Part shown: piece by piece, positions 1 through 64,000 of the stretch
How the letters are laid out: each line of letters begins with the position of its first letter
Position numbering within the stretch: position 1 is the stretch's first letter
DNA from: a virus
Virus record (IMG/VR): IMGVR_UViG_3300045972_000132
Span: 35,408-99,407 of that record
Length of the DNA: 64,000 nt
Strand: one strand, 5' to 3'
The notes under the pieces: generated by a model
Database searches by the model: none
What the model was told of the DNA's origin: nothing
Seen by the model: the letters and a program-made list of their open reading frames with translations, nothing else
Position numbers and translations under genes: made by a program

Positions 1-23
1 ATTTATAAATATTGGAATGAATC

Positions 24-758
24 GTGGCTAGAAAAACTCTTGGTGATGTTCTACAGAACCATGCTTTCTGGCTTATGGACCTTGCCCCAATTGGAGCAGG
101 TAGTATTCCCTTATTTGCACCTCTTGGTGGCTTCAGTAGCATAACCGCACCCGAAATCCAAGTAGAGACCGAAGAAATAACAGAGGGAAACTGGTACTAC
201 AAGACCCCTATTGTTAAGCGTGCTCAAGTAAGTCCGATTACGCTGAAGAAGGGGTCTACTTGGCAAAACGCCGATTTCTATCGTTGGATCAACAGCGCCA
301 TTAGAGGCAATACTGTATTCGAGAGTGGATCCTTCGCTGCGGGGCAGTCCCTTATAGACTCCTTTGGCGGCCCTACCTACCGTCGAAATTTACTTCTAAT
401 CCAGTTCCTTCGTAGTTCACCTATTAATTTAGGTGATGTTACCAGCGGCGTACAGCAGGCTGCCGCCATTGGGGTTCTTGCCGGGGCCGGAATTGCTGCG
501 GGGGCTATTAGTGGCGGTGCAGCATCTGCTGTAGCCTCCGGAGTCGCATCCGGAGTTTCTCTGGGAATTGATAAAACCATAGGCGGCGAACTTCCTCTTC
601 TAGCTCTTAGGATTCCAGCCAAGGCTTGGGTCCTTTATGAATGCATCCCCACCAGATACAAAGCCTCTGGCGACTTTGATGCCATGTCTGCTAGTGTCTC
701 TATTCAAGAACTTGAAATCAAACCCTCATATATTGAAGAAATTTCACTATTCAGTTAG
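24..758 (+). CDS. Tail tube protein (T4 gp19/Afp1-5-like)
   Basis: GFSSITAPEIQVETEEITEGN, ITLKKG and WVLYECIPTRYK..DFDA.SASVSIQELEI are typical of contractile tail tube proteins; lies upstream of chaperone and tape measure. Confidence 0.85.
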   Translation: MARKTLGDVLQNHAFWLMDLAPIGAGSIPLFAPLGGFSSITAPEIQVETEEITEGNWYYKTPIVKRAQVSPITLKKGSTWQNADFYRWINSAIRGNTVFESGSFAAGQSLIDSFGGPTYRRNLLLIQFLRSSPINLGDVTSGVQQAAAIGVLAGAGIAAGAISGGAASAVASGVASGVSLGIDKTIGGELPLLALRIPAKAWVLYECIPTRYKASGDFDAMSASVSIQELEIKPSYIEEISLFS

Positions 759-767
759 GATCTCTAG

Positions 768-1022
768 ATGATTCCCTTTCCAAATTACATTGATGTAGAG
801 GAATTGATTCAATCCAACCAAGCTGTTGAAATGACCCTTTCCGGAAATGTCGGAAACTTCATGGTTCCACTTGGTTCAGAAGTTCTACGTCCCCCTATTG
901 CTCCTTGGTCGGCAGGTAGAAGTGGTCCTATGGCGAAAATCTATTCAGTCCTTGCTAATCGTGAGCGTAGGAAGCATTTAGGTAAGCAAGCCTCAAAGCT
1001 TTACATGCCTGAGGAAAGCTAA
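768..1022 (+). CDS. Hypothetical protein
   Basis: Co-directional ORF whose stop overlaps the next start. Confidence 0.5.
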   Translation: MIPFPNYIDVEELIQSNQAVEMTLSGNVGNFMVPLGSEVLRPPIAPWSAGRSGPMAKIYSVLANRERRKHLGKQASKLYMPEES

Positions 1023-1288
1023 TGATTCTAGAAAGCTTAATCTCCATTGGAGACCTTCTTCAAGAGGTTAGTAAAAACAATCCGACTACTACTACACAAG
1101 TTGGAACCTACACCATTAATACCTTCTCCAAGGTAACAATCACTACTGCGGTCAAGGGCAAGACAGCTAAGGTATCTACGACCTTTAAGTTGAATCCTCG
1201 TACTTCTGACGGGTTTGATCTTGATGGTGCAGATAGTTATCTGAGTAAGAGTCGTAAAGCCAAGGTCCAAGTCGGCGCTGAATTGTAA
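1022..1288 (+). CDS. Hypothetical protein, possible internal head protein
   Basis: SD gagga; N-terminus MILESLISIGDLLQE resembles the leaders of ORFs 29373, 34016 and 35041. Confidence 0.55.
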   Translation: MILESLISIGDLLQEVSKNNPTTTTQVGTYTINTFSKVTITTAVKGKTAKVSTTFKLNPRTSDGFDLDGADSYLSKSRKAKVQVGAEL

Positions 1289-1289
1289 T

Positions 1290-1318
1290 TTGTACTTACT
1301 TCACTTTTGAAGTATAAT
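1290..1318 (+). promoter_or_regulatory. Sigma70-like promoter with palindromic operator
   Basis: TTGTAC-17nt-TATAAT; TACTTCA-CTTT-TGAAGTA at 1297-1314 overlaps the -10 box. Confidence 0.8.
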
Positions 1319-1324
1319 GATTGA

Positions 1325-1831
1325 ATGGTAAATTCAATCGAGTGGGAAAAATCGGTTCTAGAGCAGCACTCCGTATGTGCTAACTGCGGTGATAGTAAGA
1401 ATTTAATTGTGCGGCCTCTAGTGGCACCACTAAACGGGGGGCAATCAAGAGCTTCCAACGCCTCGGTTCTCTGCCGTGGCTGCGAGATCAACTCCTTCTT
1501 ATCCAATACAGAAACCCAAGAAAAACAGCTAGTGAACTTTTGGCTCTCCGCATCACTCTATGAGTGGCTCAAGACAAACGCCGAGAAGTCTTCAATGGGT
1601 TCCTTGATTCGATATATGATCTCCCGCTACACTGGTTCCCCTAGTGCCTTCGAAGACCTTGCTCTTTGGGTAGATGTCCAATCTGAAGTAAAGGTAAACA
1701 TCTGGGTTCCACAGAAGGAATATCTGGAATTCAAGACCCTAATTGAGGAGCGCGGCAGTACTGTCACCGACGCTCTCAAGTCCCTCTTACTAATTTTCAA
1801 AAACGAACAAACCGAGGCCCACCATGACTAA
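1325..1831 (+). CDS. Degenerate HNH zinc-binding domain plus two ribbon-helix-helix-like repeats; putative transcriptional regulator
   Basis: CANC..GG..N..LCRGC lacking the catalytic His; repeats LVNFWLSASLYEWLK and VKVNIWVPQKEYLEFK. Confidence 0.65.
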   Translation: MVNSIEWEKSVLEQHSVCANCGDSKNLIVRPLVAPLNGGQSRASNASVLCRGCEINSFLSNTETQEKQLVNFWLSASLYEWLKTNAEKSSMGSLIRYMISRYTGSPSAFEDLALWVDVQSEVKVNIWVPQKEYLEFKTLIEERGSTVTDALKSLLLIFKNEQTEAHHD

Positions 1832-2603
1832 TGCAGTTGACATTGCAGTACGAGCAATTGATGACATGAAGTCTTCTACCGGGCTATTTAAACTCCCTGG
1901 TGGATACTTGGATGAAAAGGGCATCTTACACGATGAGATTCAAATCAGAGAAATGACCGGTGCTGAGGAGGACATCCTAGCTGGTAAGACGGATTCTATC
2001 ACTCTGAAGCTAAACGCTATTATGGCTGGATGTCTAGTGAGGATCGGTTCCATCACAGATCCTGGTGAAATTGCCAAGGTTATCAATCTTTTGCCCTCAG
2101 GGGATCGTATTTATCTTCTAGTTCTGATTCGTATGGTTACACTAGGGGACGACTTTGCCTTCGATGAGAAATGCCCTGAGTGTGGCGACAAGGCTACCTA
2201 CAATATTTTTCTAAGCAGCTTGGAAGTTACACCAATGAAGGACAAGAACAAGCGCGAGTTTGAATTCACTGCACCTTCTGGGAAGAAAATCATCATAAAG
2301 ACCCTCCTGGGAAAAGATGAGGGCTTGGCATCTAAATACGGTGAAGAGTATCCAAATGACGTTGTAAGCGCCATCATGCTTGCTAGAGTGGTCTCAATTG
2401 ACGGTGTTCCTGCCACCGTAGAGTCCCTTAAAAAATTGGGCTGGAAGGATCGGTCCTTTGCCCGCAAGTCCATTGAATCAATTGATGGAGGGGTCGAGCT
2501 TGGGGTTACGAATGAATGCAAGAAGTGCAATTTTGAATTCACCAAGGACTTACAGATTGGAAGCCAAAGTTTTTTCTTCCCTTCGGAGACCCTGAACTCC
2601 TAG
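1824..2603 (+). CDS. Tail assembly chaperone / T4 gp26-like hub assembly protein
   Basis: IREMTGAEEDIL, GDRIYLLVLIR, CPEC and CKKC; directly upstream of the tape measure gene. Confidence 0.8.
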   Translation: MTNAVDIAVRAIDDMKSSTGLFKLPGGYLDEKGILHDEIQIREMTGAEEDILAGKTDSITLKLNAIMAGCLVRIGSITDPGEIAKVINLLPSGDRIYLLVLIRMVTLGDDFAFDEKCPECGDKATYNIFLSSLEVTPMKDKNKREFEFTAPSGKKIIIKTLLGKDEGLASKYGEEYPNDVVSAIMLARVVSIDGVPATVESLKKLGWKDRSFARKSIESIDGGVELGVTNECKKCNFEFTKDLQIGSQSFFFPSETLNS

Positions 2604-2746
2604 AGGCTCAGTATTTTAGCTTCCTTGAGTACTGGCACATAAGTTACACGGAGTTTTTAAATATCCCGTGTAGTCTCCGATTTAGATTGCTAACTAGAAA
2701 GGACGAACTGGAACGTAGGCGTCAAGAAGCATATAATAGGAAGTAA
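2570..2746 (+). CDS. -1 frameshift extension of the tail assembly chaperone (gpGT-like)
   Basis: Slippery T TTT TTC at 2570-2576; the -1 frame is open for 58 codons (FLPFGDPELLEAQYFSFLEYWHISYTEFLNIPCSLRFRLL...NRK*) and fills the gap to the tape measure gene. Confidence 0.8.
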   Translation, partial: FFLPFGDPELLEAQYFSFLEYWHISYTEFLNIPCSLRFRLLTRKDELERRRQEAYNRK

Positions 2747-2764
2747 TTCTAAAATGGAGTCTTG

Positions 2765-4906
2765 ATGGCACTTCCAGGGCTAGGTCTAGCATATTTATTC
2801 GTTGGTAAGGACGCTGGTCTTGGTAAAGCCCAAGACGAGGCTACCAGCGGTTTCGAAAAACTTGGAAAGTATGTATCTGGGGTTGCCTCCAGAATGGGTG
2901 AACTTGCGACCAATACTGGTCAGCTAATGACTGCCTTCGAAGCTCGTAATTTTGATGCAAAGAATTCTATTTACGGTGTCTTTGCAGGAATGGGCCAAAC
3001 AGCCGCTTCGTCCGCTAAGGCTAGCGATCAACTAATCAGCATGGCTCGCAAACTGAACACGATGGATAAAGTTCCCGAAATGGCGGAAGCCTTTAGAGAG
3101 CTTACTAATATAAAATTCAATGGTGGCGGCGCAAAAGACGTAAACTCTATGGTTGAGCAGCTTACTCGCCTATCTGGGGTCACGGGGGCATCAATCACGG
3201 GTTTATCTAGGTCACTTGTCGCGCTAACAAACCAGAAAGTATCTGCCGGGGGTATCACAGATATTCTTGATTCCGTTATTAGTATGGGTAAAGAGTTTGG
3301 TACTGGAGACACTGCGGTTAAGAATCTGGAGCGCATAGTCGCCGCTGTTAGAGATGCTACTCAGAAAACCGGATCAGATCCACAAAAGTTTATAAAAGAA
3401 ACCTCCGGTCTTGCATCCATCATCGACACATTTTCCCCCGGTAAAGGAGCAGACGCCGCTATTGGGATTATGAGCAAAACTCAATCAGAATACGATACTT
3501 TTCAAAAAATGTTTACTGGGGATGCTACTCAATTAGACAAGAGTACTGTATTAGGTGCGCTCTTATTGGGTAGCGCGGACAAAGGATTCGGACTATTTAA
3601 GAGTTCTCCTCTGAAATGGATTCAAGAGGTAACTAAGGGTCTAAGGGATCTCGGTCCCGCAAGTACTGTATTCAAAAAATTTAAAAAGGATTTAACTACA
3701 AGTGGTCAAGGTGATTTGTGGAGAGTAATTGAAAGTGAATTAGAACAGGCAGGAAATATTGAAAAAGCTATAAAAGCTAGTGAGAACGCAAAAGGCGCTT
3801 CAGGTAAAATGGCTGCGGAACATAGAAACAAGTACAAGCCTGACGAACAGATAGCCTTAAATACGGATTCTGCATGGACTAAATTTAGAGGCATGTTTGG
3901 TGACAAGCAATCTAAATATGTTAAAGATTCCACCAAGGTATTCAATGATTTTTTTAAAACCCTTCAGGAGGGTGCTAAAACCAATCCAGACTTAAAAACC
4001 TTATCAGATACAGTATCTAATCTAGATAAATTCGGTATGAAGGGATTTTTTGGAGAGTCTACTAGGTCAAAATTTGGTGCCTTGGGTCAGGTTCTGGATA
4101 AATTAGGCCCAAGCTTAGACTCCCTGTCTAAGTATGGTTTCAAACTAGAGAACTTATTCAGCCCATCCGGATTACTCCAAACAGGGTTACAGGCCCTCGC
4201 CGGGGACTTTGCTGCTAACTTTATGGAGTCCGGCAGCTTCTCTAAAGCCATGTCAGCAACCATAGAAGATGTTAAGAAATTCTACGCCAAAGTTAAATAC
4301 TATGGCAAGAAGGTCTGGGGCTTCCTAAAAACTTATTGGGACGCTCACGGAGAGGAAATAAAGAAGGAGATCAGCGAAATATGGAAAGAACTCAGCGAGA
4401 CCTTCGGACCCACAGTTTCCGGATGGGGAGAATCCTTCAAGAAAACATTGAATGAATTCTGGAAAGAATACAGACCGGCATTCGTAAAACTAGGTACCGC
4501 GATAGGTGAGGGAATTCAAGAGGGTCTAAAAAAGATGCTTCCCAAATGGATGCAAAAGGAAGTAAGTGCCTCTGGTGGTGGTGGGGACATAGTTCCCCTA
4601 TTCGATATCAACGATTACCTGAAACGAAAGCACGAATCCGAAGGCCCCCTGCTCCCACCATCACCAACAAAACACGAAGACGCTGCATCTACTGCGAGTA
4701 CTATGGCTGCTTTGAAAAAAGCACAGTCGAACCCCATCTTTGACTTTCCTAGTGGTCCGTCGTCCAATGCAAACTCCTCTTCTGTATCTGTAGTGGATAA
4801 ATTGGACAAACTAATTGATTCTAATAATGCTCTCGCTAACGCCTTCAAGACTTGGCTTCCACCATCTAAAAGACCCGTGTCCTCCGCAGGATCTCCGAGT
4901 AAATAA
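2765..4906 (+). CDS. Tape measure protein
   Basis: About 713 aa, helical and A/G/K-rich with periodic Trp/Phe in the C-terminal half; position after the chaperone. Confidence 0.8.
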   Translation: MALPGLGLAYLFVGKDAGLGKAQDEATSGFEKLGKYVSGVASRMGELATNTGQLMTAFEARNFDAKNSIYGVFAGMGQTAASSAKASDQLISMARKLNTMDKVPEMAEAFRELTNIKFNGGGAKDVNSMVEQLTRLSGVTGASITGLSRSLVALTNQKVSAGGITDILDSVISMGKEFGTGDTAVKNLERIVAAVRDATQKTGSDPQKFIKETSGLASIIDTFSPGKGADAAIGIMSKTQSEYDTFQKMFTGDATQLDKSTVLGALLLGSADKGFGLFKSSPLKWIQEVTKGLRDLGPASTVFKKFKKDLTTSGQGDLWRVIESELEQAGNIEKAIKASENAKGASGKMAAEHRNKYKPDEQIALNTDSAWTKFRGMFGDKQSKYVKDSTKVFNDFFKTLQEGAKTNPDLKTLSDTVSNLDKFGMKGFFGESTRSKFGALGQVLDKLGPSLDSLSKYGFKLENLFSPSGLLQTGLQALAGDFAANFMESGSFSKAMSATIEDVKKFYAKVKYYGKKVWGFLKTYWDAHGEEIKKEISEIWKELSETFGPTVSGWGESFKKTLNEFWKEYRPAFVKLGTAIGEGIQEGLKKMLPKWMQKEVSASGGGGDIVPLFDINDYLKRKHESEGPLLPPSPTKHEDAASTASTMAALKKAQSNPIFDFPSGPSSNANSSSVSVVDKLDKLIDSNNALANAFKTWLPPSKRPVSSAGSPSK

Positions 4907-5223
4907 TGTCTACTAATATATCCAAGAACAGCCGTCTTACCTTTTCAGATCTGCTAGACACTGATCAAGTAGAGTTTTGGGATCTACCCAACTATCCTAG
5001 AATCCCCACTTCAGCCGGGGACATTCTTTACATGGTTCTAGTGAACGATAGACTAGACTTATTAGCCCATAAGTATTATGGTGACTCTAACCTCTGGTGG
5101 GTAATTGCGGTCGCTAACTCACTGGACTGCCTTCCGATTGATCTCGTCGCTGGCAGTCAAATTCTAATCCCTTCCCCACAGATAGCGCTTAACAAGGTAA
5201 TGAAAGATACTGGCACAAACTAA
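4906..5223 (+). CDS. LysM-like baseplate protein (gp53/tail X type)
   Basis: DRLDLLAHKYYGDSNLWWVIAVAN...L.AG.QILIP. Confidence 0.85.
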   Translation: MSTNISKNSRLTFSDLLDTDQVEFWDLPNYPRIPTSAGDILYMVLVNDRLDLLAHKYYGDSNLWWVIAVANSLDCLPIDLVAGSQILIPSPQIALNKVMKDTGTN

Positions 5224-6641
5224 TGCCTACTTATGATTTCTTCTCACCCATGATGTCTACCGCAATCGTTGCCAAGGATGGAACGGTAGTTCCACTTTGG
5301 ACTAATACTCATGGAGATAACGTAGAGAATCCAAACGCAGCTAGTATTAAACGGATAGCCGGAATCACAAGTATCCCCTATGTGACTAGCATTAGAATCA
5401 CAGTTGGTTTAGCCTGTCTACCGATCATCACTATTACCTTAACACCTCCCTATGAGGATGCAATTAAATTATTAGATAGTGAGTTTCTAGATTGGAGTTC
5501 CTGCGCGATTCGTACCCAAGTCGGATATACAGGCAAAGATACTATTCTATCCCCAGTTTTTACAGGATTCATGCTTCAACCTGCTATTACATTTGGATCC
5601 CAAATCTCCATCACTTTAAACGCTCAAGGTCCCTTTAGTGTTTTTTCTAACGAGAAGAGTGTAATATTTCCCGGAACACATAGTTCTAAGGAAATTTTAG
5701 AGCAGGCATTGCGGGGAAAGAAGGACCATCCCAGACCAGCAGTAGGCCCTGATAATGTTATTATAAATTTGTCCGTTGATTGGTCTGAGGTAGACAAGGA
5801 TCCTCAAGTCAAAAAGATTTGGGAAGACCCTAAGACGAATACACATTACGCAGACATGACAGATTGGGATATAATTGACCGTCTGTGCAGAGAATGCAGA
5901 TCTTGGTTTATGATAAACAACTCCAAGTTAGTCGTCGTTCCCAATAAAAACTTCGAATCTGAAAAGCCCGCAAGAGTATTCCATGTTTATGGAGCGCCTA
6001 ACGGGACCTTTGGGGATATGGAGTACCCTGCATTTCACGTTACTTCAAATTACACAGGAAACCTATTACCGGGGACTCTAGATTCCCTTCGCGCAGAAGT
6101 AATCTCGTATACAGATAAAACTATAACTAGCTACCCGATAACAGCAAAATCCATAAAAGCATCTCTTGTAGGCGATAAGGAAATTACATTCAAGGACCCT
6201 AATATTTCATCCGCCAAGGCTGATCTTCAAATAAAGGATCCTGGTTCTACTCTACCCAACTTTATTAATACTCACGGCAGTAAGCCTGAATCATTAAAAC
6301 TAGTGGAATCCAGACTAGAGCAAATAACTTCAAAACAAGGACCAACCTGCACGGTAGACACCATCGGAATCCCTGATTTATTTCCAGGTGAAATAGTAGA
6401 ACTCAGAGGCTGTAGTCTACGACTCAATGGAGCCTACATAGTTCAGGAGTTTACCCACAACTTCAACTCATCTGGTTTTACAACTTCTTTGACCCTAAAC
6501 ACAGCAGCGTTGAAAGTATCTAAAGAGTCCGCCGAACCTACCGCAAATACAAATGATTCGAAGGCGAAGTCTTCAGAAGATACCGGTAAGCCTAAACCAA
6601 AAGGCAGCAAGACTAAGCAAGCTAAACCTTCTACTAAGTAA
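5223..6641 (+). CDS. Baseplate hub protein (gpD/gp27-like)
   Basis: TDWDIIDRL and C-terminal TIGIPDLFPGEIVELRG..LNGAYIV..FTHNF..SGFTT. Confidence 0.8.
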   Translation: MPTYDFFSPMMSTAIVAKDGTVVPLWTNTHGDNVENPNAASIKRIAGITSIPYVTSIRITVGLACLPIITITLTPPYEDAIKLLDSEFLDWSSCAIRTQVGYTGKDTILSPVFTGFMLQPAITFGSQISITLNAQGPFSVFSNEKSVIFPGTHSSKEILEQALRGKKDHPRPAVGPDNVIINLSVDWSEVDKDPQVKKIWEDPKTNTHYADMTDWDIIDRLCRECRSWFMINNSKLVVVPNKNFESEKPARVFHVYGAPNGTFGDMEYPAFHVTSNYTGNLLPGTLDSLRAEVISYTDKTITSYPITAKSIKASLVGDKEITFKDPNISSAKADLQIKDPGSTLPNFINTHGSKPESLKLVESRLEQITSKQGPTCTVDTIGIPDLFPGEIVELRGCSLRLNGAYIVQEFTHNFNSSGFTTSLTLNTAALKVSKESAEPTANTNDSKAKSSEDTGKPKPKGSKTKQAKPSTK

Positions 6642-6649
6642 GAATAATC

Positions 6650-7621
6650 ATGTACCTAGAAATTGAAGACTTACAGCAGCGCGTAAACAGCTTAGAGAAG
6701 AAGTGGCCTGACTTTCTAAGAGACATCAATCACTTTGGACTAGAATGGTTCCGCAAGTACTACGGTCTTTATCGTGCAATTATAAAGTCCAATGAAGATC
6801 CTGAGAAAAGAGGGCGGGTTCAAATTCTATGTGCAGAAGCGGGACACAAGGATGAAGTTTACCCTAGGGATTGGGTAGATCCTATTCTACCTACCGCAGG
6901 CCCCTCCAGAGGAAGCTTCGTAGCTCCTCAAGTAGGGGATTGGATCTGGGTAACATTCGCTCAAGGTAATCCCGCTTGGCCGGTGGGATACATTGGTTCC
7001 TATTTCGGTGGCAAAGAAATGCCCCCTGAGTTTGCCTATACAAACAAAAAACCAGAAACCCAAGGAATTATTACTAGAGGTGGGCATACTCTAGTAATGT
7101 CCGACACCCCCGGTGAAGAAAAGGTAACCCTCTCGTGGCACCAGCCGGATGCATGGCCCACCAATCCCCAAGAGACCCCTGATCGTACCAAGGGTAAGTC
7201 TTCCAGTATGGTATTTAAACCAGACGGGTCAATTGAAACTACTTCATCTGATAAGGCCAAAATTACCCTAGATAGCCCCAATCAAGTCATCACAGTTGCC
7301 GATTCCAATGGAAATACGGTGACTCTAGACAAGAACGGCATTACAGTGAAGGATAAGAGCGGTAATAACATTAAAATCATAGGTGGGGATGTTACTGTCC
7401 AAATGTCAGGGGACTTCAATGTCACTGATGGCAACAACTCCAATCTAAAGACCCAGAATGTCAATTTAGGACTTTCTCCTACATATTCTGCGGTTCTTGG
7501 AGAGTTATTCATGACTCTCTTCAACGCACATGTTCATCCGCACCCCTTGGGGCCTACCGCAATTACTCCAACCCAAATGACTCCCGCCGCCTTATCCAGT
7601 ACTGTAAAATTATCTAAATAA
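6650..7621 (+). CDS. Baseplate central spike (gp5/gpV/VgrG OB-fold)
   Basis: YYGLYRAII..NEDPEKRGRVQ, PQVGDWIWVTF.QGNP..P, beta-repeat region, apex HVHPHP metal motif. Confidence 0.9.
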   Translation: MYLEIEDLQQRVNSLEKKWPDFLRDINHFGLEWFRKYYGLYRAIIKSNEDPEKRGRVQILCAEAGHKDEVYPRDWVDPILPTAGPSRGSFVAPQVGDWIWVTFAQGNPAWPVGYIGSYFGGKEMPPEFAYTNKKPETQGIITRGGHTLVMSDTPGEEKVTLSWHQPDAWPTNPQETPDRTKGKSSSMVFKPDGSIETTSSDKAKITLDSPNQVITVADSNGNTVTLDKNGITVKDKSGNNIKIIGGDVTVQMSGDFNVTDGNNSNLKTQNVNLGLSPTYSAVLGELFMTLFNAHVHPHPLGPTAITPTQMTPAALSSTVKLSK

Positions 7622-7625
7622 AGGT

Positions 7626-7643
7626 TACGTCAAATTTGAAGTA
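7626..7643. promoter_or_regulatory. Operator palindrome copy
   Basis: TACGTCA-AATT-TGAAGTA in the intergenic gap, just upstream of a TGcTATAAC -10-like element. Confidence 0.6.
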
Positions 7644-7694
7644 AACCCCTGCATTATAGCCATATTTGTGCTATAACCAATGATGAGGTTACGA

Positions 7695-8069
7695 ATGGAC
7701 TATTCATTTAGGGGTCTTGGCTTTCCCTTTTCAATTAAAGAAGGTGCTTTTCCAGCACCTACTCAGGATGCCGACCTGATTGCACAGTCGATCATGCAGA
7801 TCATCGGTGTGACTCCCACCGAACGAGTCTTCGATCCCAACTACGGCTGCAACGTTATGGACATGGTATTTGAAAACAACGACTCTCTCCTACAAGAAAT
7901 TGCAAAAATAAATATCCAGAACGCAATCTCCAGATACGAACCTCGTGCGATTCTGCAAGACATTACCTTCTCTAAAAACTCTGATGGGAATGCGCTATAC
8001 GTAAACATTATATTTACCGTAAAATATACAGGGGAAACAGGCACTGTTTCTCAGAAGCTTGGAGCCTAA
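7695..8069 (+). CDS. Baseplate wedge / sheath initiator (gp25/GPW)
   Basis: GLGFPF, IAQSI.QII..TPTERV.DPNYGC, AISRYEPR; SD gaggt before ATG 7695. Confidence 0.9.
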   Translation: MDYSFRGLGFPFSIKEGAFPAPTQDADLIAQSIMQIIGVTPTERVFDPNYGCNVMDMVFENNDSLLQEIAKINIQNAISRYEPRAILQDITFSKNSDGNALYVNIIFTVKYTGETGTVSQKLGA

Positions 8070-10262
8070 ATGCCCGTCAATACTTTAACTAGCGCCAAGT
8101 TCGGCGGATACGACTTCGATACTCTGACTGACGAGCTTAAGGCACGCCTTCAGGTAAACTTCGCAGCCCAGTTTAACGACTTCGCCCAATCCTCCATGGC
8201 AATGGTTCTTTTGGACCAATTTGCATACGGTTTGAACAATCTAGCCTTCTATCTAGACCAACGCGCCACCGATAACTATCTAGTTACAGCTAGAACAGTT
8301 GGGGCCATTACTAAGCTGGCTAGACAACTCGGGTATAAGATCGCCCCAGCCACCGCATCTACAGTAGACGTTGATATCTATCTAACTAGCCAGTACGCCT
8401 TCGATGTACCACTTGCCAGAGGAAGTCAGCTAAGAAGCACCAACGGTATTATTTTCGAAACCTCCCAAGCTCTTACCTTCCCTTCCGGAACTCTTCCCAA
8501 CGTATCCAAGACAGTTTCCTGCTATCAGGGTCAAACCAATAGCCAAGTATTTACCTCTACTGGAACCCCTAATCAAAAATTCCAATTCAATGCCTTGGCC
8601 TCTAACTCCTTTATCGTTTCAGGATCAGTCATTGTAGATGTCGGAGGTAGTGCTTACACTGAAAGTAAATTCATTACCTTTGACCAAACCAACCAATTTG
8701 AAATCGACTACCAAGCATCACCTCCTACGATCATGTTCGGTGATGGTAATGCAGGTAATATTCCTCCAGTAACCTCAGCCATAACTGTTACCTACATTGT
8801 CTCTCAAGGCTCCTCCGGTCGAGTAACTCAAGGTTCCATCAATAGCCTAGTGACACCTCTAGTAGTCTCCGGTACCTCAATTGGAATGGTAATCAACAAC
8901 CCACTCAGTACAGTTGGTGGGGATGACCCTGAGAGTCTCTCAAGTATCCAAGCAAACGCCCCTAAGGTATTTGCTTCTAGGAATGTTGCGGTAACCCAAT
9001 CAGATTTTGAGGGCCTATCCAGTGCCTTCTCAGACCCAATCTTTGGTCGGGTGAGTGTCGCCAGGGCCGTGTCTACAAAATCCTCCGATACTGATGTTGA
9101 GCTTCAGAGTGCTACCTCTACGATTACAACCCTAGTGAGTGCTCCTGCCACCACGGTGGATGCCTTGGTTGCGGCTGCTGCGGTGAATACCACCGATGCT
9201 TCAGCACAAAATACTACGTTAGTTAGAAATCTAAACATCCTAGACTTAAAAACTACTGCCATTGGTACTGCCGCCACATCTGCTGCTACTGCCGCTGCGG
9301 ATGTCAAAGCCAAGTCTATCCAGTTTGTAAATGATACTTCTTCTGCACAAACAGCCATCAATGCAATTACAAATTCTTCCTCAGGTAGTGCTTACTCCCT
9401 GGTAAATGGATTCATCTCTTCCACTGGAGTATCTACCATAACTGCGGCTGACAAGGCCCTCTTACTGGGTTACTTGAGTACGATTCAATCTACCATAGAC
9501 TCTCTAGCCCCATCGTCTACTGCGATTAATGCTTCCGCTGCATCAATTTCAGCAGCCACCAATACAATCCTCGCCAGACTATCTGAAATCGGTACCACCA
9601 CTACCTCCGGTACAGTCTCAAACCTGATCAGCACTACCAACCAAGCTATCATGCTCGATGTGTCAGCCCTAAGTACCGCCCTAGGTAGCTGCCAAACTAC
9701 TGTCGATGCTGCCTATACTGGAGTTCAAGCTCAACTAGCTAGCATCCTATCTCACTATAATGCTCTGTTCTCCATGGACGCACGTTCAAACATTGTTACC
9801 GTACCGATTCTATCGAAGGACATCGACGGATTCTACGCAGCACCTTCCATGTCTCTAATTCTAGCCCTCCAGAGCTATCTAGACGCCCGTAAGGAAGTTA
9901 CCCAAGGAGTTGTCGTTACTTCTGGATCTTCTTCCCTTGTATACACAGCCATTACTATCCGACTAGGCATTGATAAATCCTTCATTCAATCCGCCGTTGT
10001 CTCTGACGTTACTGCGAAGGTAGACACGGTTCTGAAGAATAGAAAATTCGGTCAGACACTGTACTTGAAGGAAATCTATGACACCATCTACACGGTTGAC
10101 GGAGTTAAGTTCGCCAACGTAAAGATCACCGGTATTTCTGGTTTCAACACCATTGACAATGCCTTGGACTCTGATGGAAACCTAGTTGTTAAGGATACCT
10201 ACATTGTTACCAAGGACAGAACTAATTTCGTAGTAAACCCTGAAACCTACAAAGGACAGTAA
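8070..10262 (+). CDS. Baseplate wedge protein (gpJ/gp6-like) with a large Ala/Ser/Thr-rich insertion
   Basis: DFDTL, LARQLGYK, FET, FGDG.AG.IP, GGDDPESL..I..NAP..F..RN.AVT..DF. Confidence 0.9.
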   Translation: MPVNTLTSAKFGGYDFDTLTDELKARLQVNFAAQFNDFAQSSMAMVLLDQFAYGLNNLAFYLDQRATDNYLVTARTVGAITKLARQLGYKIAPATASTVDVDIYLTSQYAFDVPLARGSQLRSTNGIIFETSQALTFPSGTLPNVSKTVSCYQGQTNSQVFTSTGTPNQKFQFNALASNSFIVSGSVIVDVGGSAYTESKFITFDQTNQFEIDYQASPPTIMFGDGNAGNIPPVTSAITVTYIVSQGSSGRVTQGSINSLVTPLVVSGTSIGMVINNPLSTVGGDDPESLSSIQANAPKVFASRNVAVTQSDFEGLSSAFSDPIFGRVSVARAVSTKSSDTDVELQSATSTITTLVSAPATTVDALVAAAAVNTTDASAQNTTLVRNLNILDLKTTAIGTAATSAATAAADVKAKSIQFVNDTSSAQTAINAITNSSSGSAYSLVNGFISSTGVSTITAADKALLLGYLSTIQSTIDSLAPSSTAINASAASISAATNTILARLSEIGTTTTSGTVSNLISTTNQAIMLDVSALSTALGSCQTTVDAAYTGVQAQLASILSHYNALFSMDARSNIVTVPILSKDIDGFYAAPSMSLILALQSYLDARKEVTQGVVVTSGSSSLVYTAITIRLGIDKSFIQSAVVSDVTAKVDTVLKNRKFGQTLYLKEIYDTIYTVDGVKFANVKITGISGFNTIDNALDSDGNLVVKDTYIVTKDRTNFVVNPETYKGQ

Positions 10263-10448
10263 ATGAGAGCACCTAAGATTAAAATAACCATGGAAGGTAA
10301 AGTGATTCGCACTGGCGAGATAATTGAGTGGACTGCGTGGGGCGAACCCGATTATTGGGGTAGATTTCAGAAAAAGTTCCACCCCTCAGATCTACACGAC
10401 ATAAAAGTTAAAGGTGGCCCTGTGAGAAGGGCCGCAATGGAGGATTAA
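10263..10448 (+). CDS. Hypothetical protein
   Basis: Tightly packed between its neighbours in the operon. Confidence 0.5.
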   Translation: MRAPKIKITMEGKVIRTGEIIEWTAWGEPDYWGRFQKKFHPSDLHDIKVKGGPVRRAAMED

Positions 10449-10810
10449 TGCTTCTACCCACCAACGGTATCTCCATCGCACAAGGAGAAGACCAGACGCT
10501 TGAAATCACGGTAACTGATTCTGCTGGAAATACAGAAGACCTTACAGGAGCCAGGTTAGTCCTAAATGTCAAAGCAGATCCTAGTGATAAGACTCCAGTT
10601 ATTTTAAAGACCACAGACAACGTTCAGCAAGCACAGATCATCAAGGCCCTAGCAGGTTACGTTAGGTTCTACATAACTTCAGCAGATACGAGCAAACTAG
10701 AACCTGCTCGATATTTCTATGATGTCTGGGTCATCCTTTCATCAGGCAAAAGATATCCGGTAATCAAAACTTCCGTATTCCAAGTAACAGGTTCTACTTT
10801 TAGATTTTAG
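10448..10810 (+). CDS. BppU-like Ig-fold adaptor protein
   Basis: I.QGED....I.VTD..G...DLTGA ... IT..DT..L....YFYDVWV; precedes the tailspike genes. Confidence 0.65.
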   Translation: MLLPTNGISIAQGEDQTLEITVTDSAGNTEDLTGARLVLNVKADPSDKTPVILKTTDNVQQAQIIKALAGYVRFYITSADTSKLEPARYFYDVWVILSSGKRYPVIKTSVFQVTGSTFRF

Positions 10811-10818
10811 AGGATCAA

Positions 10819-13785
10819 ATGACTACATCAGCCAAAATGGGATGGCCCATCAGCAATCCTAGGGACAGCAGCTTCTACGACTCCTATATTGGCACCGTTG
10901 CAGCCATTGATGCGTCTGCCGCCGCTTTGAAGGAAGACCGAAATCTTATCATTCAAGGTCTTTCTAATCTTGTTCTAGCACCGGCTAGCAACCCCTCCGT
11001 AAGTTGGTCTAGCAATATCCTGATCTTCTCCCCCAATGGGTTCGTCCTCACGATTCCTCCAGGGTCTGCTAACGTCCTAGATGGGCAGATGCTTGTCGTT
11101 AATGTAGTACGCTCCCCTACGGGAAATGTAACTCTAACTCCCTATGTTTCTAGTGTAATAAACCAGCAGGTTGAATCCGTAGTTCTAGCCAGAAGAAGCG
11201 GAAATACCCTTCTATCTAGAGCGGGATTCCAAATCCCCGCTTCAGGATCCGGTACCACCGTAGCATCCTTCGTATCGGTTCCGTATTCAACCTCGATGAC
11301 AATTGATGCAGCCAACGGAACCTTGTTCCAAATAATTGCTACCAATGCAGTCAATTTTACAATCAACAACCCATCCACTTTCCAGTTCAACGGTCAGAGA
11401 ATTTCAATCCAAATTCTCAACCAAACCAGCCCCTCTGCAAATCTGGGTACCATCACATGGGGTTCTCAATATACTTTCCAGAACGCCTATAACAAGCCGA
11501 ACGCGGCTGGAAAGATAACCACGGTTGACTTTGTGTTGGATCAATCCGCAAGTAAATGGCGGGAAGTCTCTAGAAGCGAAACCGCCGTTACTGTTACGTC
11601 CTCAGGTCATCTTTTTGATGTTACTGCCTTTGGTGCCGATCCTACTGGAATTTCAGACTCACAACCGGGGTTCGCTGCTGCCTTAACGGCAATGGCGGCA
11701 GATACTCAAGCGGTCAACGGAGCCTCATGGGGTCCCGCAGGATATGCTACCTCTCCGATTGGACTTGCCAGCGGCGGTGAAATCTGGGTCCCTAGAGGGG
11801 TATATTTATTCAACAACCCTTTTCATATCGGTGCTTATGTAACTATCCGAGGTGAAAACTCCGTCCTAGTTGCTAAGGACTTCTCCACAGATATTTTTGT
11901 ATTTGATCAGATCTATCGTCAGCAAATATATAATCTACAGTTCCTTGGCGGTAGGTACCAAGTTACTGGCGTTAATGGTACCGATGATATTAGATTCTCA
12001 AACTGTGTTTGGTGTCACCCCGGTACTGCCGGTATCTATAATCAGTCAAATACCACTAATCGATGGCATTTTGAAGATTGTGATTTTCTTGGTCAATTCT
12101 CTGTTGGCTCTGGACAGATGTGGTTGTCATCTGGTGCAGCAACGGATGGTCGAGGTGGCGTCGATACACTGGTTATGCGGCGCTGCATGTGTCTATCGTC
12201 ACAGACTGTACCGTTCGTGTTTGGTCCAGGTGATTATCGTCTTAGCCAATGTTTCTTCGTACAAGGCGGTGTTGGAGCGTCTTGGTTTCAGCTATATGGA
12301 TCAAACCTTGTCATCACTGATAGTAAATTCACTGGTGAGTCCGGATCACCAAACTTGTTTGAACTTCGTCCACTAAACCGACCCGGTGATGGTTTTTATC
12401 CTCTTGATGGTAACAAGGGTAATATTCAACTAGTGGATAGCGTAATTTACTCACGCCAGTATATGTTCTATACTCTGCCTGAGAAGTTTGTGACGCGCGG
12501 TCTGTCTGGTGTGCAGGATGCATTTTATTTTGATTCAGGCATTTCTGAATATCAACTAGCCAATACCAACATTGAGGATTGGGAAATAGACTTCTCTAGC
12601 GGTAGAAACTGGGTGATGGCGTATAATTATAATGCCTCATGGCCGGTGACAAACCAGCGTATTCATTCAGATGTCATGAATAGACTTCTTTACAAAAACG
12701 GTCACAGAACAAACACGAATCAGAAGCCGACATCAGACCAGTTCCTTGGATATGCACGTTTAGGTCAATATCCGGTAGATGGTACTGCAATCTGGACCGG
12801 TGGTAACAATGGTATCTTCAACAACGTAACCCCAGTACGTCCGACTGACGCAGTTACTGGTCGTCAGGTATTTGAATTGACATCTACCGCTAACGGCGGA
12901 AACTTCACATTTGGACCATACGCAGGTTTATGGAATACGCTAGCAGGTCCAGGGCAATATACACTCTCTATTCCGGTCGAGGTGGTGACGCGCAGCACGC
13001 TCACGGTTAGAGTTGTGGCAGGTACAGCTAGCAGAAATAACGAACTTTCTACTGGACGCCATGTAATTAATCTTCCCTTTAGCTGGACTACACAGCCTAA
13101 GGTGTGGCACCCTAACACCATATATACACAGGGTGATATCGTAACAGTTGGTGGCGGCCCCTATGCTCCCGGCGCTTATGGTGTAACTCTGTACTGCATT
13201 TCAACAGGCACAAGCGCCAGTACATATACGCCAACGGGCGCAGGATCGTTCGCCTCGCCATATATCGACGGATCTGCTCAGTGGGTTCGTTTTGACTACA
13301 TGATGTATAATATCGGTGTCCCCGTCATGGCAAACGGTGACAAGGTACGTGTTGGGGATGCCCGTGTTTTCAAGGGTACTTATACTGGCGACGATTGGCG
13401 TGTAGTGACAGTTGGCGCTGCGATTCCGACACGCGGTACTTGGACTGCCGGTGATATTGTGGAGAATGGACAGCCACAGTCTGGATTTCCTATGGGCTGG
13501 GTATGTGCAACCTCCGGAACAATTGCCCCAGCTTGGACTACTAATACTGTTTATTATGCTGGCGACACTGTTCTAGCCAATGGTGCATATTGGATCTGTA
13601 CAAATCCAGACCTATCAGGACACACATCAGCATCGTCCGGTACCGGACCATCAAATTCACCTACCTACATATGGCCTGCGAACGATCTAGCTATCGCCCC
13701 ATTCTTCAATGATAATGGCGTTCAGTGGTGTTATTATAATGCCGGTGCAACTGCAACCTTCCTAGCCTACGGCTTAATCGGATAA
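10819..13785 (+). CDS. Tailspike / receptor-binding protein 1 with a pectate-lyase-like beta-helix
   Basis: FDVTAFGADPTG..DSQ..F..AL, GG.IWVPRGVY; C-terminal AW..NT.Y..GD.V carbohydrate-binding-like repeats. Confidence 0.8.
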   Translation: MTTSAKMGWPISNPRDSSFYDSYIGTVAAIDASAAALKEDRNLIIQGLSNLVLAPASNPSVSWSSNILIFSPNGFVLTIPPGSANVLDGQMLVVNVVRSPTGNVTLTPYVSSVINQQVESVVLARRSGNTLLSRAGFQIPASGSGTTVASFVSVPYSTSMTIDAANGTLFQIIATNAVNFTINNPSTFQFNGQRISIQILNQTSPSANLGTITWGSQYTFQNAYNKPNAAGKITTVDFVLDQSASKWREVSRSETAVTVTSSGHLFDVTAFGADPTGISDSQPGFAAALTAMAADTQAVNGASWGPAGYATSPIGLASGGEIWVPRGVYLFNNPFHIGAYVTIRGENSVLVAKDFSTDIFVFDQIYRQQIYNLQFLGGRYQVTGVNGTDDIRFSNCVWCHPGTAGIYNQSNTTNRWHFEDCDFLGQFSVGSGQMWLSSGAATDGRGGVDTLVMRRCMCLSSQTVPFVFGPGDYRLSQCFFVQGGVGASWFQLYGSNLVITDSKFTGESGSPNLFELRPLNRPGDGFYPLDGNKGNIQLVDSVIYSRQYMFYTLPEKFVTRGLSGVQDAFYFDSGISEYQLANTNIEDWEIDFSSGRNWVMAYNYNASWPVTNQRIHSDVMNRLLYKNGHRTNTNQKPTSDQFLGYARLGQYPVDGTAIWTGGNNGIFNNVTPVRPTDAVTGRQVFELTSTANGGNFTFGPYAGLWNTLAGPGQYTLSIPVEVVTRSTLTVRVVAGTASRNNELSTGRHVINLPFSWTTQPKVWHPNTIYTQGDIVTVGGGPYAPGAYGVTLYCISTGTSASTYTPTGAGSFASPYIDGSAQWVRFDYMMYNIGVPVMANGDKVRVGDARVFKGTYTGDDWRVVTVGAAIPTRGTWTAGDIVENGQPQSGFPMGWVCATSGTIAPAWTTNTVYYAGDTVLANGAYWICTNPDLSGHTSASSGTGPSNSPTYIWPANDLAIAPFFNDNGVQWCYYNAGATATFLAYGLIG

Positions 13786-13789
13786 ACTT

Positions 13790-16360
13790 ATGACACTTAT
13801 TGCACCTAGAACACCGGGACCGTTCAATCCAACCACTGCTGCCGCTGCATTGGCAGCGGGCGTAAAATGGCAATACCCAAGCGGTATGACTTCAAAATGG
13901 GTCAACGTTCTCGACTTCGGAGCCGATCCTACCGGTACTGTTGACTCGTTAGCTGCTTTTACTGCTGCAATAGCTGCCGTGGCTGCTACAGGTTCAGGGG
14001 GAGCACCTCATCAGGCTGGATATGCTACCGGTGAACCTTCTGCACCATTTGGTGTCTACAGCGTTCCGACTCTATATATTCCAGCAGGCTCTTACATCTT
14101 TAGTGGTCCTTTCACAATTTCATCATACATGAGTGTAGTTGGAGATAATTGTTTTCTAATCCCTAAGGATTACAACACCGACTGCATGTTGATTGACCAA
14201 ACTAATCGCAAAAATATTTATGGAATCAAGTTCTTGGTTGGAAAAAATCAGATCAAAGTACTGGCGCATATGGACAACTTCTCCATCCGCCGCTGTTCAT
14301 TTATTCACCCCGGATACTGTGGCTTAAATAACTCTGAGTGGTTTGGTGCCCCAGTTACCACAGATTCGCCTGGAAATCCGCCTGCAACTGCTAAGTTCAA
14401 CGCAACCTTTAACGGAACCAACTTGACCGTAACCTCTATGATTTCGGGGACGATTCAAGTTCCAGGCGTCGGATTGAATGGTATGTCGGTTTACGCAGCG
14501 TGGGATCCTTATGATTACGCAGCTAGTCAGGCAGGAGTAACGAACTTCAACTTCGTTTCCCAGACCTCCGGTACCCCCGGTGGTGCTGGAGTTTATGTAA
14601 TCAACGCATCCCAACCCGTTGTAGGCCCATTCCATATTCAGGCATCTGTTCCGGCTGTAGGTACCCATGAGCTATGGATGGATGAGTGCGAGTTCCTTGG
14701 TCAGTACGGAGATACTTCAGGCAGCATGATGAACTGCTTCGGCAGCGATGTTACCTATTTGAACAATTGTCGAATTCACACATCGAAAGCAATTCCGTTT
14801 ATCTTAAACCACGGGGAATTTCGTATAACAAACAGCTTCTTCGTACAATCTGGTGGCGTTCAATCATGGTTCAAGGTTACGGATGGATTTCTATCTATCA
14901 ACAACTGCAAGATTACAGGCGAAACAGGTGCGGGGGCTATGTTTGAATATCACTCTTCCACAGGGGGTGATGGTGCCTATGCAATGGGGCCGGGGGTGGG
15001 GGGCATTCAGATCGTAGACTCTACAGTAGTATCAGCCCTCTTGAAGTTTTATAATCTTCCCACTTATCCTGTTAAAATCAAAGGCACCACTGGATCCTAT
15101 TACGGATTTTGGTTCGATACAGGTATTAATAATTTGCAACTTCAATCAGCGGATCTTGCTAGCTGGGATATAGATTGGGCTTATTCAAGCGCCATTCCCC
15201 CTCTTGCGGCCCCCGCTGTAGTGGGCAATAATCTAGCCCTAGCAACTTCGGTATTCCATAGGGTTCCACACAAATCCGACAAACATTCCTACCCACTATC
15301 TACGGACTTTCTTGGTTATGTTAGACCGGGTGGCTACCCTCAGGATGCCACAGTTATCACAGCCGCGCAGGGTGGTGGAGGTGGTGCAGCAGGATATACT
15401 TCAGTATATGCGACTGATTCCCGTTCAGGAACTTTTCTAATCAAGAACACTTCTACTACTGACGCATACGTGGCTACCTCCTTCTATGGAACGTCTATTC
15501 CACTTTCCATTGGTAAGGGGCAGTATACGCTGTCTCTACCCATCGAAATAGAAACCGATCACACTCTAATGTTCGGTATGTCCTACGGAGCAGTAAAACA
15601 ATTCTACACAATCTCGAAGGGTCGGCATGTTCTAAATCTTCCATTTACGGTTGATTTCGACGTAATCCCCGGTGTTCCAGGTACGACTGTAGCAGTTGGA
15701 GATATGGTTGGCTTCAATAGCAATGTCACCAACAATAACTTCGTTACTGTAAACATGGTAACTACTGCCGGAACTATTGGCGATTGGGATACTAAATCAT
15801 GGTTTGGTCCCGCACTTACCGGATCGTTTGATTTTCCCTTCCAGTGGACTGACGGCCACACTGCACAGCTTGTAAGCGTCGATGCTCACACTCTAGGGCT
15901 AAATTGCTATCGTATCCCTAGCGGCTGTAAGTTTAATTGGGGAGACTTTAGAATATTCCGAGGATATTACGATAGAGAAGAATGGGAGGTAATATCACAA
16001 GGAACTAGTATACCTGTAAAGGGCGTATGGCATGTCGGAGATAAGGTTGTCAATACTCTACCTACATCGGGGGGGCCAAGTGGTTGGGTATGTACTACCT
16101 CTGGTATCCTAGCCCCTGCGTGGACTCAAAATACTGCCTACTCAGTCGGTGATTTCGTATCCGCAAACAGCGTAATTTGGTCCTGCATCAAAGCTGGAAC
16201 CTCATTAGGATCTGGAACCGGCCCAACCAACTCGACTCAGATTTGGCCTACTGCAAATTATCAACAACATCCATACTTTAATGATAATGGTGTGTATTGG
16301 GTATATATTGCTGCTACAGGTACCCCGGCAGTCTTCTCACCCTATGGGCTAATAGGATAA
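13790..16360 (+). CDS. Tailspike / receptor-binding protein 2 (paralog of RBP1)
   Basis: VNVLDFGADPTG..DS..AF..AI, LYIPAGSY; C-terminus alignable to RBP1 and both end YGLIG. Confidence 0.8.
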   Translation: MTLIAPRTPGPFNPTTAAAALAAGVKWQYPSGMTSKWVNVLDFGADPTGTVDSLAAFTAAIAAVAATGSGGAPHQAGYATGEPSAPFGVYSVPTLYIPAGSYIFSGPFTISSYMSVVGDNCFLIPKDYNTDCMLIDQTNRKNIYGIKFLVGKNQIKVLAHMDNFSIRRCSFIHPGYCGLNNSEWFGAPVTTDSPGNPPATAKFNATFNGTNLTVTSMISGTIQVPGVGLNGMSVYAAWDPYDYAASQAGVTNFNFVSQTSGTPGGAGVYVINASQPVVGPFHIQASVPAVGTHELWMDECEFLGQYGDTSGSMMNCFGSDVTYLNNCRIHTSKAIPFILNHGEFRITNSFFVQSGGVQSWFKVTDGFLSINNCKITGETGAGAMFEYHSSTGGDGAYAMGPGVGGIQIVDSTVVSALLKFYNLPTYPVKIKGTTGSYYGFWFDTGINNLQLQSADLASWDIDWAYSSAIPPLAAPAVVGNNLALATSVFHRVPHKSDKHSYPLSTDFLGYVRPGGYPQDATVITAAQGGGGGAAGYTSVYATDSRSGTFLIKNTSTTDAYVATSFYGTSIPLSIGKGQYTLSLPIEIETDHTLMFGMSYGAVKQFYTISKGRHVLNLPFTVDFDVIPGVPGTTVAVGDMVGFNSNVTNNNFVTVNMVTTAGTIGDWDTKSWFGPALTGSFDFPFQWTDGHTAQLVSVDAHTLGLNCYRIPSGCKFNWGDFRIFRGYYDREEWEVISQGTSIPVKGVWHVGDKVVNTLPTSGGPSGWVCTTSGILAPAWTQNTAYSVGDFVSANSVIWSCIKAGTSLGSGTGPTNSTQIWPTANYQQHPYFNDNGVYWVYIAATGTPAVFSPYGLIG

Positions 16361-16364
16361 TAAA

Positions 16365-18584
16365 ATGACACTAAAGTTCACAACATCCTCTTACGATCCG
16401 ACAGCCGCTGCTGCCGACCTTACGAAGGGAATCCTCTGGGAGCAAGAGTTTCCTATTGCCACAAAGGGTGACATGCGGGTAGGTACTGCCGCAAATAAAA
16501 CAGTGAATCTAACAGTAGGTTCAGATGGTAAAATACTGGTAGCTGATAGTACCCAAACGGGAGGTATGCGTTGGGACACACTAGCGGCATTAGGGATCGC
16601 TACCACCGCAGCCACCGTTGCATTAAATCCCGGTTCTGCTCAGACCGGGGCCACAGTCCAACTTACTGGTGCATCCAACATCAGCACCCTCGACTTAACA
16701 TCTCTCGGAACCGGCGCTGTTCTTCGTCTTCACGGATCTAATACCGCATCTTGGATGATCCTTGGTGACGGTGCCATTGGTACGAATGCTAACACCCCTA
16801 ATTCACCAGCATTCCAAGGTACAGGTAATGGGCTTGGCGCTGGCGGAGTTTTCTATGGTGGAACTAGCGGGTTAGGTGTTCGTGGTCAAGGATATGGCAC
16901 GAACCAGGGTGTACTAGGTGTGGGTGGCGATGGTGCCGGTGTAAGTGGTGTTGGCGTTCACGGGCAAGGTGGAAATACTAGTCACGGTGTTATTGGAATA
17001 GGTGGAGCTACTTCTGGACATGGTGTAGTTGGAACAGCAGGCGGTTCAGGCATCGGAGGAGTATTTACTGGAACAGTTACTAACCCTGGTGTCCAGGCAA
17101 CTGGCGGTTCGTCTGGTGGAGTTGGTCTATATGCCGCAGGCGGCTCGGGTGGATCTGGATCAGCCTACGGTGCGGATATTGTGGGTGGTGCCTTGGGTCA
17201 CGGACTTAGGGCAACCGCAACTGGCAACGGATACTATGGTGGTTTATTCTATGGCGGGCCTGGAACTGGCGGCGGTATCCAAGCTACTGGTGGCGGAACA
17301 GGCTCAGGTGGACAGTTCGTTGGTGGTGCTACAAATGGCGCAGGCGCAACTGGAACCGGTATCGGCGCGGGGTCGGGTCTTGTTGGAATATCAGGCAACA
17401 CAGGCGTTGGACACGGCCTCCAAGGTATTGCTATGGATATTGGGCAAGGCGCAGACCTTTATGGCGGTCTAAATGGTGGATATGGCGCAGCCTCCACTGC
17501 GCGTGGGGGTAATTCAAACGGGTTTGTCGGCACTGGACATGGTGGTGGTGCTGGTGTTTATGGTATTGGCGGGGCCAATGGTCACGGTATTCAAGGTACA
17601 GGTCAGGGCACCGGCATGGGCGGTAACTTCGGTGGCGGCGCAGGTGTTTCAGGTAATGAGCATGGTATCTATGCCGTAGGTGGTTCTAATGCTGGATATG
17701 GCGCGTTTGCTCAGTCAAATACCAACTATAGTGCAGTTTATGGCCTATGCACAGGAGCAAGCACTGGGTCTGGTGTTCAAGGTATTAAGTGGAATGGTGG
17801 CGGTGGCTGGGCTGGATATTTCCAAGCCACAACTGGAGCAGATGGTGGTATTAGATCAGAGACACAGGGCACATCAGGCATTGCTGGGTTTTTCTTTCAG
17901 TCAAATGCTTCTACTGGAACCGGGCAGGCTATTTATGCACAAGCTGACGGTGCAGGCCCAGGAATTGAAGTTTACGGTGGCACAACTGGCGTTGCCTCAT
18001 ACGGCATCTACGCCCACGGTAGATCCAACACCCCCGTAATCCTTGCACTCAATGCAAACGCAGGGGGTAACGCATGTGGTATTCGTGCCATCGGTGGCGG
18101 CGCGGCAGTAGGTGCCCAATTCCAAGGTAACTCCGTTCGTGGGCAGGTTTTGTTTGAGCCGTCCACTACTACACCAACGACACCGCTCGATGGTGAACTC
18201 TGGGTAGAAAATATCGGCGCTGGCGTTATGAGTTTCTGTGCTCACCTTAATAGCCAGAATAAGGTGCTTAGTCATGCATTTTGGACTCTAACATACTCAG
18301 CCAGTATCACGCCTATTGCAGGACCGGATACTCAAAGCATCGTGCCAAATAACGGCACTGCATTTACAATCAATGCTCCTGCTCTTGCATTCTCTGGTGC
18401 AATTTTAAATATTCAAATTAAGAACACCTTTGGTACACTAGGTGCTCTTACGTTTGCAGCAGCTTATAAGACAGGTGCAGCTTGGACGCAACCCGCAAAC
18501 GGATTCTCGCGTACCATTACCTTTATGTACAACGGTACCGACTGGATTGAAATCAGTAGAACAGCCGCTGACGTTTCCAATTAA
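16365..18584 (+). CDS. Glycine-rich tail fibre protein
   Basis: TKGD...G......L.VG.DG.ILVADS motif; long G-x-G-hydrophobic repeats. Confidence 0.7.
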   Translation: MTLKFTTSSYDPTAAAADLTKGILWEQEFPIATKGDMRVGTAANKTVNLTVGSDGKILVADSTQTGGMRWDTLAALGIATTAATVALNPGSAQTGATVQLTGASNISTLDLTSLGTGAVLRLHGSNTASWMILGDGAIGTNANTPNSPAFQGTGNGLGAGGVFYGGTSGLGVRGQGYGTNQGVLGVGGDGAGVSGVGVHGQGGNTSHGVIGIGGATSGHGVVGTAGGSGIGGVFTGTVTNPGVQATGGSSGGVGLYAAGGSGGSGSAYGADIVGGALGHGLRATATGNGYYGGLFYGGPGTGGGIQATGGGTGSGGQFVGGATNGAGATGTGIGAGSGLVGISGNTGVGHGLQGIAMDIGQGADLYGGLNGGYGAASTARGGNSNGFVGTGHGGGAGVYGIGGANGHGIQGTGQGTGMGGNFGGGAGVSGNEHGIYAVGGSNAGYGAFAQSNTNYSAVYGLCTGASTGSGVQGIKWNGGGGWAGYFQATTGADGGIRSETQGTSGIAGFFFQSNASTGTGQAIYAQADGAGPGIEVYGGTTGVASYGIYAHGRSNTPVILALNANAGGNACGIRAIGGGAAVGAQFQGNSVRGQVLFEPSTTTPTTPLDGELWVENIGAGVMSFCAHLNSQNKVLSHAFWTLTYSASITPIAGPDTQSIVPNNGTAFTINAPALAFSGAILNIQIKNTFGTLGALTFAAAYKTGAAWTQPANGFSRTITFMYNGTDWIEISRTAADVSN

Positions 18585-18589
18585 TACTA

Positions 18590-18618
18590 GTGACTTTACT
18601 TCACTTTTGATGTATACT
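18590..18618 (+). promoter_or_regulatory. Promoter with operator palindrome
   Basis: GTGACT-17nt-TATACT; TACTTCA-CTTT-TGATGTA at 18597-18614. Confidence 0.75.
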
Positions 18619-18643
18619 TTTCAAGTCAGGGGTTATTTAAAAA

Positions 18644-19705
18644 ATGGCATATACACTTGAAAAAACTTGGCAATACGCTCCCAATATTCCGCCTAGCGAT
18701 ATCTCATCTGTTACAGCACTACAGAAAAGCTATTTATGGTTTATTAAGGCAGCCTTAACGGGTCAGACTGGTGGCCTCTCGGCTGGTCTCTGGACTTGTT
18801 ATTATTCATGTGATGGTACTACAGCCGGAACTGCTGGGGACGGAATAGACCGGTGGACGGCATCCTACGACGCCACCAAGATTGTAAATGCTAATGCGGG
18901 AAGTGCCCACTCTTGGATGGTGCTTCGTAGCCCCGCCAACTTTGTCAGAACCGGTGTCTACCTTTACATGATCATCGATGTCGTAGCCAGCACCAACGCA
19001 CTGACACTGACATTCTGTGTGGGTGCGCCCACGGCTGGGAGCACTACAGCCGCACCTACACAAGGTGCATCGGCTTGGCACCACACCGGGATCCAGTGGT
19101 CCGACGGTACACTTACCCAACATTTTCATTGCTCTCTCTCTTCAGAGGGTGCGTTCTTCCTGTTCAACAGTAAGGACACTACCTACTTTGTAATGGGTGG
19201 ACTAATTGTGTCCAAGCTCGCAGATACGCGCACGCTCGACACCGTACCAGTAGTCTCGTTCATCAGTTACGGGTCCTCATCCCCTGGTGCGTTCGGTATC
19301 CCCTCCGAGACGTACAGTACAATGGGCATCCAAGCCTATCGCCTTGCTGGAGTGTCCGGCTTTGGGTGGGGTAGTAGCTATGGTGGAGGCGAGCAGTCTG
19401 TTTGTGTTCTGTTATACAACATTCTAGACACGTTTACAGGTGGCCGACAACCGCTTGCGACCAACCTTTCTTACGCCCAGTTCTACGATTCGTTTGAGAC
19501 TACATCGGGTACTGATTTGCCTGTGTATCTATTCTGCCCTGCCGGGCAGGCTGGAGGATGGACTATCAAAGGCCGCGTACCTGACCTTCGTATTTGCAGC
19601 TCAAATGGTATCAATGTCGGGTCTGTTGCTCCTGGGCCTGCTGGACCTGTTACTACAATTTCAATGGGTGCAACTTGGTTCCCGACCGGTGCTGCGCTGG
19701 TATAG
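18644..19705 (+). CDS. Putative virion protein, cassette 1 gene A (paralog of 20419)
   Basis: EKTWQ..PN, WF.KA.LTG, AHSW.VL.SP and KGR..DL shared with ORF 20419. Confidence 0.6.
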   Translation: MAYTLEKTWQYAPNIPPSDISSVTALQKSYLWFIKAALTGQTGGLSAGLWTCYYSCDGTTAGTAGDGIDRWTASYDATKIVNANAGSAHSWMVLRSPANFVRTGVYLYMIIDVVASTNALTLTFCVGAPTAGSTTAAPTQGASAWHHTGIQWSDGTLTQHFHCSLSSEGAFFLFNSKDTTYFVMGGLIVSKLADTRTLDTVPVVSFISYGSSSPGAFGIPSETYSTMGIQAYRLAGVSGFGWGSSYGGGEQSVCVLLYNILDTFTGGRQPLATNLSYAQFYDSFETTSGTDLPVYLFCPAGQAGGWTIKGRVPDLRICSSNGINVGSVAPGPAGPVTTISMGATWFPTGAALV

Positions 19706-19708
19706 CCG

Positions 19709-20149
19709 ATGGCCTACGTCAATCACAACCACGCAGAGGCCGCACCTACTGATGCCCAAGTACAGTCACGCTTCCCGTACTACCGCCAATTCATTTTGGG
19801 CCGCGTAGGGCTTGGCAGTTTCAGCGGGGCTGTTTCTTATACTCCTCCCATACCCACTATTACAAATATATTACCTCCATCCCCTACCATTCTACCTCCT
19901 AATTCTTCTATTCAGTTTGACGCCATTGCCCTTGGGGTTCTCAAGAAGACTATCATTATGGTTCAGATGGGTACCTCATACGAAGTCATCTTCGACGGAG
20001 ACTCCTTCGCTCCTAATTATGTTGGTAGTGTTAAATCCACGATTTCCAATGGCTTTAGATTCACGGTCGCCCGAATAGGTGGTTGGCTATCTACCTCTAT
20101 ATCTTTAAACATCTTTGCAATCGATGGATTTGCCCAAATAGCCCCGTAG
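19709..20149 (+). CDS. Putative virion protein, cassette 1 gene B (paralog of 21579)
   Basis: EVIFDG..F...Y, R.GGW and AID shared with ORF 21579. Confidence 0.6.
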   Translation: MAYVNHNHAEAAPTDAQVQSRFPYYRQFILGRVGLGSFSGAVSYTPPIPTITNILPPSPTILPPNSSIQFDAIALGVLKKTIIMVQMGTSYEVIFDGDSFAPNYVGSVKSTISNGFRFTVARIGGWLSTSISLNIFAIDGFAQIAP

Positions 20150-20155
20150 GGAGAG

Positions 20156-20184
20156 GTGACTCTACTTCACTTTTGATGTATAGT
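20156..20184 (+). promoter_or_regulatory. Promoter with operator palindrome
   Basis: GTGACT-17nt-TATAGT; TACTTCA-CTTT-TGATGTA at 20163-20180. Confidence 0.75.
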
Positions 20185-20220
20185 TATTCCAGCTAGATTC
20201 TTTATTAAAAGGAGCCGAAG

Positions 20221-20415
20221 ATGGCACTCAGCGCGAAATGCAGTGTATGTGGTAAAGACTTTGAGCAAACAAATCCAGGTGATGGATTGGTTTTCTTCGT
20301 TCTTAGGGATCAGCCAAACCCAGCCACACAATGGGAGCTACCTAGAACGTTTGCCTGCTATACTTGTATCCCTAATCTAAAAACGGCCCTTTTGGCGTTA
20401 CTACCTAAGGCTTAA
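20221..20415 (+). CDS. Small CxxC...CxxC protein
   Basis: CSVC and CYTC; strong SD aaggag. Confidence 0.65.
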   Translation: MALSAKCSVCGKDFEQTNPGDGLVFFVLRDQPNPATQWELPRTFACYTCIPNLKTALLALLPKA

Positions 20416-20418
20416 TCA

Positions 20419-21567
20419 ATGGCGACTACTTGGGAACGCACTTGGCAGACGCTGCCGAATAATACTCCCGTTACTCCTGCGGATTTCTATAAGTACGCCT
20501 TCTGGTTCTTCAAGGCGTTCCTAACGGGAACAGGAGGTACCGGCACCACTGGAGCAGGTAAGTGGTCTTTATATCAGGTATGTAACTCTGTTACAGTATC
20601 TGCAACTAATCCAGTAGACCCTTATGCGACCTTCTCCGCAGGAGATTGGGTTCAGGGTACGATTGCTTACAACCTCGTAAATCCTGGTCTTACCGGGGCT
20701 GGGCTTCCGGCTCACTCTTGGTATGTTTTAAAATCTCCAGCCATGGGTACTGGACCATACTACTTAATCTTTGATTATCTTGGTCTAGACTATAGTTACT
20801 GTGGCATTTATATGACCAAGACTCCACCTACAGGTGGTACTACCACTGCCCGTCCTTCTTCTGTCATCGAAACGGGTTGGGCTGGTAACGCCGACTCTAA
20901 CTTTGGGTTAGGCGGGACCAACAACCAGTACGCCTCGTATCAGAGTTATAGCAATCAATTTTGTTACTATGGCACCCCTCAATTTATAAACGCTAGCCTC
21001 TCTACCAACGGCGACTTCTATTTCGCAATGTCCGTGCAAGGGTCAGCCACCTTTAGCAGCTTCTTCATGTTTCAAGAGCTTGCAGAATGCCAGCCCTCCG
21101 ATACCTGTAGAGCCATTATGTTTCGTCATGTAAACGGGGCCGGAGTATTTGAAGATGTTAACGGATGTGGTATTGCTTCGCGCCAGCACTGCTTTAAAAC
21201 ACTTCGTGCGGACGGTACCACTTACGCTAACTCGGGCGGTATCGCCCTCATGGGTATTGCTCCCTACGGTTCCTCCAGTATCAATAATCAGTATATGTGT
21301 GCCTATCAGTGGGATACCATTCTTGCGGGTTATGTAGATTGGCCCTACTACATCATGACAGGTGGCGCATACAACAACTATTCTCGTAAGGGTCGGCTCG
21401 TTGACTTAGTACTAACACAAACCAGTACTGATTATTATTCCGCCAATAGCGGCCTAGGGCATAAGCTGCCCATGGGTTCAGTGGAGCCGGTAAGTCCTCC
21501 GTATGCAAGTGTAGCTATTGGAGGGCAGTGGCTTCCTTGGATCTCTTCATCCGTTCCAGCAATGTAA
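20419..21567 (+). CDS. Putative virion protein, cassette 2 gene A
   Basis: Paralog of 18644. Confidence 0.6.
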   Translation: MATTWERTWQTLPNNTPVTPADFYKYAFWFFKAFLTGTGGTGTTGAGKWSLYQVCNSVTVSATNPVDPYATFSAGDWVQGTIAYNLVNPGLTGAGLPAHSWYVLKSPAMGTGPYYLIFDYLGLDYSYCGIYMTKTPPTGGTTTARPSSVIETGWAGNADSNFGLGGTNNQYASYQSYSNQFCYYGTPQFINASLSTNGDFYFAMSVQGSATFSSFFMFQELAECQPSDTCRAIMFRHVNGAGVFEDVNGCGIASRQHCFKTLRADGTTYANSGGIALMGIAPYGSSSINNQYMCAYQWDTILAGYVDWPYYIMTGGAYNNYSRKGRLVDLVLTQTSTDYYSANSGLGHKLPMGSVEPVSPPYASVAIGGQWLPWISSSVPAM

Positions 21568-21578
21568 GGTAAGTACTC

Positions 21579-22085
21579 ATGGGCGTTGTTCGTTACCAAA
21601 ATCCTCTACCAAGCGTAGCTAGACAGACCAGATATGGTGTAACTAGCTACGCCAGCGTAAGACGCCCTACTATTTATCCGCCTACCCCCTCAAGGCAGGT
21701 TAGATACGGCCAAAAAAGCTTTGCCATCGGAAGTCGTCGCCAAGGCTTCGTACCGGGATTACCAGATCTACCTATCGCCCCCTCTGTTGTTATTATTTCC
21801 CCTACAGTGGGAAACCCACTGGCTCCGTCAGACTTAATTAGGGTCAATGTAATTTACCCTAGAAGCCTTCGCAGATCTGTATTATTAGTAAATTTTGCCG
21901 AACTAGGTTCAGATGAAGTTGTCTTCGACGGATACGTTTTCACAGTCAGATATTCACTTTCCATAGTTTCCGTTGGAACGAGCAATTCACTATTCGTAAT
22001 ACAGCGTAAGGATGGCTGGCCTACAGGAGCCACCGTGTCACTAAGAGCTATCGCCATTGATACCTACGGCCAGGAGGCCGCATAA
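21579..22085 (+). CDS. Putative virion protein, cassette 2 gene B
   Basis: Paralog of 19709 (EVVFDG..F...Y, RKDGW, AIDT). Confidence 0.6.
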   Translation: MGVVRYQNPLPSVARQTRYGVTSYASVRRPTIYPPTPSRQVRYGQKSFAIGSRRQGFVPGLPDLPIAPSVVIISPTVGNPLAPSDLIRVNVIYPRSLRRSVLLVNFAELGSDEVVFDGYVFTVRYSLSIVSVGTSNSLFVIQRKDGWPTGATVSLRAIAIDTYGQEAA

Positions 22086-22086
22086 T

Positions 22087-25000
22087 ATGCCTGTATTTAC
22101 TTGGCCGGTTCTATCTCCTAGCTTGATTACGCCTACCTATGTAGACAGATCTGGTGTTTACCTCGGTATGGGTACTTTTGATACTGGATTCTTTAATTGG
22201 TCCAAATGGGCACAAATGACCCTCTGGGATCACTTGCCCATGCTATATAAGAATTCAGATGAAAATGGACTCTTGGAAGCCATGCTAGTTGGGCTTGGCG
22301 AAACTATGGAAGAGTTCCGATACAAGATATCAAAGCTAGATACCTTGAAGGATCCTCTTCTAGTCCCTACTAGTTCTGATGCTAACGAGGTCCATCTAGT
22401 TCTAGGCCCTGTCGTAGACTCTCAACCAGTAATTGATCAATCTGGTCTAAATGGTTGGGTTAGCGCACTAGGTCTGTTCACGGCCCCCACAGCAAGGTTC
22501 ACTAATGATGATGTCGGTAAGTACCTTAGGATCTCTGGAAGTGCCAATCCTCTGAACAATACCAAGGTTAAGATCTCCTCAATTATCTCAGGTACCTCTG
22601 TATATACCTATCCAAAACTAGCTACTGATGCTGTGGTTCCTGGAATTCTTTCTTGGTCAGTATCTCCTTCCGTTGATCCTGCTGCGGACTACACTACCGT
22701 TGAAATTCAAGCAGGCGATACCAGCAACATTCGTCTAGGTTGGACCTTGTGGGATGGGTTGTCTAAGAATGAAATCATAGGTAAAGACAGATTCCCAGTT
22801 GCTACTAATAACCATAACGTCTTGAGCCAAGAAGCTCTCGACGGAGTAGTTGCTCTTGGTAATGATGGGCGAACATACTTGTTCTCAAAAAAGATTGTCT
22901 TCAAGACTTCTGACAAGGGCAAGCCACTTAGTATTCGTGGTTCCAGCATTGTGTCTAACAACAATACCTTGTGGTCGGTTGGATCCCTAGTTAGCTCTGC
23001 CAACACCCCTACAGCATTCAGTGGATATAGTGGAATATCTGTAATTGATGCCGCTACTTCTGGTAGGGAGGCTGGGGTCACTCATACTTATCCGACAGTG
23101 GACGCTAACCCTATTTACTTTGCTGTCCTAAACAGACCCTTTATTTATTTGAAAAAGGGAGCCAGACCGCTAGGTATCTTGGAAAACAGCGGAGCAGATC
23201 TCTCTATTATTTCCTATACTGACGGAACAATTTCAATCCCCGGCATGTCTTTCGATGCTGTTAAGCACGTTGGTAGAGTAATTCGTATTTGGGGAACCTA
23301 TGGGGTATTTCCAACTACCGCTGCTCAATTCTTTGAAGCTAAGATTCTCTCTATTAGTGACGCTACACACGCTACCTTGGATCGAGCACTTCCGTTGGAT
23401 CCAGGTGTGTCGTTGAACTGGGAAATAAGAAGCGCACCTACGACAGATACAGCAAATGCAAGCGATACGTCAGACGTAGCTAACATGTCCGCTGTGGACA
23501 TGTATCCCCCTTCAATGGCGAGACTCCTAGCTCAAGAGTTTGGATCAGACATCTCGCTGGCAGAGCGGGAATCCCGACAGAGGGCTTGGATTGTAAATCT
23601 AATAAACTGGATTGATAAAAAAGGTACTGCGGAAGCCTATAGGATCATTGGAATTCTAAGCGGTTATCTAGTCCAAGCATCCCAGCTTTTCAGTGTCCGC
23701 TTGAGTTCAATTTACGGACAAATGCTTCCACCTAACTGTTTTTACGAACAGCCTGAATCAGTCAAGGGTCGTTTCGGAACTGATGGTGTCCTGATACTAA
23801 CCGGATCTACGATTCAATTCTACTCCCCCAGTGCGTCGTTTTATCAAATAGACATCGGTCGTTGTGTCCGATTAAGAAATTGTGCAAATCCATTTAATGC
23901 TAAACGATATACCATTAGTAACGTCCTGGACACTCACACAGTTCAATTTCTCGCGTCTGATTATGTATCAGGTGTGCAGACATTCCCAGATACTAGTACT
24001 AGCTGGGCACTGGTAGTCCTACTAACTGAAAACCCTCCTTCCGTTGCACCTTATGATGAAGTCAACTCTGATATTATGACTTCCTATGTGGGTTCGACCG
24101 CATTCTCTCCCGACATGTTCTCTTGGGATCCTAACTTTGCACCCATAATGCACGTTGGGAACGGCCCCACAGCGCCCGTTAAGATCAGTAACTCTACATT
24201 TCAAGTTACCTTGAAAGATATAACTGCTCTGGATTACTCAAGCACCTCTGGAACTATTTCCATCGGAAATACAGTTACTCAAGGATCTGCCTCTGGTACG
24301 GTAGTTTATGGGTCTAGCTCTGGTTCCGGAACCATCTGGGTCTACACTACTTCCTCAGCTCAATTCACCCCAGGTGCAGCCACCTTTACTGGAGGCAGTT
24401 TAACTATTACTTCTACCCCTATCTATACATCCGCTTCAGCGGGGGTTAGATCAGGAACTGCGGCAGTAATGGGGGATTCCCCAAATTGGACCCTAACTGA
24501 CTCCGCAGGTAGTATTTTTCATATAATCAGCCGCTCGACAGTCATCGCTGGTACACCCAATACCTACACTGCATTAATCGAATCTACATCAGTCCCAGTT
24601 ACAAATTCATCTGCCCTCTGGAAACTAACCTACGTTTGTCCAAGATTATCTGGCACAAATAGAGACTTTGCCCCAAGTGCAACCATGAAGCTTAACTACT
24701 CTTCCCAAGTAGCTCCTAATAATCCTGACATTACAGAAGAAGCATTCATAGACAGACTTGCAGCTGCAAAACCCGTTCATGTGACTTTCTATAAAAGTTC
24801 CCTAGGTAGACCCCTTCTAGGTGGTCCTACAACCTCCATCGGAGCGCCTAAATTCGGAGTTTCGGGTCTCTCTGGTATCGGTTCTAATAAATTCGGGGAT
24901 CTAATTATCTCTGACACTGGATACATCAGGACTCTAGATACCAATGGAAACGTAAAGACCGTCAAGGGCATTACAGGCGGCGCTTGGACTCCATATAAGA

Positions 25001-25857
25001 GCCGGGATCCAGTGACAGACTCCAACGGGAACATATTCTTCGCCAACTTACAGAATGTTCAAAAACTAGATCCGTTTGGAAACTTGACTGTGTTTGCGGG
25101 AAGTCCAAGCACTTCGACTGATACCGGATACATTGATGGTATCGGGACCATAGCTAGATTTACCAACATCGAGCACATGTGCATTGACTCCTCCGATAAT
25201 ATCTACGTAGCTGATACCGGCGCGTGGAACAACTCGGGCGCGTGGGGTGTACCGGGGTCTCTTATTAGAAAAATTGATAAATACGGCAATGTTACCACTT
25301 TAAGTGGTGCCTCTACTGCGGCTTACGCAGGCACGGGAGTGTCCGGATCCGGAAACTTAGCACAATGGATGCATATAAAAGGATTGCAGTGGGTAGCAGG
25401 TACCAGCACTACGCCAGAATACCTGCTAGTAACGGACTACTTGGATAAATGCATCAGTAAATATACCTTCAGTACCTCCACGGCTACCCTGTTGCTTGGC
25501 ACCCACGGAACCGGCTTTGGTTATTCTAACTTAAGTGGTGTGGTTGTTGGTCCAATTTCAAAAAATATGTATATACTGGCTGGAAACTCAGGGTTCAACT
25601 CCTCTGCAATTATTAAAATAACTTCAGCCTTAGTCGTTTCCATATATGCAGGAAATGTGTCTTCCTTGGGACACACGGATGCTGTAGGTGGAAGTGCTCT
25701 TTTTGGAAGTTTGACAGGACTTACAGTCGATCAAGATGAAACCCTGTATGTTTGCGGCCAAGATAGTATAATTAGAAGAATTGCGTACTCTCCTACGGTC
25801 GGAACGGTAACTACGATTGCCGGGGTGTATAATGTGGCAGGTTCTAACGATTACTAG
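22087..25857 (+). CDS. Baseplate wedge gpI-like protein with internal repeats and a C-terminal NHL beta-propeller
   Basis: LWDHLP.LY..D..G.LE, LLA.EFG..I....E..QR..I......KKGT, KP.HV; NHL-like D..GNI..AD and FAGS...GY.DG.G..ARF; ATG 22087 follows the previous stop. Confidence 0.7.
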   Translation: MPVFTWPVLSPSLITPTYVDRSGVYLGMGTFDTGFFNWSKWAQMTLWDHLPMLYKNSDENGLLEAMLVGLGETMEEFRYKISKLDTLKDPLLVPTSSDANEVHLVLGPVVDSQPVIDQSGLNGWVSALGLFTAPTARFTNDDVGKYLRISGSANPLNNTKVKISSIISGTSVYTYPKLATDAVVPGILSWSVSPSVDPAADYTTVEIQAGDTSNIRLGWTLWDGLSKNEIIGKDRFPVATNNHNVLSQEALDGVVALGNDGRTYLFSKKIVFKTSDKGKPLSIRGSSIVSNNNTLWSVGSLVSSANTPTAFSGYSGISVIDAATSGREAGVTHTYPTVDANPIYFAVLNRPFIYLKKGARPLGILENSGADLSIISYTDGTISIPGMSFDAVKHVGRVIRIWGTYGVFPTTAAQFFEAKILSISDATHATLDRALPLDPGVSLNWEIRSAPTTDTANASDTSDVANMSAVDMYPPSMARLLAQEFGSDISLAERESRQRAWIVNLINWIDKKGTAEAYRIIGILSGYLVQASQLFSVRLSSIYGQMLPPNCFYEQPESVKGRFGTDGVLILTGSTIQFYSPSASFYQIDIGRCVRLRNCANPFNAKRYTISNVLDTHTVQFLASDYVSGVQTFPDTSTSWALVVLLTENPPSVAPYDEVNSDIMTSYVGSTAFSPDMFSWDPNFAPIMHVGNGPTAPVKISNSTFQVTLKDITALDYSSTSGTISIGNTVTQGSASGTVVYGSSSGSGTIWVYTTSSAQFTPGAATFTGGSLTITSTPIYTSASAGVRSGTAAVMGDSPNWTLTDSAGSIFHIISRSTVIAGTPNTYTALIESTSVPVTNSSALWKLTYVCPRLSGTNRDFAPSATMKLNYSSQVAPNNPDITEEAFIDRLAAAKPVHVTFYKSSLGRPLLGGPTTSIGAPKFGVSGLSGIGSNKFGDLIISDTGYIRTLDTNGNVKTVKGITGGAWTPYKSRDPVTDSNGNIFFANLQNVQKLDPFGNLTVFAGSPSTSTDTGYIDGIGTIARFTNIEHMCIDSSDNIYVADTGAWNNSGAWGVPGSLIRKIDKYGNVTTLSGASTAAYAGTGVSGSGNLAQWMHIKGLQWVAGTSTTPEYLLVTDYLDKCISKYTFSTSTATLLLGTHGTGFGYSNLSGVVVGPISKNMYILAGNSGFNSSAIIKITSALVVSIYAGNVSSLGHTDAVGGSALFGSLTGLTVDQDETLYVCGQDSIIRRIAYSPTVGTVTTIAGVYNVAGSNDY

Positions 25858-25889
25858 TTTGTGGTACCATATTTAAAAAGAGGTTCCCC

Positions 25890-28598
25890 TTGGCCGCTAT
25901 TCTTCTAAATACCTTCGCAACATCAGCGGTATCGGTTCAATACAAAGAGCCGTATCTAACTGATGCTATCAATAACAAGTTATCCGTCGTGGTTCCTACT
26001 GGAATCTACGAAGGGTTTGTCATGATCGGCAGTTCCGTCAACACGATACAACTTCTCACCGAAGTAGGGACCAATGGGACTGCATCTAGTCTAGCAATCG
26101 TCAGGGATGCCACTAACGGTAGAACCCTTACTGTCTCTAGTTCTAGCGTTATTACCTTCGATACTACCCCTGTAGGTAATGCCAACGATGTAGTATTCGT
26201 ACTAGAAGCTTCCTATGCTGCTTCTGGAAACCGATCTGTTGTAGTAAACGCCTACTCTGCTTCAGATTGGGCCGCACTAACTAGTGCTCAAAAACTTCCT
26301 CTTGTGGTCCTAGGAACTGCCAATACTCTAGTGGGTGGCACTCCATTTGTAAAACTTTCGGGTAGAACTGAAGCTTGGGATAGAACTTCAAAATATGCCA
26401 TCCCTATGGTTAACGTGGTTAAGAACTCGGGGTTTGAACTAGGACAAGCTAGTGCAACTTCAAACGTCCGTAGAATACCATTTTGGGATTATTCTTCAAG
26501 TGGAACCTCCTCATACCCTGCGGTTTCAACCACTTCGGCTACAGGTAATTATTCTCTAGTAGTTCACTCAAATCAATTAACCGGCTCCACCAACTTTTCT
26601 GCTTCAATTTCCCAGAAGTTAAATATCCCAGTTGTAGCGGGAGATCTTTTACGACTTAAGTATTCTAAACGGACATTAATTGCTAGCACTTCTGGTGGTG
26701 CTGTTGGAATTGTCTACCTATATTTCGACAACGCTTCCGTCATCGTATCCACGTTTACCTTTTCATCCACAGATGCATCCTTTGTAACTACGGATATATT
26801 TGGAGCGGTACCTGCCGGGGCTAAGTCTCTAACTTCCATTAGCATTGATTTAACTGGCTATGTGTTTCCGGCTTTTACCGGGGACGCAATCCTATTCGAC
26901 TCAGTTCAAGTTCTAATGCGCCCAAGTGTTGCTCAACGGGATCCAATTAACCAGACCCAAATTGGAATCCCCCAGTTCGCAAGCTCACTAACTTTGGATA
27001 ATGGTTCTGGGATAACCTTCGGAACTGGAGCCACTAGATTATATTCAGATGGGACCAATCTTGTAATCGCTGATCCCGATGGAACCTCTAGTACTCAACC
27101 TGCTATTGATGCTAAGGGTCAATTACTAGTTGCTAAGAATGCGGTAATCAATTCTAGTGCAGCGGCTGGAAACGGCCTCACGGTTAGTTCCGGGGCGACG
27201 GGAAATGGTATCGTTGCTTCTGGCGGTGCTACTTCAGGTGCCGGTGGTGTATTTACCGGTGGCCCTACCTCAGCAGGTGTTGCATCTACAGGTGGCTCTG
27301 GCGGCTCCGGTGTTCAAGGTACTGGTGGTACTGGCAATGCTGCGGGCATATCGGGTCAAGGTTCTGGTAACGGCTCTGGTGTTCAAGGCACAGGCGGTCC
27401 CACAGTCGGTGCCCATGGTTTAACTGGTACCGGTGGAGCCTCGGGTGGATACGGCTTAAACGCAGTCGGTACTGGTGGATTCTCCGGTTTAAATGCAGTT
27501 GGTAGCGGAAGTGCGGCTGGTGCCACCTTCACTGGTGGAACCACCACTGGAGCGCCTGGATTAACCGCATCAGGCGGTCCCACTGGTGGTCCAGGAGCCA
27601 CTTTTCAGGCGATTGGTTCTAATCCCGGCATTTCTGTTACCGGTGGAACTAGAGGTGGAGTATTTACAGGATACATCGGTATAGAGGCTACGGGTAGTGG
27701 CACGGGTAGTGGCGCTGTCCTCACGGGTGGAAATACTCTTGGTGGATACGGAGCCATCATAAATTCTGGAACCTCCGGTGGAACAGCGATTCTAGCTTCC
27801 GCTGCTATCTCTGGGACCAACACTGGCGATGGTATTCAAGCCTCTGGTGCCTACACAGGAGTTGGTGGTAGATTTACTGGTGGAAGTGCCGGTCAAGGTG
27901 TTATAGTTTCAGGAACTGCTGGTGGTACTTTCACAGGGTCATCAAGCTATGGAATTTCCGCTTCTGCTGGTGGAAGTGCGACCGGAGGATTATTCAGTAG
28001 TGCTGCGGGAATTGGGGCATTTGGACAAGGTGGTTCATCGGGAGGCTTCACTGGAAAACAAGGTCTAATGGCTCAAGCGGGAGCTTCTCCTGCAAAGGGA
28101 GCATTGAATCTAGTCTCTCAATCCACTCCGATAAATCCGGATCAAGGGGACGTTTGGTATGATGGTACTAGCCTTGTAGTTAAGACTCCAGCCTCTCAAA
28201 ACTATATTCTATCTACTCCTGCTAGTAATAGTTATTGGGGGCCTATAAATTCTGGTGTTGTCGATACTACAAGTCCCTCTTATGCATCAGTTTGTTCCAC
28301 TTCTATATCCTTACTAGAGCCTAAAATTGTTCTTGTGATTCTTCAGCCCACTGCAAGCTTAGTTCATAGCATCTCACTCGGTGGTGCCACCTCTGCAACA
28401 TTTAGAATCACCGCCGGTGGATTCGAAATAACATCGTGGACTCTAGGCTCTACGGAACCTATCCCTAAATCATACTCATTTATATGTTCAGGATTGCCCT
28501 CTGGAACTAATACCGTCTCTTTTGACGTTAAAGGTCCGGGTGGCCCGCACATTATTGTAAGCAACATCACTATGTATGTTAAAGCTCTAGCTTGGTAA
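25890..28598 (+). CDS. Tail fibre with a carbohydrate-binding-like domain and glycine-rich repeats
   Basis: NVVKNSGFE motif; Gly-rich repeats like those of 16365; SD agaggt before TTG. Confidence 0.7.
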   Translation: MAAILLNTFATSAVSVQYKEPYLTDAINNKLSVVVPTGIYEGFVMIGSSVNTIQLLTEVGTNGTASSLAIVRDATNGRTLTVSSSSVITFDTTPVGNANDVVFVLEASYAASGNRSVVVNAYSASDWAALTSAQKLPLVVLGTANTLVGGTPFVKLSGRTEAWDRTSKYAIPMVNVVKNSGFELGQASATSNVRRIPFWDYSSSGTSSYPAVSTTSATGNYSLVVHSNQLTGSTNFSASISQKLNIPVVAGDLLRLKYSKRTLIASTSGGAVGIVYLYFDNASVIVSTFTFSSTDASFVTTDIFGAVPAGAKSLTSISIDLTGYVFPAFTGDAILFDSVQVLMRPSVAQRDPINQTQIGIPQFASSLTLDNGSGITFGTGATRLYSDGTNLVIADPDGTSSTQPAIDAKGQLLVAKNAVINSSAAAGNGLTVSSGATGNGIVASGGATSGAGGVFTGGPTSAGVASTGGSGGSGVQGTGGTGNAAGISGQGSGNGSGVQGTGGPTVGAHGLTGTGGASGGYGLNAVGTGGFSGLNAVGSGSAAGATFTGGTTTGAPGLTASGGPTGGPGATFQAIGSNPGISVTGGTRGGVFTGYIGIEATGSGTGSGAVLTGGNTLGGYGAIINSGTSGGTAILASAAISGTNTGDGIQASGAYTGVGGRFTGGSAGQGVIVSGTAGGTFTGSSSYGISASAGGSATGGLFSSAAGIGAFGQGGSSGGFTGKQGLMAQAGASPAKGALNLVSQSTPINPDQGDVWYDGTSLVVKTPASQNYILSTPASNSYWGPINSGVVDTTSPSYASVCSTSISLLEPKIVLVILQPTASLVHSISLGGATSATFRITAGGFEITSWTLGSTEPIPKSYSFICSGLPSGTNTVSFDVKGPGGPHIIVSNITMYVKALAW

Positions 28599-28610
28599 TC
28601 AGGAGAAACT

Positions 28611-29018
28611 ATGTCAATTCGCGTCCGCTACAAATTCATTCCTTCAATTTCATCTGATGCCAACGAAGCCAGAGATCTTGGGAATCCGCTGATTGAAGTC
28701 TACAGCGATGCCTTGGTAGACGGCGGCTCATTCAGGGCTACTGTTCCAGCCTTGGCGACCAATTTACAAATCGCTATGCCGGGAATCGCTAACGTTAGCT
28801 TCCTAGCCATTAGAGCTACCTCAACCGATTCCTCACTAGCTCCTGTAACGGTTAACTTGACCAAAAACTCCCCCTCAGGTGAAGTTATTGCCTTGGTTCC
28901 ATTCGGAGGTAAAGAGTCACTTCTTGTGCTAACCACCTCCGGTATCACTAGCATCTATGCTAGCAACCCTAGCACCACTACCTCAATGGACTTAACCTTC
29001 TACGTCGCCGGTAACTAA
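28611..29018 (+). CDS. Hypothetical virion-associated protein
   Basis: SD aggag; beta-rich; follows the fibre gene. Confidence 0.55.
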   Translation: MSIRVRYKFIPSISSDANEARDLGNPLIEVYSDALVDGGSFRATVPALATNLQIAMPGIANVSFLAIRATSTDSSLAPVTVNLTKNSPSGEVIALVPFGGKESLLVLTTSGITSIYASNPSTTTSMDLTFYVAGN

Positions 29019-29368
29019 TGACTAAGCTAGTTCTAAGACCATGTAGGGTTAGAAGTACCTTCTTCAGCACCGAGGAAGAGGATCCCGTTACTTATGATTT
29101 AAAACAGCTTAGAAACGAATTAACCAATACTTACGATAGGTTAGAGTCTCACAAGATTTCCATGCTCCAACAGGATGCCTATATTGGTAGTTCTCAGACC
29201 GCGACGGGAAATAAAATCTTCGTACTGATAAATCCAGATAAATCTGGTAATATTGCATGGGTATTAGCAAAAGACCCCTCTTTCAGGGACCGTATTTTAA
29301 AAGTTTATAAAGTACAGTCCATTGATTGGGGTTCACAGATTGAAGAACAAAACTTCCTAGGAGCTTGA
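29018..29368 (+). CDS. Hypothetical protein
   Basis: Start overlaps the previous stop. Confidence 0.55.
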   Translation: MTKLVLRPCRVRSTFFSTEEEDPVTYDLKQLRNELTNTYDRLESHKISMLQQDAYIGSSQTATGNKIFVLINPDKSGNIAWVLAKDPSFRDRILKVYKVQSIDWGSQIEEQNFLGA

Positions 29369-29372
29369 AATT

Positions 29373-29738
29373 ATGTCTAAACTACTTGAATCCATTGATG
29401 CCGTGGGGGAATTGTTCAACCTCTCAGAGGGTCACGAAAAGAAACACAACCCCTTCCGTCACCACTCCAAACTAGGCAATAAGACTCCACGCTCCAGAAA
29501 CGGCGCTGATGAAGTCGAAAAGTGGGAATGCACCAAGAAGGGTGCATATCTTCAGGTCTGCAAGGGCGTAGGCCCCGGTAATGAAGGTCGTACCAAGATC
29601 GTTCATGTTGACCCCTCTTGGAAGAAGCAGTACAACGCTGAATATAAGAAAGGAATGGCGAGTGGAAAATATGTTCCAGCAGTCAGAAGTGGCGGAACTA
29701 AAAAAGCAAAGAAAGCCAAGCTTTCAAGCCACGAATAG
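29373..29738 (+). CDS. Basic protein (possible internal head protein); its 3' end appears to be supplied by the GIY-YIG element
   Basis: SD aggag; MSKLLESI leader; 25 residues near the C-terminus are duplicated at 30435-30509. Confidence 0.7.
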   Translation: MSKLLESIDAVGELFNLSEGHEKKHNPFRHHSKLGNKTPRSRNGADEVEKWECTKKGAYLQVCKGVGPGNEGRTKIVHVDPSWKKQYNAEYKKGMASGKYVPAVRSGGTKKAKKAKLSSHE

Positions 29739-30434
29739 ATTTCTGATTTACGCGCTAGTAGATCCTACAGATCCGTCTAAATTCCGATATGTAGGTCAAA
29801 GCCGCCAAGGAATGAAGCGTCCCGCTATTCATTGCATGGAATCTACGCTAAGGAACGATAAAAATCTTCATAAAACAAACTGGATTAGATCAGTTCTAGC
29901 CAAGGGTGTAAAGCCGGATATCATAGTTCTAGACACACTACCTGACCGAACTGAAGAGTATTCTAAGAACGAAATCATGCTCTGGCTAAATGAGTCTGAA
30001 ACTAGATTTATTAAAAAATACAGATTAGAGGGGCATCCTCTGACAAACCTAACAGACGGCGGATCTGGTCCGGTTGGTTTTAAAATGCCAGAAGACGCTA
30101 AGAGAAGGATATCTAAAACCCTGAAGGGTAGAGTATTTTCAGACTCCCATAAAGAGTTGATTTCTATTAGAAAATCTGGAGTCCCTCAGTCGGATGAACA
30201 TAAGTTAGCCTTATCTAAAGTACGAGAGGGTAGAATAATTTCAGAATCAACTAAAGCTAAAATTTCAGCTAGTCATAAGGGTAAAGTTCTCCCAGAAGAA
30301 ACCAAACGCAGAATATCTATCGCAAAGAAAGGTATTCCTAAAACAGAAGACCAAATGAAAAAAATGTGGGATACTAGGAGAGCAAAGTATGGTCCCCTTG
30401 GGAGGTCTATAAAATGACTAAAACAAAACAAACA
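29652..30434 (+). mobile_element. Homing endonuclease insertion carrying a recoded copy of the target gene's 3' end
   Basis: Bounded by a protein-level direct duplication GMASGKYVPAVRSGGTKKAKKAKLS. Confidence 0.75.
29671..30417 (+). CDS. GIY-YIG homing endonuclease with NUMOD3-like repeats
   Basis: IYALVDP...RYVGQS, catalytic E region ESETRFI, LTNLTDGG, repeats HKELIS/TKAKISASHKG/TKRRIS; likely start ATG 29671. Confidence 0.9.
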   Translation: MFQQSEVAELKKQRKPSFQATNRFLIYALVDPTDPSKFRYVGQSRQGMKRPAIHCMESTLRNDKNLHKTNWIRSVLAKGVKPDIIVLDTLPDRTEEYSKNEIMLWLNESETRFIKKYRLEGHPLTNLTDGGSGPVGFKMPEDAKRRISKTLKGRVFSDSHKELISIRKSGVPQSDEHKLALSKVREGRIISESTKAKISASHKGKVLPEETKRRISIAKKGIPKTEDQMKKMWDTRRAKYGPLGRSIK

Positions 30435-30521
30435 GGCATGGCTTCTGGCAAATACGTTCCCGCCGTTCGTTCGGGTGGAACCAAGAAGGCTAAGAAGGCC
30501 AAGCTCTCAAAGAAGGATTAA
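30414..30521 (+). pseudogene. Displaced original 3' end of ORF 29373, readable as a 35-aa minigene
   Basis: MTKTKQT-GMASGKYVPAVRSGGTKKAKKAKLSKKD*; SD ggagg and ATGA overlap with the endonuclease stop. Confidence 0.75.
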
Positions 30522-30526
30522 CCTAA

Positions 30527-31291
30527 GTGGCCGGTCTTTCATCACTAGCATCTTCCATGAATATGACAGTCAACTCCAAGAGAGTTGGCTTTAATATTCT
30601 CACGCTCGATGAGAAAGACAATGTAATTAGCTATAAGAGTCTTCAATACTTTCCAGAATCCCTTAGGGACTCCAAATCAGTAGACTATTCTAGAAAGGCA
30701 ATGCCGGGAGGCTCCCTACCGATCTACCAGTGGGTTTCCGGGGGCGCTAGAACTCTTTCCCTGACTGCCATTCTTTCTTGTGATAATGACCTATCCGATA
30801 TTAATACGGGTGTAGTGAATTCCTTTATGAAGTTAGAAGATTTAAATAGTAAGGGACTTCAGCGGAATAATATAGACATCCGAAGTGCGGTGGTCTGGCT
30901 TCGACAACATCTATACCCTCGGTACTCTCAAAATCAACAAACACCCTCTGGGTACCAAGTAAGTGCCCCTAGAAAGGTATTTTTAAATATACCCAACTCT
31001 GGAATTGGTTTTGCGGGTATGGGATCCCTCTCTAGACCTGACTCGGTTCTATGTATTATGACTCAATGTGAAGTGGACTATAAGAGCTTTTTCCCTAACG
31101 GACTACCTAGGCTAGCCAGTATCCAGCTTTCTTTTGAAGAAGTAGCTCAGTATCAGGGGCTAATTACTTTCCCCGCAGCTTCTAAGGGCTTGGATGCACT
31201 TTATGAGCAGAGAGGTTTATATAGTGATGCGCCCGATAACTATAGAAGATATGAAGTTGGATCCAAAGGTACTATTGTTGGCGGTGGTTAA
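30527..31291 (+). CDS. Tail tube initiator-like protein (Afp7/Pvc7-type)
   Basis: LQYFPESLRDSKSVDY....PGGSLPIYQWVSGGARTLSL ... F.PNGLPRLA.I.LSFEE. Confidence 0.7.
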   Translation: MAGLSSLASSMNMTVNSKRVGFNILTLDEKDNVISYKSLQYFPESLRDSKSVDYSRKAMPGGSLPIYQWVSGGARTLSLTAILSCDNDLSDINTGVVNSFMKLEDLNSKGLQRNNIDIRSAVVWLRQHLYPRYSQNQQTPSGYQVSAPRKVFLNIPNSGIGFAGMGSLSRPDSVLCIMTQCEVDYKSFFPNGLPRLASIQLSFEEVAQYQGLITFPAASKGLDALYEQRGLYSDAPDNYRRYEVGSKGTIVGGG

Positions 31292-31294
31292 CTA

Positions 31295-31465
31295 ATGAAA
31301 TCTACCCAAGTAAGTGAACCTGCCACAAGCGACCTGATGATCCTAGCTCTACCCATATCTAGTTTTAAAAAGCTACATGCCCTCTCTAGCGTGAATGACA
31401 AAACCGTAGCACAATTGTTAACTGAGGCAATAGATGCCTATATTGGCAATTTAAAAAAGGAGTAA
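31295..31465 (+). CDS. Small ribbon-helix-helix/CopG-like protein (56 aa, not in the ORF track)
   Basis: Hand translation MKSTQVSEPATSDLMILALPISSFKKLHALSSVNDKTVAQLLTEAIDAYIGNLKKE. Confidence 0.6.
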   Translation: MKSTQVSEPATSDLMILALPISSFKKLHALSSVNDKTVAQLLTEAIDAYIGNLKKE

Positions 31466-31468
31466 CCC

Positions 31469-31822
31469 ATGAACTTAGACGCAATGTTAACCGGACAGAA
31501 CGGAGTGCTAGCTGGTGCCATTATTGGAATTGTAATGGCACTAAAGCGTTCTGTTCCATGGCTCACTGAGTCCAAGGCAGGCCAACGCCTACTCCCCATC
31601 GTCCCCCTTATTCTCGGGGCAATCGGAGGTGGCTTTGGTAGTGTTATTGTAGATCCCGTAACTATGGCTAACAAGATCATCGCCGGTATTATGGTTGGCG
31701 GCGCTGCCAGCCTAGGTTTCAAAATGCTCAAGACCACCGTATTTGGTCACGGGCTAGATGATGTGGACCCTGAAGTAGAAACCCCTCACGAGGCCCCTAA
31801 GCCTCCTAAGGCGGAAGGATAA
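31469..31822 (+). CDS. Holin-like membrane protein
   Basis: Three hydrophobic segments and a charged C-terminal tail; SD aaggag. Confidence 0.6.
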   Translation: MNLDAMLTGQNGVLAGAIIGIVMALKRSVPWLTESKAGQRLLPIVPLILGAIGGGFGSVIVDPVTMANKIIAGIMVGGAASLGFKMLKTTVFGHGLDDVDPEVETPHEAPKPPKAEG

Positions 31823-31830
31823 ATTAGACC

Positions 31831-32301
31831 ATGGCACTTCCTGCTAACTGGCCCCCAAAGGTTTCTTCCGGCCTCCGCTCGATTCGGGCGTATGTCACTG
31901 CAACCTCTACAGTCAACTTCTCTGATAATGCGTACATGTTTGCCGATCTCGTCGCGGGAACGGCAAACACCTTTACCCCGACCCCGGTAGTTTCTCCTAG
32001 CCAGCAGACGATGACCGGCCCAAGCGGTGAAGGTACTAACGCCAATACTGCACTTGGTAAAACCCCCAATGGTACTGGCGCAAATGATGCAAATGATCAG
32101 AAACCCCAAACTTGGGCATTTGGAATTCGAATCTGCAATGACGGGACCACTACTGACAAGATCGACTACTCCTTCGACGCTGTTAACGTCCATGGTCAGC
32201 TAAAGGCAGGAGAGACTGTCGTATATCTTCACCGTCATGAATCCGGCATCGCTATCCGCGCCTCAAGCGGAACGCCTTCATTCCGCATCGAAGCATGGTA
32301 G
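31831..32301 (+). CDS. Hypothetical virion-associated protein
   Basis: SD aagga; beta-rich C-terminus ending FRIEAW. Confidence 0.6.
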   Translation: MALPANWPPKVSSGLRSIRAYVTATSTVNFSDNAYMFADLVAGTANTFTPTPVVSPSQQTMTGPSGEGTNANTALGKTPNGTGANDANDQKPQTWAFGIRICNDGTTTDKIDYSFDAVNVHGQLKAGETVVYLHRHESGIAIRASSGTPSFRIEAW

Positions 32302-32314
32302 GATATCAGACTAC

Positions 32315-33055
32315 ATGGTAGCAGTTGATATAGTTCGCCTAATAGGTCTATACCAAAGCGGTAAATCTACTAGAGTAGTAGGTTCTGAGTTAGGTGTAGA
32401 CCACGTTACCGTTTTGAACATTTTAAAGAAAACAGGTACTACTATACGTTCTAGAGTAATGCCCAGAAAAGTATCTGTATCTGAGGTAGTAGAAGCTCAC
32501 TATAGTGGGCTTACTGGTGGAGAAATTGCCACAAAGCTTGGTGTTGATAAGGCTCTAGTCTATGCAAGACTTAAGGAGGCCAATGTAACTCCTTGGTCAT
32601 TTATAGAAAAGGATTGGGTATCTCTAGCAGTAGAGCTTTACGAGGCAGGTATGGACTGTCCTGTAATTTCAGACTTCATAGGCCCATCTACGGCTTTCAT
32701 ATACTCAGAACTAAAGAAGTCTGGTGTTAAATTCAGATCTAGTAAGGCATGTGGTAGGAATTTCACAAAAGGTTATGCTAAATCCTTCAATTCGGAATTG
32801 AAGTTAAAAATACGCACCAGAGACAACTTTGTCTGTAAATCCTGTGGTCTTACTGAAGCTGAGAACAAGGAACGAATTAAGATTCAGGGTCGTGGACAAC
32901 CTCTTACGATTCACCATATAGATTTTGATAAAATGAATTCTTCCGAAGACAACTTGATCACTCTTTGCATTAGATGCAATGCACAAGCCAACACGGATCG
33001 TGAACACTTCAAAACACTGTATTCAGAAAAGGTCAGAGAAATTCTGAACAGCTAG
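32315..33055 (+). CDS. HNH homing endonuclease with N-terminal helix-turn-helix repeats
   Basis: Three HTH-like repeats; IRTRDNFVCKSCG...LTIHHIDFDK.N....NLITLCIRCN. Confidence 0.9.
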   Translation: MVAVDIVRLIGLYQSGKSTRVVGSELGVDHVTVLNILKKTGTTIRSRVMPRKVSVSEVVEAHYSGLTGGEIATKLGVDKALVYARLKEANVTPWSFIEKDWVSLAVELYEAGMDCPVISDFIGPSTAFIYSELKKSGVKFRSSKACGRNFTKGYAKSFNSELKLKIRTRDNFVCKSCGLTEAENKERIKIQGRGQPLTIHHIDFDKMNSSEDNLITLCIRCNAQANTDREHFKTLYSEKVREILNS

Positions 33056-33075
33056 TCAGGGTCGAAGCATGGTGA
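33056..33075 (+). repeat. Duplicated 3' end of ORF 31831 (RVEAW*)
   Basis: TCGAAGCATGGT identical at 32288-32299 and 33062-33073. Confidence 0.75.
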
Positions 33076-33101
33076 CGAATTTACAATAAAGTTCAGAGTT
33101 C

Positions 33102-33133
33102 AAAGCCCCTCTGGTTGATTCCAGAGGGGCTTT
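33102..33133 (+). terminator. Intrinsic (possibly bidirectional) terminator
   Basis: AAAGCCCCTCTGG-ttgatt-CCAGAGGGGCTTT. Confidence 0.8.
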
Positions 33134-33149
33134 CTGCTATATAGGCTAC

Positions 33150-33644
33150 ATGAGCGAAACTCCTGTAGTCCCCGCGACCCCTACCCATGCAGGCCCCACC
33201 TACGCTACTACCAAGTGGACTTCCGCTGGTGGGGTTGTCCTTAAGGGCTTGTCACGACAAGCAATTGACTACGTTTGGGTAATTAAGCCCTCCGGTAGCT
33301 ACGGCAGCAGTTGGTCCCTTCCAAAGGGTAGAAAAGACGAAGGAAGCACCCTAGAAGAGACCGCGACCAGAGAAGTCTTGGAAGAATCTGGGCTAATGGC
33401 TAAATTCATTCCCAATGGCTATCTAGGCTCCCACGAGGGATCCAGCAGCACTACCCATTATTACCTCATGGTCCAAACTACTGGAAACCCCTTGGATCAT
33501 GACTTTGAAACCGAAAAGGTTCTACTCCTTAAGATCGATGACGCCATTGCTCTCATGGAGAAAGACTATAATCGTCGGGACGAGAGGGTCCTCAAGCTGG
33601 CTAAAGAGAAAATCGACCTTTTAAAAAGCAATCTAGGCTATTGA
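33150..33644 (+). CDS. NUDIX hydrolase
   Basis: SAGGVV and Nudix box WSLPKGRKDEGSTLEETATREVLEESG. Confidence 0.92.
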   Translation: MSETPVVPATPTHAGPTYATTKWTSAGGVVLKGLSRQAIDYVWVIKPSGSYGSSWSLPKGRKDEGSTLEETATREVLEESGLMAKFIPNGYLGSHEGSSSTTHYYLMVQTTGNPLDHDFETEKVLLLKIDDAIALMEKDYNRRDERVLKLAKEKIDLLKSNLGY

Positions 33645-33689
33645 GCTTAATTGGTTGGTATTTGAGGATTTCACTGTTATAATCCTCAC

Positions 33690-34019
33690 ATGACCACTCC
33701 AATTCTGACGACTCTTGAGTACTACTGGAAAAACACCAAAGTATTCCTTTGGGGGTTTCTAGCGGTTGTTGCAGCCATTCTTGGTATCGTCGCCAAGTCA
33801 TTATTCGATAATAAAGTTCGTGGATTGGACTTTACCCCTCCAGCACCAAACCCCAATTTAATAAAAAAGGTAGAGGAAGCCAAGGAATCGGCAAATTCTG
33901 CTAAGATTAAGGCCAAGGTCACTGAAGAGGCCGAGCACGCTAAATTGGAAGAAATCCACACTATTACCGACGACGTTGAGCGTCGTAAGAGGCTAGCCGA
34001 AATGGCTAATTCCCTATGA
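33690..34019 (+). CDS. Membrane-anchored coiled-coil protein (possibly spanin-like)
   Basis: One transmembrane segment then a helical charged region; TGtTATAAT -10 at 33678-33683. Confidence 0.55.
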   Translation: MTTPILTTLEYYWKNTKVFLWGFLAVVAAILGIVAKSLFDNKVRGLDFTPPAPNPNLIKKVEEAKESANSAKIKAKVTEEAEHAKLEEIHTITDDVERRKRLAEMANSL

Positions 34020-34315
34020 TCAATATTACCCAACTACTTGAAAATATTAGAGCAATCCGTGCGGAGATTGAGACTCAAGAACTAACAGAGTCCGATCCAG
34101 ATCTTTGGGACGGTAAAGATGTAATTGGAGCAAACGCAGCAAACGATGCTAAAGCTATAGCTAAGGTCCGTAAAGAGGGCGGCGGTGCGTTTAAATTTAG
34201 TGAGAGACCTAAGAAGCCATCTGAGAGACACATCTGGAATAGTAAACTAAACAAGTGGGTCGAGTTAGGCAAAGCCCCTGGCTCAGGAACCATCCCCGCC
34301 TTCAAACCTAAATAA
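34016..34315 (+). CDS. Hypothetical protein, possible internal head protein
   Basis: Leader LLENIRAIRAEIETQELTE nearly identical to that of ORF 35041. Confidence 0.6.
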   Translation: MINITQLLENIRAIRAEIETQELTESDPDLWDGKDVIGANAANDAKAIAKVRKEGGGAFKFSERPKKPSERHIWNSKLNKWVELGKAPGSGTIPAFKPK

Positions 34316-34328
34316 AGAAAGGCTGTAA

Positions 34329-34709
34329 ATGACTCCCGAAGAAACGTGGAAAGAAGTCGGCTTCAAGGTTCGTCCCACCGGTAGAAAGATATTCTGTAGG
34401 ACGGTTTTAGAAAAGAGCAATTCACTGTTAGTCTTACCTCTTGCTGCCCAATCCTTCTTCTACGGGGACGCAAACAAGAAAATTTTGAATCTTAAGGTGC
34501 TCTCGGTAGGTCCAAACGTGAAGGCAGTAAAAAAAGGTGCTATTATATGTTGCAGACGCATGGAATTTGGACGTATTTGGGAATTCAAAGACGGTACCAA
34601 GGGCGGCTGGATAGACGAATCCCAGGTTTTGGGGTTCGACACAGTAGAATCGGAGGCGGAATCATATGTTCTTCCTAGTAGGAATGAAAAGCCTAGCAAG
34701 CATGGCTAG
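34329..34709 (+). CDS. Divergent GroES-like co-chaperonin
   Basis: FKVRPTGRKI, LLVLP, KVLSVGPNVKAVKKG.I, IDESQVLG. Confidence 0.6.
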   Translation: MTPEETWKEVGFKVRPTGRKIFCRTVLEKSNSLLVLPLAAQSFFYGDANKKILNLKVLSVGPNVKAVKKGAIICCRRMEFGRIWEFKDGTKGGWIDESQVLGFDTVESEAESYVLPSRNEKPSKHG

Positions 34710-35013
34710 AGGGTTCAACCCCGAAATTAGCTCGCGTCTGGACCAAGCTGGTTACAAGCTAGCCGTGGATCCCACTTTTTCCGCCGATCCGTATCAGAAT
34801 TATCCTGCGACAGCAGTAAATCCTAATTATACAGTAGATGATCCAGGTGGAAGGGATAATATGTGCCCTCCTTGTCCTCACTGTGGTGGTACTCTGGGTC
34901 ATACTGCTGAGTGTTATCAAGCCGGGCCGTTTAAATCCAAATTTCCCGGTCTAGGTAAGAAAATCCGCAAGGCTTCCAAGAGCAAATCTAAGAAGTCCAA
35001 ATCTAAGAAGTAA
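34702..35013 (+). CDS. Hypothetical protein with CxxC/H-C motif and Lys-rich tail
   Basis: CPHCGG..GH..EC; KSKSKKSKSKK. Confidence 0.55.
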   Translation: MARGFNPEISSRLDQAGYKLAVDPTFSADPYQNYPATAVNPNYTVDDPGGRDNMCPPCPHCGGTLGHTAECYQAGPFKSKFPGLGKKIRKASKSKSKKSKSKK

Positions 35014-35040
35014 ATCCTTTTTCCTCTCGGGGCTACGAAC

Positions 35041-36138
35041 ATGAAACTACTAGAATCAATCAAAAACATCAGGGCTGAAATCGAAACCCAGCTTGTAGAA
35101 AGGGAAGACTCTGAAAACGTTCAGCGCAGAATCGACTCGCGGGATGCTAAGAGATTAGCTAAGGGTGGGCATAAGCAAGCTGCGGGCCGAAAGTTTGCTG
35201 GAGCGGCAGTTAGTGCCCAATCTAAGGCTATGGGTGCAAAGGGTACCAAAAAGTCTAGACTAGAGAAACTCTCTACTGGTTATATGCGTAGAGCAAATTG
35301 GACTGCAAACCCTGACGAGGCCCACGCACGTTACAAGGAATTTGCCGATCACGCCTCAACCTACGAAGGTCACGCAGCTAATCTAAACGATAGAGTCGAT
35401 GCCGAGCACGCCAAGGGCATGGACAAGAACCTGAGTCAGATCCACGACACTCATGGTCACCTAATGGACAAACACTTCCTCGCCCACCAAGCGCACTTGT
35501 TAGCGGCGCACCACGCTCGTCCAAATAGCCCAGAAGAGAAAATGCACTTATCTGACGCCGAGACCTCACTAAAGGCTCATCACAAGGCAAAGAAGGACCA
35601 AGCGGACACCGAAGATGAGATCAACAAAGATATCCATGCCCACATGGGTCCAGGAGTTGAGGCTCAAAAAGCCAAAGAGCGTAAGCTAAAGCAACATGTT
35701 AAATCTTCCCCTGACGCAAGCACCAAGACTCCTGAGGGAGCAGAAGCCGATAAGGTTGTAGATGCTACAACTCATATTGGTGGAATTGCTAAGGAAAAGG
35801 CCAAGGCTGCGACTGCCGGTGCCGTACATAATCTGGTTAAGGCTGACCAGTACAAGATGAACAAGGGTAATTCTAACCGCGAGAAACGCCTAGCCCAGCT
35901 AGACGCTAAGACTCCAGAAGGAAAGCCCAAACTACACAGACTCCCAGATGTCTCCACTGGTCCCGCAAGCCAAGGCAACAAGGCTCTCGATATGACCAAG
36001 CACAACCGCTTCTTCTCCCCGGAGCAGGTTAAGGCTCGTGCAGCAAGAAAAGCAAAGACTGCCGCAGAACACGACACCATCAAGAAAGGTCATGACACTA
36101 TCAAGCACTCCGATGTTAAGGATGGTGTGGTGGTCTAA
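35041..36138 (+). CDS. Lys/His/Ala-rich protein, probable internal head protein
   Basis: Leader MKLLESIKNIRAEIETQLVE; highly charged and His-rich. Confidence 0.6.
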   Translation: MKLLESIKNIRAEIETQLVEREDSENVQRRIDSRDAKRLAKGGHKQAAGRKFAGAAVSAQSKAMGAKGTKKSRLEKLSTGYMRRANWTANPDEAHARYKEFADHASTYEGHAANLNDRVDAEHAKGMDKNLSQIHDTHGHLMDKHFLAHQAHLLAAHHARPNSPEEKMHLSDAETSLKAHHKAKKDQADTEDEINKDIHAHMGPGVEAQKAKERKLKQHVKSSPDASTKTPEGAEADKVVDATTHIGGIAKEKAKAATAGAVHNLVKADQYKMNKGNSNREKRLAQLDAKTPEGKPKLHRLPDVSTGPASQGNKALDMTKHNRFFSPEQVKARAARKAKTAAEHDTIKKGHDTIKHSDVKDGVVV

Positions 36139-36593
36139 TGACAACCCCGGTATCTCTTCATTTTACTTTAGAAGAACTTGTAACTAGTCAACATCGGGAT
36201 ATTGATAATACTCCTAATGCTGATCAGTTAAAGAATCTAACTACCCTTCTAGCTCCCAAGCTGGAAGAGGTTAGGGGGCTACTGGGACCAATGCACGTTA
36301 ACTCCGCACTAAGAGTAGAAGCCTTGAATTTGGCCGTAAACGGAGCCAAAAATTCACAGCACGTTTTAGGGCTTGCTTGTGATTTTGTCCCTACTCAGAT
36401 GGATATGAAGCAAGCTTACGAACTAATTCTGAATTCCTCAATCAAGTTCGACCAGTTGATTGCAGAGTACTGGGGGAATGGTGGTGGCGGTTGGATCCAC
36501 ATAAGCACCACCACTCCGGATAAACCCTTCCGTAGACAAGCTTTGATGATCAGCAAATCTACTGGTGGAGTGTATTTACCTTATAGATCATGA
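36138..36593 (+). CDS. Peptidase M15-family endolysin
   Basis: HFTLEEL..S, NS..R...LN.AV.GAKNSQH..G.ACD, WIHIS. Confidence 0.9.
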   Translation: MTTPVSLHFTLEELVTSQHRDIDNTPNADQLKNLTTLLAPKLEEVRGLLGPMHVNSALRVEALNLAVNGAKNSQHVLGLACDFVPTQMDMKQAYELILNSSIKFDQLIAEYWGNGGGGWIHISTTTPDKPFRRQALMISKSTGGVYLPYRS

Positions 36594-36630
36594 TTCCTAC
36601 CTTTCGACGCCTCAAAGATTCCATAAGGGC

Positions 36631-36659
36631 TTGCAATTCTAATCCACCTGGGGTATGAC
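36631..36659 (+). promoter_or_regulatory. Sigma70-like promoter
   Basis: TTGCAA-17nt-TATGAC upstream of SD aaggag. Confidence 0.5.
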
Positions 36660-36692
36660 TGTTCTTAGCTCTAACAACCCAAGGAGATCACA

Positions 36693-37073
36693 ATGCGAGT
36701 CGAAGGAATTTTTGGTAAGTACTACGGTGTGTTTAAGGTAACCAAGCTTAAGGATTCAAATCAATTTCTGGTTTGCTCCGCATTCAAGCACGTTCTTGAG
36801 TGGGCCAATGCAATTACGGTTGGTCAGTTCCCTACTACTCTCAAGGAAGACTCAGCTTATCCCTTCCGCAGCGTAGTCGGCGCAGAGGCTCTAGGGCTTC
36901 TCCTCAATCTAGTGGGTCAGACCTGCGTGACCTACGATAGCTTCTCCAAGGCTGCGGCTGCGGCGCTTCCTCCGGAACTCGTGGAAGCTAAGAAGAAGTT
37001 TGAGGAAAACCTCAAGAAGATGATGGGCAGCGTCGAGGGTTTGGACGTTCCCGGCACCGACTTCAAGAACTAA
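36693..37073 (+). CDS. Hypothetical protein
   Basis: Strong SD and biased codon usage. Confidence 0.65.
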   Translation: MRVEGIFGKYYGVFKVTKLKDSNQFLVCSAFKHVLEWANAITVGQFPTTLKEDSAYPFRSVVGAEALGLLLNLVGQTCVTYDSFSKAAAAALPPELVEAKKKFEENLKKMMGSVEGLDVPGTDFKN

Positions 37074-37075
37074 CA

Positions 37076-37486
37076 ATGCCCGCCGAGATCTCCCTAGTGG
37101 CTCCGTCCTTCGGAGTCCTTAAAATCCACAAATTCAAGGATTCCGTAATGGTTTCCGCTCCCACTAGGGAAGTCATTGTAGCTGTTGCTGACCGATTAGG
37201 GCTTCCATCCTCCAGAATTATGGAATCTAAGAACACCGGATGGACTGCGGTAGTTCTAGATGAGCCGTTTGGTACTAACGGCCTTTCTAGCCTTATTGGC
37301 TTCCTACTCGTAAAAGATACCTTTCTAGAGGAGGGGTCTGCTGAAGAGGAGTCTCTTCAAAAGACTACCTTGGAGATCAAGTCTAAGATCGGATCCTACA
37401 AGATGGATAAGGCTAAACATCTAAAAGAAATCCTGGCGTCTAGAGACTTTAAGGCCAAGCAGCGAAATCTGTTCAAGAAACCCTAG
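37076..37486 (+). CDS. Hypothetical protein
   Basis: Packed ORF; N-terminal GVLKIHKFKDS resembles GVFKVTKLKDS of ORF 36693. Confidence 0.6.
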   Translation: MPAEISLVAPSFGVLKIHKFKDSVMVSAPTREVIVAVADRLGLPSSRIMESKNTGWTAVVLDEPFGTNGLSSLIGFLLVKDTFLEEGSAEEESLQKTTLEIKSKIGSYKMDKAKHLKEILASRDFKAKQRNLFKKP

Positions 37487-37541
37487 TAAACTTGACGCTT
37501 TAGCGGTTTATTTGATATCCTCTGTTATCCTAGAGGATTCA

Positions 37542-37793
37542 ATGAAAAAAACTGAAGGGCTTAGGTGGGATGAAGATGACCCACGGGACGTAAAAGCTAA
37601 AACTAGCCAATACAATTTGAGAGTAAAAGCCGAACAGAGAGGAACCGTCTGGGTAGTCTACCTGACAGGCAAAAACTTGGATCATAAGTCAGAACATGTC
37701 TCCAAAGATGCTGCGAAACAAAAAGCTGCAAAGATCCTGCGAGAACTATTAAAGAAAGACAAGGCTAATGAAACTCAGGTGCCCGAAGTGTGA
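37542..37793 (+). CDS. Hypothetical protein
   Basis: TTGACG..TGaTATCCT promoter and SD gagga precede ATG 37542. Confidence 0.55.
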   Translation: MKKTEGLRWDEDDPRDVKAKTSQYNLRVKAEQRGTVWVVYLTGKNLDHKSEHVSKDAAKQKAAKILRELLKKDKANETQVPEV

Positions 37794-38088
37794 CCTACTT
37801 AGTAATTCAGAAGTAGTGCTTAATCTCAAGACCTGCCCACAATGCAATACCAGTGTTCTTCCAAGGGACCCGGCGGGCGACGTTAGAATTAACTGGGACG
37901 ACATTCGTCTTCTGGTTGAACTAGCAGGTCGTTACATCTATAGTCAAAAAACTACTAGCTATCTAGTGGATGAATTTGATACAGTCCTATCTAGCCTTCA
38001 GAGAGTAAAACCTGAAGGTGCTCTGGAACTTGAACCCTTACCTTTAGAAATGAAAGCGAGCTATGTACCCAGCACCCTTAGGAATTAA
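37768..38088 (+). CDS. Zinc-ribbon protein
   Basis: CPKC...CPQC. Confidence 0.55.
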   Translation: MKLRCPKCDLLSNSEVVLNLKTCPQCNTSVLPRDPAGDVRINWDDIRLLVELAGRYIYSQKTTSYLVDEFDTVLSSLQRVKPEGALELEPLPLEMKASYVPSTLRN

Positions 38089-39520
38089 AAATCAAGTAGG
38101 AAAGGTTTTAGGAACTAAAATCATAACGCAGTATCTACGTTATAAAGGTTCCAACTGCTGGAAAACCAAATGCTCTGTATGTGAGTATGAATCAATTGCG
38201 CCGGATTCTTTAGTAAGAAAGAATAAGATTAGGTCTTGTAGGTGCCAGAGACCTAATCTAGGTGCTCACAAACTAGAAATATTTAATTGCGAATTCGGTA
38301 TTTCCAATAAATGTAAGGTTAGTTGGAAAATGCCTAAAAGAGTCGGAGACAGAACCAGAAAGCTAAATGAGGGTAAAATAATTTGTTTGTTCTGCTCTAG
38401 AACCCTAAAATTTTCAGGTAGAGCAAATCCAAACTGCCAATACAAAAATCTAAACGATAATTTTTTTGAGGTGGTAGACTCTAGTGATAAGGCATATATC
38501 CTAGGCTGGATCGCCAGCGACGGACATTTAGACACTGGTTCTATCTCAATCTTTATTCAACAAGAAGACATAGAGTGCATAGAACATATTAGAGACATGA
38601 TATGCCCAGAGATACCTATAAGCTATAGAAGAGAAGACAATCATACTCTTATGGTCGGATTAACTCTTAGCTCACAGAAAATGGTTAAAGATGTGTGTGG
38701 ATGGTTAAGGATACTCCCTGGAGAAAAAGCAAGCACTGTAGATTTTCCAGACTTGGCTTCAAACGAGTTTAAATGGTCCTTTCTTCGAGGTTTATTTGAC
38801 GGAGATGGATCTCTAAATACCACGCAGCCAAAAAACGGTTGGCCTTCCCCTGTTGCAAGCATTTCTAGTTATTCAGACTCAATGAGAAGTAAGATTAAGG
38901 AACTTTCCCCTAGCGCCAATAATTATCCTAACAATGGTGTCATCGAGTGGAACGGTGTCAATGCTTTAGATTTCCTAGGAAAGCTGTACGCCAATACTAC
39001 AAACACTAATAGATTAAGGCGCAAGTATGAACTTTTTGAGAATTGGTGTCTGTGTGTTCCAGGATTAAATGGACCTATAGTTAATCGCAAGTCCGCACAC
39101 TTTATATGGGCTAGATCAAGAAAAGATGCTGTTCCGCCGTCTAAAGCCAATATCTCAGATTCAGGGTACGATCTAACTTTACTAGAAAAAGTAAAATCTG
39201 CTGGAAACATAGACTTTTACGATACAGGTGTCAAGATTCAACCACTCCACGGCTGGTACTTCGACCTTGTACCTAGATCGTCGATTAGTAAATCTGGGTA
39301 CATGTTGGCTAATTCCGTTGGAGTAATAGATAGAAGCTACATAGGATCTATACTAGTTCCACTAATAAAGACGAATACAAATGCAGAAGACCTAAAGCTT
39401 CCCAATAAACTGGTCCAGATCATACCTAGACCAATCATCCATGCTGAAATAGTTGAAGTAGAGCAGCTAGAAACTACCTCCAGAGCCGAAGGCAGCTTTG
39501 GAAGCACTAATAATAAATAA
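38063..39520 (+). CDS. dut: LAGLIDADG homing endonuclease fused to a C-terminal trimeric-type dUTPase
   Basis: AYILGWIASDG and FLRGLFDGDG; dUTPase motifs SGYDL, PRSS, GVIDRSY.G, LVQII, RAEGSFGST. Confidence 0.88.
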   Translation: MYPAPLGIKNQVGKVLGTKIITQYLRYKGSNCWKTKCSVCEYESIAPDSLVRKNKIRSCRCQRPNLGAHKLEIFNCEFGISNKCKVSWKMPKRVGDRTRKLNEGKIICLFCSRTLKFSGRANPNCQYKNLNDNFFEVVDSSDKAYILGWIASDGHLDTGSISIFIQQEDIECIEHIRDMICPEIPISYRREDNHTLMVGLTLSSQKMVKDVCGWLRILPGEKASTVDFPDLASNEFKWSFLRGLFDGDGSLNTTQPKNGWPSPVASISSYSDSMRSKIKELSPSANNYPNNGVIEWNGVNALDFLGKLYANTTNTNRLRRKYELFENWCLCVPGLNGPIVNRKSAHFIWARSRKDAVPPSKANISDSGYDLTLLEKVKSAGNIDFYDTGVKIQPLHGWYFDLVPRSSISKSGYMLANSVGVIDRSYIGSILVPLIKTNTNAEDLKLPNKLVQIIPRPIIHAEIVEVEQLETTSRAEGSFGSTNNK

Positions 39521-39533
39521 AAGGAAAATAAAA

Positions 39534-39887
39534 ATGGCATTCAAGATTCAGCCCCTTCTCGATAGAGTCATTATCGAGCGCATTGGTGGTGTAACCCGGA
39601 TCGGCGCAATTTATCTTCCTGAGTTGTCTCAGGAGCGCGCCTCTGAAGGTTATGTTGTCGCAGTAGGAACTGGTAAGGAACTTCGTGACGGCACTACTCG
39701 ACCCCTAATGGTCTCCATCGGTGACCGTGTAATCTTTGAAAAGATGGGGCCTACAGATTTAAAGGTTGACGGTAAGGAATACGCACTAGTCAGGGAAGAC
39801 CAGATATTTGCCGTAGTGGCTCCTGAGGCCCTTCAGGAGGGTGCTGCGCCCGTGATCTCAGTCGGCTGGGGTCCTCCTCCACAGTAG
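39534..39887 (+). CDS. groES: Co-chaperonin GroES
   Basis: IQPLLDRVII, IYLPE, G.VVAVGTGK, V.IGDRVIF.K, DGKEY..VREDQI.AVV. Confidence 0.92.
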   Translation: MAFKIQPLLDRVIIERIGGVTRIGAIYLPELSQERASEGYVVAVGTGKELRDGTTRPLMVSIGDRVIFEKMGPTDLKVDGKEYALVREDQIFAVVAPEALQEGAAPVISVGWGPPPQ

Positions 39888-39896
39888 CTTATTAAA

Positions 39897-40385
39897 ATGA
39901 GTACAGACCGCTTTTTAGATAAAAAGATAGCTAACCGAAAACAGGGGGTGGGTCCCAACGGACTCCCCACTTGTCGGTGGTGTCGCGGAGAGGTAATTCC
40001 TCCCAAGCGGACGTTCTGTTCTCAGAAGTGCATTCATGAGTGGCGCATCCGCAGCGATGTGGGGTACGCCAAGATGAACGTCGAAGATCGTGATAAGGGA
40101 ATCTGCGCTTATTGTAAACAAGACTGTACCAGCCAGAAATTACTACTTGATGAAGTCCGCAAAGATGACAGACTCTTATTCCTAAGGGAAATCAAGAAGT
40201 TAGGTCTGAGTGAATCTACTTACGACAAGCGCAAAGTTCTATGGGATCTGGATCACAGAGTCAGAGTCGCGGACGGTGGTGGAAGTGCAAGTTTAGATAA
40301 TTTACAAACTTTGTGCCTCACTTGTCATAAAACCAAAACAGCTTACGAGAACAGCGTTACCAAGAAAGGTAGAAAGCGAAAATGA
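39897..40385 (+). CDS. HNH endonuclease with an N-terminal zinc finger
   Basis: CRWC...FCSQKC; RDKGICAYC; DLDH...ADGGG...LDNLQTLCLTCH. Confidence 0.88.
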   Translation: MSTDRFLDKKIANRKQGVGPNGLPTCRWCRGEVIPPKRTFCSQKCIHEWRIRSDVGYAKMNVEDRDKGICAYCKQDCTSQKLLLDEVRKDDRLLFLREIKKLGLSESTYDKRKVLWDLDHRVRVADGGGSASLDNLQTLCLTCHKTKTAYENSVTKKGRKRK

Positions 40386-40624
40386 AGCGAGTTTACAAAG
40401 AGAAGAGAATCTTTCAAGACGACGACGGCACCCTCTCGATACGCGAAGTTTGGTTCGGACCCCAAGATACTCCCTATAGTTTTTCCGCACCAATCAAACT
40501 ATCCAGCGATAGTCTACCCGATCTAATCCGCCTACTAAACGCTTGCTCTAGACTCGCCAGTCCCTTGAACTTCGAACCTGCGTGTGAGGTTCTGAGTCGC
40601 AAAGATTTTCAAGCGCCAGATTAG
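40382..40624 (+). CDS. Hypothetical protein
   Basis: ATGA overlap with the HNH gene. Confidence 0.55.
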   Translation: MKRVYKEKRIFQDDDGTLSIREVWFGPQDTPYSFSAPIKLSSDSLPDLIRLLNACSRLASPLNFEPACEVLSRKDFQAPD

Positions 40625-40705
40625 TACTTGAACAAACTAGCGTTTCACGATAGTGTATTCAGAACGCGCAATTCTTTCCCGCGCGCCTAACTTGGAGATC
40701 TAATA

Positions 40706-41014
40706 ATGGATGCTGAAGTACTTTACGAGCGAGTCGAAGAATTACCATGGGGACCCGGCAGTGTTGAACTTCAGGATGAATTAGAAATTTCTGTCTCCGA
40801 GGATCCTGAAACTGGACATTTTGAAATTTGGTGTGAAGAATTTCAACTATCCGGTACAGGTGAATCCTACGAGGAAGCACTAGCGGATCTCTCAGGCAGC
40901 ATGGAATCAGTCATTGATGATCTCGCAATCGTTCTAGAGTCCAAGCTAGGAAAAAAGAACAAGCAATTGCTAGAAAAATACAAACACTACCTTCCAGACG
41001 AAATATTTCCATAG
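40706..41014 (+). CDS. HicB-like antitoxin domain protein (orphan)
   Basis: ISVSEDPETGHFEIWCEEFQLSGTGESYEEALADL fits the HicB N-terminal fold pattern. Confidence 0.65.
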   Translation: MDAEVLYERVEELPWGPGSVELQDELEISVSEDPETGHFEIWCEEFQLSGTGESYEEALADLSGSMESVIDDLAIVLESKLGKKNKQLLEKYKHYLPDEIFP

Positions 41015-41023
41015 GAATATAAA

Positions 41024-42127
41024 ATGCCCAAAACCAAAACCTGTCGTTCGTGCAGCGCAAGTAAGGAAGCAACCCTTAAACATTGGCGCTCCAACGGTCG
41101 GGGAGGTTTTAAGCCTGACTGTAAAAATTGCCTTTCTAGCTTGGGGCATTTTGAACGCCCTAAGGCTTCCGATAGGGAAATCCCCTTTCAGGAATATGAA
41201 GCTGATTTAAATGAAGGTGAAGCAGAAGAGTTTGCGGAAGAACTGACCGAAACACTTAAAAAGACTAAGAAATATCTAGGGTTTGTAAAACCTGGATTTG
41301 AAACCGGATTTGAGCCAGATGAACAAGAGCGTCTGCTGGGTAAGGTTCCCAAATTCGTGGAAACCAAGAAGGTATTTGTCCCCGGCAAGAAGCCTTACAT
41401 GATTGTCATCTTCAACGATGTTCATGTTCCGGTACACGATTTAAAAGTCTGGAAGACGGCACTGAAGTTTCTAAAAGATACTCAGCCAGATGAGCTAATT
41501 CTAAACGGCGACTACGGTGAACTTGATTCGTGCAGCCAGCACGGTGGCAATGTAGAAATTACCCCTCTTTCCAAGGACTTGGAAGCCATCAGAGGAACCT
41601 TAGAAGAAATTAGAGAAGTAATCCCTGACTCCAAGATCACCTATTTGGAAGGTAATCACGAGACTAGATTAACTAGATTCCTCACCAGCCGTGCCCCCAG
41701 CATCGTTAGCTCGCTCACTCTCCCCGAGTGCCTACACCTCAACGAATTAAATATCGAGTGGGTTCCTGAGACCGCCCAGCCCATCCGCAGGGGCAAGCTG
41801 ACAATCCTACACGGACATCAAATGAACTCTCTGCCTAAGTACCATGCTGGCAGAATCATTGAGCTTTATGGTGAAGCCAACCATAAGGTTGTATTCGGAC
41901 ACTCCCACAGAGCACAGGTTGTTAGTACTCCAGGTGCTGGTGGAAATAAATGGGGTATTGCATTTGGAACTATGCGTACATTGGATCCTAAATGGTTACA
42001 TGGAGCCAATAGTGGCTGGTCCCACCAAATGGGTGTAGTGTATATTGACTCCGATGGTTCTCCTGATGTGTACCCTGTAACATTCCGCGACGGTGGATTT
42101 ATTTGGAATGGACAAAAATACGGCTAA
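41024..42127 (+). CDS. Calcineurin-like metallophosphoesterase with an N-terminal zinc finger
   Basis: DVH, GD..E, GNHE, HGH, GHSH. Confidence 0.9.
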   Translation: MPKTKTCRSCSASKEATLKHWRSNGRGGFKPDCKNCLSSLGHFERPKASDREIPFQEYEADLNEGEAEEFAEELTETLKKTKKYLGFVKPGFETGFEPDEQERLLGKVPKFVETKKVFVPGKKPYMIVIFNDVHVPVHDLKVWKTALKFLKDTQPDELILNGDYGELDSCSQHGGNVEITPLSKDLEAIRGTLEEIREVIPDSKITYLEGNHETRLTRFLTSRAPSIVSSLTLPECLHLNELNIEWVPETAQPIRRGKLTILHGHQMNSLPKYHAGRIIELYGEANHKVVFGHSHRAQVVSTPGAGGNKWGIAFGTMRTLDPKWLHGANSGWSHQMGVVYIDSDGSPDVYPVTFRDGGFIWNGQKYG

Positions 42128-42136
42128 GGAGGTCTC

Positions 42137-42424
42137 ATGTCTGGAAAACGCACCAAATCAGGTGAAGACTTTGAAGAAGAAGTTTTTTCAGACGATAAGA
42201 TAGATGGTGGAGCAGCCATCGCCGGTAGCTCCGAACTCCCCGATTTACTTCTACAGTTGATCGGGGAGATCACCAAGTTAGAGACTCTAATGTCTGAGCT
42301 TGACGAGCAGGAGTACAAGGTGGTACAGAGGAGATACAAGACTCTCTTGAAGGCTTGTGAAAGACTTCCTAAAACCTTCCTAAAAGTGAAACGAGTTGGA
42401 TTTGGACAAGAGTCAACCGAGTAG
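42137..42424 (+). CDS. Hypothetical protein
   Basis: Strong SD aaggagg. Confidence 0.65.
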   Translation: MSGKRTKSGEDFEEEVFSDDKIDGGAAIAGSSELPDLLLQLIGEITKLETLMSELDEQEYKVVQRRYKTLLKACERLPKTFLKVKRVGFGQESTE

Positions 42425-42605
42425 TATTTTAGACACACCCTTGAGAGTATTCTTGGCGCTAGGTATTCTAGCCATCACGGCTGGCAACGTCTATTCAAAC
42501 CCAGATAATATTCGTTGTGCAAAGGCAGTATTTGAAACCTGTCTGGCTCTTGTGGCCTTAATACTGATTGCCAAGTATATCAACTCAGACGACATAGCGG
42601 GATAA
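42396..42605 (+). CDS. Small two-transmembrane protein
   Basis: Two hydrophobic segments. Confidence 0.45.
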   Translation: MDLDKSQPSSILDTPLRVFLALGILAITAGNVYSNPDNIRCAKAVFETCLALVALILIAKYINSDDIAG

Positions 42606-42606
42606 A

Positions 42607-43305
42607 ATGAACCTCATCTACCAAACCAACGACATTGCCATCGTATCCTCCGGAATATGCTCTGCTTTCCCTGATGCTCAGGATCACGTATCCATCGGAA
42701 CCCGCTACATGCTGGGCTGGAACAGAGAACCATTTTTCTCAAAACTAGTTCCACTACTCTCATATGATGAGTCTGGACAGACATTCATTAGCATGGATGA
42801 CTGTGCTCATATGTTTTACCCTGGTGTGGTCCCCTTGAAGCAGACTTTTGCACAGGAAGCGGGGGATTTTGTTTGTAGAGAACACCGCGAAAAGTTTCAT
42901 CTATACCTCAAGAGAACCGACGAGGTTAAAAATAATCATTTCTGCAAGTCCCTATCAGTAGTGGTCTACACTGAGAAGGCATATCGCGCCGATCCCGACT
43001 TCACTAAGCACGATGAAATGTATCTGGAGCTTATCAAGAACAGGTTATCTCTTGAGGCCGCAAACAACCTCCATGTAGTTGTGGCAGTTCTTGGCTCTAC
43101 TGAGGAAACTTCACCATATCCGGCTGGGACGCTAGTACATAACATGGCGGGAGGAAATAGATCATTCTTACCAGCTACCGGCGCAGACTTAGATAGTGCA
43201 GCTATTCCAGAGGTTTACTCGGATGTTAAGATGCTGCACAAGTGGATCAAGCTAGCCAAGGAATCTGATGAATTCTGGAGTACTCACGCGAGGGTAGCGG
43301 ATTGA
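42607..43305 (+). CDS. Hypothetical protein
   Basis: 232-aa ORF within the operon. Confidence 0.65.
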   Translation: MNLIYQTNDIAIVSSGICSAFPDAQDHVSIGTRYMLGWNREPFFSKLVPLLSYDESGQTFISMDDCAHMFYPGVVPLKQTFAQEAGDFVCREHREKFHLYLKRTDEVKNNHFCKSLSVVVYTEKAYRADPDFTKHDEMYLELIKNRLSLEAANNLHVVVAVLGSTEETSPYPAGTLVHNMAGGNRSFLPATGADLDSAAIPEVYSDVKMLHKWIKLAKESDEFWSTHARVAD

Positions 43306-43412
43306 GCGATTACAAAGACGGCAAGGACGACAAAAACGTCACAGAAAAACTAATAGAAACTATCATAGTAATTCTAATTGTGGCTACTGCCGTGGCTACA
43401 ATTCCTAGGTAG
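43302..43412 (+). CDS. Small membrane peptide (36 aa, not in the ORF track)
   Basis: TTG overlapping the previous TGA; MSDYKDGKDDKNVTEKLIETIIVILIVATAVATIPR. Confidence 0.4.
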   Translation: MSDYKDGKDDKNVTEKLIETIIVILIVATAVATIPR

Positions 43413-43415
43413 GTC

Positions 43416-43444
43416 TTGCAAATCCCACTGGGGCTTGCTATAGA
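43416..43444 (+). promoter_or_regulatory. Sigma70-like promoter
   Basis: TTGCAA-17nt-TATAGA with extended TG, then SD ggagg. Confidence 0.6.
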
Positions 43445-43464
43445 TCTTTCTACGGAGGCAGCAC

Positions 43465-43902
43465 ATGCGAACCATTGCGAAACTTACTGGCTACACGATT
43501 CTTGCGATTCTTGCTTCTATCCGCTGGACCCTCAACCTCACTCTTGGGGTGATTGATGCTGTGGGGTCTCATGTGGCTGAGACCATGATCGATGAGCGAA
43601 AGGCCCCCACCAGCCCTCAGGCACGGCATCGAATGGTCAAGCGGGCTTCCGCTAAGTCCGAGCCTAAAATGGTTGAGCCAGAGGAGATCGAAGAGGAAGT
43701 GACTAAGCCCTCCAACCTCGTTAGTCTGCGTTCCACTGGTTCTTCCAGTGAAGGCAAGAAGGCTCAGTTGATTGTTGAGGGTTGGAAGGTTGTTCAGGAC
43801 ATGAAGAAGGATGGCATGGCAGTCCTTTCCAACGGCAATGAGGAAATGATCGTCAATACCCGTACTTGGGATCCAATCGGAAAGGTTTCTAACGATGTCT
43901 AA
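43465..43902 (+). CDS. Hypothetical protein
   Basis: Promoter and SD ggagg. Confidence 0.65.
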   Translation: MRTIAKLTGYTILAILASIRWTLNLTLGVIDAVGSHVAETMIDERKAPTSPQARHRMVKRASAKSEPKMVEPEEIEEEVTKPSNLVSLRSTGSSSEGKKAQLIVEGWKVVQDMKKDGMAVLSNGNEEMIVNTRTWDPIGKVSNDV

Positions 43903-44098
43903 TTACCTAAACCAGCAGTACAGTTTTACGATCTTAAGGATAACTTCCTTTGTGCAGTGTCCGACCTTACCTTCCTTCCTTCCTAGAATTGGTGAGTGCG
44001 TAATATTAAAAAACGATCTGAAATTCAGGGTTTCAGATATCACTTGGGACATCTTTGACAACACTGTGAGGATTGACTGCTGGAGACCTAATGGCTAA
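43895..44098 (+). CDS. Hypothetical protein
   Basis: Packed ORF with LPRIGE.V motif. Confidence 0.5.
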   Translation: MSNYLNQQYSFTILRITSFVQCPTLPSFLPRIGECVILKNDLKFRVSDITWDIFDNTVRIDCWRPNG

Positions 44099-44678
44099 AC
44101 ATGAAGAATACGAGAAGTACAAGGAACAATGGACCTGCTTCCCTTGCATGATCTATAATCATAAGGCATGTGATAAGCCCTGTGCTTGCGAAGAAGCGGG
44201 ACACCCTAACAGCTTACCTTGCCCCGCCCCTTTAGAATATCAGGATGCTCAAGCTATCATGCGTAACTTGTCGGCTCTACAGGATAAGTTCGATGGAACG
44301 CTAGATATTATCCAGAGAATCTGTGCAGGGGAAGATGACTCCCTTCTAGCCTTGGATTACGGCGGTACTGGGTGGGAAACCCACCCTGCGGTTAAGGCTG
44401 TTTACAAACTGAGAGAACAGTTAGACTCTGTTGTACTATCTAGAGAAATGTCGCAAAAATTAGCCCTAGCCCTAGCTAGTCCCGGTAGAGTGCTCCCAAG
44501 ACTAGCTGAGGCACTCGGTAGGACCGAACCCAAGGTAAACCCAGATGAATTAGCAGAAGCCTTAAGAAAGTTGTGTTATATGGCTACAGGGGCCAGTACT
44601 GCCCAGATGGAGGCAATTGGGGATGCCAAGGAACTAGTAAACAAGTACTTCGGGAAGGAAGTGTTTACAGTAAAATGA
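44091..44678 (+). CDS. Hypothetical protein with a Cys/His cluster
   Basis: CFPC...H..C..PC.C; SD ggag. Confidence 0.6.
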   Translation: MAKHEEYEKYKEQWTCFPCMIYNHKACDKPCACEEAGHPNSLPCPAPLEYQDAQAIMRNLSALQDKFDGTLDIIQRICAGEDDSLLALDYGGTGWETHPAVKAVYKLREQLDSVVLSREMSQKLALALASPGRVLPRLAEALGRTEPKVNPDELAEALRKLCYMATGASTAQMEAIGDAKELVNKYFGKEVFTVK

Positions 44679-44884
44679 ATGATCATATCTATCCAGAGGC
44701 AATTGAAGCACATATGCGGGAGCTAAAACGACTAGCAGATCATTTTGAATTTACCGCCAGTAAGCTAACCAGTTTAGCTGAAGCTTTAAAAGTTGTCGGA
44801 TTATCTAGTCTCGAAGTTCAACTTCGGGGCTGTGCTATGGATTTAGTTTTTAGAACTCAACAGCTAAGAGAGGAAATCCAGTGA
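44675..44884 (+). CDS. Hypothetical protein
   Basis: ATGA overlap. Confidence 0.5.
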   Translation: MNDHIYPEAIEAHMRELKRLADHFEFTASKLTSLAEALKVVGLSSLEVQLRGCAMDLVFRTQQLREEIQ

Positions 44885-45366
44885 AACTATGCATCGCATG
44901 TCAGTATGGATTTCACGCAGAATGTGAAAAATTTCCTTGTTCTTGCGACCATTCATTTAAACACGGCGGCTCTGCACCTAAACCTCCCAAGCCACATGAT
45001 ACCAAGTGCGCTTCTTGCGGGCACGACCCCTTGGAAATTCGAGTGATTAGTGTTCCCGAGGGTTCCATTTGTGGTCGCTGCAAGAGACCTCGCAGGACTA
45101 ACTCAACCCCCTTGAATGCCGTCTGCTGCGGTAGATTCGACTCTATGTTACCTACTAACGTGTGCGTCATAGAGTGCGAGCAAATCGGTGCTGCTTACGC
45201 TGAGTTAGTGCGAGTCGAGACCTACGAGGAACATGCAAAAAGAATGGAACCTATCAACGCCCATCTTTTCAAAAAGCCTTTCTCAAAACCTGGAAAGGTA
45301 GTCGAATCTACCGAGCAATGGGATGAAGTTGAACGGTTGAATCTTCTAGACCCTGAAGAGAAGTAG
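44881..45366 (+). CDS. Cys-rich zinc-binding protein
   Basis: CIAC....H..C...PC.C.H, CASC, CGRC. Confidence 0.6.
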   Translation: MKLCIACQYGFHAECEKFPCSCDHSFKHGGSAPKPPKPHDTKCASCGHDPLEIRVISVPEGSICGRCKRPRRTNSTPLNAVCCGRFDSMLPTNVCVIECEQIGAAYAELVRVETYEEHAKRMEPINAHLFKKPFSKPGKVVESTEQWDEVERLNLLDPEEK

Positions 45367-45382
45367 TGCTACTAGTATTCCC

Positions 45383-46003
45383 ATGATCACTACCCCGAAG
45401 CAGCACACCGACCGCCCCCTCATGATCGATCTCTTCTCTGGCCTCGGCGGCGCTAGCGCAGCAATGCGAGAGCGCGGCTGGGACGTTGTTCATGTTGAGC
45501 TTAATGAGGAAGTCCTCAAGAAGGCTCCATACACGCCCTATCACGGGGATGTAACTACCTTCAAGTGGGATGGTAAGACTCCAGACCTTATCTGGGCCTC
45601 TCCTCCCTGCACGGAATTCGCAAGGGAATCAATGCCTTGGTGCCGCACCGGCAAGACCCCCTCGATGGATCTTGTTCTAAAGACGATTGCCTTGATTGAA
45701 GAGATCAAGCCCAAGTATTGGATTATTGAGAACGTTCGCGGTGCCGGAAAGTATTTCGAACCTCTCCTAGGCCGCTGGAAGGTTCATTGTGCTAGCACCT
45801 TCCTTTGGGGTAACATTCCCCCTAATGTAGAGTGGCCTAAGGGCCTCAAGAGCGGCAAGGAAAAGCTTTCTAGCAAGCAGCGGGCCGAACGATCAAAGAT
45901 TCCATACGAAATTAGCTTTGCCGTAGCACAGGCCACGGAGGCAGCTACTTTCTTCAGCAGACTACCCCTTCTAACGAAGATCCGGATTAAATATGCTAAA
46001 TAG
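45383..46003 (+). CDS. Short DNA cytosine-C5 methyltransferase
   Basis: Motif I DLFSGLGG, motif IV WASPPC, motif VI IENV. Confidence 0.85.
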   Translation: MITTPKQHTDRPLMIDLFSGLGGASAAMRERGWDVVHVELNEEVLKKAPYTPYHGDVTTFKWDGKTPDLIWASPPCTEFARESMPWCRTGKTPSMDLVLKTIALIEEIKPKYWIIENVRGAGKYFEPLLGRWKVHCASTFLWGNIPPNVEWPKGLKSGKEKLSSKQRAERSKIPYEISFAVAQATEAATFFSRLPLLTKIRIKYAK

Positions 46004-46211
46004 AACCGAAGTTAACCAGTTGTTTACAGCAATTTGTCACGCTTCCGATACAGCGATCAACGGTGAATCTGTAGTAAGTGTTCTGTCAGTTTTAGAACTA
46101 CTGGCTACTTATTCTGACTGCCCTGTGACAAACATTAGTGTAAAGCTCGATAACGGTAAGGCTAGTATGGGTTGGTTTATTCCAGAAAGGAAGGAAACTT
46201 CCAGTGACTAA
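45993..46211 (+). CDS. Hypothetical protein
   Basis: Packed ORF. Confidence 0.5.
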   Translation: MLNRTEVNQLFTAICHASDTAINGESVVSVLSVLELLATYSDCPVTNISVKLDNGKASMGWFIPERKETSSD

Positions 46212-46590
46212 TGGGGACCTGAGGGATTGTCTTGAGGATCTAGACAATGAATTTAAACAGTTAGAGAAGAGAATCCTTTTCATTCAAGGGGAGCTAGGCT
46301 CTATCCTGAAAAATATCAACGAGGCTAACCCCGATCTCTACTCTAGCGATCTAGTTGTCTCCAGAGCAGCACTTCAGGATAAACTCACTTACTTAACCCA
46401 TAAGACCGGACAAATCGCCGCAACCGCTACTTCTCTAAACAGGAACTCTCATTCGCTCTTGTACGAGATTCCAGGTACTGCCGAGAAGATGGCTGTTAGT
46501 ATGGTGGAGACCATGTTTTATAATCTAGGTAGGTCCATTTCCACCCTCTTTAAAATCGCCTTCTCAATTAGGAAAGTTTTTGTAAAGTAA
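46204..46590 (+). CDS. Hypothetical coiled-coil protein
   Basis: SD aagga before GTG. Confidence 0.55.
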   Translation: MTNGDLRDCLEDLDNEFKQLEKRILFIQGELGSILKNINEANPDLYSSDLVVSRAALQDKLTYLTHKTGQIAATATSLNRNSHSLLYEIPGTAEKMAVSMVETMFYNLGRSISTLFKIAFSIRKVFVK

Positions 46591-46657
46591 TTTAGGATCT
46601 ACTGTAGCTGAAATCCTTCTAGTGCCTTACCATTAACCTCATGTCGTCGGAGGTTAA

Positions 46658-46972
46658 ATGGAAAAAGACTTAAGCGGGTTTGAAGCTCATTGCGAAGAGT
46701 GTCACCTCGCAATGAAACTAGCCGAAGAAGACTACGACTACAAAGAATGTGGCATACCTAACATAGTATTAAAAAACGTAGTCACTAGAACCTGCAAGGA
46801 CTGCCATAGAGTTGAGTACATATTCGATGCAGAGGAGGCAGATAAGAACATTGCCTCCTACATTGTAGAGAAAGAAGAAAAGTTGTCGTTCGAAGAGACT
46901 AGATTCCTGTTTAATTTTGCGATTGCCAGAATGGAAGGACACCAGTATTTCGGTGTAGATGCGGAGGCATAA
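46658..46972 (+). CDS. YgiT/MqsA-type zinc-finger antitoxin-like protein (orphan, HTH truncated)
   Basis: CEEC...YDYKECGIPNIVLKNV....CKDC...I....LSFEETRFL; SD ggaggt. Confidence 0.7.
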   Translation: MEKDLSGFEAHCEECHLAMKLAEEDYDYKECGIPNIVLKNVVTRTCKDCHRVEYIFDAEEADKNIASYIVEKEEKLSFEETRFLFNFAIARMEGHQYFGVDAEA

Positions 46973-47311
46973 GTGGCTAAATTCCTATGTGTTTGCCAAG
47001 GTGCTGTTTGCAGAAGCGTCGGCATGGCACTTGCCTTAAAGAATAAAGGACAAGATGCTATTGCCATTTCTCTTCTATGGAACTCCAAGGAAACATTTGA
47101 GTTGCTTAGTAACTGGGCAGACTATATAGTGCTGATGGAGCAACGCTTTAGGTTCATGGTTCCAGCCCCGCTTTTGACTGCTGCCGCGCTAGATAAAACC
47201 AGAGTGGTTGATGTTGGACCTGACACCTACAGTGATGCTCAAGATGACGATCTCCAATTACAAGTAAAGCGAGTGGCGGCAGAATGGCAACTAAAAAACT
47301 GGAAAATCTAG
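46973..47311 (+). CDS. Low-molecular-weight protein tyrosine phosphatase-like protein
   Basis: P-loop LCVCQGAVCRS, WADYIVLME, DVGPD. Confidence 0.8.
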   Translation: MAKFLCVCQGAVCRSVGMALALKNKGQDAIAISLLWNSKETFELLSNWADYIVLMEQRFRFMVPAPLLTAAALDKTRVVDVGPDTYSDAQDDDLQLQVKRVAAEWQLKNWKI

Positions 47312-47634
47312 AAAACCCCAAGTCTCCGGAGGAACTCAAGATTGATACACTTGAGTCCCAAGTAGAAGAACTCAAGACCAAACTATCACAGTCCGATGCC
47401 AAGCTAGCTGCGCTGGAAATAGCCAACAAGGCTATCTGGGCAACACTGAGTGACGAAGCTAAGACATCCTTGGTTGAATTCAAGCCAACCAATGCAGTGG
47501 CCTCTAGAGTACTTTCAGAACTAGAGTGGCTAAGACGCAAGGTTAAACCTGAAGATCCAAAGGGTGCTGCATCTACACTAAATAGTAAAATCCTTAAGAT
47601 CTCGGCACTTAAGGCAAAGTTAGCTGCGAAGTAA
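47284..47634 (+). CDS. Coiled-coil hypothetical protein
   Basis: Heptad pattern; followed by a terminator. Confidence 0.6.
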   Translation: MATKKLENLENPKSPEELKIDTLESQVEELKTKLSQSDAKLAALEIANKAIWATLSDEAKTSLVEFKPTNAVASRVLSELEWLRRKVKPEDPKGAASTLNSKILKISALKAKLAAK

Positions 47635-47658
47635 AAGCCTCCCCAGCGGAGGCTTTTT
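47633..47658 (+). terminator. Intrinsic terminator
   Basis: AAAAGCCTCC-ccagc-GGAGGCTTTTT. Confidence 0.85.
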
Positions 47659-47752
47659 CATTTAATGCGATTAGCATACTTAAGCTAAAAAACAAAGCCC
47701 TCTTCAATTATTGTCGCAACTAGCGCATAGTTAAATTGAGGCTAGTTCGCAC

Positions 47753-47986
47753 ATGCGTATTTTAGTAAAAACCTTCTCTAGAGACCGCGCCAGGATAGGC
47801 ATCGATTGCGCCTGCGGAATAAGCTTATTCCATCAGATTAAAAATGGGCAGAATGTAGAGTGTCCTGCTTGTGGTGCCTTGGAAGATATCAGTACCTTGC
47901 TGTCTCAACTACTAAAAACAAAATCATATGAAACTGTTCTCAAGGAGGTAGAACAGAGGTCTGATCTATTGTCTAAAGAAGAATAA
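47753..47986 (+). CDS. Small zinc-ribbon protein
   Basis: CAC...CPAC. Confidence 0.55.
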   Translation: MRILVKTFSRDRARIGIDCACGISLFHQIKNGQNVECPACGALEDISTLLSQLLKTKSYETVLKEVEQRSDLLSKEE

Positions 47987-48009
47987 GAATCAATGCTTAG
48001 GAGGTCCAT

Positions 48010-48300
48010 ATGAAGAATGAAAAAACTACACCCCTTGACTCACTACGAAGCCTACCGCACAAACTATGCTTGAAATTGTACCAAGAGGGTGTCACTACCG
48101 TAGAAGATTTATTGGAGTACTTCATAAATAGAGACAAAAGAAGTATAATCTTGGAATTCCTTTCATTGAAACCTAAAGAGGTAGCGGTAATTGAGTATGA
48201 GTCAAGGATGCTGATGCCCGCCTACTTGGCTAAAATAGAGAAAGCACGGAGAATAAAGAATGATAACTGGGCCGGGGTGGGCGACTCCCTATATAGCTAA
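48010..48300 (+). CDS. Helix-hairpin-helix-like protein
   Basis: L..L..LP.....KL...GV.TVEDLL; SD aggagg. Confidence 0.5.
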   Translation: MKNEKTTPLDSLRSLPHKLCLKLYQEGVTTVEDLLEYFINRDKRSIILEFLSLKPKEVAVIEYESRMLMPAYLAKIEKARRIKNDNWAGVGDSLYS

Positions 48301-48622
48301 ATTAAAGCAGGATGGGAAGGTCCAGCTTAAGGTTTACGGGACGGCCATGATCCCCCTGTTGGCACCGGGGGATCAAGTCATACTGAGGATCATCACTAAT
48401 AACGAGGTTTATCCCGGCGATATCGTACTCTGTAGAGTCAATGGTCGGGATTATCTACATAAGATAGCCAGTGTCCGTCTGGATAGGTATCAGATAGCTG
48501 ATAATAAAGATTTTATAAAAGGCTGGGTAACCCTTAGCGGTATATTTGGAAAGTGTGTTAAGATAATAAAACGTGAACCTGCCCCCGCCAAGCCAAAACA
48601 ACCAGGAACTTCAACCAAGTAG
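48260..48622 (+). CDS. S24/S26 peptidase-like protein, probably inactive
   Basis: V.GTAMIPLL..GD.V, GDIVL, LHKI, DN; Ala at the usual catalytic Ser position. Confidence 0.65.
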   Translation: MITGPGWATPYIAKLKQDGKVQLKVYGTAMIPLLAPGDQVILRIITNNEVYPGDIVLCRVNGRDYLHKIASVRLDRYQIADNKDFIKGWVTLSGIFGKCVKIIKREPAPAKPKQPGTSTK

Positions 48623-48693
48623 TGGCTTGTCAAGGAAGATGTTATAAGGTAGAATTTTCACATATTCTCTTTCCCCACAGGAGTTGCCAATTT

Positions 48694-49248
48694 ATGAGCA
48701 ATGAAAAAGTAGCAGGACTTGATCAAGTAAGTGGTGGCCTCCAAATGGGTGCCCAGATTAACGACGATTCTTTCTTCCCTCCCGCATTCAAAGCTGACTT
48801 CCAATGCATTGGTGCTGACGGGCAAGTTCGTTGGGAAGCACCTTGGCAGAACGCCGTAGTTAACCAAGCCAAAGTAGACCTTATCAACAACTACCTTGGT
48901 CGCACCAACGTAGCTCACAACTCTTGGTATGTTGGTCTTCACTCCCTAGCCGCCACTAACGTTACCCACTCTCTATCCCACATTACGGGTTCTGAGATCG
49001 GTGGATACTCCGCTAACCGTGCATCATTTACGGTTTCCAACACCTACACCACCAACTCCGCTACCTTCTCTGTAAGCTACGGCTTCACTGGTGCAGGTCC
49101 CTACACTGTCTCAGGCGCATTTATTGGCGACGTAGCTGCTACCGGAGGCACCAACGGTCTTCTTTACTCAGAAGGCAACTTCGGTGCTTCACGCCAGATT
49201 CTGAACTTAGATACGTTAAATGTCACTATCACGCTTTCCTATGCCTAG
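48694..49248 (+). CDS. Putative virion structural protein
   Basis: WE....NAVVNQ, WYVGL, EI.GY..NR, DTLNVT; SD aggag; biased codon usage. Confidence 0.65.
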   Translation: MSNEKVAGLDQVSGGLQMGAQINDDSFFPPAFKADFQCIGADGQVRWEAPWQNAVVNQAKVDLINNYLGRTNVAHNSWYVGLHSLAATNVTHSLSHITGSEIGGYSANRASFTVSNTYTTNSATFSVSYGFTGAGPYTVSGAFIGDVAATGGTNGLLYSEGNFGASRQILNLDTLNVTITLSYA

Positions 49249-49272
49249 CATTCGCTTAACCTAGGTTAAGCC

Positions 49273-49305
49273 ACCCTGTGTACCTCTTGGTACACAGGGT
49301 TTTTT
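49273..49305 (+). terminator. Intrinsic terminator
   Basis: ACCCTGTGTACC-tctt-GGTACACAGGGT followed by a T-run. Confidence 0.85.
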
Positions 49306-49316
49306 ATTGCTTAAAA

Positions 49317-49344
49317 TTGACTTTCAAGGCGAATGTGATATCCT
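49317..49344 (+). promoter_or_regulatory. Promoter of the HNH gene
   Basis: TTGACT-16nt-TATCCT with extended TG, then SD aggag. Confidence 0.6.
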
Positions 49345-49365
49345 AACGTAATAGGAGACACATAC

Positions 49366-50001
49366 ATGAGCAACGAGAAAATAGTTTCACACGAAATCAA
49401 GTTACAAATAAAAGCTGAATACGAGGCGGGAGAAGTATTGAAAAGTGTAGCCAAAAAGCATGGGCTATCTCCGCAAACGTGCGTAAAGATAATCTATTCT
49501 CTAGGTGGAAAAGTAAAAGAGAGGAAAGGATTCTCTTCCGACACTGAATTAATCCTTAGCCTTGCAGAAGACTATAAGGCGGGAAAGTCCATCTTAGATA
49601 TAATTACAGATAGAAAACTAACTGTAGATAGATCTACGTTGCTAGGTGCCTTTCACAAGCACCAGATTCCGATGCGGGAATCTGGAAAGAGAAGATCAGT
49701 AAAAAACTATGTAGATAGCAACGGCTACTCACTTATTCGTATTAGAAATACCGATCCTATGTGGTCCATGGCCCGCGTAGATTCCTCCCATAAGAATCCC
49801 ACTTCAGGCACCGTCCTAGAACACAGATATATTCTAGCCAACAAACTTGGTCGTCCGATGGAGGAACACGAAACAGTTCATCACAAGAATGGGAATCGTC
49901 TAGATAACCATCCGGACAATTTAGAATTACGAGTAGGGCAACACGGGAAGGGTGCCACGGAGGCGCATTGCAAAACCTGTAGCTGTTTTAGCCACCAGTA
50001 G
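49366..50001 (+). CDS. HNH homing endonuclease with HTH repeats
   Basis: NGY..I, VLEHR.....LGR.....E.VHHKNGNRLDN..DNLEL. Confidence 0.9.
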   Translation: MSNEKIVSHEIKLQIKAEYEAGEVLKSVAKKHGLSPQTCVKIIYSLGGKVKERKGFSSDTELILSLAEDYKAGKSILDIITDRKLTVDRSTLLGAFHKHQIPMRESGKRRSVKNYVDSNGYSLIRIRNTDPMWSMARVDSSHKNPTSGTVLEHRYILANKLGRPMEEHETVHHKNGNRLDNHPDNLELRVGQHGKGATEAHCKTCSCFSHQ

Positions 50002-50130
50002 GTACAATCCCTACCTAGTCAGTCTCGCCACACCATGTTAAAGTTGCTCCTAGCGTCCCGAATTTAGGACGCTTTGTCGGATCTAATGTACTCTAAGTAA
50101 GAACCGTTAGATACTAAAAGGAGCTACCGC

Positions 50131-50706
50131 ATGAGACCTGAAGACGAAGATACAGATCCCGGCTTTAAAGCCCCAAGGGTAAAGAGCCACGCTTCCCTAA
50201 AAATAGAGCTTGATGCAAACGATGAAGAGGAAGCACCTCCCCGCCCTAGAAGTAATCCATCCCTAAGGGCCTTAGAGGAAGAGGAAGAGGGTAGGTTTAA
50301 GCCAAAGAGCAATTCCGAGATAAAGACCCCCGTGGCCCGCCCTAGAACAACGGGTCGTAGAGAGATGGATCATATTCACCAAAAGGGCTGGTGGGTACTA
50401 GTGATTGGAGTTCTCATGCAGGGTGGATTTATGACCATGGCTTGGAAACTAATGTCTACCAATGCCGAACAGGTCAAAGACGAACGTGAGGCCTCTCAGA
50501 AGCAGTCAGACGCTTATCGTCTTCAACTGGCCGTTCAACACAGAGAATTAGTAGATGTTGTTAGAGAGCTTGCTATATCCAATAAGGAAGTAGCCAAGGC
50601 ATCCCATGAGGGTCTGGAAGAACTACATAAGGGACAAGACGAAATTGAAAAAATGAAGAGAAGCTTAGAGCTTGAAAGAGCTAAACTGTTGAAAAAAGGA
50701 AAATAA
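50131..50706 (+). CDS. Single-transmembrane coiled-coil protein
   Basis: Central segment WWVLVIGVLMQGGFMTMAW; SD aaggag. Confidence 0.6.
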   Translation: MRPEDEDTDPGFKAPRVKSHASLKIELDANDEEEAPPRPRSNPSLRALEEEEEGRFKPKSNSEIKTPVARPRTTGRREMDHIHQKGWWVLVIGVLMQGGFMTMAWKLMSTNAEQVKDEREASQKQSDAYRLQLAVQHRELVDVVRELAISNKEVAKASHEGLEELHKGQDEIEKMKRSLELERAKLLKKGK

Positions 50707-50707
50707 A

Positions 50708-51205
50708 ATGAATTTACACCTGTTTCAACATTTAAATAGTATTCTGAAATCTATGATCTATGCTGGACCTATCCCCGCCGCTTCCAGCATAGCTGGAATA
50801 ACAATCCTAAGCACTTCCTTATTTGCGGACAGCACCAGAATGGATATCTTGTTGGCAATTGGCGTGTTTCTACTGATCCTATCATTCGTTGAGTGGGCGC
50901 TAGCTAGAAGATTCTCTACCCATGAAGAGGCTGAAAAAAAACAATCTGAAGCGGTCCTTAAGGCGCAACACGATACCTATCGGACTATCTTAACCGCTTC
51001 TTTGGAGCCGCTTCGTAATGAAATGAACAGACTTGTTATGGTATTCGACGGTAATCAAGCCGCCTTCGACCAATACAGTCGTGAATTCAAAAGTCTAAAG
51101 GCATCTATCGACAATATCCAAGCTAGTCTAGATTCACTACACTCTCAGAAGCTAGAGGAGCGAGTAGCAAGAATTGAAAAAATCCTCAGGGACAAGGCTC
51201 TATAG
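50708..51205 (+). CDS. Membrane protein with coiled coil (holin/spanin-like)
   Basis: Two hydrophobic segments and C-terminal LEERVARIE. Confidence 0.55.
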   Translation: MNLHLFQHLNSILKSMIYAGPIPAASSIAGITILSTSLFADSTRMDILLAIGVFLLILSFVEWALARRFSTHEEAEKKQSEAVLKAQHDTYRTILTASLEPLRNEMNRLVMVFDGNQAAFDQYSREFKSLKASIDNIQASLDSLHSQKLEERVARIEKILRDKAL

Positions 51206-51234
51206 GTGTGATATTATTCCCCTAGAGGTTAACA

Positions 51235-52185
51235 ATGCCTATTTCACATTTTAAAACTCTAACCATGGGTGACACTACGGATACGTCCGTGGTTCGCCCG
51301 TCTGATTGGAATTCTAGCCACGTAATGCAGTATAATCTTTTGGGAAACACAGCAGGAACCTCCCAAGTATCCGGTGGTGATATTCAATGGGCAGGCGGTC
51401 AAGATATCCAGTTAAGTGCTAACGGATCTACTATTAGCATCAACAAGATTAGGGATTATCTGTATTCATATGAGCCAACCCCACTGAACGGTCTAAGCAC
51501 TGCCTCACAGTCGGTAGCCAACAACTCCTCCGCCAATGTCGCTTATTTCTTTCCTTTTAACGTAGGTGAAGATATTACTTTTGGCGCTATGAACATGATC
51601 TTCTCTAACAGTTACGTTACAAGCTCTGCGGCATTTACACAGAACGGCGGCCTGTGGGCGGGCCTATACACAAGAGGCACCGGGGCCAGCTCAACCTACA
51701 TATCACAGTTTGAATCTCTTAGCTTCTCTTGGGCTGTTACTGGAAGCAGCTTAAGCAATACCGTTAGCCAGCCAACTTCTACAAACTACGCCGGATATAC
51801 TTACGGAACCCAATCTAGCAACGCCGCAGCCTTTTCTTCCCAATATACTGGCCTTAAGCTGATAGCCTTCCCTTACTCCACAAGTATGTCCCCCGGTGTT
51901 TACTGGCTGGGACTTCTCGGGACAAATAAAACCACTGGTGCGGCGGGTGGAATTTCATTGCACGTTGTTGGTGGGGTTGCATCTGGCGCAATTAGCATTG
52001 CTCCTATGGGTTCGCTTTCATCAGCTTTCTCAATTGGTACAAACCCTTGGGCCGATTGGAATATCGGTGCTGGAAGTTACTCTAGCGTAGGAAATTTTAC
52101 ATCCTTGCCTGCCAGCGCACCTTTATCAGGCATCACCGAAGGCGCAGTCAGCGTAATTCCTTACATGAAATTCTGGAGCACCTAA
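51235..52185 (+). CDS. Putative virion fibre/structural protein
   Basis: S/T/G-rich beta sequence; N-terminal V.PSDWN..H; PGVYWLG. Confidence 0.6.
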   Translation: MPISHFKTLTMGDTTDTSVVRPSDWNSSHVMQYNLLGNTAGTSQVSGGDIQWAGGQDIQLSANGSTISINKIRDYLYSYEPTPLNGLSTASQSVANNSSANVAYFFPFNVGEDITFGAMNMIFSNSYVTSSAAFTQNGGLWAGLYTRGTGASSTYISQFESLSFSWAVTGSSLSNTVSQPTSTNYAGYTYGTQSSNAAAFSSQYTGLKLIAFPYSTSMSPGVYWLGLLGTNKTTGAAGGISLHVVGGVASGAISIAPMGSLSSAFSIGTNPWADWNIGAGSYSSVGNFTSLPASAPLSGITEGAVSVIPYMKFWST

Positions 52186-52188
52186 GTC

Positions 52189-52416
52189 ATGATCACTATT
52201 GACCTTAACCTGTGGTGTATGTCAGATGGATGTGGCGTCAGCGCCCCCTTACGTGTGAGGCTTCTAGACTCCTTTGGAGACTTGGACTTAACTGGCGTTA
52301 CCCCGAGTGAAGGCCCTTGGAGCAAGGAGTCGATGACAGTGCCATCAGGTTGGAAAATAGTAGATGCAACTGGTTTAGTTAAGTTATATGCTTTATGTCC
52401 AGCCCACTCATCCTAA
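52189..52416 (+). CDS. Hypothetical protein
   Basis: C...GC...P.GW...CP.H. Confidence 0.5.
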   Translation: MITIDLNLWCMSDGCGVSAPLRVRLLDSFGDLDLTGVTPSEGPWSKESMTVPSGWKIVDATGLVKLYALCPAHSS

Positions 52417-52503
52417 AGCTGCACTGATTTATAGTATATCAGACTTGAATTTGTACACCGGCTCTGTTAGTATCTTCAAGGCTTAACCACCTTGAAAGGG
52501 CCA

Positions 52504-53286
52504 ATGTCCGAAAATAAAATTCCACTGGAAACTATTCAGGTTCCAGTTGAAGCGCAAGTAGATGTTCTAGTTACCCCACATGATGCCGGTAGACACAATC
52601 AGGATCTTGAAAACTCCAGATTAAGAGTCATCCGAGGCGGTAGCTGGAAGAAACAAGATATCATCGTCCTAGTTCCTGCCGCCTCCATGGTACCTACAAA
52701 GGTTGCCATGTCGTGGTGGAATCTTATCTTCCCTCCCAACAATGGTGTAATCAAGATTGCCATTGAAGGGGCCGAGGTAGGCAAGGCATACAGCGAAGCA
52801 ATAGAGAACATAATAAATCACCCACAATTATCCAAGTTCAAATACATCCTCACGCTTGAGCACGATAATATTCCACCTCCAGGCGGTGTTCTGAGATTAC
52901 TGGAATCAATGGAAGCACATCCGGAATTCTCAGTTATTTCCGGACTTTACTGGACTAAGGGTGAGGGGGGACAGCCTCAGATCTGGGGCGATGCCAAGGA
53001 TATCGTGAAGAATTATCGTCCTCAGCCTCCTGCCCACCCTAGTGATCCAAACCAACTAGTCGAATGCTGGGGCACCGGAATGGGATTTGTTCTCTGGAGG
53101 CTCGATATGTTTAAGGATTCAAGGCTTCGTCGCCCTTGGTTCAAGACTGTTTGTGATCCAAACGCAGGGGTAGGCACACAGGATCTTTACTTCGCAGATG
53201 ATGCGAAGAAGAATGGTTACAGATTTGCCGTCGATTGCAAATGTTTGGTTGGACATCACGATCACGGTAGTGGCATCACTTGGTAG
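52504..53286 (+). CDS. GT-A fold (family 2-like) glycosyltransferase
   Basis: IIVLVP, YILTLEHD (DXD-like), VISGLY, GTGMGFVL, QDLYF...AKK.G.RF.VD....VGH; upstream promoter TTGAAT-17-TAGTAT. Confidence 0.7.
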   Translation: MSENKIPLETIQVPVEAQVDVLVTPHDAGRHNQDLENSRLRVIRGGSWKKQDIIVLVPAASMVPTKVAMSWWNLIFPPNNGVIKIAIEGAEVGKAYSEAIENIINHPQLSKFKYILTLEHDNIPPPGGVLRLLESMEAHPEFSVISGLYWTKGEGGQPQIWGDAKDIVKNYRPQPPAHPSDPNQLVECWGTGMGFVLWRLDMFKDSRLRRPWFKTVCDPNAGVGTQDLYFADDAKKNGYRFAVDCKCLVGHHDHGSGITW

Positions 53287-53319
53287 TCAGATAACTTTAA
53301 TTGAAAGGAACAAATACTA

Positions 53320-54063
53320 ATGTCTAACGAGAATGATCTAAAACAGATGATTGAGCTTAATAAGGTTTTACTTGCGGAAGTAGAAGCTCTGCGATCCAAG
53401 GTAGTTGCCGCAGGAGTTCCCGATTTCAAGCAACCCCAAAAGAATCCTGATGGGAGTCTAAAACCCCTTAAGCTAGATCTAGGGTGCGGTAATGACGCCC
53501 GCCGGAATCAAGAAACTGGCTTCATTGGAGTAGATATCGAAGCTCGTCCCGGTGTAGATGTTGTTTGGGATCTCACCAAGGCTCCATGGCCTTGGGCGGA
53601 TAACTCAGTAGATGAAGTGTTTGCATCCCATTTAGTTGAGCACCTTCCCGGCATGGATCATGAGCTTGAAATCGTAAATGGCAAGATCGTCAAGAAGACT
53701 ATTTACCCCAGAGCAGTCTTCTTCAATGAAATGTGGCGCGTTATGAAAGAAGACGCTAAGGCGATGATTGCAACTCCTCACTGGGCATCCAATCGGGCCT
53801 ATGGGGACGTTAGCCACGTATGGCCTCCCGTTAGTGAAATATTCTGGTATAGCTTAATGCCGGGATGGCGCAAGGTTAATCAGGTACATCTTGCTAATGT
53901 TTATACCTGTGACTTCCTCCCCTCGGTCGGTTATGCTCCCGGCCCTGAATTAACCGGTAGAAATCCAGAGTTCTGCAAGTTCGCCCTCGCTAACTATAAG
54001 GAAGCTGCCGCAGACATGTTAACGACGCTAGTGGCAAAGAATAAGAATCCTCCCAAGACCTAA
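53320..54063 (+). CDS. Class I SAM-dependent methyltransferase
   Basis: KLDLGCG, GVD, DVVWDL...PWPWADNSVDEV.ASHLVEHL, EMWRVMK..A..I.TPH. Confidence 0.85.
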   Translation: MSNENDLKQMIELNKVLLAEVEALRSKVVAAGVPDFKQPQKNPDGSLKPLKLDLGCGNDARRNQETGFIGVDIEARPGVDVVWDLTKAPWPWADNSVDEVFASHLVEHLPGMDHELEIVNGKIVKKTIYPRAVFFNEMWRVMKEDAKAMIATPHWASNRAYGDVSHVWPPVSEIFWYSLMPGWRKVNQVHLANVYTCDFLPSVGYAPGPELTGRNPEFCKFALANYKEAAADMLTTLVAKNKNPPKT

Positions 54064-54088
54064 ATAACGCTCTAAATAGGTTGCCATG

Positions 54089-54129
54089 ACCCCCGCTTGA
54101 GGCTAGAATAGGCCCTAAGCGGGGTTTTT
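54089..54129 (+). terminator. Probable terminator overlapping a promoter-like sequence
   Basis: CCCCGCTT...AAGCGGGG followed by a T-run; TTGCCA-17-TAGAAT overlaps it. Confidence 0.5.
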
Positions 54130-54134
54130 CATTT

Positions 54135-54407
54135 ATGGAATGCGCGTGCAGCCTAATAAGCGGTGCTTCTATGGTCGAGACCGTTATGGTCTCCGATGGG
54201 GAACCTATTGTTAAAAGCACGATCAAAGTGTTTATCCCGGTGGTTTACGTTTTCAAAAAGATTGAACTACCTAGAATTGTTACCAAGAGAGTTCACGCTA
54301 ATTTAAAAACAGGACCACCCCTAGTGATTCAAAATCTAGACTCTAACGGGACTCGTGTATCCAAAGTGGACTACACGGGTCTTTTTATTTCCAAAGGTAG
54401 GGTCTAG
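54135..54407 (+). CDS. Hypothetical protein
   Basis: Fills the gap before the giant gene. Confidence 0.4.
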   Translation: MECACSLISGASMVETVMVSDGEPIVKSTIKVFIPVVYVFKKIELPRIVTKRVHANLKTGPPLVIQNLDSNGTRVSKVDYTGLFISKGRV

Positions 54408-54409
54408 CG

Positions 54410-57400
54410 ATGGCTGTTTTTCAAACAAATGCATTCCAGACTGATGCGTTTCAGCAAAATTCGGTCGCGGCTCCAATCAATCTAGCTGTTACCCCTGAGG
54501 AAACAGTAACAGCCTCGGATGGGTTAGCTTGTGCAATCAAGAGTACTAATACGCTTGCGGCGGAATCAACTGCTGCATCAGAGGCACTAGTCCCCGGCGC
54601 CAAGTTCAGCAACCCTCTCACTGTGGCTGAGATTGTCTCGCCTTCTGACACAGAACTTGCTGGCGTCAAGGCAAATTCTGTTTGGAATGCAGTCTCTGGG
54701 CCTGTCTTGGATGCAACAGCTTGTCCTACTGGCCTTGTTAGCGCGCCAGTTTATAACAGCGCAGGTGTTGCTGTTCTAAGCGGTGTTTCTAGCTCGTTCT
54801 CTACAAGCGGTCCTGGGCTTGTTGTAGTTCTGATCAGCTCAGACGGCTTCAGTTACCCCAACGTGTCCAGCGTTGTGCCGAGTGGCGGAAGCTTCTCAAC
54901 AGCGTTTACGCAACTGGTGGGACTCTCCAACCAGACCAACTCTGCTATTTGGTACGCCGTTTCATCAGTGGCTCTTTCTTCTATCACACTGACAGTCACA
55001 CAAAGCGTATCCCAAGATCTGGCTTTTTGGGTTGTACCGTTTTCAGCCAGTGGCGGCATTGGCGCTGCCACTCCAGGCATCTATGGTGATCCTAGCGTCA
55101 CCATCACGCCCCAGCAGACGAACTCCCTGATTCTTGCCACGGGCGCAGACGACAACAACTTCCCCCACACACCGCTGCTCGGCAACACCACCACCATTGC
55201 AGATCTTGCCAATGGCTTTGGTGGCTCAAACTGGTTCCTACGCCTCACTGGTCTGACGACAGACACGACTCCTGACACCATCGGTTGGACCGGTTCTGGT
55301 GGTCCTCAGACGATGGCGGCTGTCGAAATTCTTGGAGTGCCAGACAACGTAGTCACCCCTACTGTCACTGATGCTACTGGTGCAAAGACTGCCAACTCTC
55401 TTAGTGGAGCAACAGTACCAGTACAATTCGACGCGCTGCTGCTGTCGTACAAGCCTAACGCTGCTGCTGGCACTACGGTTTGGCCTACCAGCACGTTCAG
55501 CGCCTCCGCAAACCGGACGCTGGTGTGCTTGATCGGTATGGACGGCGCGCCCTCCATCGTCAGCGAGACGATTACTTGGACAGGTGGCACTCCCTCGGGC
55601 GCGACCGCTTGGGTGAAGCGCGTCGAGTCCGTCAACGGCAACGGCAGCGACCAGACCGTAGCGATCTGGACCGCTGATGTATCGAGCGCACTCACGGGTG
55701 TTTCGGTCACACTGACCTTCGGCGTTGCGCCAACAACCTATAACGATATTGGCATCTACGTTCAGTCGTACTCCGGCGTCACCGGATACGCTGCGCCGAC
55801 CACGTTCTTCAACAGTGCGTCAGGTGCGCAGTCATTTCCGATCAGTGTTACCGCTGCCGGGTCACAGGTTGCGTGGCTAGCAGGGAATATGATTGGTGGC
55901 GCTTCGCTCGTTACCCCAGCGACTAACTGTGTCATCGATGATGCCGGTGCATTGGTTGCCGGGGATACCGCTGGCGTCGGGCACCTTTCCTCCACGACAA
56001 GCGGCGCGGGAAGCATTACGGTTGGCGCAACCGAGGTACAAACTAGTCGCCTCGGCGCGGCGCTGGAGTTGTTGGGTGGTGGTGGTGGCGATGTTACGCC
56101 GCTAGATTCATATGATGCCACAAAGATCAGTCCAAGTGGTGGCACTATATCTGAAGTTGTTACACCTTCGGCTTCGGATTTAAATACCTCTGTTCTGGTA
56201 ATTGTAAATACCCCTGAATCTGTATCGACTTCTGCCACCGATTCCAGCGCAGGTATTCTAGTTGTATCTACTACCCCAGAGTCCACTGCTGCCTCTGACT
56301 CAGTAGATGCTACGGTTACGCCAGGTTCTTCACACGTTAAGAATGATAGCTTCTCGGAATCTGTTACTCCTTCAGAGTCACTAGTCACTTCTGCCGTTAC
56401 TACCAATTCCGTTTCTGAGCCTCAGGCATCTAGTGACCAGCTAGCTCCTGGTATTATTATCTCTCAGTCTGTACCTGAATTTACGACTCCTTCGGATTCA
56501 TATCTTTCTGCCTCAACCAAGGTAGTCACCGGTACTCCAGAATCTGCTGCTGCCTCTGATACCTATTCTTCCACGGCTAATCTAAAATTAACAAATTCCG
56601 CAGAAAGCGCCACTACATCAGACTCCTACTCCGTAATTGGAAACCCTGCCTCATATTTCTCTGAGTCCTTAACCGCATCCGATGGGGGTGCTGGTTCTGG
56701 AAGCATCACTTACGTCGGTGCCGGGGCGGCCTCAGTAGCGGCATCATTCTCTTCACCAACTGGCCCAGTTGCTCTGCCCGCAGGCATCGTAGCTGGTGAC
56801 ATCCTGCTGATGATCACCGCGGATCCCAGCGCTGCGGCAGTTTCAGGTTGGACCGTAAAGTCAAACGGTACTCCATATGGACTTACTGTCTATTGGAGGC
56901 GGGCGACAGGTAGTGACACAGCCCCAACTATCCCCGCTGTTTCGGAGAACGTTGCCTTTATCGTTGCCTACCGTGGGTGCGTTTCTTCAGGTGACCCGTT
57001 TGAAGCCTTCAGCCACAATGAAAGCCCCAACGGGAACGTCACCACAGCGAGCGTAACAACACTCTCCAGCAATGCAATGCTTGTCAGTGTTGGCTTTGGC
57101 TTTGATGATGCATCCAATTTCCAAGCTAATGCAATTGCTTTTATCGTCAGCGGTCCTATCTCTTCATATGATGTTAATAGCGTCCAATCTGTAAATGGTA
57201 TAAATGGTCCACAGTTTGCAATCAGTGAGGGCCACACTGTCCAAGCAGTTGCTGGAGCCAGCGGCTCTCAATCTTGGACCTCTGATGGTGCTCTTAACTT
57301 TTATAGCTCTGCCGCATTCCTTGGTGCACTGACCCCAGCAGGAGGCGTCGGATACAGTACCACCTCCCGAGTTACTGCCGCCGTTATTGAAGGCCCAATT

Positions 57401-59443
57401 ACTGGCGACGCTCAGATCTCCGCCTCAAAGCTAGTTATACTCAATGCTACTGAGTCTGTCGCAGGCTCCGATACGGTTGACGCTACTCTGATTTCTGGGG
57501 CTGCTCACGTTAAGAGTGATAGCTTCCAAGAATTCCTAACGATTTCTTCAGAATCTTTTAATACGCTGCTAATCTCAGCTAATTCGTTTAACGAGTCCGA
57601 GGCTGCACAAGACCAGTTGAGTGCTGGTGACTCCTATACATTAACTCTCAGTGAGTCTCAAGCTTCAAGTGATCAGCTAGTTGCGGCTGAAGCCGCTGCA
57701 CGCTCTATTAGTGAATCAGCAACTCCTCAGGATACGCTTGCAAGCACCTCCGTTGATTCAGTTTCAAATACGACAGAATCAATCACGGCTTCAGATTCGG
57801 CAGGTTCTGTTGGCGTTATTGGAGGAAGCACTTCAGAGTCTCACGCTCCCTCGGATGCATATACTGTCCAAGCAATTGACACCGTTACTACCTCAGCAGA
57901 CTCGTCTACGGCTTCTGATACGACTTCAAGTCAAGTAAACGTATCTGGCGGTGTTTTGGAATCACTTGGTTCCTCAGACACCCTGTCGCAAACATTTGTT
58001 ACCACTGGCTCTTTTAACGAGTCGGTAACAACGTCTGCTGCTGACTCCAATGCTTCTGTACTAGTAGTCGTAAACTCCGCAGAATCAACTACTCCTTCAG
58101 ATACAGTTGACTCTACGGTTACTCATGCAACCGGTCACAATACATTTAACGACAGCCTACAAGAGTCCGTAACTCTCCAAGACTTACTATCGACCACAGC
58201 CATTGACGCAGTAACCTCAGCGGCTGAGTCTGTAACCGGATCCGATACTGCCTTAACCGGTCAGGTAACCACCAATGGTGCTTCAGAATCTCAGGCGGCT
58301 TCTGACGCCCTACTGGCTGGTATTAAGTTCTCAGCTTCACTAAATGAATCTCAGGCTTCATCCGATACTGTTGACGCTACAGTAACTCCAGGTAGCGCCC
58401 ACAGCAAGTTCGATAGCTTCTCAGAGAGTTTGACGATTTCTTCAGAAAACCTCAATAATATTGCGGTTCTAGCCAATTCATTTAACGAGTCCGTACTTAC
58501 ACAAGACGGTCACGACGGTTCTGTTAAGAGCAACAACCCTCTATCTGAAGCGCAAGCCTCTAGTGACACGTTATCTGCTGGTAATAGCTACTCAACTTCA
58601 GTCTCTGAGTCCCAAGCTTCTTCAGATTCGCTGTTCGCATTAGTCTCAAGTGCTAATTCGGTTTCTGAATCCACTACTCCTTCGGATTCCGCTCTAACCG
58701 TCCAAGTATCCGCCAATAGTGTTAATGAAAACCTAACGCCTTCGGATCAACTAACCGGCAATGCCAAGCTAGTAAGCTCACAGTCCGAGTCCGAGGCGGC
58801 ATCTGACACCGTTGAGGGTGCAAGACTCGTCACATTAACACTATCCGAGTCCGAGGCGGCATCTGACGCTTCCATTGCTAATACCTCCGGTACTGGTTCT
58901 ATTTCAGAATCCACCAGTCAGCTTGATAACTTCGTATCAACCCAGACTCTAACTGGAACCGCTAGTGAGTCAATCCTAGCCTTAGATACCCCTGACTCTA
59001 ACGTCAAGGCGTCGGGATCGGTAAATGAGCCTGTTTCTACCAGCGACACCCAAGCAGGGGCGGTCACACTTGGTAAAACACTTTCCGAGTCTGTAACGAC
59101 AAGTGAAGCCGAGTCCGCTCAGAAACTGTTAGGGGCCACGCTAAACGAGTCTACTTCAGGCTTCGAATCCTATTCAAATATCGCTTCTCTCGCATCCTCC
59201 GTTGCTGAGTCTCCCCTAGCTAGCGACACCGAAGCCGCTGGAAGTACTCAACGGGCAAGCCTCATAGAGACCTTAACTGCTTGGGATCTACAGAATTACA
59301 CCTCAAGTACCAGTGCAGCTACTTCCGGAATGAGGTTCGCCGGGGTAAGAAAACAGATTATTCTCTCAACTCCCTACAAGCCCACCTCGATTACCAAAGT
59401 AGTAACTCTAACTTCTACCAGAAAGCCACTAAAGAAGAAGTAA
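54410..59443 (+). CDS. Giant Ser/Thr-rich repeat protein (1677 aa), putative virion fibre
   Basis: Dozens of ~19-20-aa repeats of type ES.(T/A)(A/P/S)SD; three inserted globular domains; N-terminal FQ.(N/D)AFQ repeat. Confidence 0.75.
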   Translation: MAVFQTNAFQTDAFQQNSVAAPINLAVTPEETVTASDGLACAIKSTNTLAAESTAASEALVPGAKFSNPLTVAEIVSPSDTELAGVKANSVWNAVSGPVLDATACPTGLVSAPVYNSAGVAVLSGVSSSFSTSGPGLVVVLISSDGFSYPNVSSVVPSGGSFSTAFTQLVGLSNQTNSAIWYAVSSVALSSITLTVTQSVSQDLAFWVVPFSASGGIGAATPGIYGDPSVTITPQQTNSLILATGADDNNFPHTPLLGNTTTIADLANGFGGSNWFLRLTGLTTDTTPDTIGWTGSGGPQTMAAVEILGVPDNVVTPTVTDATGAKTANSLSGATVPVQFDALLLSYKPNAAAGTTVWPTSTFSASANRTLVCLIGMDGAPSIVSETITWTGGTPSGATAWVKRVESVNGNGSDQTVAIWTADVSSALTGVSVTLTFGVAPTTYNDIGIYVQSYSGVTGYAAPTTFFNSASGAQSFPISVTAAGSQVAWLAGNMIGGASLVTPATNCVIDDAGALVAGDTAGVGHLSSTTSGAGSITVGATEVQTSRLGAALELLGGGGGDVTPLDSYDATKISPSGGTISEVVTPSASDLNTSVLVIVNTPESVSTSATDSSAGILVVSTTPESTAASDSVDATVTPGSSHVKNDSFSESVTPSESLVTSAVTTNSVSEPQASSDQLAPGIIISQSVPEFTTPSDSYLSASTKVVTGTPESAAASDTYSSTANLKLTNSAESATTSDSYSVIGNPASYFSESLTASDGGAGSGSITYVGAGAASVAASFSSPTGPVALPAGIVAGDILLMITADPSAAAVSGWTVKSNGTPYGLTVYWRRATGSDTAPTIPAVSENVAFIVAYRGCVSSGDPFEAFSHNESPNGNVTTASVTTLSSNAMLVSVGFGFDDASNFQANAIAFIVSGPISSYDVNSVQSVNGINGPQFAISEGHTVQAVAGASGSQSWTSDGALNFYSSAAFLGALTPAGGVGYSTTSRVTAAVIEGPITGDAQISASKLVILNATESVAGSDTVDATLISGAAHVKSDSFQEFLTISSESFNTLLISANSFNESEAAQDQLSAGDSYTLTLSESQASSDQLVAAEAAARSISESATPQDTLASTSVDSVSNTTESITASDSAGSVGVIGGSTSESHAPSDAYTVQAIDTVTTSADSSTASDTTSSQVNVSGGVLESLGSSDTLSQTFVTTGSFNESVTTSAADSNASVLVVVNSAESTTPSDTVDSTVTHATGHNTFNDSLQESVTLQDLLSTTAIDAVTSAAESVTGSDTALTGQVTTNGASESQAASDALLAGIKFSASLNESQASSDTVDATVTPGSAHSKFDSFSESLTISSENLNNIAVLANSFNESVLTQDGHDGSVKSNNPLSEAQASSDTLSAGNSYSTSVSESQASSDSLFALVSSANSVSESTTPSDSALTVQVSANSVNENLTPSDQLTGNAKLVSSQSESEAASDTVEGARLVTLTLSESEAASDASIANTSGTGSISESTSQLDNFVSTQTLTGTASESILALDTPDSNVKASGSVNEPVSTSDTQAGAVTLGKTLSESVTTSEAESAQKLLGATLNESTSGFESYSNIASLASSVAESPLASDTEAAGSTQRASLIETLTAWDLQNYTSSTSAATSGMRFAGVRKQIILSTPYKPTSITKVVTLTSTRKPLKKK
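58784..58867 (+). repeat. 24-bp direct repeat, period 60 bp, in-frame
   Basis: TCCGAGTCCGAGGCGGCATCTGAC at 58784 and 58844. Confidence 0.85.
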
Positions 59444-59481
59444 GTTGAAGTCCTAGGTGGAAGTGTGCTAGATTCCCGGCA

Positions 59482-60132
59482 ATGTCCGAAGTAGGCCAAA
59501 AGCGTCTAACAGATCGGCTTAAAAACTACCGTTACCTACATTGTAAGATGCGGGCTAGGTCTCGCTATGAGTTTGACCTGACTTGGGAAGATTATTTAAA
59601 AGCCTGTAATAGCTTCAATGAACCGGGCTTCCATTTTTGGAAAACCGACACTGGAGACTTGGAAGCTTGGGTGGATATCCATGGGATCAAGGTATGTGCC
59701 CACTACAAACCCCTTGAAGGACTCATTAGTACGCTCCTAGAGCCTCCAGAACAAATAGGCAGTGAGCTAGAGGAGTCTGGGTCCAACCAGATTAAATTAC
59801 TCAAAGCCGAGCTTCATAGGCTTAAGAATCATAAGATTCACGATTCCGACTATGACAGATCATTTAAAATAGGCGAATATATCCTTTTCTTGAAAGAAGA
59901 ACTCAAGGAGTCCAGAATGTCGGAAGAAGCGTTAGGGTCTTGGTACAAGGGTCAATTTCAAAAGATAACCAGACTTCTCAAAGAAGGGGACCAAGATAAA
60001 GCTTGGGCGCTAGCTAGCTGTCTAGCCAGTTCCCCAAGAGCGTTCGACCCTCTCTTGGACCCCGAGAAGGCTTCGGAATTGCTTGAGATTCTGGCTGAAA
60101 AGAAACTCCAACTAAAGAAAGAAGAAAAATGA
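59482..60132 (+). CDS. Hypothetical protein
   Basis: 216-aa ORF just after TGcTAGATT -10-like element. Confidence 0.6.
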   Translation: MSEVGQKRLTDRLKNYRYLHCKMRARSRYEFDLTWEDYLKACNSFNEPGFHFWKTDTGDLEAWVDIHGIKVCAHYKPLEGLISTLLEPPEQIGSELEESGSNQIKLLKAELHRLKNHKIHDSDYDRSFKIGEYILFLKEELKESRMSEEALGSWYKGQFQKITRLLKEGDQDKAWALASCLASSPRAFDPLLDPEKASELLEILAEKKLQLKKEEK

Positions 60133-60437
60133 TCAAGATTAGTTATCAGGTAGACACTACCCATACGTTCGGGGGCGTCGAACACACTATTTATTTTAAT
60201 AGTTACTTGACCAATGACCAGCGGTCCAAGTTTCCTAACCATATGACTTACTTGAAGTTCCCCCTTAGTCAAAGCTATGGGGCAAACAAAGACAAGGTTG
60301 AACACCTGTTAACCTTATGGTCGCACATCACCTGTATCCTATATGGGATCAACCACGTTAATCTATTGGGACGAGAGACTATCAACTTTTGGGATGAAGA
60401 CACAGACACCTTGACTCTCACTAGAGAAGTGGGGTAA
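60129..60437 (+). CDS. Hypothetical protein
   Basis: ATGA overlap. Confidence 0.5.
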   Translation: MIKISYQVDTTHTFGGVEHTIYFNSYLTNDQRSKFPNHMTYLKFPLSQSYGANKDKVEHLLTLWSHITCILYGINHVNLLGRETINFWDEDTDTLTLTREVG

Positions 60438-60464
60438 GTTCCTCTTCTAACCAAGGGAGAACAT

Positions 60465-61826
60465 GTGACTGAGCGATACTTCATCCATCCTGAGAACAAC
60501 CGATTCTGGAGTTGCCGTCTTGAAGGTGCCACCGTCCATACCCGCCATGGGCTTGTCGGCGGGGCACTAGTGGATGCCAGCGAGACTTTTCTAGGTAAGA
60601 ACCAAGGCAAGAAGAACGAACTGTCCCCTGCTGAGGATGCTGCGTCCAGAATGGACTACAGCGCCAGCAAGAAGATTCGTGAAGGATATCAAGAGTTTAG
60701 CAAGAAGGGCAACGAGTTCTACCCAATTAGTGGAGCCATTGCCACTAATGAGATCGACTTCGATAACCTCTCTGAGAACTTCTGCTGCTACAAGCCCTAT
60801 TCAGAAGTAGTTGGGCCTCTTGAGAAGAAGATGCAGGCCGGAAAGGTCTGGTACGGCATCAAGCGTAACGGTGCGGCCTTCTTTATCGCCAAGGGTCCCA
60901 CTGGGATTGTCCAGATGTATTCCCGTCGCATGTTCAAGCAGCACGACAAGGAAAAGAATACCAAGTTCACTTGGAACGACCGCTTTCCGAACATCGTAAA
61001 GACTGCTGCTCAGGTGATGCCGAACAACTCCATTATCTGCGGGGAACTAGTGGTCCCTAAGGTGGGGATGGGGTATCAGGACGACTTCAAGAAGATTCAA
61101 AAGATCACCAAGAGCCTGACCCCCGAGGCAATTGATCTCCAGAAGGATCCCGCCTTCACGGTAGCCTTTTATGTCTGGGATACCCTGTTCTGGGACGGCA
61201 AGTGCTCTGCGGCTGAGGAGAAGGTTAGTGTTCGCTATCAACGCATCAAGATGAATTTCTCTAATTTCCAAGCATTTATCCCCATTCACTGTTTCCAGAG
61301 CGCCTTCTTTAAGGACTCCAAGGCTGCAATTGAATACGCCAAGACCAACAAGCTTGAAGGCTTCGTGGTAGTGGACCCTGACGGGATCTACGGGGAAGAT
61401 GCCTATAACTTCAAGGGAAAGCCCGACCGTCCCAAGAAGTTCTGCGGCAAGCTTAAGCCTGAGTACGAGGCGGATGTTATTGTCGAGTGGGACCCAGATA
61501 ACAAGATCGGTAATTACTCAACCAAGGACAAGTTCGGAACCGGCAAGCCGGGTATCAAGAGTGTGGCGATGTTCCAGTATCGTCCAGACGGTACCAAGGT
61601 ATACTTGAGTGATCTCGGGGTCGGTCTGTCCGACGAAATGAGAATCAAGTATGCTGACAAGTCGTTGTTTCCCGCCGTCTGGAAGGTGATTTATACGGAT
61701 CGCCGCTTCATGGGCCTAGGGGATGACACCAACGCAATGGACTTCGCTAGATTTGATAGTATCCGCTGGACCGTTAAAGACGGTGGCGATAAGCCTCCAA
61801 AGGAGTGCGTCGATGACAGGATCTAA
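60465..61826 (+). CDS. ATP-dependent DNA ligase with an N-terminal WGR-like domain
   Basis: NRFW......V.TRHG.VG...KKIREGY; ligase motifs KRNG, GEL, FYVWD, EGFVV, KLKP. Confidence 0.85.
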   Translation: MTERYFIHPENNRFWSCRLEGATVHTRHGLVGGALVDASETFLGKNQGKKNELSPAEDAASRMDYSASKKIREGYQEFSKKGNEFYPISGAIATNEIDFDNLSENFCCYKPYSEVVGPLEKKMQAGKVWYGIKRNGAAFFIAKGPTGIVQMYSRRMFKQHDKEKNTKFTWNDRFPNIVKTAAQVMPNNSIICGELVVPKVGMGYQDDFKKIQKITKSLTPEAIDLQKDPAFTVAFYVWDTLFWDGKCSAAEEKVSVRYQRIKMNFSNFQAFIPIHCFQSAFFKDSKAAIEYAKTNKLEGFVVVDPDGIYGEDAYNFKGKPDRPKKFCGKLKPEYEADVIVEWDPDNKIGNYSTKDKFGTGKPGIKSVAMFQYRPDGTKVYLSDLGVGLSDEMRIKYADKSLFPAVWKVIYTDRRFMGLGDDTNAMDFARFDSIRWTVKDGGDKPPKECVDDRI

Positions 61827-62190
61827 GCATACTCAGTTTACCTCTAGACTCAAGAGCTTCAAGCTCCACAGGGTCTCAGGACTTTCTACTGAGTGGACAG
61901 CAGTGATACCCAAGGACACCAGGGTTATTTCTGCCAGGGTCGGCTGGGACGGTCTCTATGTCACTGGAATTTACCAAGTTGACCTGAATGGTAATAAGAC
62001 TTGGGTAAATATGACTGCGTATTTCGATGTAATTCCCGAGAATCCCTACGGGGACGGGCCTGTCTTCGAGTGCCCTAGTGACAGCACTTTCCTATGTACG
62101 CATGTTACTGATCATCTATCGCATTCCAACGTTGCGAATACCTTTCACTTTTTCCTAAAGAACAAGGTTGGTATTGCTCATGAGTGGTGA
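61813..62190 (+). CDS. Hypothetical protein
   Basis: SD aaggag before ATG 61813. Confidence 0.55.
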   Translation: MTGSKHTQFTSRLKSFKLHRVSGLSTEWTAVIPKDTRVISARVGWDGLYVTGIYQVDLNGNKTWVNMTAYFDVIPENPYGDGPVFECPSDSTFLCTHVTDHLSHSNVANTFHFFLKNKVGIAHEW

Positions 62191-62518
62191 TAACACGCTT
62201 CCAAACTCAGTCCTTGAGGCTGAGTGGTATGTTAGGTTCTATCGGATTCTCCTAATGGAGGAAATTCCATGGATTGAACCCCATAGGTCTATAGTCAGCT
62301 ACACGACCACCTATGAATTCTGGCATACAGTTAAACCTGGCCTGCACAGGAAGATAACGATTTATCTTAACCCACAGGAAAGAGACTTTGACCTAGTTAC
62401 GGTTCCAGAGTTTCACGATGAACCTGTAAACCTAGATACTCTTCCATGGGAAAATTCCACTAGAATCATCAGTGCTTTCAATTGGTTGAATGGGAGAAGC
62501 GATGTCGAAACCCTCTGA
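62180..62518 (+). CDS. Hypothetical protein
   Basis: Packed ORF. Confidence 0.5.
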   Translation: MSGDNTLPNSVLEAEWYVRFYRILLMEEIPWIEPHRSIVSYTTTYEFWHTVKPGLHRKITIYLNPQERDFDLVTVPEFHDEPVNLDTLPWENSTRIISAFNWLNGRSDVETL

Positions 62519-62813
62519 TTATTACTTGAAGCTAGTTGAACTAGGTCGGCTTGCCGATGACGCCAAGGTGAAGGCCAAGAAGGATAAATATATGGAGCAA
62601 GTAGGCCGAATGGTTCAAATACGATCCATTATTGATCAAGTCCTAGCGTGGCCGATGCTATGTGAGCAATGCGGAAAGCCTGTCGAAGAGGTTCGGAAGG
62701 TATATGCAAATCCGGTGTGTCACTCCTGTCTTGCCCCGCCAGATCCCTTGACTAAGCCTTTAGTTGTGACGACAAAGCCAGTAGATGAAGACGTATTCCC
62801 CGAGGAAGACTAA
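62502..62813 (+). CDS. Hypothetical zinc-finger protein
   Basis: CEQC...CHSC; SD ggag. Confidence 0.55.
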   Translation: MSKPSDYYLKLVELGRLADDAKVKAKKDKYMEQVGRMVQIRSIIDQVLAWPMLCEQCGKPVEEVRKVYANPVCHSCLAPPDPLTKPLVVTTKPVDEDVFPEED

Positions 62814-63016
62814 TGCCATACTTCAGATTCCAGATCAACGTTATCGGTGTGGCTACTGTTACTGAAGAGGCTGAGACCTTAGAGGAAGCTAGGGAACTAG
62901 CCATCGAAGCCTTCAAGGATATTAGGGAGCAAGCCAAGCTGGAAGAACACATGTGTGACACTGAATACTTCAAGCTAGACTTGGACACTATTTCATTGTA
63001 CAAGGAGCAAGACTAA
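62813..63016 (+). CDS. Hypothetical acidic protein
   Basis: TAATG overlap; EAETLEEARELA. Confidence 0.55.
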   Translation: MPYFRFQINVIGVATVTEEAETLEEARELAIEAFKDIREQAKLEEHMCDTEYFKLDLDTISLYKEQD

Positions 63017-63258
63017 TGGTTACCCCAAGAAAGGCACTAGCGGATTGTGCTGGTTTTATCGTCATGCACTTCGGTGAAAACCCAACAGATGAGGTAGCCA
63101 AGGCTGTATTGGAACAAGCTCTGACTGTCCTTACTTCCGGCGTAGGAACCTGCGGAATACCCCAACATGGTCAGTTACATGCGGCAAAATCTACTTGCCG
63201 CAACTGGGTCAGAAACGATACTATGTCTGACTACTTAGAGAAAGCGAGTGGAAAGTGA
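63016..63258 (+). CDS. Hypothetical protein
   Basis: TAATG overlap; SD aaggag. Confidence 0.55.
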   Translation: MVTPRKALADCAGFIVMHFGENPTDEVAKAVLEQALTVLTSGVGTCGIPQHGQLHAAKSTCRNWVRNDTMSDYLEKASGK

Positions 63259-63614
63259 ACGAGCGATTAACAATTGCAGCAAGGATACTAGCTAACAAGC
63301 TAATCAATGCGGCTGGACAGCCTAACCCGATTCCCTTGGTTAAACAATCACTTATGTATGCGGATGAGCTTCTTAAGCAGAATGCGGAATTTGAACACAC
63401 TTTCCTAGGTAATTGCGGGTTAGAGTATCCCGTGGAAACCAACGAGGAGAGGGAGCTTCGACAAAAAGGTTATCTGATCGGGCTGTTGGCATCTAATTCT
63501 AGACTCCTCACGCCAATTGCCGATCATAAATTCGAAGACTGTAAATTCAAGAATGATTGGAAACCCAACCTACTCTCACCTCTACAAAAAAGCGACAAAC
63601 CGACCAATGGATGA
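63255..63614 (+). CDS. Hypothetical protein
   Basis: GTGA overlap. Confidence 0.5.
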   Translation: MNERLTIAARILANKLINAAGQPNPIPLVKQSLMYADELLKQNAEFEHTFLGNCGLEYPVETNEERELRQKGYLIGLLASNSRLLTPIADHKFEDCKFKNDWKPNLLSPLQKSDKPTNG

Positions 63615-63894
63615 TCTTACTCTTACTGAGCGAATGGTTATTGCGCTGGAGAAAGCGATAGTCGAAAAACTGGTCAAACACCAGTACTCGACTCCAGCCA
63701 ACTATGCAGAAGTACAGAAGTGTATCCAAATAGTTGAGCAGGTATGTCAGGTTACCTTAAAGAATCTCGGTGGTGGTTTTGAAGTAGCTGAGGAAGCCGT
63801 GGAGGGAAACTGCTTTGAGAAGTACTGCCCCCATAGTTCTGGACTTCATACCCGTGCGGAGTGTACTATACCTGAAATGTGGGTTGAAAATTAA
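63607..63894 (+). CDS. Hypothetical protein
   Basis: Packed ORF. Confidence 0.5.
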   Translation: MDDLTLTERMVIALEKAIVEKLVKHQYSTPANYAEVQKCIQIVEQVCQVTLKNLGGGFEVAEEAVEGNCFEKYCPHSSGLHTRAECTIPEMWVEN

Positions 63895-63905
63895 GCGAGG
63901 AAGCC

Positions 63906-64000
63906 ATGTCAGAATTTCACGTTGAAGTAGTGCGAATTGGAAAAATAGAACCACTCCCAAATGCCGATGCCCTTGAGATCACTCAGGTTTACGGCGGATA
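63906..64000 (+). CDS. RNA ligase (DRB0094-type), N-terminal fragment truncated by the window edge
   Basis: SD gagga; MSEFHVEVVRIGKIEPLPNADALEITQVYGG matches the I.P.PNAD.LE OB-fold start. Confidence 0.65.
   Translation, partial: MSEFHVEVVRIGKIEPLPNADALEITQVYGG

Follow-up and report, generated by a model that had tools for sequence, protein, structure and literature searches.

The window, by which we mean the whole 64,000-nt stretch of DNA analysed, is part of a 99-kb record, which comes from a pond metagenome and represents a fragment of a virus that is uncultured. Within the window, a free-standing homing endonuclease gene of the GIY-YIG and NUMOD3 type is inserted in the final 28 codons of a phage gene that is small and conserved. 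This interrupted gene encodes a small basic protein of 121 aa that belongs to an unnamed family, and it lies directly 5' of a tube-like gene. The end of the gene is present twice, once on each side of the point of insertion, and we refer to the upstream copy as tail A and to the downstream copy as tail B. Tail A is continuous with the gene body and runs into the start of the endonuclease gene, while tail B forms most of a mini-ORF located between the endonuclease and the tube-like gene. A second endonuclease gene, of the HNH type, follows further downstream. The features of both places are collected in Table 1.

Table 1 Features of the two endonuclease loci and of the genes around them
Feature	Position	Strand	Basis
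Body of the target gene	29373..29651	+	ORF 29373-29738; 66 HMMER relatives; synteny in L002-L007; GC3 0.55
Tail A, putative replacement ending carried with the endonuclease; overlaps the endonuclease start	29652..29738	+	GC3 0.28
Free-standing GIY-YIG + NUMOD3 homing endonuclease gene, in a frame different from that of the host gene	29671..30417	+	Pfam, PHROG, alignment
35-codon mini-ORF holding tail B (30435-30509) and KKD-stop; putative displaced native 3' end	30414..30521	+	GC3 0.60, spacing
Tube-like gene, GTG start, presumed right-hand homology arm	30527..31291	+	Weak Pfam CIS_tube match; L002 match
Second target gene, 156 aa, ending RIEAW-stop at 32284-32301	31831..32301	+	Homologues in four loci
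HNH homing endonuclease with N-terminal HTH domains, directly after the 156-aa gene	32315..33055	+	Pfam HNH 7.8e-5, HTH
Putative displaced remnant RVEAW-stop, 2 bases past the HNH stop	33058..33075	+	12 identical bases with 32288-32299

Two copies of one gene end

Translation of both stretches yielded the same 25-aa peptide (GMASGKY...KAKLS), encoded at 29652-29726 and again in tail B, which reproduces the duplication from which the original prediction had started. The two copies differ in 17 of the 25 codons and at 21 of the 75 bases, and 100% of these differences are synonymous. At two serines, one copy has an AGY codon and the other a TCN codon, an arginine is AGA in one copy and CGT in the other, and the longest identical run of one copy against the other is 8 nt. 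Past the common residues, the upstream copy ends in SHE-stop and the downstream copy in KKD-stop, and the residues preceding the common Gly are YKK upstream as opposed to KQT downstream. Ahead of this Gly, the 3' end of the gene body and the bases that precede tail B show no similarity. In all six frames of the complete 99-kb record, no other nearby peptide repeat approached the size of 25 aa.

The probability that a random substitution in the tail is silent is 0.26, and that of 21 silent changes with 0 replacements is about 4e-13; the peptide was preserved in none of 200,000 simulations. Two independent draws from the codon usage of the phage would differ at 15.9 codons on average, close to the 17 observed, so the copies are at silent-site saturation. 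Of these 25 residues, no more than 15-16 are shared by relatives whose overall identity is 54%. Judged from these sequences, identity at 25/25 residues combined with saturated silent divergence would require a stronger constraint than the family displays. This oddity would reflect either a very strong local constraint in the clade or selection for silent divergence. The saturation itself fits a tail derived from a diverged donor phage just as well as it fits a tail recoded for resistance to cleavage, which is how it had been read before.

An exhaustive HMMER search identified 66 relatives of the 121-aa protein, with the family-invariant residues P27, C53, C63, K84, Y87, N88 and Y91. In the closest of them, P0002 (54% identity), P0003, P0004, P0006 and P0038, the motif YK.G.A.G[KR]Y....RSG followed by a Lys-rich stretch is contiguous with the body, from which it follows that the duplicated segment is a genuine conserved part of the protein. 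Tail A lies in frame with the gene body and contributes the 25 common codons, SHE and the stop codon. The resulting hybrid ORF has 121 aa, inside the range of 116-127 aa of its relatives, in agreement with the proposal that the target gene is repaired by a copy of its own tail. The tails of the relatives are Lys/Arg-rich near the end, like KKD, whereas the SHE ending of tail A is atypical and coincides with endonuclease codons just 5' of the GIY motif. No function could be assigned to the 121-aa protein from Pfam, PHROGs or the ESM Atlas.

The endonuclease matches NUMOD3 in Pfam (7.7e-8, passing the cut-off), with two repeats in the genome search, and PHROG 314, annotated as 'homing endonuclease' (7e-15). 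For the endonuclease of the window itself, the match to the Pfam family PF01541 stayed short of the E 0.01 limit; homologues of 28-38% identity carry PF01541, present on several of the 12 that were aligned, and PF07460. In the alignment with these 12 homologues, the residues of the GIY-YIG core (Y27, Y40, R50, H54, E110 and N126) are all invariant. With its core preserved in this way, the enzyme looks active, and the expected intact GIY-YIG homing endonuclease appears to be in place. No second copy of it was found in the 99-kb record.

The open frame of the endonuclease extends from 29581 to 30417, and its homology begins at about residue 22, numbering from ATG 29671. Near and 5' of the GIY motif, the only canonical start codons are ATG 29671 and GTG 29689, both of them within tail A; further in-frame ATGs located more upstream, the first at 29581, are also possible starts. 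As there is no canonical start from 29689 to the GIY motif, the start of the endonuclease is placed in tail A, which is dual-coding with either ATG 29671 or GTG 29689. The former is the likely start and the latter the alternative. The single synonymous change that had been singled out as the origin of this ATG, from TAC to TAT before G, was confirmed: bases 29669-29673 contain TAT-G, and the downstream copy reads TAC-G. A scan for promoters and terminators stayed at the level of shuffled sequence and gave no endonuclease-specific transcription unit. The predicted RNA fold around the endonuclease start had z = -1.0, and a 5-bp hairpin enclosing the ATG was not significant.

Synteny, composition and polarity

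For comparison, we used L002, the only locus returned by one metagenome scan, and L003-L008 from IMG/VR, all of which were fetched via the family gene and the neighbouring tube-like protein. Six of these seven loci (L002-L007) share the order orf116, family gene, tube-like gene. In L003-L007, orf135 precedes orf116, and a homologue of orf156 is located 3' of the tube-like gene in L002, L003, L005 and L006; L008 matched the tube-like gene only. None of the seven loci, which belong to distant relatives, contained a GIY-YIG or HNH match.

The gap between the family gene and the tube-like gene measures 6-40 nt in L002-L006, and in the window 5 nt separate the stop codon of tail B from GTG 30527. 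Tail B hence occupies the place that the native gene end has in the relatives. The GTG start was confirmed by a homologue of 40% identity at L002:722-1465, whose N-terminus, MAGL, matches; further homologues of the tube-like gene are found in L003-L008. The Shine-Dalgarno-like sequence AAGGA before GTG 30527 is supplied by the last codons of tail B. It had been predicted that the old tail was left behind by the insertion and that relatives lacking the endonuclease would have a continuous gene. The ancestral spacing of tail B is in line with this, as are the contiguous genes of the distant endonuclease-free relatives.

Searches of a phage collection with blastn and tblastn returned no close relative of the record, and neither did back-translated IMG/VR scans with the 121-aa protein, the endonuclease, the tube-like protein and P0002. 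The query itself was the sole match of a word-based protein search, and a degenerate pattern of the tail motif had no match in viral and genome contigs.

The base composition of the copies carries further information on which of them is native. GC3 pairs tail A with the endonuclease (0.32) and tail B with the gene body (Fisher tests: tail A versus body, p = 0.024; tail B versus endonuclease, p = 0.0075), in a comparison of 25 codons in which the third positions of tail A are the second positions of the endonuclease frame, so that dual coding may bias the composition of tail A. The log-likelihoods of codon usage (host versus endonuclease usage) are 2.55 for tail A and 5.72 for tail B, both inside the host range. 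The part of the original prediction that assigned the downstream copy to the gene body by its codons was therefore upheld by GC3, whereas the full codon-usage likelihood does not separate the two copies. Taken together, synteny and the GC3 of 25 codons lend modest support to a tail A that travels with the endonuclease and a tail B that is native.

The reverse polarity, in which tail A would be native and the nuclease would have arrived with tail B as a passenger of the donor flank, is unlikely. A native tail A is allowed by the codon-usage likelihood, and the neighbouring phage genes, with a GC3 of 0.37-0.38, come near its value. However, it is tail B that has the ancestral 5-nt spacing and provides AAGGA for the tube-like gene, and it is tail B whose GC3 matches that of the unusual body, while tail A matches the nuclease. 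The endings speak against this polarity as well, as the atypical SHE is in the nuclease frame and the ends of the relatives are Lys/Arg-rich like KKD. In addition, a passenger tail 3' of the nuclease would be without an obvious origin unless the gene of the donor had already been split.

A proposed route of insertion

We favor, with a probability of roughly two in three, a reading in which a cassette consisting of the carried tail of ~28 codons and the overlapping GIY-YIG/NUMOD3 gene (29652-29738 and on to 30417) spreads by double-strand-break repair. In a mixed infection, the nuclease would cut an endonuclease-free allele at or near the junction of body and tail, and the cassette-bearing genome would serve as the repair template, in a manner resembling the intronless homing of the T4 seg and mob genes. 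With the left crossover in the gene body and the right one within, or past, the tail of the recipient and the tube-like gene, the outcome would be the order body, carried tail, nuclease, displaced native tail and tube-like gene. The host protein would be kept at full length and altered only at its last three residues, at little cost to the phage.

Such a route would also account for the state of the two copies. The carried tail would have been under selection at the protein level during its silent divergence to saturation, and the displaced tail would be freshly orphaned from a working gene; neither copy would then be expected to have an amino-acid change. The presumed old target would be both split and re-spelled, which should prevent self-cleavage. 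Moreover, as the copies never agree over more than 8 consecutive bases, they would offer little purchase for a recombination that deletes the nuclease.

Duplication in place, by a long target-site or tandem duplication, is improbable. Both copies would then be translated and selected and would have diverged silently, with the mini-ORF acting as a basic peptide or as a coupling leader. All 21 of 21 differences are indeed silent, although one copy seems to be orphaned. The ATG of the mini-ORF overlaps the endonuclease stop (ATGA) and has GGGAGG 8 nt upstream, which is the geometry of the real gene starts of this phage, and its stop codon lies 5 nt from the GTG-started gene. We consider that the mini-ORF may be a translated unit under selection of its own, and that its translation might keep the tube-like gene coupled. 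However, the Shine-Dalgarno-like motif falls short of statistical significance, the window shows no enrichment of GGAGG, and chance alone often places a start codon at such a distance from GGAGG; translational coupling, besides, needs no conservation of the peptide. Silent saturation in place, with two serines switched between AGY and TCN, would imply that the copies had stayed there for a very long time, whereas free-standing nuclease genes are usually short-lived. The split of the tail copies by GC3 is not predicted by a duplication in place either.

A self-splicing intron, an intein or a ribosomal bypass that joins the body to tail B is very improbable, even though tail B is intact and introns are a frequent home of GIY-YIG/NUMOD3 enzymes, I-TevI being an example. 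An Rfam search of 29200-33300 at E <= 1 yielded no group I or II intron model and no relevant RNA family, with one weak unrelated match at 33088-33155. The host frame is open through tail A up to its own stop at 29738, before the body of the endonuclease, and gives a product of normal length. This stop codon, together with the position of the nuclease outside the host frame, makes an intron or intein very unlikely; the other frame by itself excludes an intein. The gap to be bypassed would be 783 nt, far above the 50-nt gap of T4 gene 60, to our knowledge the only characterised bypass. The insertion is therefore free of introns and inteins as far as these searches and frames indicate, as had been anticipated.

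An assembly artefact that fused two strain variants of the tail is the least credible explanation: the record is a metagenome assembly and a diverged low-depth variant occurs nearby in the same run, but when the likely source run was assembled a second time, independently, the 2.7-kb stretch 28600-31300 came out with zero differences at a depth of 12, 77% of the sampled words recur in a run from a different study where an insert-free allele would give ~71% at most, and a complete nuclease gene separates the copies. No joint skipping the 783-nt insert was seen in the contigs, and those of the second run that could be placed leave the nuclease uncovered.

A second case downstream and known parallels

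A layout of the same kind on a smaller scale, with a tail of 5 codons, is found 2.6 kb downstream of the GIY-YIG case. There, the HNH gene (PHROG 8446 HNH endonuclease, 1.5e-15) stands between the end of the 156-aa gene and a short stretch that repeats this end. The arginine codon is CGC in one of the two EAW endings and AGG in the other, and the 12-mer they share occurs exactly 2 times in the window against 0.00 expected. All homologues of the 156-aa protein (in L002, L003, L005 and L006) end in [VI]EAW-stop, and no HNH match was found in the fetched loci of the syntenic relatives. For a third HNH gene (39897-40385), a duplication of the flank was not found. At the sequence level, the same insert-and-replace signature is thus apparent for two unrelated nuclease families within 3.5 kb.

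The arrangement resembles 3'-end replacements known from fungal mitochondria, as had been pointed out in the original prediction, and this likeness is documented in the literature. Mobile ORFs (mORFs) with a C-terminal duplication have been described in atp6, atp9, cox2 and nad3 of Glomus sp. (PMC3630166) and, in work cited there, in atp6 of Allomyces macrogynus. Nucleotide identity between inserted and native C-termini goes down to 64%, with protein identity above 90%; the match of the native copy to a close relative was the key evidence, and transfer from a diverged donor was inferred (PMC3630166). As in the phage case, an endonuclease ORF (LAGLIDADG, or GIY-YIG in atp9) has entered the coding sequence of a conserved gene towards its 3' end, the gene is restored by an inserted C-terminus in frame, and the native C-terminus is displaced downstream. 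The combination of low nucleotide and high protein identity between the copies is shared as well.

The phage case differs from the fungal mORFs in several respects. It is located in a tailed phage and not in an organelle, and the nuclease overlaps the carried tail in another frame instead of being fused to it in frame. The peptide common to both copies is 100% identical at saturated silent divergence, and the displaced tail keeps a possible start codon, a possible ribosome-binding site and the coupling distance. Finally, the nearest relative is only 54% identical, so the native copy was assigned by means other than a match to a close relative.

Among phages, the free-standing Seg and Mob endonucleases of T4-type phages and their 'intronless homing' are discussed in PMC10448857. 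They share with the present case a free-standing GIY-YIG gene in a T4-type phage, which is part of an operon and overlaps the gene 5' of it, and a spread that is presumed to proceed via double-strand-break repair with co-conversion of the flanks. By analogy, the carrier may likewise owe its immunity to a target that differs in sequence. In T4, the seg and mob genes lie between genes, and we know of no gene-end duplication associated with them; in the case described here, the insertion is inside a coding sequence and would be compensated by a carried replacement end.

In the phage 'HEG islands' of Barth, Dunham and Seed, small ORFs by nuclease genes are described (PMC10055350, PMC10448857) as fragments of neighbouring essential genes and are proposed to be recombination substrates for later homing. 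Fragments of neighbouring genes next to phage nuclease genes are thus a feature that these accounts share with our locus. A different solution is seen in phage Aeh1, where the insertion of mobE splits nrdA and the split subunits reassemble, and in the T4 mobA/gene 60 cassette, which is compensated by a ribosomal hop. In both, as here, the gene survives the entry of a homing endonuclease into its coding sequence by means of a compensating device; in the present case, unlike in these two, the compensation would consist of a duplicated, re-spelled gene end.

In the literature searched, whose coverage was incomplete, we came across no phage for which a replacement gene end, carried along and silently re-spelled, is described. 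The mechanism is ordinary in itself; here it is cleanly preserved, doubled in one operon, and located in a system where it is essentially undocumented. We tentatively suggest, at somewhat less than even odds, that a carried re-spelled end is a general route of free-standing phage homing endonucleases into coding sequences, with the displaced end kept as the right homology arm for a subsequent round of homing and perhaps as a translated coupling leader.

If this is true, phage homing endonucleases could enter coding sequences directly, with no need for a ribozyme or an intein, and a wider range of sites would be open to them. The resulting genes would be hybrids whose end has a history unlike that of the body, which would matter for phage phylogenies, gene calling and pangenomes. 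The locus would also offer a natural example of a recoded allele that is resistant to cutting and proof against recombination. With two nuclease families side by side, it would constitute a compact test system, albeit in an uncultured phage.

In the public annotation, the endonuclease is represented by gene call P0068 (193 aa), which starts too late, so that the GIY motif is lost, and the remnant with the displaced tail is listed as a 35-aa protein.

A family of small basic proteins and its junction

The target protein is a member of a family that has no name and whose proteins are small and basic. They share the core H.PF.R..LG..PRG...W.C...Y.Q.C...K....YK..YN..Y and often carry a fused domain of about 90 aa at the N-terminus. 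Searches of Pfam and PHROG with this family returned no matching family. The tube-like gene lies directly 3' of the family gene in five endonuclease-free relatives (L002-L006), one of which, L006, carries two tandem paralogues. In a sixth, L007, the two genes are separated by two additional ORFs, neither of which gave a nuclease match. Going by this one syntenic relative, the junction is thus a hotspot at which other cargo inserts too.

Features of the window and its relatives
Feature	Position	Size	Remark
Target protein	29373-29738
Family member	L002:197-715
Family member	L003:2810-3469
Family member	L004:2436-2993
Family member	L005:2800-3477
Paralogues	L006:1926-2468, 2471-3460
Additional ORFs	L007:2215-3500	70 and 336 aa
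Start-site stem	29663-29680	5 bp	UGGAA/UUCCA
P0068	29836-30417	193 aa	public nuclease gene call
HNH/HTH endonuclease	32315-33055		directly after 156-aa gene; whole arrangement 32284-33075
Third HNH protein	39897-40385	162 aa	CxxC pairs
Variant contig	28671-28806	151 nt	low depth

Start and public annotation of the nuclease

The candidate start ATG of the nuclease sits in the loop of a short stem resembling the hairpins that sequester the start in I-TevI and mobE, though the fold around it is no better than that of shuffled sequences (z = -1.0). Because the public call begins 3' of the GIY and YVG motifs, the database protein lacks the catalytic N-terminus. The remnant ORF (35 aa) has its own protein-database entry, P0025.

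HNH proteins in the window

The 156-aa gene upstream of the HNH/HTH endonuclease ends in RIEAW-stop, and a remnant RVEAW-stop lies two bases 3' of the endonuclease; the two endings have 12 identical bases in common, with the Arg codon re-spelled. All homologues of the 156-aa gene in the relatives end in [VI]EAW-stop, and no HNH was found in their fetched loci. The third HNH protein, which is flanked by no gene-end duplication, may be a packaging-associated HNH and not a homing enzyme.

A variant contig in the likely source run

A contig from the likely source run differs from the window at 18 positions, 12 of which are listed: six C>T changes (28703-28724), followed by six G>A changes (28735-28755). 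It could represent a co-occurring diverged strain, or else an artefact of fold-back or deamination.
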